This document shows positions 1-64,000 of a DNA stretch of 64,000 bases, piece by piece (the first letter of the stretch is position 1; each line of letters starts with the position of its first letter). The notes under the pieces are model-generated. The model searched no databases. It was given only the letters and a program-made list of their open reading frames with translations, and was not told the DNA's origin. The DNA comes from Kudoa neothunni (lineage: Eukaryota; Animalia; Cnidaria): NCBI GenBank assembly GCA_964304625.1, contig OZ199840.1, positions 7,943,744 to 8,007,743 on the forward strand, read 5' to 3'. The translations under genes were made by a program, and so were the position numbers.

Positions 1-72
1 TATATTAAACACAAAAATATTTATTGTAAATATTCGCATATGTGAATAAATTTGTGTATTGGTTGGTTTTAG

Positions 73-1282
73 TTGTTGGGATTTGTCCAGAGAACAGTAA
101 TATCGCAATGGACTTTACATTTATGTATAAAACAAAAGACGTATGATACAATAATAGTCAATTTATTAGTTTTTGAGATTTATAAATATAGTTGTTGATT
201 GATTATTTCACCGAACTTGAAGAGGAGAGTGTTCGTGATAATTTTGTCATAATCTATGAGTTGCTGGACGAGATAATTGACTATGGAATACCACAAATAA
301 CCGAATCCAAAATATTACACGAGTAATTAATGTCTTTTCAGCATTTCTTATCGATTATAATAACCTTTGTAATTTTAATAAATTTTCACTATTTAGATAT
401 ATCACTCAGGAGAGCTACCGTATGAAAACAGCTACACGACCGCCCATGGCCGTAACAAATGCAGTCTCTTGGCGTAGTGAAGGTATACGCTATCGAAAAA
501 ATCAAATTTTCGTTGATGTGGTGGAACATATCAATTGTTTGGTGAATATTTTTCTCCTATATACATCCCCGTATTTATTATAATTCTTGGTGTTAGATGA
601 CTAAAGATGGAACGATTTTGAGTTGCGACATCAATGGGGTAATCAAATGCGACTGCAAATTATCCGGGATGCCAGAATTGAGAATGGGGTTCAATGATAT
701 GTTGGCTATGAATAACTCACGACAAAACAAAAGTATGGTTACAATTTTTTTAGTGTAGATGGTGATTGACTGTGGCAATCCCTCCGGGGTTTATAGTAAG
801 ACAGGGAACAAAAATCGAACTTGAAGATATCAAATTCCATCAGTGTGTACGTTTGGCTTCGTTTGAAACAGACAGAAAAATATCATTCATTCCACCCGAC
901 GGAAAATTTGATCTTATGTCCTATAGAGTACCTTTTACGGGACGTCCTCCATTTCTAATTTCTCAAAATTATGATGTGATGAATGCCAGTCGTATCAAAT
1001 TCCGTGTTAGGGTATCTATGTTTAATTTCTATATTTTCACAAGTTTTTGGTAGGTTATGAGCACCTACAAGGGCGATGTTAACGCTGTAAAGGTAGATGT
1101 GAAAATTCCTGTCCCGCCAGACATGGTCAACCAAAAATTCACTGTATTTTTATCTTTTTGTATAGTTTTTGAGTGTATTTGTTCATAATAGACCCAACGA
1201 GGAAAATGCACCTACCTGCCTGAATGCAACATTGTGAATTGGTCGATGAGCTCGTTTGGAGTACGATAATGAAATTCTCTCT

Positions 1283-1313
<31 letters not shown>

Positions 1314-1785
1314 CTTTACTGATTATTAATATTCTTTTCTATTATTGAATTAAATATATTTATTTAAAAATGAAAAATAACATTTTATCCATCAAATTCA
1401 TTATTTAGGGCCAAAAGGAAGCTGAACTAACTGTCGAATTCAATCTTCCCACTATCAGTACTATTATAAACTTTGCGTTTTGCAATTATTGAAACTTTTG
1501 TTAATTTTGTGAAAATCCATTTGTAGATCAAGGATCCGATATAAAGGCACCAATTACGGTCGAGTTTGAGATTAGCTATTATGCTGCTTCGAGAATACAA
1601 GTATGCCGTGATACTTTGACAACAATTATTCGAAAAATTTAGATTCGTTATATGAAAATCTCTGAGAAAAGTGGATATGAAGCGTTTCCTTGGGCTCGAT
1701 ATATCACCCATAATGGAGGTAAGGTTTTGTATTGTTTAACTCATTGACTATTTGATGTGTAGACTATCAGGTTAGAGGTATGTGA
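73..1785 (+). CDS. AP1M1: AP-1 adaptor complex mu subunit, multi-exon, 5'-partial
   Basis: Spliced translation DYFTELEEESVRDNFVIIYELLDEIIDYGIPQITESKILHEYITQE...PPMAVTNAVSWRSEGIRYRKN...IELEDIKFHQCVRL...ISFIPPDGKFDLMSYR...YEAFPWARYITHNG.YQVRGM*. These are mu1-adaptin motifs. Stop TGA at 1783-1785. Confidence 0.93.
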
Positions 1786-2649
1786 TATATTAGAAGCAAA
1801 CTTTGTACTTCAAATATTCAACAGTTATACAACCCGCAGCTACGTTATATTAACAATTTACTGTTTAATTTGTGTCCACTTTATCCGCCTAATATTTTTG
1901 TGAAGATTGCTAAGGTGTGATGCGATTTATTATTTTACCCTCCGAGCACTTGTGATATCTGAATGAACTCTAGATTGATTTTCATCGTAATTCGCTACTC
2001 ATTAGAAACGTTAAATAGGCTGGATTCCATCATTAAACCTTTATTAATTACTCAAATAAAGCTTACGTCAGGCGATTTTGGAGTCAAGAATGATCCACTA
2101 TTTTATTTCAAAAATAATATTTTTTAATGTCAAAAAGCTACGTCTATTAAATACTGGGGCAAATAGAACAATATGCCTCGGTTTTGGTTGGATCAATACT
2201 TATCGTAATCGGCGGTTAGAAATTGTAGAATTATGTGATAAGTTTCTGAAAAGTGGTGACTCAGAATGCAATTAAATCTAAGATTTTGTTTAATAATGCG
2301 TTCTTTCATTTGTTTGTGAGAGTCCAGATGACTGTGGAATTACTACATGTATAGATTTAAAAACCTCTAGACATTAAAGAATGCTTTAATTTTTTATGTA
2401 CGGCATTAATATTGTTGTATTTTTTAAATTACGCTTGAATAAGGCACACACTTAAGCGACACAACACCTCGTGATTATTGTTTAAATAAACAATTAATGT
2501 ATTTTCAATAAAGGATTACAAATATTTATATTTTTAATGACGTATCCTATTCAGATTATACCATGCAGCAGTGCTTCCCAACTAAGACCGGACTCGCACC
2601 CGCTTGCATACGGTAAGGTGTATCTGACTCAAAAATTATTTTCTATTCT

Positions 2650-3750
2650 GATCTAATCTAATCTAATCTAATCTCTTATCCCCAAGCCTATAGTTCACAC
2701 CCTTGGGGGTGCGGGAACCAAGGATTGGAAAAAATTAATTGCAATTATTATCATTATATTTAATACCCTATAATTAATATTCTTTCTTATTATAATTGAT
2801 TTTGTCTTTGAGTCCATTCATTTGTGTTTTAAATTTTGCAGTATCACGCCTTTAATTATTTATAATTTGCAGATTTTCATACTTGTTTGAACTGTAATCT
2901 ACATCTATTTGTTTTGATTCTCGGAACGATATTTTGTAAATAAACGATGTTTTTTTTAATCTTAGAGTAAATATATTTTACTTTTATATTTCACTTTGAT
3001 CCGATAATGCATCTCCGTATCTAATGCCAGATTCATATGACCAAATTTTGATTCCTCTAAATTAAGAATTGAATATGAATTTTTAATGATTCGTTAATCA
3101 ATTTATGCAACTTTAAAAATCTTAAATATCCCTTTATCACGTTCATAAGGCCAGCGTCGACTAACAATTTTTAACCAAAGTCTATATTTCGGAAACAAAA
3201 CTTTGAATCGTCTCATTAAGTGATATTTTCGTAGGATATAGAGGAACTCTACCTAACTGTACACTTCTAAATAGGGTTTGACCGATTCGATACCACATTT
3301 TAAATTTCGATTGTTTTATACGTTTGTTGTATTCTAATGAGATTACGCCAAATTTTTAGTCATTCAAAAACAAGTTTTATTTCGGTAATGGCAAAGCATG
3401 CAGCACGTAAAAACACCCTCTTTCGCTTATTTTTTTCGCATTTCTTTTTTTACGATTCTTGATGATAACTTCAAAATTTTAAGCTGAATTTTTCATCCGA
3501 ACATTGTCGGATACACGTGTAATCTCCATCTTTTTTTCAACAAACATTGAATTGCCCTCTAATTTGTTTTGATAATCATTCATAAATTGGTTATGCTTCA
3601 TATTTTTTACCATATAAACATAAATTTTACAATACTAGATTTATCTATATAAGTTTTTATTGGTTTTATGTACGAATAGTTTAAAAACGAGGACAACCAC
3701 GCGCTCTCAAAATGCATTTTCTTAAATCTCTTAGAACTGGGGAGTTTTTT
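2650..3750 (-). mobile_element. Degenerate non-LTR retrotransposon (LINE) 3' portion with (AGATT)n tail
   Basis: Minus strand reads SYESGIRYGDALS (~3005-3045), resembling the RT GVRQGDPLS motif, amid many stops. A GC-rich 3'UTR-like segment at 2675-2725 is followed by an (ATCTA)n array at ~2651-2673. Boundaries approximate. Confidence 0.45.
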
Positions 3751-4453
3751 TAATAATAAATCAACATTATATTTTAGATAAACATTTAATTTCAACAAGT
3801 AAATAACTTAAGGTTGATTATATGAAGTTATTACTTTATTAGAGAAATTCTTACGTGTGTTTAGTATAATATTCGATAAACATAAAAATATTCTTATTAT
3901 AACTTCCCCAAATTGTTATTTCTATAAATTTATTAGTTTTAGTCAATTATATGTGTACCGATATAAATAATAACCTCAGTTAACACATTGTTGTTTACAT
4001 CTTGTAATATTCTTAATTCGTACATTTGGCTGAATTCGTTGTCGCCAAGTTTGGACATATAAAAAAACTTACAAAACAAAAAATATATAGCTTAATATTT
4101 TTTTTAGATATTTTACAAATTTTTAAAAGTAAGACAACTTATTATCATCATTTAAAAAATTATGTTTCTGAATTTTAATAATAAAAATTAAATATATTCT
4201 TAATTTCTAATAAAAAATTTATTAAAAAAAATTATAAACTAAATTAAATCTTGCTACATTAATATCTATTTTATAAAATTCAAAAAGTGTTTTCATTATA
4301 CTGAAAAATGAGATGTTTTTGTGAAATATGAAAAAAGTTTATTTTTAAAGTTAGTTTATATAAAATTTTTGTATATCAATAGTAAAAAATCTAAATAGTA
4401 ATATTAAATAAATTTTGAGTTAATAACTAAGAAAGAAACAAAATATTCAATGT

Positions 4454-5183
4454 TTGTTGAAAAAAGATGGAGATTACACGTGTTTCCGACTGCGGTCGGA
4501 TGAAAAATTCTCAAAATATTGTTTTATTTTATTATCAAGAATCGTTAAAACATATTATTCTAAAACGGACCAAATAAAATCAAAATGGCGATGCAAATAC
4601 GGAAAAGAATCGGCACAAAAGGAAGGAACAGGATGGACGAATATTTTTGACCACATTAAAAGTCAGCGCGGAGAATATCAAGTATTTCAAAAAACACCAA
4701 CAATACCCGAAAATTTTATTGCCCTAACGGAAGTTACTAATACTAATAACTAATAAGGGGAAAAATATTTAGATCTGGTCATTAAAGAGATGGAAAAACA
4801 AATTACAGATATTTTGTCATCCTTTTCTCCGTTGTTGATCGAGACAACATTTACAGCTGTTGAACACCATGAATTGATAAAATTTGTTTTGAAGATTTGT
4901 CCTACGATGAGAAAATGGCGGTAGCAGATTTGGAATTATGTGTACAAGATTATGATAAGTAAAATGACCCTTCAACCGGCCCTCGTAAAAGAAAGTTTAA
5001 GATGAAATCTTCCACTTATTATCTCGATTTTGTACTTAATTTTTCTATAATAGGTGATAATGTGTACATTAACAATATTTTCTGAGCATATTTATTCTTA
5101 TAACTAAAGTGAAAACGATTAATCGTTGATTACAAGCGTTTGAGTTAATGTAATTAACATCAATCAATTATTCCTAACCCCTG
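4454..5183 (+). mobile_element. Degenerate hAT-like transposon remnant with BED-finger-like fragment
   Basis: ORF 4454-4753 contains KWRCKYGKESAQKEGTGWTNIFDHIK (BED-type W.C.....G.TN..H). Downstream are gattaatcg-type subterminal repeats and a ...taacccctg terminus at 5183. Confidence 0.45.
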
Positions 5184-6329
5184 GCGGAACCACTGTCATG
5201 CAGGGTTTAAACATTTGCGTAATTACTCAGTAAACATTGTCACACATTATTAGAACATTTAAATTGAATGTCTAAAGACGTAATTATTGAATCGGAAGGT
5301 TAAAAACTTTAATAAATACGATTATATTTTGTTGTATTTTAAACTAGTGTTTTTCTCAAACTCTTCTGGCAGCCCTGTACCAGGCACGTAGCGTGGATAT
5401 TTCCTTGGGGTAAGCACTCAATGATTTTACTCTAGCATTAGATTACCGTGAGTTTTGAAAATATTTACTGTTATTCATGATTCCTACGGCTATTTGTAAG
5501 TCGAAAAACCTATTCACATTCAGTCACGTGCGTTATTTTGAGGATTTTATACAACGTATCTGTGTATGCTTATTAATTTATAAATCGATTGGTCTTTTTG
5601 GATTATATTAATAATTAAATTTTCAGTAATTTTGGCTTGTTAATTTTAGAGATATTAATTGCCTATGAGATAGCATGTTCCTCGAGGGGATTATCAGGTA
5701 CCTGCGAAATAGCCACTGTCATTATTATACCTCATAAGGGCAGTAACGAAGGACCAAAAATGGTATATGCGCACGCACACATTCATTTAGGATTAAAAAT
5801 ATTCTAATCAATAGCCAGTGTCTTAAAGATTTGTTGTTATTGAGATATTAAAAGTTTTTATATAGCGCGCAGTCATACTTCATAATTTTATTTATGAAGC
5901 TAAGAAAAACAAAAGTATGGGGTAATCCTGGGACCGAAAATTGTTTTGTGTATGATCGTTTTAGACATACATGGAGGATTAAGAATTTTTTAATCAAATT
6001 GAACTCAGGAATGTTCAACACGCTATTTGAATTTAATTTACTTCATAGACTTTATTATATTGTAAAATTTTTAGTATTTTTATTGTAATTTTCTAAAGAG
6101 AGCATAATCCTTATTCCGAAAATAATTAATTAATATATCATTGGATGGATTCGGAGTTCTGCCCTTTATATTCTTTAAAAAAAATTATACAACATATAAA
6201 CCTAATTATTTTCAAAGGATTAAAATTTTCCTCATAAAAATTCGATTCTCACAATCGTACAACAAAATAACTGCCTGTCGTTAAATAAACAACAGGATTA
6301 GATTTTTGTTTGTGGAAAACATTAAAAAT

Positions 6330-8381
6330 ATGGACTCGTTGGCCCAGCTATGGAAGAACGTACAAATATCGTTAAACAATATTGCGTTTTCATTGTAAAA
6401 TTCTTCTAATGAGAATATTCCAAAAAATAATCACCCTTAATATTTTTTTTCAAATAAATAAGCTTCTTAGACTACATGAGAACATTCGTGCTGGATTGAG
6501 AACGGTCGTATTAGTGATGAATACAGTGGTGGGTAGTAACGGGAAGCTTAGTTTCATTGAAGATGTGGGGAAACACATGTCTTGCGTGATTGCAGTGAGA
6601 TATATGGATGGATTTAAGGCTGTAGTTACATTGACAAACGATTCGTAACTAGGCTTTATTAATTACGCGTTTATTTCATGAGTTTCATTTGTAGTTATTT
6701 GACTGTGTGGACGTTGAGGAATCGTTATGGTTATTTTCCTAGTATTGCGTACTTTTTACAAGGTGAGTTTGTTGCATGATTGAAAAACTGATTCTGATTG
6801 TCATTCGATTGATTAATGTTTGTGTTTAGCACAAGGCACATGTTTGGATGTTTCTCCGAGTGCGCGACAAGCATTTGCTGGTTTAGAAAATGGACAGATT
6901 TCTGTAATAATTTCAACAATTTGATTACAATAATCAACTTTAATCTTATTAATGTAATCGAAATGTTAAAATGACCCCATGTGATCCTTGTAATGGAGAA
7001 AATGAGTCAACGTTAAAATTAAATTTGCACGATTCGCTGCTAAAAGTCATTCTTAATTTAGGCAATTGTAATGAGTGAAGATTTGAATTATGTTAAATCG
7101 GAGCGTTATATAGCTGGTAAATTATGACAAAATACGTGCATTAATATAACATAAATGCACTTTAAGAACACACACCTCTAGTACCTATTAAAGCGATAGA
7201 GAGTGATGCAAAATCTGGACTAGTCATCTCAGTGAATCAAAAAGGCGAGCTGGTTGCTTTGAATTTGTTTAACAATGAGGTTTTATTTAAACGGAACATA
7301 TGCCTCGATCCGCATGATGTTGTGTATTTCCAGAGTTGTCTGCGTTTTTAACGCTCTACTTTAACTATTAGTTCTGATCACCTATCGAAAATATTCGTTT
7401 CTTATGGTCCGTGTGTTGTAGCTGTTAGTTTTCACTTGGAACCAAATCGTTCCCATATCACTAACACTGAAACATTGGTGGCGGAAAATTGTGGTAATCC
7501 ATTTAAATTATTTTTGATGTGATTATTTTGATTTGATATTAATAAAGGTCGAATCCTAAAACTTAGTTACTCCATCGAACAGAATACACTCGCGGCTGGA
7601 TGTGAATGTGGTTCAGTTTTCGTGTGGCGCTTTAGTCCCACCAAAAAGCATAGTTATATATTGAAATGGCACGGGTAAACTCAATAGAAATTTATCTATT
7701 GACAATTGGATAATTATTACATATTTATTAGTGTTCCTGTCAAGGCTGTCAACTTTTTATCAAACCCTCGTCAAATATTATCTCTTGATATTAATGGAAA
7801 CTTTTGTGTTTGGGATATGTCTATGGAACGTGAAGAAGTTGATTGCGCTGCATTTTTTGCTAAACATAAGTGTGTTCAATAGGTTGTCGGATGGTGTAAT
7901 GAAGATAAATGTGCCAATTGTGATGCTCCTTTTTTCTGGAATCTTTCAAGAATGTTTTCTATGAAAACTCTTGGAAAGAGAAGAGTAGGCGGTGATTCGT
8001 GTTGATCTTATTGTACTTGTTATAGCATCATTGTCGCAGTTGTGGGCGTTCACTTTGTGACAGCTGCTCCTCTCGCAGGTCAGTAGCCCCCTCAAAAGGA
8101 TGGGAAATTCCGATGAGACTTTGTGATGAATGCTACAAAGTGGTTGCGAATTCTGAGTATTCGATCTCGCTTTCCTTGTATATGCTAGAAAAATTGTTTA
8201 GCTTAACTCCTCGAATCAAATACTCAAACATCAATGCATCTGGCCACATATCCCTCATCAACACCGAATCCAACGTGGTCCTCACCTCTAACTTTTACTA
8301 TCCCATCAAGGTATTTGTTTTCGCACCAATTAAATATAACCATTATATTTTTAGCTATTCTTTATCCAATTTGGGAATTAA
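6330..8381 (+). CDS. WDFY2: WD repeat and FYVE domain-containing protein (WDFY1/WDFY2 family), multi-exon
   Basis: Spliced FYVE domain WCNEDKCANCDAPFFWNLSRMFSMKTLGKRR|HHCRSCGRSLCDSCSSRRSVAPSKGWEIPMRLCDECYK. It carries the PFFWN..M insert typical of WDFY1/2 and is preceded by WD-like exons (…GNFCVWDM). Start and internal exons approximate. Confidence 0.85.
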
Positions 8382-9559
8382 TTATAACTGGAAAAATTGT
8401 TTTATTATTTTTCTATAATATTGGGATGAGTTTTTCATAATTAGAACGTGTGCACATTCGTATTGAAAATAGCTTTAATCGGCGTTTTAATTTTTAACGG
8501 CAGAAAAACAAAAATCTTTTTCATTATTGAGATATCAGAGGCTAATTTTATCCAAAGCTCTTGCTGTTTGCTCATGAAAATTTAATTGTAAACCAGCACT
8601 TGCCAACTGCAGGTGCGAAATTTACAAATTGTTCAGGGCGAGGGAACATTTTTAAATTTTCTTTGAAAGTTTTAAGATTATGTTCGTGAAAAATACAGAT
8701 AGAATAACTTATGGGTCGTCCGTAATAATGCAATAAAACATACATTAACAACGTATTACTTCAATTTGACTTTAGAAAACTTACATTATCAATAGGCTTC
8801 ATGGATTTTTTTGTAATTCACAATTAGGGACCGTGCATAATGATTTCTCGATAACTACCAAAATTCCAACTCTATCTCAAAAAGTAGCGAATGTATCTAA
8901 TGCTAAATTTGAAACAATGAAGATCTTTGATGTAAATGCAAGATCCGCCATGAATACTTTATAAACATACAGATTAGTTGTTTGAATCTTACAACGATTT
9001 TATTATTACAAATTAATTCAAAGATCTAATTGAATAATAATGTTAATTGGTCAAAATATAACCTAATTTTTAAAATTTTGATTTCCCTTTTGATTACGTA
9101 CCACTCATAAGTCACTGTATAATGTAGTTTTTCAACTCAATCACGAACGTATTAGTGAATATTTACTATTTTAATAAATAAATGAAAATACTATACATAT
9201 TTACCGCGTTTCCTTGAATTTAAGATAAGTCTTATTAAGTCAATGACTAAATTTACGCACTTCTTTAAGATATTGTATAATTTGAATCTATTCGTTAAAT
9301 AATTTGGATTTAAGTAGTTTTAATCATTTTTCTTGGCACCTTATTGAAAAATGGATTAATTATGTTCAATGGTTAGCAAAATTAGATATAAGTTATATAT
9401 AGATTTAATAAAAATACAACATAATGTGGTACTTGACTGACCTTGCATATAGATATAGATATAAGGCCTCTAATCCGCCTCCCTTCTCTATTAAAAAAAT
9501 ATATTCAAATCTGAAGATGATGCCATAACCAATTTTTTTTAATAATGCAAAAGGAAATG

Positions 9560-9880
9560 AAGATATTGGTGGTAGCGAATATTTTCTATGCGAGGTCGAA
9601 TTTCCAGATGAAATTACTAATGATCATTTATCACATGGTTCTGTCTCAGAAATTAATATAGTCAAGCAGCGGCGAAGACGGGAGGATACGGAGATCGCAT
9701 AGATGGACTTGGGATTTTTGGACTTTGTCCTGTAATTATAAGAAGGTAGGAAAGGAGAACGAGAAACCCTTATCTCAACCATCCAAATGAGGTTTTTGAA
9801 GAATCAACCATTAGTAATGATGAATGGAAGACCTACAGTATGTTGAATTGAATGCGGCCATATAAAACTCATTCTAACAT
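9560..9880 (+). mobile_element. Possible degenerate LINE ORF1 (gag-like knuckle) fragment
   Basis: Interrupted frame ...KNQPLVMMNGRPTVC*IECGHIK resembles the GRP..C..C...GH zinc-knuckle region of LINE ORF1 proteins. The segment is locally GC-richer. Confidence 0.3.
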
Positions 9881-12153
9881 AATAACAACACACTTTATAT
9901 AATATCAGATTAAGTCAATGAACAAGCCGTGTTAGCGGGTGAATATAGGATAATGGGGGTTTCGTGGTCCTAATATTATTTCCCGAAAGTGGGACGGTTA
10001 CATCTTGTGAATAATCCAGCACAATAACCTAAGTTCACTTGGCTACGGGCATAAAAGGTTAATCATTTCATTGAGTATATAAGAGACGGTGCACATATAA
10101 ATACCATAGAAGTGTATTGCAGAAGGTTAAAACAAAATTCCCTGAATGAAAATAGATGTTTCATTCAACATTTCATCAGAGTATTTGTGCGAAAAATTGT
10201 TTTATTCTATCATTAGAGAAAATTTTCAACTCTTGAATAATCTCAACAGAATTTTGGTATGATAATAATGTAGTTATGAACAAATTGACTTTTATATTTT
10301 GTTGTGAATATAAGAAGTGTCTGAAGATGTAAAATTGGAAATTATATGTTGGAAAATTGATATTGTGCGAACAAAAATATTCATTATTGAATTGTTCGGT
10401 AACAATTACTCAAGTTTGTTTAAATTGTATTATTTCTAAATAAATGCATTTACTAGCTTTATCCACCGGAATATTAAAGTGTGGGGAATTACTAACGAAA
10501 ACTAAAAATAAAATATTCATATAGAAAAGTATACAATGAAATTGGTAAAAAATTTCGAGTCAGTTAACCTTCATAAAAATGATCATAAAGTCATCAGATT
10601 GTATACATACTTCAAGTTCGTGTTAAAAACAAAGGAGATGTTTCAACTAATGGATTAGATGTGAAAAATAAAGACAGAAGGTACAAATGATTTCTTAGCC
10701 AAACTAAATTAAATTGTACTATAATGATGAGATATGCTTTAATTTCAATAATATTGATAAAAACTAATCAATCCATGTTTTTATTCTCTAATTTAATATC
10801 TTTATTTCATTGAAATAGATATTGGGAAATTTTTTTTATTGTTACTTTTCTTCATTTTTAAAGGCTAAAATATTAATATTTGATAAATATAATTATTGTT
10901 AAAGTCAACGTCGCAAGTTATTGGAGTATAAAATTTTTTCCATTACTAAGAAAGTTCTAATAAAAATTTATAAACTAAACCAAACAATTGTGCATGTAAA
11001 TATACATCGGAAAAGTTGATATTCTAATGAGAAATAGAGAAGAATAACACATTATTTCTTAATATTGGACAGGACCATTTATTAAATCGTAGTGCGTAAG
11101 ATTTCGCGTGTAAATATTAAATTTTATTTATTTATGTTAATAAAGGATTTTAACATTAAAATAAGAAAAAGATATCCATTTTCCATGTTTATTTAAAAAT
11201 GATGAAAATTATGAGTGTCACCGACTTTAGCTTTAGCCGAATAGAATTAGACCAAAATTTAGAAGCTATCTTTCTGGTCTTCATTTATGCACATAATATT
11301 CTTTTCATTTTTTTGTTGATAATCATTAAAGAGAGAAAGAGCGAAAAGCAAGCAAGTGAGAGTTTTTTTAGGAATCACCTACTATATCTCTACTGACGTA
11401 TTGTACCTAAACTGTTGTGCAAAGATAATTAAAGAGATTTTTTAACAGTATAAAAAAGTTAGGGATTGCTAAATTACAGGAGTAGCACATGTTTGAATGC
11501 TATGAACTTTGATGGGCCAAACTACAATAGTCAACCGATTTTTCGCACATTTTTCCGCCTTTCATCCTATTTTTGTTCTGATGAGCATGCGATAAAAATA
11601 ATTTTCCATCTCATTCTCCTTAAAACTGTTCTTTAATAATCAAATCTTATTATCTTTGATGAACGTAAATATTACTGTAGGATAATTCGAACTTCCGCAT
11701 GGATACAAATCCCATTTACAAACATTTACTGGCTATTTTATCATATTATTTCCTATATTTACTTATGGTATTCTACGTCAAGAGAAGTACGATAATTATA
11801 ATAATGTAATAATTTTAATGTTAATAGATAACGACATATTAATAATAATTAGTGTAAACGTGTTAACGAGAATTCTTTTTTTCTTAGAGTGCATGTCGCA
11901 CATCCTATAATTTAGATTGGTTCACAAAGGCGCTTAATTATACTGTAAACTGAATGTTATATATTATTTAATAATATCGTTGTATAAACTTGTGGGCCCA
12001 ACTAAATTTTTTCACTGTGACGCGCACATAAAAAGTGGGAAAAATCAGTCGTGACCAGGGCGTCCAATGAGACAATTAAAAAAAACCCAAGGTCGAAAAG
12101 AAAACATAACAATATTATTAAAATAACAAAAATTCTTATTTTAAGCGGGTTTT

Positions 12154-12545
12154 CTAATTATTGTCATCAATTGAATCATCTTGATCATCTTCACAATCCT
12201 CAGTCAGGAAGTCTGATCTATTATTCAAGCGTTCAAAGTATCGTTGGCTCACATCATGTATTAGTTTATTCGTTGGATGCGACGTCAAACACGAATTATT
12301 ATTTCCTCTGATCAACCGCTTTGCGAGAAGTTTACATTTTACAATTTCAACCTTTAATGAATTGGTTTGTTTAGTTTTTACTGCGTTCATCTAGAAAAAA
12401 ATTCATTTAACATTTGCGATAGCTGGAATTGCTATCCTTGGCATCTTGATCGAGCCAATCTTTAAAAGCTTCTACTTTTGACCAATCTTAATTAGAACCC
12501 ATATTATCCCACGCTCTTTTTGAGCTCCGTTTGAAATCTCACATA
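12154..12545 (-). CDS. Hypothetical protein, spliced, acidic C-terminus; 5' end unresolved (may extend to ~12930)
   Basis: Terminal ORF 12154-12390 preceded by a ...TTCTAG acceptor. An upstream exon-like frame WSKVEAFKDWLDQDAKDSNSSYRK is flanked by splice-like sites. No homologue recognised. Confidence 0.4.
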
Positions 12546-13402
12546 TACTTTAAAATAATTCACGCTAATAACTTCAAAATATATTATTAAAAAAACTAGT
12601 AAATTTTAATTCTCTCCACTCTTAAACCAATAAATGCGATTATTATATCTTATTCGAAAACTAATTATTTATAGATTGATCTCGAAAAATTCAATTGTCT
12701 ACAAATTTTGTAAATAAACAAAAAAACCCAACGTTTTGGCTTCCTGGTCGTGACGCATTTTCGCACTTTATTGATGGTCCCCAGGGGATTACGAAAAAGC
12801 GGTTACCTGCTGTATCAAGGAATGTCAATATCTCTCATATTGACATTCGCACGAAAGAGAAAGACGCCAAATTTTTAATGTATGGTGGTTCTCACGATAA
12901 AAATATTTATTACCTTGGAAGTGTACACCATTCCAATTAGTATTTTCTCATACTTAACGTTAAAGATTTTACTTGAAAGTTTAGTGGTAATATTTAAATA
13001 GTAATCCAATAATCTGAGTTTAAATGATGATTTTACAAGTTATGCTACAAACTCGATTAGTTCCAATTTATACGCACAATCTTACACTAATTACTAACTA
13101 GTATTTAGTATATGGCTATTCTTACAAACCATAATTCACAGTTGAATCTAGTTGTGACGATATTTTATTATTTCTTCCCCACATATATCCTATTAATAAG
13201 AAAATTAAGAGAATATAGTAGATTAAAAAATTGAATGCGTATTCCACCCACAAATAGGAGTTATTTGAATTGAAAATGACGAGTAAATAACGATCCACAT
13301 TTAAGATTTAAATTACCCCTTAAAAATAGCATGCTTATAATTTTGGTTTAGATTTCGTGTATTATTTAACATAAAATTTTTTATTATTAGTTTATAGGTA
13401 AA

Positions 13403-14624
13403 CCCTCTAACGATAATGGGGTCGAATCGACCCAAAAGTAGATTTGAATAACATATAACTTTTTCTCCCTTAGTTCCAATGTTCTTGAATTCAAACTATT
13501 CTTTATAAATATATTCTTCTACGTAATTGAGGAAAATTGGATAATTTAGGTTTTTTTATGCAGCCAAAATTTGAAGGATACCCTCCAAAGATCGTTTGGG
13601 GCCGATTCGACTCCATCTTTTTATTTCATCATTTTTTACATAGATTCCATTAAATATGTCGTGTGAGATATTAAAGAAATTTACCGACAGAATTCCAAGG
13701 TAAATCAAAATTAATCCTTGAATTAATCTTATGCACCCTAATCGAACATTGCTTTTACACAATTTCGGCGATCGATTGCTCTAGGTAATAAAAATATTTT
13801 TTCCTTCAATAGTAATTTGGTATCAAGATATTTACGGATTCTAAATTTAATTTTTTATTCCATAACGATTAGCCTTCTGGTAGTGAATATGAGGATGTTA
13901 TAATTGAAGATCTCTCAAGAAACTGATGACGACGATCTGGGCATATATGATAATTCATTTATTAGCAAATATGGGCTAGTATAGAATCTTACAAAAAGAT
14001 CTACATCAAGAAAAAGCGAAGAAAATATTTTTTGGAGCTCTCGGCCACGTTTGACAATTTATATGACGTTGAGAGTAAAATCAATGCTTGATTGTTGTTA
14101 CTTACGGATTGTGCAATCGCCATTTTTGCATTGACAAGTTAGTTAGACGTTTCATTTAGTGTTTCAATATTGAAAAAAATAAATCACGGGGAATAACATA
14201 TTACGCGGGTAGTGTTATGATATGGTTAAACGTTCGAATGCGTTATTTTTTTAAGTGCACAAAGTCATAAAGCTACCTTTTATGTTTGTTTTAATTTAAG
14301 TAAAATTTCGCTAAAATCGTAATAACCAGCATCATTAAATTAGTTTGTGTAGATGAGTCTCGTTTCACAATGTAGCCGCCGTTTACTCAGAATGTAGTAT
14401 TAACGGTATGTAGTGAAGTTGTCTGAATCCGTACATTAATGGATTATCGAAGATTAATGGGTTAGTAAACTTTAATTCACTCAAAACTTCCTAGATAGAT
14501 GTCTTACATGTTTTATAAACCGGAACAAAATATTTTTTACTAAAGAAAAATAATATAAAAATGTGGGGTCGATTCAACCCCAAATGATCGTTGGAGATAA
14601 GTCGTTTTTATGATCATTAGAGGG
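13403..14624 (+). mobile_element. Degenerate piggyBac-like element
   Basis: Ends CCCTCTAACGAT... and ...ATCATTAGAGGG. Subterminal palindromes GGGGTCGAATCGACCC and GGGGTCGATTCAACCCC. Internal remnant DDDDLGIYDNSFISKYGLV*NLTKRSTSRKSEENIF resembles a piggyBac transposase N-terminus. The TTAA TSDs are decayed. Confidence 0.65.
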
Positions 14625-15068
14625 GTAAATAATACTTATTATCATCCTAATATAATTTGAAAAAAATATTATTTAATAACTTTTTAATGATAAACAATTA
14701 AAAAAGTTTTGAAATGGAATTCATATAATTATTACCAAATTTTTACCATAATATTTGTTTTATATTTGAATTTTAACTGTTATTTTGAAATTGTTACGAT
14801 TAGAATTAGGTTTTCATAATTATATATTAACTCGAAAGATTACTTATAAGAATTTTCTAGGGCTAAAGTTTATTCTAAGCATTCCTCTCATATAAGATTA
14901 AATAGAAATAACAAAAACCCATTAAATATTTATAAAATAATCTAGATCTTATTTTAACTTTTTATGAATCTGAACTAATGAACCTCAGGATTATTTTGTG
15001 CAGTAAAGGTAGAAATATGGAGAAATCTTGTTTTTAAATTCCACGAATTCACGCGCAATGCATTAGAT

Positions 15069-16940
15069 CGATGGTGGGCAAAGTGCGGCCCGCGAACAAG
15101 TTTTAGAAGGCTGAAAAATTAAAAAATAACTTGTTGACAAATATTTTTGATTTATAAACGTTAATTTTACGCAATTCAGTTATGTGATTTGATATTTTAT
15201 CTACGCTTCCACCCTGCGTATGATTATCGTACGTAATAGTGATCAAATTAGGGTCTAATACACGCTTAAACAAAATAATAGGTTAACAACTTTGGAAAAA
15301 ACTGGTACTTGAAATTCAATTTACTACAAAAGGATCTAAAATTAATTAAATGTTTAAAACCATGAGCATGCGATACTCATATCTAAATTCGAAATTCAAC
15401 GCAATAGGAATCATTATCATATCTTTCATTATAAAGAATGCATTAACGAAAAAATTGTTTATCGCTATATTTAAAATGGTACAAAGTAGATGTAATTTGT
15501 ATCATTTTTTAGATACGCTTAGGGTTTTAAACATAATCGTGTTGTAATAGAGGTGTATCAAAATTTATCAGCTTAATATAGGAATAGTTTTTTAGTTATC
15601 TTCTTGATTTTCTCAAGTGATAATGCGCTCAAACTTCTCTTATTAATCGTTGTTTGTTGACATCACATGCTTGTATAATTAAACATAAATTCCCCCTTGA
15701 TAGCATACAATTAATGATGATTGGACTCAAAAATATTTCTTCACGCATTCAATGGACAAAGCGGTCCGTTGGCTTTGTCTTGAATCAGTTCCTATATTAA
15801 AGAAATATAACTTGATGCGACGGCACCAAATGAAACCTAGGGAATTCAGTGAGAAAATCAACGATAACGACAGAGAACAAATTGTCTTAAAATACTTTTA
15901 AAATTATAGTAAGCAAAGCCAATCAATTAAGAATTAAAACCTTATGATAAATATTTATTTTATTTATTGATATAAATAAGTGAAATTGAAAGAAATAATT
16001 AAGGGTAACAAATAATAATTTATGATAACTTTCTCGGGTGGAATTTATATTCTGAAAAATCATTTTACCAAACCTTAAAACATATGAATATTACATTGAT
16101 AATTACCAAAAATTGTAATTTCAGGTAATTTAAAGTTATATTATACATTGGAATTGAAATACTTCGTAATAAATTTTAAGAAAATTACTTCTATGCGTTG
16201 GTGATATTTAGGTCACAAAAAATTTGGTGTAATCTGAAATATCCCGAATGTAATTTTTTGGGCTAACTTTATTATACTCATATTTATAACTTAGGCCTCT
16301 TTTAGAGTATGATTTGTTATATTGAATGATATATTTAAAATAACCATAAAATAATTCAATCAGAGTTATTGTTTATATATTTCATGTTTACTTAATGAAT
16401 ATTATTAAATTTTATTAAGTATAACGCCTATCATTTCGATCGTTACGTACAAGGAAGTGGCTATTGACACGGATCATAATATCCAGGTAGGTATAGTGTT
16501 GACTGTACTTAATTATTTTTGGCCCCTAAGGAGCGGTAACGATGAGCCAAAAACAATTAAATACAATAGATACTAAAAATTAAACTTTATAAATCAACTA
16601 TAAATTGGAGTGACCGGGATTAAGAATGAGTACTGCGCAAGCGTAGTTGCCAATTTGGATTAGAAACTTCCGTGTCAATAGCCAGTGCCTGCTTTCAATG
16701 GTATACCAATCACATAATTTCTATATTTAAAAAATCTATTTAATTCCTTATTAAGTTTTACTAATTGGAAGCGTTTTTAAATAATTTATATACTTACTTT
16801 TTTGGTTGTACCAAAAATGTTAGAAAAACTACTAACTGATATTTAAATTATCAAAAAAACGGGTAATCAACAATGCGACCCTCCATGCTTCTGTAACGCG
16901 CTAATATGTCCCGCACCCCTAAAAGTTGTGTCCACCACTG
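15069..16940. mobile_element. Non-autonomous hAT (Buster/Charlie-type) element
   Basis: Left end CGATGGTGGGCAAAGTGCGGCCCGC, right end TTGTGTCCACCACTG. Near-identical 8-bp TSD CATTAGAT (15061-15068) / CACTAGAT (16941-16948) with central TA. Confidence 0.75.
16459..16683. mobile_element. MITE (PIF/Harbinger-like) nested in the hAT element
   Basis: Perfect 15-bp TIR GGCTATTGACACGGA / TCCGTGTCAATAGCC, flanked by a 3-bp direct repeat AGT on both sides. Confidence 0.75.
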
Positions 16941-17498
16941 CACTAGATATTTTATTGATGTTTTTATCCATTTTCTTTTATGAAACAAGATATATATAAT
17001 ATTAAAAATGACAAAAATATTAATGTCAAGTTATTATAACATCAAATCATCGATTTAATGAATTTTATTGTAATATGTGCAATCTAATTAGTGACAAAAA
17101 AACTCGTCAAAACAATTTCAGAAAATTTTTTCCTTTAATTTTGATTAAAATTTCATATTCTCTTTAAAAAATTAGAGGAAAATTATGTAATGAAAATCAA
17201 CATCAAGCATTTTTAGCTATAAATGCAAAATTTCATTAATTATACAACAGAAATAATTTAAATAAAAATTAAGTTATTCTAATTTTAGTCCCCTTATGGG
17301 ATTTAGGTGCAATTTAAACTATACTACTTTTCGAATTATAATAGAAATAGACTTGATACCATTTATAGAGAAAATAATCAGACTGTCGCATATTATTATT
17401 ATTAATTCAAACAAAATTCAATTTCTATCTATCATTGTACTAGCAACAAGTGATTTGATTGTATATATCACCCAGCTGTAATACCGCCATCCTATTGG

Positions 17499-19070
17499 TT
17501 AACAGCATACAATTGGGCATTTGCTAAGACATTCAGTGGAGTTGCAATAGTCTGGACATTTTGCTTGACCTCTAACAATTGCTTGTTCCATCTCTTCGGA
17601 TTTTGGCGGGGAAATGTTATCCTTTGGTTTGTCAGTAGAAGAGGAATTTTCATTGTTATTAGATGCTGACACAGGGCAACACTCTGAACGACATATTGCA
17701 CTGCATTGTTGACCATAGCTTGCACACTCAGGAGGACAATTTAAATTTTGCGGTTGTTGCGTCATACCTGGACTTGGCATGTTCGAGTTTTGATTTGATG
17801 ACATTGATGGGTCACAGCATGCTGCCGGGCACGCGGAATCGTTATTACAATTTGGAGAATTACATTGGGGTGGACAAGCCGTATTCAACAATCCTGCCTA
17901 CAAGAAAAACTTAGTTTTCTACCACCAAAAAATCCTTGTTCTTACAGCTGTATCAAGGAAGGTTTTCAAAGATTGTAAAGAACAACACGAAGGATCACAC
18001 ATTGAATTACAGGATGGATTATTGTTACAATAATCTGGACATTGAGGCTGGATGATTTTACAATAGGATCTACTCAAAATCAAAATACTGGCATGGAGTT
18101 GATTCCAGTTTGAGGAGATTGCATCATAGGAGGAGGATTCATCGGTGCGCTTGGCAGAAGAGGCGGTTCATCTGAAATCGGTACAGGGGCTGTCATCGAG
18201 AAATGACCTTCACAGCATTGTGGGGTACATGATGGCGCACAACTCTGAGAGCATGGATTAGGACAAGCCAATGTCCAACTATGAATTGTTCAATCGTAAT
18301 GACAACAATCTTAAGCGCTACCTTCCTGTAGGCACCATATTTGATGGTCTTCTCGTGGTTGTTATTGGATATGCTGGTTGAGGTGTAGTTGTTATCTGGT
18401 CCATCTCGTAGTCTTCTTCAATGGGAGTAACATCTGGTTCATCTTGATTGTCATTGGCTTCGTGTTTACTCTTCGTTTTGGTTATTTTTCCTCGATGTTC
18501 ATCTTTTTATAATAGTTTTATAAAAATTGAGTATTTGATAATCCTACCACTAGAACTAGAATCTTCAGATTCACTCTCTTTGTCATCGGACTCCTCTTCA
18601 GAATTATCATTGTTAGAACTCTCCTCTGAATCCGAGGATTCTAATAATAAATATTCGATTCGAAATAATAAGATACACTTATAGTACCTTCTTCTGGGGA
18701 TTCAGTTACGGGTTCTTCTTCATTATTTGTTTCTATTTGTTTTTTAATTCAGAAAAGTCAAAAAATCACACCTTCTTCTGCGACTTCATGTCGAGTAGAA
18801 TCAGTGTTGGAGTTGTTTTCTTCACTTTCACCTATTCCACAACATACAAACATTGTTTTGTATGATATTTACCTTCATCCGCATCGGGGCTCACGGTTGT
18901 TGTCTTATGATTCTCATTCTTGATCTTTTCTAAATTCTAGTGAATTAAGTCACATTTCTATTTGTACGTTTAGTTGGTCCTTTTTTATTGTTTAGTGTTT
19001 TCAGATCGATAGCATGAAGTAAAATCAGATACAATGTAAAACAAAAAATCAGTCTTTTATGTTGAAACAT
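17499..19070 (-). CDS. Secreted collagen-less nematocyst/polar-capsule protein: signal peptide + acidic Ser/Glu/Asp region + five minicollagen-type CRDs (409 aa, 9 exons)
   Basis: Exons 19070-18968, 18929-18873, 18831-18772, 18732-18688, 18640-18548, 18502-18322, 18278-18089, 18047-17946, 17897-17499 join in frame through GT-AG introns (1230 nt). N-terminus MFQHKRLIFCFTLYLILLHA. CRDs: CPNPCSQSCAPSCTPQCC, CPDYCNNNPSCNSMCDPSCC, CPPQCNSPNCNNDSACPAACC, CPPECASYGQQCSAICRSECC, CPDYCNSTECLSKCPIVCC*. Confidence 0.85.
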
Positions 19071-19934
19071 TTTATTTAACCCTCTCATGGGTATGTAAGA
19101 AAAGGAAGGAACAACGTCTCTAGGATTTCAACAAGTAGTAATTGAAATAAACTTGTCACCTACGTAAAAGGACGCAGTTTGTCTTTCAAGGAGATATTCA
19201 CAGTTTATTCAATATTTAATTAAATAAGATAATGAAATAAGGACATTCTTACTAGATATATCAATTATAACTATCTATGGATTTTAATGCATATTCGAAG
19301 ACAACCCTTGGGGTATTCTTTATAAATTTCGGAAACTAATACAATATCTATAATTAATGAAAACAGAATTAACATATTTTTTAAATAAGTCAGCAGTTTG
19401 AGCTTGTATATAAAAACTTATGTAGTTGCTGTAATATTAAAATATGATATCTAGTTATTTAGGTTAATTTTGGGAGAATAAATTAAATTTTCATCACAGG
19501 ATAGTCATATTTAAAAAAATAGCTAAAGTCAAGATATAATCAAAATTATTCATCATTTTAAAATACAATTAAGAGATACTATAAAAATGCATACAATATT
19601 TAAGACCAAATTTATTATTACAATTAAGTATACTTCAGCGTAAATATGGAGATTACATAGTAAAAGCAATTCCGAGATGGAAAATTAATAAAACAAGCCT
19701 CCTAACACCATCGGGAATCAATAATACACAGTTAAACGCAAAAGAAACTATACTATGAAAGAAGTTTTAAAATAATTAAAAGAATGACATATAAAGTTAC
19801 CTAGAACTCGCTATTCGTACACAAAAACCCGAAACTGCACAAAAACACACAATGAATGAACCTACTATAATGTCCCTAATAGTAAGAAAAATGATAAAGC
19901 TACTATAAAATTTTTATTGAAATCTATTGACTGC

Positions 19935-20575
19935 TTAATGCTTATAGCAGCATGTTGGGTGGCAAGATGTAGTGCAACTTTTTGTGCATATATAAGGACA
20001 TGGTGGAGGTGGTGGTGGGGGAGCAGGGGCACCTGGCAATCCTGGTGGGCCGGGTGGTCCAGGTGGTCCTGGAAGTCCTGGTTGCCCCATATTTCCTCTT
20101 GGTCCCATTGGTCCCTATTTATAGAACAAGCAATGAGATTATTTAACGAAGAAACGCAAAAAATGTTGGAAATGGAATGAAATAATTACTGAAACTCCGT
20201 TTGGTCCGGCTGGTCCAGCAGCTGCTCCTGGTTGACCTGGTGCACCGGCACCGCCAGGCAGTCCCATTGGTCCTGGGGGTCCAGGAGGTCCTGGTGGTCC
20301 TTGCGGTCCTGGTTGTCCAATTGGTCCTGGTGATCCTTGAGGTCCTGGTGGAGGTGGAGGAAGAGGAGCTGCACAACAAACTGGTGTACATAGTGGAGCG
20401 CATATTGCCGGACATCCATAATCACATACTTGAGGACTTCTTTTTTCTAAAAAATAATTTTTGGCTTCAATAAATTTTCGATTCTGCAACCAATAAGATT
20501 ACCCTTCAATCTTGGAAGCGATGCGAAAGTATATGAGATCAAGCAAGCAAGAATGGGGAGGGTGAACATAACCAT
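19935..20575 (-). CDS. Ncol-1: Minicollagen, Ncol-1 type (169 aa, 3 exons)
   Basis: Exons 20575-20503, 20446-20190, 20114-19935. Signal peptide [20 protein letters not shown] propeptide site, [22 protein letters not shown], polyPro, 14+13 Gly-X-Y triplets broken by one Ala, polyPro, [25 protein letters not shown]. Confidence 0.93.
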
Positions 20576-20847
20576 TTTCCTAAATTGTATGCGCTTGGTG
20601 TCAAGTCCGCTTAAAAGTTATGTAAATAAAAATTGTGAGAATCCTTAAACGTAGACGAATGCAAGCACAATAATTTGGAGCGTCTTTACATTCAAATGTT
20701 ATTATCTACATGGTTATGGTGCAAGTTTGGCAATTGTTTTCAAATCTCTAGTGGTTATATTTAATTTTGTTATTAGAGTAATTGAAATGTTGGATACATT
20801 CTACAGGGTGTTGATTTCCATTTAAATTGGTTGACGCAAAGTAGCAA
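20576..20847. promoter_or_regulatory. Putative bidirectional promoter between divergent minicollagen genes
   Basis: Only 272 bp separate the two divergent ATGs (20575 on minus, 20848 on plus). Confidence 0.65.
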
Positions 20848-21596
20848 ATGGAAAAACATCTGAAATATTTTTTCATTTTGTATATATGTTTTAGAAACAC
20901 CTTAGGATTAGGTAAAATGATTAATTACAATTTTTTTATTCAATTTTTCGAACAGATAGACGATCTCCTCAGTTATGTGGTTATGGCTGTCCATCTAGTT
21001 GTCATCCGATGTGCCTTCCATCGTGTTGTACCGCGGGGGGACCTTCTTCAAGTGCTGTATTGGTTTCTGGTCCACAAGGACCACCTGGACCTCCAGGGCC
21101 ACCAGGAATCCCAGCTCCACCTCCATTACCGCCTCCCCCTCCGCTACCGGCTCCAGCAGCAACATCATGCCCTCCCATCTGTATAACAACCTGCATTAAA
21201 AGTTGTCCCCTAAAGTGTTGTGCTCCCCCAGCTCCCCCTGCACCAACTCCTGTGTTGCCACCATGCAATCCTATTCAGTGTACCCAAGTTATGCCGAACG
21301 TCTGCAACCCTTCGTCATGTATACCTCCTCCAATGCCAATTGTTTCTCCTACTCCTATTGTGATGTGTGGAGCAAGACCGTGTGTTCCACCACCACCACC
21401 ACCACCTCCACCTCCACCTCCTCCCCCAAATTCTGCGTGTATTACGTACTTATGTGAACCACAACCAGTTGCATCCCCGCCACCACCTCCACCCCCTCCT
21501 CCTCCGCAGCCAGTACCTTGTAATCCATGCCCAATTCCAATAAAACCGATATGTTCGCCTCAAGGATGTATAAGCCCTCCAAATATTTGCTGCTAA
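20848..21596 (+). CDS. Ncol-4: Atypical minicollagen, Ncol-4-like (234 aa, 2 exons)
   Basis: Exon 1 20848-20911 (MEKHLKYFFILYICFRNTLGL), 44-nt intron 20912-20955, then DRRSPQ-LCGYGCPSSCHPMCLPSCC, only 5 Gly-X-Y triplets, polyPro, CPPICITTCIKSCPLKCC, and a long Pro/Cys tail ending in CC*. The minicollagen call is firm; the Ncol-4 label is from recalled architecture. Confidence 0.8.
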
Positions 21597-23040
21597 TTTT
21601 TTGGAGACTTTACTTAGTGAAAACTAGATCCGTATATTATGGTTTTAAATGAACTCAATCTATATTTTGTATGTGGTGATATTATACCATAACTTTGTTG
21701 GCTACCAATATTATAATGCTAATTGTGCCTTCATTCAAGAAATTCTGTTTTGCATCATAAAGTAATAACTTTGTAATAATAGATTTTGGCTCATATGAAA
21801 ATCTATTTTAAATAAGTTTCCCAATTTTTTTAAAATGATAACGTAAAACTTATATATTTTTATTTTTATTAAAAATCAGCTATCAAAAATAAGACAAAAA
21901 TATTTTTCAAATGTGTGTTCTCTACATTTTTTAATTTTTATTCAACTAATAAATATATCATCATGCAATTATAATGATTATTATTATCAAAATTTATTTA
22001 TTTATTATACAATCGTAAAATGATAAAGGCAGAATCAAATTTATTATTCATGAACACATCTATTCGGTATATTTCAATTTCATGGATACATTTTAGATTT
22101 TTATAATTTCTTGTATGAGAAAATGTTCCATTATCTATAATGTATAACTTTTTTAAACAATAAAATTCTGTGAATACTTATAAAAAAGAATAAATGAAAT
22201 TTAAAATATAGTTAAAAGCTATAATGTAATGATTTTTTGTTTAAACAAATCCGTTATGAAGAATTTTAATTAATTCAACTGCGATCTTCCTTACCGTTGA
22301 ATTTTTAAATTTTAAGTTTCTATTGATCCCATCAAATTAATCCCTTGTGTGCAATTTTGACTATAATTGCTTGTGTCCTATTACTCCGCCTTAAAGGATC
22401 TGGAATAATTTAATATAAAGTGTGTGTAAGAAATAAACTTTTTCTAGCGCATGAAAATGAGAGCTGCGTAGATTTATAATTGATATTGCGTACGCGCAAA
22501 TTACTTTAGGAATAAATAAGTATCCACAAATAAAAACGGTTATGTAAACAAACGGTAAAACGTAATAAATGCAATTATTGATTTAAAACTAATTTATTAT
22601 GAACAAAATATTGTATGTAAAGTAAAAATTTTCGTCTATTTATGTAAGGATTCTAAAAGGATTGATATAACTATGTTTTAAATAAATTATATTCTATGGA
22701 TTTTAAAAATAATTTTACAGTTAATATAAGATTTTTTGTAAGTAAACTATTATCCAATTCGGTTACTACAAGATCAGCTCAATCAAAATAATAAAAAATT
22801 GATAACATACGATAAATGGATTCAGTAAAATAAATGTCTACATTAAAACGAAAATATTACATTTATAATTAAAGTCCACGCAAGCGAAAAAAGTTTTTCT
22901 TGATATTCGAGTATACCATTTGGTTTCTAATAGCTATAATCATTTTTATATAATTAATATAAAAAAATTTGTAATAAAAATTGGGGTTAAACTACAGTTT
23001 GTAATTGTAATGGTGTACAGTCGTAATCGTTCACGTTTAA

Positions 23041-23269
23041 CCCTTAAGAGCTAACCATTGGATTCGAGCGTCGACCATTCTATTATTTTGTTGTGAAACT
23101 TGGTTTATTTTGTGTACTTTTGCCAAAAGTTTAATTAATTAATTTTATTATATTAGTCGGTAGATCATGCTTTTTTTAAAGTAGTTAAAATTCTTGCGAA
23201 TATCAATAAAATTTATTAACCGAATAATACATAGGTGGGCGCGTGGAGTCCATGGTTATTATTTAAGGG
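23041..23269. mobile_element. piggyBac-type MITE
   Basis: TTAA|CCCTTAAGAGCTAACCATTGGA ... TCCATGGTTATTATTTAAGGG|TTAA, i.e. imperfect TIRs with TTAA TSDs. Confidence 0.75.
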
Positions 23270-24132
23270 TTAATTTAAGAAAATAACTTTTTACGTTATA
23301 CTTATTTTCCTCACTTTCAAGTACGCCTAATAAGTTACAAACAACCCTAACCATAAAAAAATGTTTTTGTCTAAAATACAAAAATCTGCCAAATCACTTA
23401 TTACTAATTAGGTGTACTCCAGCGAATTCCGAAAAATTTCAACTTTATTAGTAAATAAGCTTATTAATGATTTTTTGAAGCTATGAAATATTTCTGTGTT
23501 AAGAAAAATCTTTCCCGCGCTGGCATTTGAAATTGTGGCAGATATTTTTCTTAAATATCTAGACGTCTGCCGACACCAAATTCACATTCATAAGGTTCAT
23601 GGGAGGTATAACTAATAATTGAATATAACTACATAATTTTTAACTGAAATAGTATCTAAATTAATAAGATCAATTCTAATTACGCAGTTATTTACAAAAA
23701 AATTGGCATATAAACAACAAAAAAGTCAAAATTTACGAACTTCTAATAGGTAGAATGCATAAAATTTAAATAAATAATTTAATAATCAATTAAATAACTT
23801 TTTAATTAGAAAAATTATATTTATTATCCCCTTTTTCTCTCACACGAACTTAACCCAACTATCACTGTATACACCACTCACATTCGTATTTTATTTTTAA
23901 AATAACTCTTATCTAAATTCAATTGGTTTTTACCTCCTCCAAAAGAGGGCATAACCTTTCTAAATTCTGTCAATATTTCGCGCAGGCGTGTGAATCATTT
24001 GATTAAATATTTTCTTATTCTGTTTTTCAATATATTTACAACATTTAAACTTTAAAGTAACTTATATTTCCTCTGGAAATGTGTAAATCACAATATCTAA
24101 CGGAATACAACATTCGTCAAAAGAAAAGGCGC

Positions 24133-24162
24133 GGGATAATTGCGCGCAAGCGCAATTATCCC
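24133..24162. repeat. Perfect 13-bp inverted repeat with 4-nt GCAA loop upstream of SMC4
   Basis: GGGATAATTGCGC-GCAA-GCGCAATTATCCC, about 100 nt before the SMC4 ATG. Confidence 0.9.
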
Positions 24163-24264
24163 AATTGTGATATCAAGATAGCGCTGTACAAAGATAAGGT
24201 AACGTGTGTCGACAACTCTAATCGGCCATACTAACTCAATTAATTAATTTACACGAGTAGGTGA

Positions 24265-27200
24265 ATGGATTTATTTGAAGAGAAAACAGAGCGTTTAATT
24301 ATCTCTCACATTGTGAATGAAAATTTTAAGTCATTCGCAGGGATTCGAAAGTTAGGTCCATTTCACAAATCGTTTACATCGATAGTTGGTCCGAATGGGA
24401 GTGGAAAGTCGAATGTGATCGATTCCATATTGTTCGTTTTTGGATACAGATCTAGTAAAATAAGATCGAAAAAGTTGTCTCATTTGATTCACAAATCTGA
24501 AAATCACACCGAATGTAAACAATGCACAGTGTCCATTCATTTTTCGAAGATTGATGAGGCCAACAACGATGAAGTTTTGGATAGTTTTGTGATATCAAGA
24601 ACCGCACGCGTTGATAACACCAGCGATTATTATATCAACCACACTAAACGAATAACATTCAAGGAAATCCAACAGCTGTTGTTGTCTTATGAGATAGACG
24701 TTGAACACAATAGATTTTTGATTTTGCAGGGTGAAGTTGAACAGATTTCGTTGATGAAACCAAAAGCGGCCAACGAACATGATGATGGTATATTGGAGTA
24801 TCTTGAGGATATAATCGGTAGCAACAAGTTTATCGAACCAATCAACACAATAAAAGGTCAAATGGAAGAGTTAAATGATTTGCGCGCGGAAAAGTACAAT
24901 CGTGTGAAAGTGACTGAGAAAGAGAAAACCAGCTTAGAACCGGCTAGAAAGAAAGCGCTGGAGTATGTGGACAAGGAGAAGGAAAGAAATCGTATCAAGT
25001 CGCTGATTCTACTTGGCAAAATTAGTCAAATTGAGCAAGACAATGATAAATTGCTCACCAAGAAAACCACTCTAGACGAGCAACTTTCTCAGGTGACCGG
25101 CAGCAAAGAGAATTATGAGGGTGAATTAGCCCAAATCAACAGCCGTATAGACAATATCACAAGCGAATTGGATCCGTTGTCCAAAACAACCGATCAACTT
25201 AAACGCAAAATAGTACAGCTGGAAAAAGATCATACCAAACAACTCCAAGAAGAGAAATATCTGAATGATCGGGTGGAAGAGTTGGAAGTGGAGATCAAGG
25301 AGGCAATCGATAAAAAGACCGAACTTTCCAACAGTTACGATAAGATCAATGAAACACTAGACACTTTGAACAGCTCTAAAGATAAGTTACAGGAGGAGTT
25401 AAGACAGTACGAGGAAACCTACAACACATTGATGATTGATGTGAAAAAAAGCACAAAGGATCTCACCAAAGAGAAAGCAGAGTTGGATGAGGTTATTCTA
25501 AAGAAGAATGAAGAGGTCAATAAAATTCAACAAGAGATTGACAACCTTAAGTGTGAAGTTGAAGAGTTGAGGTCGAATGAAAAAAATGTGATGGCACAGA
25601 TCAAACAACGTGAAGCCCAGATTAAATCTATTGACCAGTTCCTAAGAGAGAAGTAATTTTGCTATGATATTGCTAGTGTATGGATTGTATAGTGAAAACA
25701 ACGACAAACTGAAACAGATTGAAGCCGAAAAACAACAGCTTGATGATTTCAAACAACAATTGGAACAAATTAAAGCAGATGAAGCTAATTTGGTTGCAAC
25801 CTACAAAGAAAAACACAGCTCATTCGAGAGTATTAAAGCGCAGAGAAACAGCTCCAAATTCAAAAACAAAATAATTGAATCGTTGCTAAAAGCTCAAAGC
25901 AAAGGGGAGATTAAAGGGATTTTTGGAAGAATGGGCGATCTTGCATACATTCCTCCCCAATATGATTGTGCTGTTAGTACTGCTTTCCCCTCGTTGGACA
26001 ATGTACTTGTGGAGAATATTGATGTAGCCAGAAATTGTGTGGAATTTCTCCGAAGTAACAACCTAGGAACATCCACTTTCATCTGTCTTGATAAAATGAA
26101 AACATGGCGTTCCCGAGTGGAACAAACAAAGTCAAACTTTTCAACGTATTCCTTTGATGTTGTGGAATTTATAAATATTGAAATTTATTTTTAGGCCCAA
26201 CAACGTTCCACGATTGTTCGATTTGATTGAGTTGGTCGATCGCAAATTCGAAACAGCCTTCTATTTCATCATGAGAGATACTTTGGTAGCTAAATCAATG
26301 GAGGAAGCCACTTCTATCGCTTTTCAGGTTGAATCTTAATAAAAATGATCGAACCGAGATCATTTTCTAACTTGTTTTTATTAATTTAGAAGAAACAACG
26401 ATGGAGAGTGGTAACTTTGGCTGGAGAATTGGTCGAAAAGTCAGGCACAATGAGTGGTGGTGGCTCCCGTAAAACCACTGGACGAATGTTAACCACCCAT
26501 GACAAAAATAACAACAAACAGGGAAAGGGCAGAAATCCAAGAAGACTTAGTGACCTAGATGTGCACAAAATGGAAATCGAAATCAACTCACTCAAATCTC
26601 AAATCACTGATATAAAGGCTGAAAAGTCTAGATTGATCTCATCGGTTGATTCACTCGCAAAATCAATACCCAAACAAGAAACCAATCTACAGAAAATCTA
26701 TATGGAGATTGATGCATCCAAGAATGAGTTGGTTGAATTGAGAGATCAACTGGAAAAGCTGTCTGTTGAACTTGAACGAGCGAAACCAGATCAACAAAGT
26801 ATGGATCAACTCAAGAACACTATCGCTAAGAAGAATCAACTTTTCGACAAAGCCAATACATCGCTGGAAAAAGTCAAATCAAAAGCGGGTGCTGTTAATG
26901 ATCAGATCGCCACTATTTCCAACAAAATTCTTCAACAAGTTCAGTTTAAAATCAACTCAGTTTCTAGACTCATCGAACAAGTTTCCTCTGAAATCTCGAA
27001 GAATAATGCTATTATCTCCAACAACAAAAAACAGGACGACAAACTTCAAAAAACTCTCCAGGATTTAAACAAAGAACACTCCAAATGTGATCAAAAGTTG
27101 AAAGTGATCTTACGAAAAAAATCACAGAACAATAACATCGACAATCAAACTACCATACTGTATGAGGACCAACTGGCTGATATGAAGCAACAACTCGGCG

Positions 27201-28297
27201 ATAGTGAACAAACGCTCGAACAACACAAACTCAACCTAGCTCAACTTCAAAATACCGCCACTAATCTACAAACCGAAATAGAACAGCAGAAAATTAAAAT
27301 CGTCGATACGCGCAATGATTTGGATAAAATTTCTTCTCAATGTTCCATTGCCACGCATCAAATTGCTTCCATACAAAAAGAATTAGAGCAATTGAATATT
27401 GCTCATGAAGATGTTGCAGATTGGCAACAACATGTCTCGTCTGCACATCTGCTTCATGATCAACTGGCCGATTTGGATCAGTATCTTAAAACTAATCAAG
27501 TCAATCTACAAGTTATTGATGAGTACAACAGTAAAATGTCTATCTACATGGAACGAGTCGCAGAACTTGAAGAAATCACACAACAACGAGATAAATATCG
27601 TGTCGAATTGGATGCTTTGTACAAGGAACGTTTGAATTCGTTTATGGATGGATTCGCTGTGATCAACTCCAAACTCAAAGAATTCTACCGATTAATCACT
27701 CTTGGTGGAGATGCCGAATTGGAATTTGTTGATAGTTTAGATCCCTTTGTAGAAGGTGTTGTCTTTAGGTAGGGCGAAGAATAATGAAGAAATTATTGCG
27801 TTGTTCATTCAAATGTTTTTTTATTAATGTTGTATTTTTAGTGTGAGACCACCAAATAAAAGTTGGAAGGTAATCGGTAATTTGTCCGGCGGAGAAAAAA
27901 CTCTGAGTTCGCTTGCATTGGTAATCTTTTCACCTACGCTAAAAGCGATGCTACTATTTGTGTCTAACATGGTTGGTTGTATAGGTGTTTGCACTACACT
28001 ACTATAGACCATCTCCTTTTTATGTTATGGATGAAATTGATGCTGCGCTTGATTTCAAAAATGTTTCCATTATAGCGAATTACATCAAGGTTAGAATTGT
28101 CTTATAATGATTCTTTCTTCCGTTAGAATGTAATTGTGTCGTTTCTGTAGGAACGTACAAAAAATGCCCAATTCATTATTATAAGTCTTCGTAACAATAT
28201 GTTCGAACTGGCAAACGTTCTTGTGGGAATTTATAAGACGGATAATTGTACAAAGTCGATTGCAGTGGATCCCTTTAAAATGATCACTATTGAATGA
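24265..28297 (+). CDS. SMC4: Structural maintenance of chromosomes protein 4 (condensin), multi-exon
   Basis: ENFKSFAG...[24 protein letters not shown] (Walker A), hinge [86 protein letters not shown]. Stop at 28295-28297. Confidence 0.97.
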
Positions 28298-30625
28298 TTG
28301 ATTTTTTGTCTTTATGATTTGGTTGTTCATTTGAATTTTTCTGGTTATTTTTTCATTTAATTGCACTGTTTCGCTTGAAAATTTTGTGCATGGATTTTAT
28401 TATTTGTTGTATTAAAAAATTTATACTTATAAATTAAGCTAATAACTATTTTTTTACATTTTTGGACTTAATTGATGAGTTTGAATTACATTTTAACAAT
28501 TAAAATTTATAAGTTTGTTTAGATTTTAATTAATGTATTATAATATTTGAAAATTTAAGTGCGGTATTTTTTTGAGTTAAACATTTTTATTATTTCGCGA
28601 TTTTTTTCATATTTATACATCTTGGAGAATATGATTAAAGAATATTTGAATAATTATCTAAAAACTGATAAGAAACTTCAGTTCATTCATTTGTAATGGC
28701 GGGAATCATTTGTTCATGATTTTAATGAAATTTCTTTCTCACAATGATTTTCATTTGATTGAGGAACTTTTCAGTGTATCTAAAGGAAGGAATATTCGGT
28801 TCAAACAAATGGTTGTGATTGCTTGACAATATAAGCTCAATTATCAAATATGTCTTTATGGGTTAGAATATTATCCATTATCAGGGTAGTGCGTTCGATT
28901 TCCTCATTAGTAAGGTCATTAAATAACTTAATCATTGGATTATAAATTATATTCTGATTGACGGATCCGTTTTCTTAAATAAAACGCAAAATTTTCCTTC
29001 GCTTATGGAAGCTATTAAAATTTTATTTTTTGAGCGTGCGCTTTTGATTTAAAAATTCGCTATTGTTTCAGAAACTCACGGCTCAGACGATCGTAGCATA
29101 GATGAATAAAAATCTGCGTCATTTATATAAATTTGTGAAGATCATAAGTCCATAATTTGACCCAAGTTTAGCTTAAACATGTTGTTTTATCATATAGGGG
29201 TTTCCAAGCTATTTCGTCATTTGTTTATAAATAGCCGATTTCAAATGGAATGTTCGTATTTGTAGGCATATAACTGGAATTTTGAAAATGATAAATAACT
29301 CTTCGAAATGTTTAAGTATTAAATAATATATTAGATAATAAAAATTAAAGTAATAACGAGCAGCAAGTGTGTTCAAGTTGAAAAAATAAAAAACTTTCTG
29401 ACGCACTAAGAGAATCATTTCAGAAAATTAAAGAATCATATACTTAAGAGACAATCACGAAACAGATCCAGATTTTTAAATTAAACTGATGGAAGATTTA
29501 GAACTATTTCATCTGCTAATTGTCTCGAATATTGCAAAAAACGCTCCGTTTTCTGGTAAGGTGCCTAAATAAAGTCATTAAATTATATTAACACATTTTC
29601 CTATTGTTATGTATTTTTATTTTCCGTATCGAAATAAAATTTATTTTATTATGTTTACTAGTGTATTCATTAATATAAGTTGATGTTGACGAAATAGCTT
29701 GGAAAACCTTGTATTAATCAATAGTTTAAATCTCGCGATCTCGCGATCTATCTATTTATCTATCTGAAGTTATTTCTTTTAAATAACTTCATTCCAATGA
29801 TTCTTTTTAAAAGAATTAAGAGCGATCATATTTTTATTGATTACCATATTTAGCTAATGAATTAATTAGTGAATTAGTCGCCACCATATAAAACTCTTGT
29901 AATGACCCAGTAAAAATTGGAGCCAAACAGTGTGCTGTCAATGTACAATAATATATGATTTTGATAATGAGTAATGCAATTTATTAACTGTGCGAATTAT
30001 ATTATAAAATAAAAGGTTTTTGTTGATTTTTTTAAAGAATATAGAAATAGAAATTATTGAAAATTGTAGTTTTTAATTATTCTTCGGCCCATAAATTCAG
30101 TTTATCGGCTTATTTTTCTTCACTATTTTTGTTCGAGCGTAATTTTTAAATCCATACTTCCTAGCATGTTTTCATTAATATCGATATTTAATCGTTTAAG
30201 TTCGCCTGTATTTATTCAAATCTACATAGTTTTACCTATAATAAAATAAACGGCTAGGAAATACACAATATCGAAAGTATGATTTATATGTATATTGTGG
30301 GGAATAATAAATGCACGCATGTATACGCCGAGAAAAGAATAGCTATTTATTTTATTGTTACACTTTTATCTTTTCTAGTGGAAGTTAATATTTAAAACGC
30401 GGAATAAAATTAATTACGATATCCTCAAAAAATATAATTTTTCGGTTTATTGCTACCGATATAACAAGCTTAATTATGTCTTTAAACTATAAGTCAATAT
30501 ATGTACAGATACATACATGGTTTAAATGAGTCTTGGAATTGACCAGATCATAAAGAGCGCAAAATATAGCATTAAATACAATAGAATAATTGAATAGGAG
30601 CAAATATACACTCAAAAAATAAAAT

Positions 30626-31095
30626 TCAACTGAACACATCAACATCTATCATCATTTTTGGAATTCCTCTTGTTATTTTATATTTGTATTTAGATTCTGG
30701 ACAAATGAGATATCCTTCCAAAACCTCAAAACCAAATAGAGCCTTGTACAATTTTTCTAACAATAAATCGTCGACAGTATCGAGGTTGGTTGGCAAGAAA
30801 TCCGGAAGGTCAATGTCAATCAGTGTCTATGAGAATGGTCAAAAGATTAGTCGATACCTTAACTAATTTTTATCTACCTGTTTAGCTGCCAACCGAAGTG
30901 TGCTATAGTCCAAACGTGGAAGAACTCCGAGAAGAAATTCCTTATTGAATCCATATTCTACAGGCTCAACGCTTGTCGCCCTACATATATTCTAATATAT
31001 TACGTGAGATAAAAAGGCAAAACCTCTATCTCCAAAGGATAATTATTTGTAACATCCTGGATGGATGCAAGAAAGTTGTGAGTGAAAAGTTTCAT
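30626..31095 (-). CDS. TRMT112: Multifunctional methyltransferase subunit TRM112, 3 exons
   Basis: MKLFTHNFLAS...YPLEIE|ATSVEPVEYGFNKEFLLGVLPRLDYSTLRLAAKQ|TLIDIDLP...FEVLEGYLICPESKYKYKITRGIPKMM, matching Trm112 motifs. Confidence 0.9.
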
Positions 31096-32256
31096 TTTTG
31101 AGCATGCGCACAGAGAAAGTTCTACGTAACTTGGTGATAGATGAAGCTGAATAGTGAAAACTCCAATGTAAATGACATTTAAAAAATGTGCAATTTTTTT
31201 CGCTTCAACATACGCTCAAAGCTTAATTAATTTACGCAGTTATTAAAAAAACAAAATTTAAACAAACAAAACAATAAACGAAAGTTATTAATTTTATGGA
31301 AACAATGATTATCCCCATAAAACACTAAAAAAAGTATAAATATGAAGTTCGAGCATCGAAAATACCTTAGATAAGTGAGTTCCGGCATTCCAGGTTCACT
31401 TCCACGTTGCACGCCTAAATAATGTTATTACAGTATGATAATAGGCAAATTTTTATAGATTAATGTGTCAAATGAAACCTAGGTAGATGATGAGAGGAAT
31501 GATTGACCATCTGAAGACTTCTTGGAAAAAAGAAACAAACGTCATTTTGAAGATGCTGCATGCTGCGTACGCAAAGTGAGAAAGGAGCCTGGCAGCGTGC
31601 TACTCATTGAGTTGGCTTCTACAGTATCATTCATATTATGAAGATGCTTGATTAAAAAGCCTTAATTTTAAAACAACATAATTTTAATATTAGATTAATT
31701 TAAAAATGATAGTCAATATAAGATAATATTTAGAAAGAAATCTGATTTATCGAACCAAGTTCAAGTCCTATAGAAATAAAATTGTTGAAATATAATAAAA
31801 AATGATGTTGTCCTTTTTTAATTAATTGCATGAAATTGAGTCTAATTAATTTTTTAATCGATATAAATCGTTTCAAAATGCAAAAGCTATTGGCACGGTA
31901 AATTTTAATCCTAAACGGCATATACGCTTGCGCGCTAAGGATTTTTAATCCCAGCATTTCTCACTCGTAAGCTATGTACAGGTTTGATGTTTTAGAATCT
32001 GCTATGTTTAATTATTTCTGACTTGCCCTTCGCTCTTTGGGGATAGAAATAATTAAATATAGTCAGAACTAATGATATCTGAATATCATTTATTGTGCAG
32101 ATAGACACGTTCTTTTCAAAGCTATTTAATCGTGTGTATTAATTGGAAAAACTCCAATGTTAAACATTGTTATTGTTAACAATTTTGACCGATTTATTTA
32201 AAATAAGCAAATTTTCTGAAAATATTTATGAAACTTCATACATACTTTATTATTTA

Positions 32257-33141
32257 ACCTTTTAATAAGATAGGGTTGGTTTTTACCCAAGTGAATTTTG
32301 CCAACAATATTATAGTGTATAAATAGAACATAACTCCTCTTCACTTTTTGTAATTTTTTATCTTTATAAAAGCTCTCAGAAGAATGAATTGAAATCTGTT
32401 TTTGTCGTATATCAAAAAAGTTTATGTAAAAACACCTTCCAAATAAAATTAAAATTGAGGTAGAAATCTACCCCACATTTTTCTTTCGCAAAATTATTCA
32501 AAATATGGATACATGTGATTTTTAAAAATTTACGGAAATTCCATCGAGTAAACAATGAATAAATAACGAAACACTATACACGTGTGTCATTGCGCACGCG
32601 CATCACCTATATAAGCATGTAATTCTCTCATTGCTCTTCTACCAGCTAGTCAAATATACGATGACTTTTCATCGAATTGCTTATTTCTACGTTGTAGAGC
32701 GCATTCAATAAACAAATGATATAATTGTTAAATATTTTGACAACTTTTATGTCTTAGAAAGAGTTGAAAGACATATTTCATAACTTTTTTATGACGTAAG
32801 CACTGTTTCCCATCATTTTGTGGTTTTCTGCGTAGTTTTACACTGCTTTGTTTAAAATAAGATAAATTAATTGGTAGTTGTTACAAAACTTGAATTGAAT
32901 GTTAAAACTGAAAAACCACAGAAATACACCTATAAAAAATATGACCATACTCCGTAGAAATGTAACAACATAAATATGCGCGCATGTGTGCATGAAATCA
33001 AACTTTAATAATTGGTCATTAATTCAAAATTTACGCGATGAATTTTACTCATATTTTGTCAATCAATGCTGAATTTTATTTGAGACAATTTTATCAAATA
33101 TAAAAGTGGGGTAGATTTTTTCCCTATTTTTATTCGAAGGG
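32257..33141. mobile_element. Degenerate piggyBac-like non-autonomous element
   Basis: TTAA-CCTTTTAATAAGATAGGG left end versus CCCTATTTTTATTCGAAGGG right end. Internal inverted copies AAATCTACCCCAC and GTGGGGTAGATTT. Confidence 0.5.
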
Positions 33142-34190
33142 TGTGAATTTTTCAGCTACTTGTAAGGTTAACCACTCAACATTACGATGTTTAGCCAAAA
33201 TTAGGTAAAATCATGAAAGATTTAAATTTAAAAGTAATTAATGAAGTATATTTTATGGGTGAAGGTGAGTTAGGTGAAAACACTTGAGGCGATGCTAAAA
33301 TTTTGTTTACCTATCTATTGTTACTTATATGACGATTAAATTTCACATATGTATTTTATTTATACGCAATTAAAATACAATGATTTATTTTCCATATTTC
33401 AAATTTGTTTTAATATTGAAGGCGAAATAAAATATTCAGAGTAATTAAATTTGATTTGTAAGCGATATGGACCATAGAAATAAAAAACTAACTGAAATCA
33501 TCGAGATGGGTTAATAAATAATAATTAAATCAATATATATATATATATATATATATTTATGCTATGCTATGCTGAAAGTAAATTTTATCCAGAAGAAGAA
33601 TTATATTGAATGCATTAAGATTTATTATTTTATAATACGTGTTCTTTTATTCTTATTTTTATTTTCCGATCCAATTCCTTTACAAATAGATTAACAATGA
33701 ATTTTATTTCAATAAATAATATTTGTGTTAACTATTTGAACATAAAAATTTTGGGATGCGCATAGTGGACATTCGTCTACATAAATTATATGATGAATTA
33801 ATATTACCCAAATTTTGGCGATCTGTCCATAAATTTAAACTCTTGTGTGATGTTTTAACCATAGCTAATTATTTTTAAGCCACAACTACATTCATAGAGC
33901 AAAAAGAGAATTCATGATAGAAAAGTCCTAAATATAAACTATATTTAAAATTTTGAATGTTAGTAATGGAGCTACACAAGCATACTGTGGAATAAATCAA
34001 GACTAAACATGCAGACGCAAGCGGTGATAGTCAATTAATTCAGATATTTTGTTGAAATTAACAAACACCTAAATGGCATAATTTGTTTTGTTGTAAATAA
34101 AATAAATTGATAATATGAAGAATGAATATTTTTATGTAATTTTCAATTAAGATTTCTAATTTTTGGAATTAGAAACGCTGTTTGTGAATA

Positions 34191-34708
34191 CAGTGGGTGA
34201 AGGGTGGTGGTGGTTCGCTACTTTTCAGCTGCGTTGAGATTTTTTTTTCATTTGGTGGCGAAATGAGGATAGAAATAAAAATTGGGTTATGATATTAAAA
34301 GAGAAATATGAAATAATAAAGTTTTTCAAAACTTGCAAAAGTATGGGACGGGAATAATATTGAAAACGGCGCCAATATTAGTAATTTTATAACTGATGAT
34401 AACTGTCAAAGGCATGACAAGTTTCGTAAATTTGATGATAGAAAACAAAAAATTTTTCCACTCAAAATCGCCTCGCTTATTTTTCCGATTTGAGACAACT
34501 TGAAATATCGTGGTTTAAATAGTAATAAACATCAAACGGATATCGAACGAGATGTAAACAATATAATTGTCGGAAAACTTAAAATACTACACTATAATTG
34601 ACTAATTTCCCCCAAAATAATTTATCATTATAGTTCATTTGTAGCATCTTTTCCTCCGCCTGGTTGCGCGCGCGGGTATAGAAATTACGAACCGCCCTTC
34701 ACCCACTG
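34191..34708. mobile_element. Tc1/mariner-type MITE
   Basis: TA|CAGTGGGTGAAGGG...GGTTCG and CGAACCGCCCTTCACCCACTG|TA, with TA TSD. Confidence 0.85.
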
Positions 34709-35149
34709 TAATAACTTTATATCTGATTCAATTAATAAATATTCTACCATTAAATTAATAACACATAAAAACTTGACGTTTTTTGCCATATCAACAGAGA
34801 TGATTACAGAAAAGTGTTTTATTTGAGTTATATACATGTAATAAAACTGGTACTATTCCATTATCCACTCATCTTGTGATGGTGTTATACTCGCAGGTTA
34901 TGTGTATATAATAGACAAAATATTGTTTTAGTTTTGTGATTAATTTTAAAACCTATGAACAATTTTTTTACGTCAAAAGTTATATAAACTATCAGGTTAA
35001 AAATAGATTCGCTTTAAGTCGTGATTAAAGTTCAATGCTGCAATAAATATATTTTTTTTTAAATATCTATAATGTCAAGGAAACTTGTAATTAATAGGTA
35101 TAGCATAGAATTTGGAGATTTTGTACACTCAAAGGGCATTTTGGGGTAA

Positions 35150-38100
35150 TCAAGCTAAACATTCCACCTTCCTCGCTAAAGTCATGATCTTTTTAGACAT
35201 GTGTGTTTATTGTACTTGATGCTTTCATTGACAGTGAGCTTGATGTTGTGGTATTCTATAATTATAAAATATTAATTACCTATTACTTCAGTATAACACA
35301 TTGATAAAAACGTATTAACAGCATATTTAACATTCTACATTTTATCTAAGTTGTTTACCATTTGGAATATATTGTGAATGGTTGATTACATCTATTTTTT
35401 TGATGGTTTGGTTAGTTTTATCTAGGCTGGGATCATCGTTTATTAACCTATTATAAATAGCGTTGTTGATAGTATTAAATGCTAAATACTTTTCAACAAT
35501 TTTTCTTTCGATGTCACCTTAATTCATTAATTATTTCATGTGAGATAATGAATGGTTACATTGTATATAATCTGGTTCATTTTTAATGGAAAGTTCTACG
35601 CATTCTCCAGAAGGAATGTCCAGTTTGTTGGGCTTTCTATAAATTATACATATTCTCAATAAGATCTGCTATTCCTAAATATCTAAGATTATAGATATAC
35701 AAGTATACTGGTAGATATTTGATAATTCCATCTAGTAAGTATAATAACATCAAATTAGTCAAACATAGTTACTGCTACCTATATTGGATGATTTTGGGCT
35801 GTGCGAACGACGTTTAGGATGGAAAGGTGGGATGAGATTGAAAGCTTGAACACATGAATGAGTACTATCCTTAGCATTTTCAGGAGGCTTATGAATCTGT
35901 CCCGATGATCTATTTTTCAATTTGGTAAACTAACCACAACTTTAAGATATTGCATCTACTGTGTAAATCTTCCCACACATTGAACTAAAAACAAAAATCA
36001 AACGCGAACCAAAAATTGATATGTTTTTATTTAAACAATCTCGTTTACAAATATTATTCGACAAAGTATTCTTATTAGCACGCTAACTGTAAAAACATCA
36101 TACTTGATCCTGATTGAGTAAATTTATCGTTGTACATTGAGCATAATTTGAGGTTTCTCACTTGCATCGGCTCTAAGGCATCAATTTAAAAGTTTCTAAT
36201 CAATTTGTGTTACCAGCATCAGATAAGCATTTTTTATGCCTATAAACAATTATATAATCCAATTGTAATGTTTCAACAATAATTAAAATTCTTTTTAAAG
36301 AAGATTATTTAATCATTATTTATAATTTATGATTCAAATTTATAATTAACCTCCTAACGAACTTGGGGTTGTCACATCCCAAGTCGTCTTTAATAACCTT
36401 ATAAAATAATGCATTTTTCTATAAAATTCATAAAAAACTTTTATTATTCTAATTAAGTGATTATCCCATCGTAAAAATTTGAAGAAAATAATCAAGAATT
36501 AATAATGAACAAAAAATGTATCCTCCAACGAACTCCCAGAAGAAACAATCCCAGATTTTTTTCTACAGGTTGTTTGTAAACAATTTATTCGAAAAGACTC
36601 TGATAATAAAAATAATGATTATTACAATAATGTGACTCATTCAACTAATGGAATAATCGGTATTTTTTAACAACTGCAGTCACGACGGTTATCTGCCTTC
36701 AAAACATGGATTAACAATGCTGAATTATCTCCAATATTGTTACTCGAGATGTATTTTAATTGTATGACATTTTATATCATTTTTTTAAAGTTTATACTAT
36801 TTTTAGCTCTTATACAAAAGTTTGAACTTTAATCCGTCCCAGAATTTTCACGAGCGTATAAAATACCGGAGACGGAAGAGGGGGATTAAGGGAGACGATG
36901 GTTAGGGTTTTTCTGAAAATTCATTCGATCGAATTTTTTTACTTAACAAATCATTTTTAGATAATTTTATTGAGATATTAATTCATTGAGGTTTTTACAG
37001 TCGTTTTCGATCCATTCGGCGTCGCTTGATATTTTTTAAGAATATTAATAAAAAATATGTAATTTTATTCCATTTTTCCAATATGAATATTGTATAGCTA
37101 TAAAATAATTTTCTCATCGATATTCCAGGAAATTTTTACACAACGGGTAATTGGAATTAAAAAATGGAACAGTATTTTGGTTCTTCCATAAATTTCTTCA
37201 TTGACTTAGTATGTGCTTAACCAAAATCATAATAACGAAAACATTATAGAAACTGGGGATTTAAAAATTTTTAGATTCATTAATCTCGTGATTATTAAAA
37301 AGTCACTATTTAGATAATAGACCATATGAAGTATTTCTACTTCGTAATAAAAATGTTCTTAATTAAAAAATATAATATTTATAATTAAGTTATTGTTAAA
37401 CAGATCAATATATTTTCTAATTTAACTTAAAAATACGTTACAAGATTTTTAACATGGCACATTATACAGTATTGAAGTTTTTGCCTAAAATGATCATTAA
37501 CGATTTCATAATATGAGTATCAATATATCAGCTTTACTAATTTGTAAGTCAAGATATCAATGCGATTGTTACGGCCATTAATATTTTGAAAAATTTAAAT
37601 CGTATTATTATTCTTATATTTTTTAACAATTTTTAATTCTAAATTTATTTACAAATTTGAAATTTTCTCTTATCAAAAACGTTAATAGGTTGATTGATAA
37701 ACATGGGGTTATTTTCATCAAATAATTCGTTGTATGAAAATAATCATTTTCGAGTAACATGAGGGGTTAATGACCTTTTTTTCCCGTAGTCCACAACGCT
37801 TGCATTATGTAAACTGATCGTCACATTATTGTTAGAATAATTGAAACTACACTGTGATGTTGATTTATCCCTTGAATTAATCGTGTCTATTGGACTGCGT
37901 AGATACAACATTTCTGACTTTTCTAAATAATCGTGTTTCAGCCATAATGTTAATAATAACAATGCTATATTGCAATCCAATAATATGAATGTTTACTCTA
38001 TATAAGAAACATTAACCACGTTTATTCCACAACCGAAAAACAATTTTGAACTACTTTTGAGAGTTTTGGCTCCATTTTGGTAGTTCTAATCAATCGTTTT

Positions 38101-39930
38101 ATAGCAGCTTGAATTTTGAGTTTTCTTATGTTGGAACTGTTGGAATCTTGTTTTTTTGCGGGCTTTTGGTAAGGATACGAAAAGACTTTGGTTATTTTTA
38201 CAAGAGTCTTCTGACCTGCTACTCCTCTAAGAACATTTGCAATTCTATAAAATTAATGCTAATGAGTTAGGGGATTTGTTTTAGCGTGTGAAGCTATACG
38301 GTGGATCCAAATTCGTTTCTGGAGACTTTGACGGCATATTCACAGTAACTGCTATGCTATCTTTATCCAACGACAACGACAATGTTTCGCTATCCATTGA
38401 CTCTTTCTTCTTCAATAAAGATTTAACAATAGAATTAGCTGATTTTTTATACGTCTTCTTTGTATAAACTTTTACGAACTCCTATATAATGTAAAATTGA
38501 ATTATAATAACATCTCTATACCTGGTTTAATTGATTTTTCACAATTCTCCTCATTCTGCTTACCCATGAAACTTTTGGAGTTGGCTTTAAGTGTCATCAA
38601 TCCTAACAATTGACAAAATGAGTGAACCAAATAAAAAACATGCTATCTATGAGCAATACTTTTTAGGTTGTTTGCACCACATCTCATTTGTCTGTTTATA
38701 GCATTGACAGAGAACTTAAAATTCAGTTTTTTTGCTCTCTGATAGATAGGAACATCTAGATTAAGTTAGAAACAGCTCACACATCGAAAATATAACCTTT
38801 TGGCTCATTCAACTGAATAAATTCCAGATTGTCATCGTCTTCGGACATTGATAACTTATTAATGTCTTTATAGTATGGAAATTTAAATTTATTATATGCT
38901 CCCATAAATATTGTAAATTATTTTTATCTGATTTAATACAGCTTTAAATGACTAAAAAGTTTATATTTAAATGATCAGAATCAATGGAATACATCTTTCA
39001 AACAATATTTCAATGTTAGTATTGAGTAGTTAAACAGATCAACATTAAATTCAAGTTCATCACATTTTTCCAAATAAATTGGATTTCATAAGGTAAATTT
39101 GAACGTTGTAGGTAGATTACCTTCGATATTTGTGGTTCCACTATCGCTAGAGTGTTTTGGTACCGTTTGAGAAAAGTTCACATTTTGTGGAAATTCATTC
39201 GGCAAACTTCTATAATTTTTTACGTTGCTGGTTCCGAAAATAACATTAGAGGGTTTTACATCGGTCTTATTTCATTTTCAACTAAATTAATAGCATATCA
39301 ATGTTATTCAAACGTTATCCATATCCACCTTGATCCATAATCTCTGGACTCTTGGTTATTTTAGAGTTGACTGACTGAATGTACTTTTGTGTATTCTTAC
39401 TGTAATAATGCAAAGCATTACCACTGGGGTCATAATTACCACAATATTGTTGTTATTGTGTTTGTTTCCAAATTCTTTATAAGCTGCCTTATTAAACATT
39501 GTATACGTGACCAACTAGCATACCACGTAGACAGTAACTCCTATTAATCATTTCCAAAAAAGATATTTATACCAGTACCCGCATAGATTTTATCTTTCTA
39601 TGCTCATAGTTTAAAGCGCATACGTTTTCACTATCGATATACATAGTAGTTTGGAAAGGGGCGGGTTAGTGGTCAATGTTTTGAATTAACCCTCTCCCGT
39701 AGACTCAACCAAAATCTGGTTATTATCGCTCCAATTATAAAACTAATATATTCAATTGAACAATAAATTTGATCCGTTTACATCAGGTTGAAACCTCGGG
39801 TACAATCTACGCTACCATTAGACCCCAAAAACCTCCCCCACCCCTCTACTGCACGATTATCCAACTCCTACCGCTCAGACTGCCTTATTAATCTACACTT
39901 GTTTCACTGCTGCTATCCGATAATTGATTG
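35150..39930 (-). CDS. One or two hypothetical multi-exon genes (unresolved model), Ser/Lys-rich
   Basis: Several open exon-like frames bounded by AG/GT, e.g. EFVKVYTKKTYKKSANSIVKSLLKKKESMDSETLSLSLDKD...DPP|IANVLRGVAGQKT (phase-consistent junction), FTKLKNRSSGQIHKPPENAKDS, KPNKLDIPSGECVELS. No homologue recognised. Confidence 0.4.
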
Positions 39931-40092
39931 GAGAAAATAATTTCATAATATTCAAAAAATGTAATCCACTTAACGATAGCACAAACGCGTCAATAAACAA
40001 TCCACACAGTTTTACAATGGAAAAATTTCAAAAAATCCGTTACAACAGCTACATATTCCAAGACAAAGCATTCTCGTAACTAGAAAAGTTAA

Positions 40093-40491
40093 TTATGCTC
40101 CTCGGAATTGGTACACCTCTTCCTCTTCCCACTAAAATACATCAGTTGTAGGATCAACATTGCGAGAAAGCTTACTTTGAGCTTTGATGACTGCAAGCTT
40201 ACCGGCCCTAGCGGCAGCCTTGCTCTGATTCATTCTCTTGAACATTGGAGCATTTTTCAACATATCCGGCAATATCATAAATCTTATTCTGCTTCCCTCG
40301 TATGAATACTTCCTGAATGGATGTGGTACGCCCATCCCTGCTGGTCATAGTGACAGTTTGTAGTAGACAGTTCATATTGTCTTCAGAGTTGACCATTTTA
40401 ACCCGCGATAAACTTCGCCGTCAGTAGTCTCTATAGTAACAATGTGCCCTTCGGCTTCATGCATAACTTTGACAGGAATACCGAGCGACAT
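40093..40491 (-). CDS. SNRPD3: Small nuclear ribonucleoprotein Sm D3, with apparent frameshifts
   Basis: [30 protein letters not shown] / [35 protein letters not shown] / [19 protein letters not shown]...GKLAVIKAQ|MGRGRG. It is SmD3 but is split across frames. Confidence 0.9.
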
Positions 40492-41664
40492 TTTTCTGTT
40501 GCGTACGCATGCCCACCGCTTGAGGGTGTTTTGTGAGTTGCTCTAAACTTTTTATGGGTAGAAAAATTATTTCATTAAAAAAAACTGATGAATTAGGATA
40601 CTTTAAAAAATGAATTATATCGGGTATAACCCGGAGTTATTTAACACGGGGTGTTCTCCTCACGTGGAGTCCTTAGAAATTTTGAAATATTAATGGATAA
40701 TGCTGGTGATGTAACAGTAGTGACTAGACAAAATATATATGTGTAGTACAGAAGCAATTTTTGTCTTTCTCACTTTAATTCACTTATCCCGGCTACATTT
40801 ATTCATTTTTCAAAGATAATTCCAACAGAAACCTCATCGTAGTAAACTAAATGCTAAAATTTTGCCTAGTCATTTCTCAAATATAATAAGAGAAATTTTA
40901 GCCAACTTAATACTGATATTTCTACTGATTTATTGGACTTTTTCTCTCAATGATCAATATTGTAATTTAACAGTTTCACTTTCAGCCCTACAAAACAGTC
41001 TAATATTGTTTCTATTATTAATCAAAGTTTGAAATTGCTGACAAAATTATTTTTATTATCTATCTCGGAAATGTCGACAATCAATTTCGAAAATTTCGTA
41101 AAAAAACAACATAAAATAATTAAATCATACAAAAATTTAATTGGCATTATTCTCTTACTATATTTTCAATACGATGGAATTTTCCATTATTCATTACTAC
41201 GATAAAAGCGTCACCCCCAATGACAGATTTTATCATAGTAAGGAAGCCTTGGAAGGCATTAGTATTTATTATCGAAAACTAACTTAGCAATGAACAACTC
41301 CCGTTACAAAAACAACTAAATTCATAGTGATGTTTTGTTCCCTGCTATTCCGCTCAATAGGGTTTGCGGCAAATCCTTAAATGTTTGGCCCCAATCGCAG
41401 ATCGTGTACAAATTAAAAGAGTCATAAAACAAATAAGTTTTTAGTACCTTTTTTGAATTTAAAGATCTTCATACCATTCGATCAAATCTTCCCGCTAGGT
41501 TTTGGCTAGGCCAAGATTTCGGATCGGTGGAACACTCCGTACTAATTTGAGTGCGGTATTCTTAATTTTAAGCTATCTCTTAACTATTGTTTCAAAGATG
41601 GTTAGTTATTATTTCTCTACTATAAGAGAAATAGATAACATGTAATTGTCATTGATGAGGTTAA

Positions 41665-43227
41665 CCCTCTCTGTACGGTGTGGGGAAAAAATCGTGCGTG
41701 TTCCAACGTGGTCCGACCGGACCCCATAAAAAACTATCCTAATGATCTTTAAGTTCTTTGTGTCATGCTTTAAAACAATGTTTCAACTGTTTATAAGATA
41801 TTCTGAGTATGAAATGAAAATGAAATTAATTATGAAGTGTTAATAGGCTACAAAACAGAGTCTCACAATGCACCAATATCGGCTATTTAACGTTAGCCTT
41901 CTAATGTCGCGAAAAAAAACTATCGTCGGAGGACTTTTGGGGTAAAATTTACCCCAGATTATTATTTGATAAACTAGTTCCAAAAATTGCCTCCGATCCA
42001 ATTTTCTGGTATTTTCAATTTCTATCGACTAGTTTTTTCAGTAAAACAATATGAAACATAAAAATTAATCCTGTTATATCTTTTACGTAATTATTCGTAT
42101 ACAAAAATTTTGAGTTGAAAAATCATTAAAAAATGCATTTATGCTCTTAGTTAATCCACGAGAAGGACGAAACTAAAATATTTTTAAAGGAAGTCGCACA
42201 AGCTCTCTATCAACCATCTCACGTGGACCGAAATCTACAGAAAGGGAAAATTGTCAAAGCAAGATTACCCCACCTAGGGACCCAAATTAACAGTTTCCGA
42301 ATAGCCGTAAAAAGACGTTGATGTGAATATTGTCTTCGAGGAGCTGATAAAAAAACTCAAATCATGTGTTCATGTTGCAATAAATTCTATTGCTCAGTTC
42401 ATTCATAAAGAAATGTAGGAATTGTTCAAATAATTAGATAATTCAGATCAAATTTTTAAAAATTTATATAAATTTTTTTGCTTAAGGAATATATAGTCTT
42501 CAATTTATCAACTAAAACAATTGACGCGAAGTGTCATTTTTCGTACGATCATTAGTAAAGTATTAACACAGATTAAATGATATATTAATCACCATTTTAC
42601 CAAAGAATGAGTCGATAGAATTCTCAAAACATCACTTCTTTACTTTTAATAATTTTTTTATCATATAATCGTAAAATAAAAACTAGGGATCAATTTGACC
42701 CCAAAAGTCCCTCGAAGATAAATTTTTTTTCCTCCTAATTTTATTATTATATACTGAACAAAAATTTGGGAAAATAGATAAAAAAATAGAGAAATTTTAA
42801 AGGGTACACAAAGAGTAATGTTGGTCTTAATTATACTTTGAGTTCAATTTGACCCCAAAGTCCTCGGAGGGTTAAGGGAGAATTTAATGGTACAACAATT
42901 AAAATCAAACATATTTCATCCGGAAAAAAGTAATTTGGAAATTGAAACCCACTCTAAAAGAGGAAATCGCAAGAAAAATTGATCCGAACGGGTAGAAACC
43001 GCGGCAGGGTTATCGTACACAATCGGAAACAAGTAATCAATAATGAACGGATTAAATTAAATGTGTCGTCGCTATAATGAGTAATTTAATGTGATTTTTA
43101 AATTATAAATAAAAGGTAACGTTAAAATTAACTCTTGAAATTTGATTTATACATCTTTGTTATCAGCCATATTTTGCTATTTGAAAAAAACTAGATATGT
43201 CGCGTTAATTCGGTGATGTAATCTTTA
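41665..43227 (+). mobile_element. piggyBac-family non-autonomous element, copy 1 (3'-truncated, interrupted by a nested element)
   Basis: TTAA|CCCTCTCTGTAC start. Colinear with the intact copy at 57004-58182 over 41665-41896 and 42872-43227. Confidence 0.85.
41897..42871 (+). mobile_element. Second piggyBac-derived element nested at a TTAA site, retaining a transposase C-terminal Cys-rich fragment
   Basis: Flanked by TTAG/TTAA where the 57-kb copy has a single TTAA. Subterminal GAGGACTTTTGGGG / CCCCAAAGTCCTC repeats. Frame KRR*CEYCLRGADKKTQIMCSCCNKFYCSVH at ~42310-42402. Confidence 0.85.
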
Positions 43228-43331
43228 TAAAAATTATTTTTACTTAATTCTCATTAATATTTTCTGAATAATTAATTTCATAAATTACTGGATAAAGTTG
43301 TTTCATAGAAATTATTTTTCTAAAATTTATT

Positions 43332-46300
43332 GGCTGTGTCTATTTTGCCGGACGCGCTTTTTCTCTTAAAATAATAATTCAATCGCTACAATTTTTTCCT
43401 AAAAATATCTTTTATAAATGCAGAATATAAATTTAGTTTCATTAATTCAGTGACGAATTTTAACATAGCTAATTTGTATCCATAATATCCACATGAAAAT
43501 ACAGTAAAGTAAAACTATTTGGCCAATTCGTATTTAAAATTTTTATAATTAGGTAAATTTTTTTATCAGATGATTGATACACCACTAAAATTTAATAAAA
43601 TGTTGAGTATTCTACTTTAAATAATAAATGTTTGAAATTATCTTGTATTGCAACGCCAAATAATTGTGACTGTTTAACTTCCACATAAAATTATATTTGA
43701 ATATAATATATCGATATTGGTGTTGTTATTATTACTACTATCATCATTACCATAATTATAATTTTCTTTTTTTTCTTAAACCAATAACTGTTTGAAATAC
43801 ACCTTTTGGTCTACCTCTCAATTTCACTACTGTTGGCAGCTTAATTCCTATAATTTTATGAATTTAGCAAAATGGACAAAAGATACACACCCTTCAATGA
43901 TGGATTTTTAGTTGTGGTATCATCTACAATATTCGGGATCTCCATATCAATTATTGATGATGGAACATTATCATTAACTGCTTCTAGTATATCCTCATTC
44001 TCTAATCGTGATTCCTCAGTAACTAAACACGAAATAAAAATTCTACTAAAGACAATATCATTAATTACATGTTGGGATTGAAATCTCTTGATTGTTTATG
44101 ATGACAGATTCAGACATTAACTTGAACTAAATTAAGTTGATATATGAATAGTGGAAAAAATAGTCACCTTATCCAGAGAATCCCCATTGGAAATAAGAGA
44201 GATTAATTCACCTAAAATCTTTTTTAATGAATCATATTGACTCCCTGTTTTTTCAGACCCTAGCGAAGCTATTTTCTTACAAAGAATTTCTAGCTCCCTG
44301 TATCGCCTAAAAGCAGAATTCGGAACAGGGCACTGACTCGAAATTTCTGTAATACTTGGTTGCACACAACACGAAGGATTTTGAAGATATAAATTTTTGT
44401 TCATTTGAATAAATGACAGGTAATATTCTTTGTGCCACCTCTTATTACAAATTTTCTCTTCATATAAATTCATGTTCATTATTTTTCTAGCGTAAATAAT
44501 ATGCCTACATGGTGACTCCATACTTACGTAGAAACAACATGTACAACTATTGGGATCAGGATTGGCATAGGATTCGATATGATTATTTATTTCATCTTGC
44601 ATAATATTATACGCATATGAAGTCAACAATGTTTTATATTGTTCGTTAATGTCTGAATTTAATTTCTCAACAGTTTGGGTTGTCCACTCTCTAACTGCTT
44701 TATTCTCACGCTCAGTCCTCATACTTGATAGATAAATAAATAAGCAGATCGCTGAAAAAGACTTCAATTGTTGAGAATTTTTTTATGATTTGTTTAATTT
44801 TGGAATTTATGCATTCTAATCGATTATTTGTTCTATTTAAAAAAGTACCCTTTAGGTTCATGTATGCCGGGCACCATTCATGTTTGATTGGATCCCAAGA
44901 TTTATTATAATAAGTAATGATTTTTTTGTTACATGTATTATTTAACAATTCATGGTAATTTTCATAAATTTTTGGATCATTGGTATAGCAAAGCTTTTGA
45001 ATCAACTCTAAGGCAGTTTTTCTTTCGGCTTTGTTTATTCCCATTCTTAATGTAGAGATTTCTCTCCCAAATGTTCTTAAGACATGGTACAGGCATAAGT
45101 TTGTACTTACGTTAGGAAATATAGATCTTATAGAGTTTCTTTCAATCATGTCTTTATCCGTAATGAAACAAACTGTTTTGGTTGACATTTCCTCGTTATG
45201 TTTAAGTAGAGACTGACATAACCAGGTAACAGCCACGGTACTCTCCTCAGATAAAAGAGCAATAGCTCCTATTTGACTTTGCCCAAATGAATCGATAAAC
45301 AGACATATATACAATGGCATACGATTATTGATTAATTTATAAGTGGCATCCATAAATACTAGTTCGGGAAATTTTTTAATAACGTTTTTCATATAAAGGT
45401 CTTGGAAAAATATTCCAGTCATTTCATTGGAGTTATTGTGCAATATTTCGATAGTTGCATTTGGGTGAGAATTTTTTATTGAATTAAACAATTCCGAAAT
45501 ATCCGACGAAACATTTTTTTTCAATGTTTGGATATAATTATGGATTTGCTTCAACGAAACCTTTTTTTGTGATTGGTTCATGATTTCTACTTGTACTCTT
45601 TTTAAATTTCCATCATAAAAATGAACATTTTTTATAAGATTCTTGCTTTCTTCATCTAATTTTCTATTCATTGGTAAAAAATCCCTAAAATGCTCATTTC
45701 TGTTGCAGCTGTGAGTAAGATCCAATTTTCTAATAACTAACATATTCATGTTTTTAGGAACTCGCAGTGTAATGAAGAAATTGCAACCACTTTTATGGCT
45801 GTTGATTTTTCTCTTCCCAGCACTTTTAGATTGTATCTGAATTCAAATTAATTACATCAATTTTTATATAGATAATTACATTTTTACCACCATGAACACA
45901 ACAAAAAGTGGCTTCATAATAAACAAGATCAGAGTTCATGTCTCTATCAAATTTTTTTAGGGCAGTTGAGATTTTTCTAGAGTCTCGGACCCAGTAACAA
46001 AAGTTGTTCCGCTTTGAGTACTTATCCATGAATTCTTTAGCCTTTTCAAAGTTTGTAAATGCATTTCCGACCATAGGTTCAGATGTAATATCCTGAATTA
46101 GTAGTGTTTGATCAGACTCTCCTTCCATAGTGATTCTACTCGCGACTATCAAAGTTACAACCGCACGCTAGAGGGTATTTTACTCGTTTATGCTGTTATA
46201 ACACATAAAATTAGATTAATTGTATAAATAATACAGATTTATAAAAATTTAATGTCATTTATAATGAAACTTATGAATGAGTTTAAAATATCCTCAATGT

Positions 46301-46443
46301 ATGTTGATACCTAATTATTAATTAAAAGATAAATGAAACTAAATTTATATTCTGCATTTATAAAAGATATTTTTAGGAAAAAATTGTAGCGATTGAATTA
46401 TTATTTTAAGAGAAAAAGCGCGTCCGGCAAAATAGACACTGCC
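43332..46443 (-). mobile_element. Mutator-like element (MULE), near full-length
   Basis: About 110-bp TIRs (GGCTGTGTCTATTTTGCCGGACGCGC... / ...GCGCGTCCGGCAAAATAGACACTGCC), nearly identical. Exact 9-bp TSD AAATTTATT at 43323-43331 and 46444-46452. Confidence 0.95.
43756..46152 (-). pseudogene. MULE transposase (FAR1/WRKY-GCM1-like N-term, DDE core, SWIM finger, AT-hook), one frameshift
   Basis: CVHGG|..SGCNF...HSC, FPELVFMDATYK, FITDKD, LCLYHVLR, RTNNRLECIN, SWIM SCTCCFYVSMESPCRHI, C-terminal KLRGRPKG. A 4-nt TTAT-repeat expansion near 44735 shifts the frame. Confidence 0.88.
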
Positions 46444-47239
46444 AAATTTATTAGTATGTAATGGCAGCTTATGATAATTATTATTTCAATGTTTACTCAT
46501 TTTAACTGGAAATAAAATGAATATATATATATATATATAAGCAGTGTATTTAGGTTTTTTTAGATTATAATAATTATTCATCAATACTTCCATAAGGAAT
46601 TGACTAAAATAACTTCAAAGTAATGTTATCGTCTAAGTTAAATAAGTGGTAAATATCTAAATATAAATTTTAAATATATCTGATGCATTGGGGTCGTGCT
46701 AGATTGTCAGATCTCTCGTTGGGAAATATCGCCATAGTGCAATATGCAATGAACTCTTTGGATTATAAATCCAAAAGAATAGTTAATAACAACAGAAACT
46801 ATATTTTAATTCATAATTTTTCTCCTTCCATATCATTTTTTGAGAATAAATTAATTCAATGGTGCTAAATTAAACATCAATCTCACAAGTATGCCCCATC
46901 ACCGCGCGTATTCCCCAGAGATCTAGGAAAACAGTGTTAACAAGCAACATTCTAATGTAGAATCAAATTCACTTCTATATTATCGCATTAGAGACACATT
47001 TAACGATTTAAAAGTTCCTCATAATAAATGGAATAAAACTTGTAAAAAGAATGATTTTTAGAAATGAATCGATGAACCAGTTCTGATGTTATGAGATATC
47101 GTAACTTCAAATTCAGTGATGATACAAAAAGATGAATAATTTGTAAATTAGCATACATTAAACAAAATTTATTTAACACTTACATAACAAAATATAACAA
47201 CCAAAAAATACAAATATAAAAAAATGGCGTAAAAAGTAT

Positions 47240-48729
47240 TTAATTTTTGTCTGTTGGATTATATTTCATATATGTTGGTTCGGCGCTCTTCCAAGGAGTT
47301 GATTTATCACAGTCGGTAGTTTTCTGATCGTAGATAGTGGCAATAAAATGGTTTCTAAACAACAATTTGAATATTCCATAAGTAACTAACAAGTTAGTTG
47401 TACTTGGGTTTGTTTTGTTTCTTCATAACCAAATAGTTGTTAAGAGCCACTTCATCGTAATCATTGTCTTCCAGTTGTATACCCAGGCCGGACTTATCGT
47501 CCGGGCGTCGAAAGTTGGGTGTGATAGCTGATTTGATTCCAGTGTTGTTCTTGCCTAGTGATTCACCACGTTTCCAACCGTACTTTCTCATTTGAGTGGT
47601 GGCAAATTTGGAGATTTTAAACGAAGAGGGTTGCTCAAGACGGGTTTGAGGAACACCTTTTTTTAGTTGTTGCATTATTTTCAATTTTACCAGCTGTCCT
47701 TCTGAAGTTCTCTCGAGCACTATATCATTTCAAATAAGCTTATATACACTCCAAAAAAAGCCAATGGAATACGTTCATTGGTATTGCTTTTATTTGTAGA
47801 GTATATTTCAGTGTCCACATCCCAATCGTCGGCAGTATCTTCATCAAAATCCATTTTACCTTCCAATTCTTTCCATGTTACGCCATCAGTGTGAAAAACT
47901 AAACCACTTCCTCCTTTCTCCCACACAACTTCCATAGGTTGCTCATAGAGTCTGGGTTTGCTCCGTTGTTGTTCATCCACGTCATCGTGAAGCGCCTCAT
48001 ATCGATCCCACTCTTCAACATCGCGTTCTGTGTCGGGTGATTGGCGCAAAAAATTAAAGTTGGAATTTCGTGAGGAAGAATAATTCGACTCATTATCATT
48101 ATAATTGTTATTTTGTTCAACAATTGCAGACTTCACTTCACCAAACGTCTCCTCATAATCCAAAGACACTTTTCCATAGATATTGGTAGACCTACCCATT
48201 GACAAACTAGAGCAAATGCCCAGCCTTTTCAACACATTTACAGGCATACGACAACTGCTGATATTTTGTTTGAAGAATTCTAACGGCGTTCCCACATTAC
48301 CTTGCGGTAACATTTTAGGGGGGTTAAACTCGATGAAATCTAAACCCATAGTAAAATCTAACTCTCAACTATAGAAATACTTTTTAAAATGTCTATTGTG
48401 TTTGCATCTGTGGATATTATTAAAGACAAAATTGTTTTTTCGGCGTAGTCATATTGATTATTAAAATTAAACCATATTTTACGGTTATATTTTGACATAA
48501 ACTTAGAAAGATACTCATTTTTAACCTGACAAAACGTGCAAAAAAGTTCTATATTTAAATGTGTACGATCTTCAACATTTTCAATCATATTTATCACATT
48601 TTGACTGATTTTTCTGTGTCTAAAATGAAAACAAACGAAGGCTTTACTTTCGATGTATTCGGAAAAGAAATTTCGTAAATCTTTGGAGCGAAAATGTGGA
48701 GGGATATTGCCCACCAACACAAACGCCAT
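47240..48729 (-). CDS. GPATCH3: G patch domain-containing protein 3, multi-exon
   Basis: GNIPPHFRSKDLRNFFS...FVCFHFRHR, NPPKMLPQGNVGTP, EEWDRYEALHDDV, WEKGGSGLVFHTD, FDEDTADDWDVD, G-patch MRKYGWKRGESLG, C-terminal IATIYD. Confidence 0.92.
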
Positions 48730-48832
48730 CTCTGGTATTGTGACGGCGCGCGCACGTTATGGAGACAGAATTAAAGAAAAAACGTTAAATAGACGAAACT
48801 TAGATCAACAATGATAAAAAATCTACACATTA

Positions 48833-51800
48833 TTAAGGAATAGTCATAGTACCATACATATCGTTCCATTTGCGATAAATATGGAGGTCGGCAGGAGAAA
48901 CACTAGATTTGACTAATTGGAGCGCAGATTCAAAATGTTTGAGGGCAATAGGCGGAACATCATTCACATCCAAAGTGCAAATATCAGACATAACAGATCT
49001 TAGAGGTGCTATAGCAGCCTCTTTACATAGATTGGTTACATCTGCTCCAGAGTAACCTAGTGATATTAAATGAGTGAGTATTAAACAGAGTAGATTAACA
49101 GTTGTCGATGTGGTTATGTGCTACAGATACAAATACAAATACCTTCGGTTTTATCGACCACCACCTGAATCTCGTCAGTAGTTATGGAGCAATGTTGGTC
49201 TTGAAGCAGACGGTCGATTATGTGTTTTCTAGCTGGAGCTTCTGGCAGAGGAATGTACAGTTTTTTAACAAGACGTCGTCTAGCAGCTTCGTCGAGTTCT
49301 TGGGGACGATTGGTGGCACCGATCACTAGTATCCTTTCCTCTTCGAAGCAACCACATCCGTCCTATCGCGTTATCGAGAATTTTAGATTACTGTGTGAGT
49401 AGGCGCTTAAATTTACCAATTGAACCAAAAATTCAGTTTTAATTCGACGCGAAGACTCGTGCTCACCATCGCATCTTTGTGTGAGTAGCGAATCAATCTC
49501 GTCAATAAATATGACGGCTGGTTGGTAATGTTTGGCAACAGCGAACAAGGATCTCACCATTTTTTCACCTTCACCAACCTATTTAGATGTGCATTGTGCG
49601 TATTAATACAACTGAGTCTGTATTTTTGAAAATAATTTAAATTTATTGACCCATTTGGAGGTGAGTGACGACGCGCTAATGCTGAAAAAAGTGGCTTTCG
49701 ATTTCGACGCAATACACTTGCCTACTCATAACAAAAATATAATAGATACGGATAAAATTGAATGAATAAATAAATGAATGGACTATCCTCACAAACATTA
49801 ATATATTAGGTAAGAGATTTTTTGTAATTTTACAGAATACATAGTTAAATTAGTTTAATGGTTCAAAAAATTAGAACAATTTATCAGAAAAGCGGTCCGA
49901 AAATTTTAATGTTTCTAATATCATAGTTTCAGTATAAAAGGAGAAATAGGCCGGCCCTAAATTTCTTGGATAATTGGGGTTCCACTGTAATTGGACTGAA
50001 TGATTTCTCCCTAGTGATAACTAAGATACTTAAATTATAAAGTTTAACAAAATTCACATTTAAAATATATTCATCCAAAAAATAATTGTTAACTTGTTTA
50101 TTTTAAGGATACAATAGGTAACCAGTTTTACGTAATTTTCTAAAAACTCCGTATACCTTAAGAATATTGAATGTGAAGTATTTTTGTTTTTATTTTGGAT
50201 AATTTTGTGAATTTTAAGTCAATCAGAATTGAAATAAGATAGAAAATAGCCCAAATAAAAATCACGTGATTTACAAGTTTTACGTAGTTTCATTTGGGGC
50301 GGGTATTGTTTATTGATTGGTGTTTTTATTCTCAAAGGCTATCCAAATTTTGTCGAACCTCGATTATCCGGAAATCACGCTATCTCCAGGAGATGTGTTA
50401 AATTTTATTTGGATTTTATTGAAATTATGTGTCGATAAATGTTCGATTATTCGGAAACCAGAACAAGTATTAAATCATAATTCCGGATAAAAGTACCATA
50501 CATCACCATAAGATTTATACAGTGTAGCATATATACCAATGCATTATTTAAAACAAACATTTCTAGGTTAATTGTTTATAATTTTTTCTTTTAAAAATTA
50601 AGACAAGCATTAAGTTCTTATATAAATTTTTATTACATCTGAACACATGCCTGTATGTATATTAAACATACATTAATTACCGATTATTTAAAAAAGTAGA
50701 TTGCTCCTCTGTAGACGTGTAAAAACTGTCATAATTATGTACTGTTTTTCCTTAAAATAGCCATATTCTTAGTTAGTAGTAGATACGCAAATATTTTTAT
50801 TTAAAGTTTCAGGAATTAAATTATTTTATTTAACAAAAAGTAAAAATCGTTTATAAATCAAATAAAAAAATTCTTTAATTGGAAATTTCAAACAAATATG
50901 CGCGCACGTGACAGTTAATGTTCGATTAACCGGCCACCTTGCTATATGGTAAAAAATCGTTGGTCCCAAATTTTCCCAATAATCGATATTCAATTATATA
51001 TTTTTCATGCGCACACAACTGTTTCGATATTTTTCAGATAATATGTATTGAGTATCTATTTGCCTATTTATTAAAAATTACACAATAATCATTGTTATTA
51101 TTGTAATACAATATTGAATTGAAATAGAATTTGATGATGTGAAAACAAAAGTTTCGATAAACGATGTTAGATAGACAGTAAGTATATTGAGAAAAGCATT
51201 TATTCAAGATGCTGTATGTTTAATCGTATTTCTCACATCAATAATGGATCAAATATTTAAATTATCATCTAAAAACGACACCAATTGAAAATTATTTCAT
51301 TTGTTTATAAAAATCGACATTTTTTTTCTTAATGACTTGAAATAATTTTCTTATACATAAGATAATTAATTAACATCGACTAGAACTGAGACAAACGTGT
51401 GAACACGATAAATAAAGTTATTTTTTGTACGCGCATATTTCGATATTACGTAATTTTTTGGTGGTCCCAAAAATTACGCCAGTTTCAATCTCGACTGTAT
51501 TATCGAATTTTAATTGGCATTAATATTAGTTTAATCGATAAATAAGCATATCTATACAACATGATGAGAAATAAGAATTTAACTTCGTTCGTGAGAATAG
51601 TAAATTAACGGAAAAATTTACCAATAAGAGTTTTTCCAGTTCCAGGCGGTCCGAAGAGAAGTACACCTTTGGGTGGGCCTCTTAATCCTTTAAATATATC
51701 GCTAAACGGCATTATTATTGCCATATTCCACATTGTTTTTTAAAAAATTGAAATTAATTTGAGCTGCAATTTAATCTTTAAATTAACATGTTGGCATGTT

Positions 51801-53271
51801 AATATGCGAGTTAGCGGCGGAAATTTTTTCAGTTTCAACAATCACTTATTGAGATTTATAGGACGTATGGTAAGCCCATTGCTTAGAATACGCTCTTTAA
51901 CTATTGTTAACTTGGATAAAGCAAAATTAAATGTGGTTGGATAAAAATACGCCTTTAATTATTGATTGATTGATTGATTGATTGATTACGGTCTTAGCAT
52001 GGGCCAAATGATAATTTCTTTGATGGTATTTTTGGCAAATTCCAATCCAGCAACATCATCCCAATCGACAGGTGCGCTTTTGTCCAATATCTTGAAAAGA
52101 ATTTAGTTATTAATGCCAAAAACTAACTGATAACTTCATTAAGTATAAGCTCCACCATTTTTGGCTCGATTCCCTTAATTTCAGGAAGGTCATTTAATGG
52201 CGCCTGTACAGCATCTCTAGACAGAATATAACTGTCATCTAAGTCATTACAAAAACTTTTGAATGCTTAGAGAAGGTTTGAATCCTGTGGTAGTTGTCTT
52301 TGAGGACATTTGTGCAGTGGGTCCAGTGCTCGCAGGTTTTGAGAGGCCGAGATTCCTTAATTACTCAATATGGCACAAACATTGACTGGAATAAAAACCT
52401 TCGTGCACTCCCAGAGCTATATGATGACGAAACAGCTGAAGTTGAAATTTTATTTCCAACATTCTGTTCCGTCGAAGGATCCCACTAAACCACCCTTAAA
52501 ATTGCCAGTTTATCTAAGTAACTCACAGTTTTACCAGATGCTGTTTTGAATTCGGTTTTAGGTATCTTTGAGTAAATCATCCGGGAAAATTAAAAAAATT
52601 TAACCACCTGTTCATCTTTGTGTTCCATTTTATTTTCTGCAATTATATTAGTCATAACTCAAGAAACACTACAATAACCAATTATATTAATGGGCCTTTT
52701 TTTTGGATGGTCGTCTTGGCGTATATTCTTCACAGGCGGAGCTGTTTTTGTTTTTGATGGGATGTTAAAAATTTTCGCGAGACAATCCTGAAACACACTA
52801 TTGTTACTATCAAATGATAGCATTCTTTTTGCTATCAATAAAATGAACAGAATTTAATTATTTCCAGTCATTAATTTCTTGTAAATTACTTGATGTTTCT
52901 ATAGGAACTAAAATACGTTCAAAGTAATTTAAAAAACTAACATTACTTTTCTCATGTATAGAATGATCCCACTGACCCATTTCAATAGTGGCAATCACAT
53001 CATCTCTTAATAGAAAATAAATAATTAAAATAATTATTCCGTTTTTTCACTTATAAAGGGTAAAATCGAAAAATAAATGTTAATATTTTTGTTTCATTTT
53101 TATTAATTTATGAATCACAAAGTTATGTTAAAATTACGGATAATTTGCGCTTGAATTTTCGCCGGTTGCCTCCGAGCATAATGCAGTTAATGCGACTTTA
53201 TTACAAGGAATATTGATGTTGTCATCGAACAACATTCGAAATGTGTTAAGAAGATCCTTTTTATTTTCCAT
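48833..53271 (-). CDS. FIGNL1: Fidgetin-like 1 AAA ATPase, multi-exon with a ~1.9-kb TE-containing intron
   Basis: [66 protein letters not shown]|[49 protein letters not shown]. The start at 53271 (MENKKDLL) is tentative. Confidence 0.9.
51961..51987. repeat. (ATTG)n microsatellite in a FIGNL1 intron
   Basis: attgattgattgattgattgattgatt. Confidence 0.9.

Positions 53272-64000: not shown

What the first reader, a model, noticed from the sequence alone, without database searches (positions are those of the whole stretch)
17499..19070. Collagen-less five-CRD secreted protein beside the minicollagens: candidate new polar-capsule structural protein
Seen: a clean 9-exon, 409-aa model that the ORF track misses as a unit. 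It has a signal peptide, a long acidic/Ser/Thr-rich low-complexity N-half, and five six-cysteine CRDs ending in CC, with no Gly-X-Y. Known: such CRDs cross-link nematocyst walls by disulfide exchange in minicollagens, NOWA, cnidoin and CPP-1. This protein lacks NOWA's SCP and C-type lectin domains and cnidoin's Gly/Gln elastic repeats. Inference: a multivalent disulfide cross-linker or scaffold for the capsule wall or tubule. I do not recognise the architecture as a named protein.
Basis: partly seen in the sequence, partly recalled or inferred. Interest (0 to 1): 0.85.

Follow-up and report, generated by a model that had tools for sequence, protein, structure and literature searches.

The report
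Collagen-less five-CRD polar capsule protein
This is a real, intron-rich gene of a myxozoan parasite for a secreted protein with five minicollagen-type cysteine knots and no collagen; its counterpart was already detected, unnamed, in purified stinging capsules of Ceratonova shasta, so it is a conserved but uncharacterised building block of the capsule.

Summary
A minus-strand gene of 9 exons (19070..17499) gives an open 409-aa frame. All introns are GT-AG, 38-48 nt, and AT-rich compared with the exons. The protein has a signal-like N-terminus, a strongly acidic Ser/Thr-rich half (net charge -29), five six-cysteine CRDs and no Gly-X-Y. It ends in CC-stop. It lies about 850 bp downstream of a head-to-head Ncol-1-like/Ncol-4-like minicollagen pair, an arrangement published for Myxozoa.

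The main new result comes from Table S1 of the Ceratonova shasta polar-capsule proteome (PMC5566210). It lists an unnamed "Unknown" protein, TRINITY_DN3120_c1_g1_i1, found in all three capsule preparations. It matches 29 of 32 residues across the predicted exon 6/7 junction and CRD1. It also has five CRDs in the same order, with loop insertions in the same places and a CC-stop end. The polar-capsule location is therefore supported by published proteomics. The novelty claim is weakened, because the family was seen before but never named or studied.

Disulfide cross-linking into the capsule wall or tubule is still an inference. No RNA from this organism could be laid, and sequence databases gave no other homologue. 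The scan's other notes on this stretch are first-reader notes, not follow-ups.

The parts
17499..19070 (-).
   Evidence: Frame, GT-AG introns of 38-48 nt and a single terminal stop. Exon GC is 41% against 26% for introns, and every intron carries a stop if retained.
19071..19088 (-). Possible 6-codon N-terminal extension from an upstream in-frame ATG at 19088 (MRGLNK-)
   Evidence: The ORF list shows the ATG at 19088 in frame with 19070. Which ATG is used was not resolved.
18968..19070 (-). Exon 1: signal-peptide-like N-terminus. It has a basic n-region, a hydrophobic core at residues 8-18 and a small-residue motif (L-H-A) at about residue 20
   Evidence: The protein's maximum Kyte-Doolittle hydropathy (2.75) is at residues 8-18. 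The sequence was read. SignalP was not available.
18873..18929 (-). Exon 2 (57 nt, phase 1-1), acidic region
18772..18831 (-). Exon 3 (60 nt, phase 1-1), acidic region
18688..18732 (-). Exon 4 (45 nt, phase 1-1), acidic region
18548..18640 (-). Exon 5 (93 nt, phase 1-1), Ser/Glu/Asp-rich with many S-x-E/D motifs
   Evidence: 10 S-x-[ED] motifs in residues 25-184
18322..18502 (-). Exon 6: end of the acidic region and a Thr/Pro-rich stretch. It ends in ..VPTG and the first two bases of a Ser codon
   Evidence: The junction peptide VPTG-S-WTLAC is contiguous in the C. shasta transcript-derived protein.
18348..18353 (-). Arg-Arg (residues 170-171), 14 residues before the first CRD cysteine. It is a candidate proprotein-convertase site
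   Evidence: Dibasic site list. The C. shasta ortholog has Arg-Lys 10 residues before its CRD1. The neighbouring minicollagens have KR/RR just before their N-CRDs. Cleavage is inferred, not shown.
18089..18278 (-). Exon 7: CRD1 plus a Pro-rich linker
   Evidence: This exon finds only NOWA CRD structures in the PDB.
18212..18265 (-). CRD1, canonical CX3CX3CX3CX3CC (CPNPCSQSCAPSCTPQCC)
   Evidence: It is 16/18 identical to C. shasta CRD1.
17946..18047 (-). Exon 8: CRD2 and part of linker 2
17982..18041 (-). CRD2, spacing 3-5-3-3-0
   Evidence: The N-CRD of Hydra CPP-1 has the same spacing class.
17499..17897 (-). Exon 9: CRD3, CRD4, CRD5 with Ser/Asn/Pro/Gln-rich linkers, then the stop codon (17499-17501)
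17814..17876 (-). CRD3, spacing 3-4-5-3-0
17676..17738 (-). CRD4, spacing 3-6-3-3-0, identical to the spacing of C. shasta CRD4
17502..17558 (-). CRD5, spacing 3-4-3-3-0, C-terminal (CC-stop), identical to the spacing of C. shasta CRD5
19935..20575 (-). Context: Ncol-1-like minicollagen directly upstream on the same strand. It has a signal peptide, a KR propeptide end, an N-CRD, polyPro, a long Gly-X-Y stretch split by one intron, polyPro and a C-CRD
   Evidence: Pfam Collagen hit. Marine cnidarian minicollagens were found as homologues.
20848..21596 (+). Context: Ncol-4-like minicollagen with 5 Gly-X-Y repeats and a long Cys/Pro-rich C-terminal extension. It lies head-to-head with the Ncol-1-like gene, with 272 bp between the start codons
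   Evidence: It matches the published Ncol-4 description and the Ncol-1/Ncol-4 juxtaposition with 208-326 bp spacers (PMC7981951).

Best explanation
The gene encodes a secreted structural protein of the myxozoan polar capsule (the parasite's nematocyst). The signal peptide takes it into the ER-Golgi route that feeds the capsule primordium. Each of its five minicollagen-type CRDs first folds with internal disulfides. During capsule maturation these disulfides are exchanged for intermolecular ones with CRDs of minicollagens (such as the Ncol-1-like and Ncol-4-like proteins encoded next door) and of other CRD proteins. With five CRDs strung on flexible Pro/Ser/Asn/Gln-rich linkers, one chain could act as a multivalent node in the wall or tubule polymer. 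It would contribute no collagen rod. The long acidic, S-x-E-rich N-half has two possible fates. It may be an oversized acidic propeptide removed at the conserved dibasic site just before CRD1, as in minicollagens. Or it may be retained as a cation-binding or glycosylated domain. What is shown: the gene structure, the CRD homology, the genomic linkage to minicollagens, and the presence of the ortholog in purified C. shasta polar capsules. What is inferred: secretion, disulfide cross-linking, valency and the fate of the N-half.
For: Gene model and composition. CRD pattern against chance. CRD homology: hhalign of the five CRDs against eight minicollagen CRDs gave 93% probability and E 3e-7. CRD1 found only NOWA CRD NMR structures in the PDB. 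A profile of the window's nine CRDs hit NOWA 2nx7 (E 0.0014) and Hydra minicollagen-1 1zpx (E 0.0044). Ortholog in the capsule proteome: TRINITY_DN3120_c1_g1_i1 is 29/32 identical over VPTGSWTLAC..HFS. It has five collinear CRDs with loop insertions in the same loops and a CC-stop end. It gave 18/14, 15/12 and 6/5 spectra/unique peptides in three capsule preparations. The authors noted cysteine-rich orphans with a likely structural role. CRD-mediated disulfide polymerisation is established experimentally for Hydra minicollagens, NOWA, CPP-1 and cnidoin. The same capsule proteome contains a sulfhydryl oxidase and proprotein-convertase domains, the enzymes such a pathway needs. The gene is in tandem with the Ncol-1/Ncol-4 pair.
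Against: There is no expression or splicing evidence from this organism. The three RNA runs under the same species label laid 0-2 reads, so they do not contain it. No signal-peptide predictor was available. Four of the five CRDs have non-canonical loop lengths, and their fold and reactivity are untested. The five-CRD-only profile reaches only E of about 2 against PDB CRDs. The AlphaFold model of exon 9 was uninformative (pLDDT 50). Capsule preparations in the proteome paper also contained histones and ribosomal proteins, so detection there is strong but not absolute evidence of location. The comparison with C. shasta was made by eye on text returned by a tool, not by a computed alignment.
Confidence: 0.65

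Rival explanations
1. It is a capsule or tubule surface protein whose main job is not mechanical cross-linking. The CRDs would only anchor a heavily O-glycosylated or phosphorylated, mucin-like or cation-binding N-half. That domain could serve host attachment, tubule stickiness or contraction, or ion storage for discharge.
For: The N-half is long (about 160 aa), has net charge -29, is Ser/Thr/Pro-rich and has 10 S-x-[ED] motifs. The C. shasta ortholog has Thr/Pro/Val/Asn/Gln-rich tandem repeats in the same position. By the determinants in PMC4863159, CRD1 looks like the monovalent N-CRD/NOWA type: no Val/Ile at position 4 and no Pro at position 14.
Against: The N-half sequence is not conserved between the two species. 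A dibasic site just before CRD1 is conserved, which fits removal as a propeptide. Five CRDs are more than an anchor needs.
Confidence: 0.2
2. It is a secreted cysteine-rich protein that acts outside the polar capsule, for example in the spore valve or suture matrix, or as a host-interaction factor. On this reading it co-purified with capsules in the C. shasta study.
For: The capsule proteome also contained obvious non-capsular proteins such as histones and ribosomal and cytoskeletal proteins. There is no localisation data for this protein.
Against: The CX3C..CC domain is so far known only from nematocyst proteins, and it matches them here. The gene lies next to two minicollagen genes. The ortholog was found in all three capsule preparations with up to 14 unique peptides.
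Confidence: 0.08
3. The model is partly wrong or the gene is decaying. On this reading only the CRD exons (7-9) are real, and the acidic micro-exons and signal exon were stitched together by chance.
For: There are no RNA reads for this organism. Exons 2-5 are very short (45-93 nt). The N-half has no detectable homologue and is not alignable to the partial C. shasta N-terminus.
Against: All eight introns are GT-AG and fall in a narrow 38-48 nt range. All carry stops if retained, and they are 15 points lower in GC than the exons. Exons 2-5 keep one phase (1-1). The exon 6/7 junction product is exactly what the C. shasta transcript encodes. The first exon supplies the protein's only hydrophobic signal-like segment.
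Confidence: 0.05

Closest known systems
Ceratonova shasta polar-capsule proteome entry TRINITY_DN3120_c1_g1_i1 ('Unknown', no BLAST hit; Piriatinskiy et al. 2017, PMC5566210, Table S1)
   Same: It is 29/32 identical across ..VPTGSWTLAC-CRD1-..HFS. It has five CRDs in the same order. CRD1, CRD4 and CRD5 have identical Cys spacing, and CRD2 and CRD3 differ by one residue in the same loops. A conserved L-K-x-F motif follows CRD2. There is a dibasic site shortly before CRD1, a Thr/Pro-rich stretch upstream, and the protein ends in CC-stop. There is no Gly-X-Y.
   Different: It comes from a different species. The linkers and CRDs 2-5 are much diverged, and linker lengths differ (43/19/25/39 aa here against about 24/18/14/30). 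The C. shasta sequence is 5'-partial. Its visible N-part is a T/P/V/N/Q tandem repeat rather than the acidic Ser/Glu-rich sequence here. Its genomic neighbourhood is unknown.
NOWA (nematocyst outer wall antigen, Hydra)
   Same: It is a collagen-less nematocyst wall protein with a C-terminal series of minicollagen-type CRDs that join the disulfide-linked wall polymer. CRD1 here finds only NOWA CRD structures in the PDB.
   Different: NOWA has an N-terminal SCP/CAP domain, a C-type lectin domain and eight CRDs. Here Pfam finds no domain in any exon, there are five CRDs, and the N-half is acidic low-complexity sequence. None of the three CAP-domain loci of this genome has a CRD within 1.5 kb.
CPP-1 and cnidoin (Hydra capsule wall proteins)
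   Same: They are collagen-less proteins integrated into the capsule wall through CRDs. The N-CRD of CPP-1 has the same non-canonical 3-5-3-3-0 spacing as CRD2 here.
   Different: CPP-1 is a continuous polyproline rod flanked by terminal CRDs. Cnidoin is a Gly/Gln silk-like elastomer flanked by CRDs. The present protein has neither core. Its CRDs are strung internally along the C-terminal half.
Myxozoan minicollagens Ncol-1 to Ncol-5
   Same: [quoted passage not shown] The gene is physically adjacent to Ncol-1-like and Ncol-4-like genes.
   Different: It has no Gly-X-Y triple-helix segment and no long polyproline flanks, so it fails the defining minicollagen feature.

Membership tests
Minicollagen-type cysteine-rich domain (CRD) proteins of nematocysts | Six cysteines in the pattern CX3CX3CX3CX3CC | tested here: met
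   CRD1 is canonical. CRDs 2-5 keep all six Cys and the terminal CC but have 1-3 extra residues in loop 2 and/or loop 3. Such variants are published for CPP-1 and for Ncol-4 and Ncol-5.
Minicollagen-type cysteine-rich domain (CRD) proteins of nematocysts | Sequence similarity to established CRDs beyond the cysteines | tested here: met
   hhalign of the five-CRD profile against a profile of eight minicollagen CRDs gave probability 93% and E 3e-7. The PDB hits of CRD1 are all NOWA CRDs, at E 0.06-4.8. The five-CRD profile alone against the PDB is only suggestive, at E of about 2.
Minicollagen-type cysteine-rich domain (CRD) proteins of nematocysts | CRD fold with three disulfides and intermolecular disulfide exchange | not testable with these tools
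   The AlphaFold2 single-sequence model of exon 9 had mean pLDDT 50. This needs NMR or biochemistry.
Minicollagen (Ncol) | Central Gly-X-Y collagen triple-helix sequence flanked by polyproline and terminal CRDs | tested here: not met
   There is no run of three or more Gly-X-Y in the 409-aa model. No exon has a Pfam Collagen hit, whereas the neighbouring gene has one.
NOWA | SCP/CAP domain and C-type lectin domain N-terminal to the CRD array | tested here: not met
   A Pfam scan of exons 1, 6, 7, 8 and 9 found no family at E up to 1. Exons 2-5 are 15-31 aa of acidic low-complexity sequence and cannot hold such domains.
Cnidoin | Gly/Gln-rich silk-like elastic domain between the CRDs | tested here: not met
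   Gly is not among the eight commonest residues in either half. The N-half is rich in E/S/T/N/P/D and the C-half in P/S/C/N/A/Q.
CPP-1 | Continuous polyproline stretch flanked by one N- and one C-terminal CRD | tested here: not met
   There are five CRDs. The longest Pro run is PPP, in linker 1.
Ortholog group of C. shasta TRINITY_DN3120_c1_g1_i1 (unnamed polar-capsule protein) | Collinear five-CRD array with the conserved VPTGSWTLAC lead-in and a CC-stop end | tested here: met
   The comparison was made by eye between and the sequence printed. It shows 29/32 identity over the lead-in plus CRD1, matching loop-insertion positions in CRDs 2-5, and the same C-terminus.
Ortholog group of C. shasta TRINITY_DN3120_c1_g1_i1 (unnamed polar-capsule protein) | Presence in polar capsules | not tested
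   This is shown only for the C. shasta protein, in three capsule preparations. There is no data for this organism.

The most novel reading that the evidence does not exclude
This gene and the C. shasta orphan may define a conserved, Myxozoa-wide family of collagen-less penta-CRD capsule proteins that is genomically linked to the Ncol-1/Ncol-4 pair. The family may have arisen from a minicollagen by loss of the collagen rod and multiplication of CRDs. On this reading it takes over the multivalent, NOWA-like node function in a lineage that lacks a canonical NOWA. Its giant acidic S-x-E-rich N-half would be a new kind of nematocyst propeptide or cation-binding matrix domain.
Probability: 0.3. Interest if true: 0.6.

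Novelty: new member of a known kind. Interest (0 to 1): 0.45.

Why it matters
Polar capsules are the infection organelles of myxozoans, which include serious fish pathogens. Their wall chemistry is known almost only through minicollagens and nematogalectins. This work links an anonymous proteome entry of C. shasta, reported as having no homologue in any myxozoan or cnidarian database, to a full gene in a second myxozoan. That gives the family a complete architecture, an exon structure and a genomic address beside Ncol-1/Ncol-4. Together with at least two other collagen-less CRD genes in this genome and three more in the C. shasta capsule proteome, it suggests that CRD-only proteins are a regular component of the polar capsule. 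The family is now a concrete target for antibodies, reducing versus non-reducing gels and recombinant polymerisation assays. The advance is incremental, not surprising: CRD-bearing collagen-less wall proteins are well established in Hydra.

Tried and rejected
RNA support: the look-up of sequencing runs found only four DNA runs of one study holding the stretch. Three RNA raw-read runs with the same species label laid 0, 2 and 0 reads. The two reads lay on Gly-X-Y sequence of the neighbouring genes. This is no test of expression or splicing.

Homology searches were done exon by exon. phmmer of exon 9 against 1.84 billion representatives gave one hit, a 7339-aa Thr/Val/Ala-rich protein without any CRD. 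It is a compositional artefact. The search for homologous proteins with exon 9 and with exon 7 found nothing, but its length window excludes full-length relatives. The ESM Atlas gave no usable hit. Pfam found nothing in five exons.

Own-genome searches with exons 9 and 7 returned only the gene itself.

A genome-wide CRD census by DNA pattern failed.

The AlphaFold2 model of exon 9 had pLDDT 50, so no fold search was run.

A motif search in the supplements of the Myxobolus capsule proteome paper PMC8773148 found no occurrence.

The species could not be identified through the Ncol-1-like exon. Only distant marine cnidarian minicollagens were returned.

The joined, spliced protein was assembled only inside local scripts, to check frame, length and composition. 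It was never sent to a search, fold or database tool.
Full report
**What is in the sequence**

The finding lies on the minus strand. I read 19150-17400 in reverse complement and fixed the exon ends at unique landmark strings. My first attempt used wrong ends for intron 1 and intron 7 and gave nine internal stops.

- There are nine exons: 19070-18968, 18929-18873, 18831-18772, 18732-18688, 18640-18548, 18502-18322, 18278-18089, 18047-17946 and 17897-17499.
- The CDS is 1230 nt and encodes 409 aa, with one stop, at the end.
- All eight introns start GT and end AG, and they are 38-48 nt long.
- Every intron would introduce an in-frame stop if retained.
- Exon GC is 41.3%, against 26.3% for introns and 26.7% for flanking DNA.
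- Exons 2-5 are 45-93 nt, each a multiple of three, and all in phase 1-1. This agrees with the scan's separate note on these micro-exons.
- An in-frame ATG six codons upstream (19088) is an alternative start.

**The protein**

- The only strongly hydrophobic segment is at residues 8-18. A basic n-region precedes it and L-H-A follows it. This is a signal-peptide-like start. No predictor was available.
- Residues 25-184 have net charge -29. They are dominated by Glu, Ser, Thr, Asn, Pro and Asp and contain ten S-x-[ED] motifs.
- The C-terminal 225 residues contain 30 cysteines in five blocks. Their spacings are 3-3-3-3-0, 3-5-3-3-0, 3-4-5-3-0, 3-6-3-3-0 and 3-4-3-3-0. The last block ends the protein.
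- The linkers are 43, 19, 25 and 39 residues long.
- There is no run of three Gly-X-Y and no Pfam family in any exon tested.

**Is it more than chance?**

The relaxed CRD pattern occurs nine times in all six frames of the 64-kb window. Five are in this gene and four are in the two adjacent minicollagen genes. It occurred zero times in 40 shuffles of the window. I also kept all 30 Cys and shuffled the residues of the C-terminal half 5000 times. That gave at most one match, against five observed.

**Surroundings**

Directly upstream on the same strand, at 20575-19935, lies an Ncol-1-like minicollagen. Its parts are a signal peptide, a propeptide ending in KR, an N-CRD, polyPro, a long Gly-X-Y region split by one intron, polyPro and a C-CRD.

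Head-to-head with it lies an Ncol-4-like gene at 20848-21596. The two start codons are 272 bp apart. It has five Gly-X-Y repeats and a long Cys/Pro-rich C-terminal extension.

Kyslik et al. 2021 (PMC7981951) describe this Ncol-1/Ncol-4 juxtaposition in eight myxozoan species, six from genome assemblies and two by PCR, with spacers of 208-326 bp. Several further points place the window in a myxozoan:

- the tiny introns;
- about 30% GC;
- the C. shasta ortholog described below.

I could not name the species. The genome assembly is 40.3 Mb in four contigs. In the DNA run that holds the stretch, the contig has depth 3.4. Unrelated collagen-like contigs in the same run have depth 25-30. The organism is therefore a minor component of that sample.

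**Are the domains minicollagen-type CRDs?**

- The CRD1 exon finds only NOWA CRD NMR entries in the PDB: 2hm3, 2hm4/2hm5, 2hm6 and 2nx6. E-values are 0.06-4.8, and all six Cys align.
- A profile of the window's nine CRDs hits NOWA 2nx7 (E 0.0014) and Hydra minicollagen-1 1zpx (E 0.0044).
- The profile of this gene's five CRDs alone is only suggestive against the PDB, at E of about 2 with NOWA on top.
- Profile against profile is clearer. The five CRDs were compared with eight CRDs taken from two marine cnidarian minicollagens and the two neighbouring genes. That gave 93% probability and E 3e-7 over 20 columns.
- All five CRDs begin C-P.
- Tursch et al. 2016 name fold determinants for CRDs: Val/Ile at position 4 and Pro at position 14 favour the multivalent C-CRD fold. 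By these, CRD1 (..CAPSCTPQCC) resembles the monovalent N-CRD/NOWA type. CRD3 and CRD5 carry Pro directly after the fourth Cys. The loop insertions prevent any firm assignment, so this point is inference.

**The key external evidence**

[quoted passage not shown] 2017, PMC5566210) lists TRINITY_DN3120_c1_g1_i1 under "Unknown". It is 278 aa, 5'-partial, and had no BLAST hit and no InterPro match. It gave 18/14, 15/12 and 6/5 spectra/unique peptides in the three capsule samples.

Its printed sequence contains ..VPTGSWTLACPNPCSQECAPSCTPSCCESHFS... The window gene encodes ..VPTGSWTLACPNPCSQSCAPSCTPQCCEGHFS.. across the predicted exon 6/7 junction. That is 29 of 32 identical.

Downstream, the C. shasta protein has four more CRDs, with spacings 3-4-3-3, 3-4-6-3, 3-6-3-3 and 3-4-3-3. 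The spacing is identical to the window gene's for CRD1, CRD4 and CRD5. For CRD2 and CRD3 it differs by one residue, in the same loops.

The two proteins share three further features:

- an L-K-x-F motif after CRD2;
- a dibasic site shortly before CRD1 (RK at -10, against RR at -14 here);
- a CC-stop end.

I made this comparison by eye.

The match has three consequences:

- It validates the exon 6/7 splice product and the collinearity of exons 7-9 against an RNA-derived sequence from another species.
- It places the family physically in purified polar capsules.
- It shows that the family has been seen before, but only as an anonymous orphan.

The paper's text says only that several orphans were cysteine-rich with short proline-rich stretches and might be structural. 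Later myxozoan minicollagen, nematocyst-gene and proteome papers that I checked do not name such a protein.

**Other homology searches**

The gene is single-copy in its own genome at the sensitivity of the tool.

The class, however, is not unique:

- Following two scan notes, I found another collagen-less gene with three canonical CRDs at about C3:4.851 Mb, and a single-CRD ORF at about C3:7.756 Mb.
- The C. shasta capsule proteome holds at least three further collagen-less CRD orphans: DN3403, DN13795 and DN2762.
- No NOWA-like architecture was seen. The three CAP-domain loci of this genome have no CRD within 1.5 kb. This is a limited test.

**Mechanism**

I consider this the most likely course of events. 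The protein enters the secretory route to the capsule primordium. Its CRDs then exchange internal for intermolecular disulfides with CRDs of minicollagens and other capsule proteins during wall or tubule maturation. This has been shown experimentally for Hydra minicollagens, NOWA, CPP-1 and cnidoin.

Five CRDs on flexible linkers would make the protein a multivalent node. The enzymes for such chemistry and for dibasic processing are present in the same C. shasta capsule proteome: a sulfhydryl oxidase and proprotein-convertase domains.

The acidic N-half is either a very long propeptide removed at RR170-171 or a retained cation-binding or glycosylated domain. I cannot decide between these.

Shown: the gene structure, the CRD homology, the linkage to minicollagens, and the ortholog in capsules. 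Inferred: secretion, cross-linking, valency, processing, and wall versus tubule location.

**Verdict**

The novelty is reduced. This is a new, full-length member of the known kind "CRD-bearing collagen-less nematocyst structural proteins". It is the first recognised ortholog of an unnamed C. shasta polar-capsule protein. I give it moderate interest of 0.45.

**Limits of the work**

The spliced protein was joined only inside local scripts, to check frame, length and composition. It was not sent to any search or folding tool.

Noticed in passing
L004:1310-1975 (G000:C3, about 4,851,310-4,851,975), plus strand: This is another collagen-less CRD gene in the same genome. It has three canonical CX3CX3CX3CX3CC domains (CGPYC.., CPFDC.., CSFDC..) in two open segments, with no Gly-X-Y between them. 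It corresponds to scan note s1-687458.
   Followed up: partly
L003:739-795 (G000:C3, about 7,756,140), plus strand: A single CRD-like block (spacing 3-4-3-3-0) lies in a short open segment near the place of scan note s1-690152, which describes a collagen-free protein with one CRD. I did not build a gene model.
   Followed up: partly
window 20848-21596 (+): The Ncol-4-like gene continues after its C-CRD into about 120 residues of Cys/Pro-rich sequence, including a run of 16 prolines (at about 21383-21427). It ends in ..NICC-stop. This fits the published 'C-terminal CRD interrupted by polyproline' of Ncol-4.
   Followed up: partly
window 18688-18929 (-): Exons 2, 3 and 4 all end in ..GA(T/A)GAAG|GT and are phase 1-1. 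This suggests the acidic region grew by exon duplication. Skipping any of exons 2-5 would keep the reading frame.
   Followed up: no
window 24265-27772 (+): Three long ORFs carry SMC_N, AAA_23 and SMC hinge domains. They form an SMC-family chromosome maintenance gene with few introns, about 3 kb from the capsule gene cluster.
   Followed up: no
window 44132-45749 (-): Overlapping ORFs carry MULE transposase, ZSWIM1-3 RNaseH-like and SWIM zinc-finger domains. This is a Mutator-like transposase gene or a domesticated derivative.
   Followed up: no
window 17300-21700 in run X1: The contig that carries this locus has k-mer depth 3.4. Short Gly-X-Y matches come from other contigs at depth 25-30. 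The sequenced sample therefore holds this organism as a minor component beside a more abundant one, probably the host. RNA runs under the same species label do not contain it.
   Followed up: partly
PMC5566210 Table S1: The C. shasta capsule proteome holds at least three more collagen-less orphans with minicollagen-type CRDs: TRINITY_DN3403 (four CRD-like blocks), DN13795 (two; similar to T. kitauei RF11_01650) and DN2762 (similar to RF11_06209). CRD-only proteins may be a regular class in polar capsules.
   Followed up: partly
P0001: phmmer gave E 5e-26 between exon 9 and a 7339-aa Thr/Val/Ala-rich protein that has no CRD motif. This is a compositional artefact and a warning for low-complexity queries.
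   Followed up: yes
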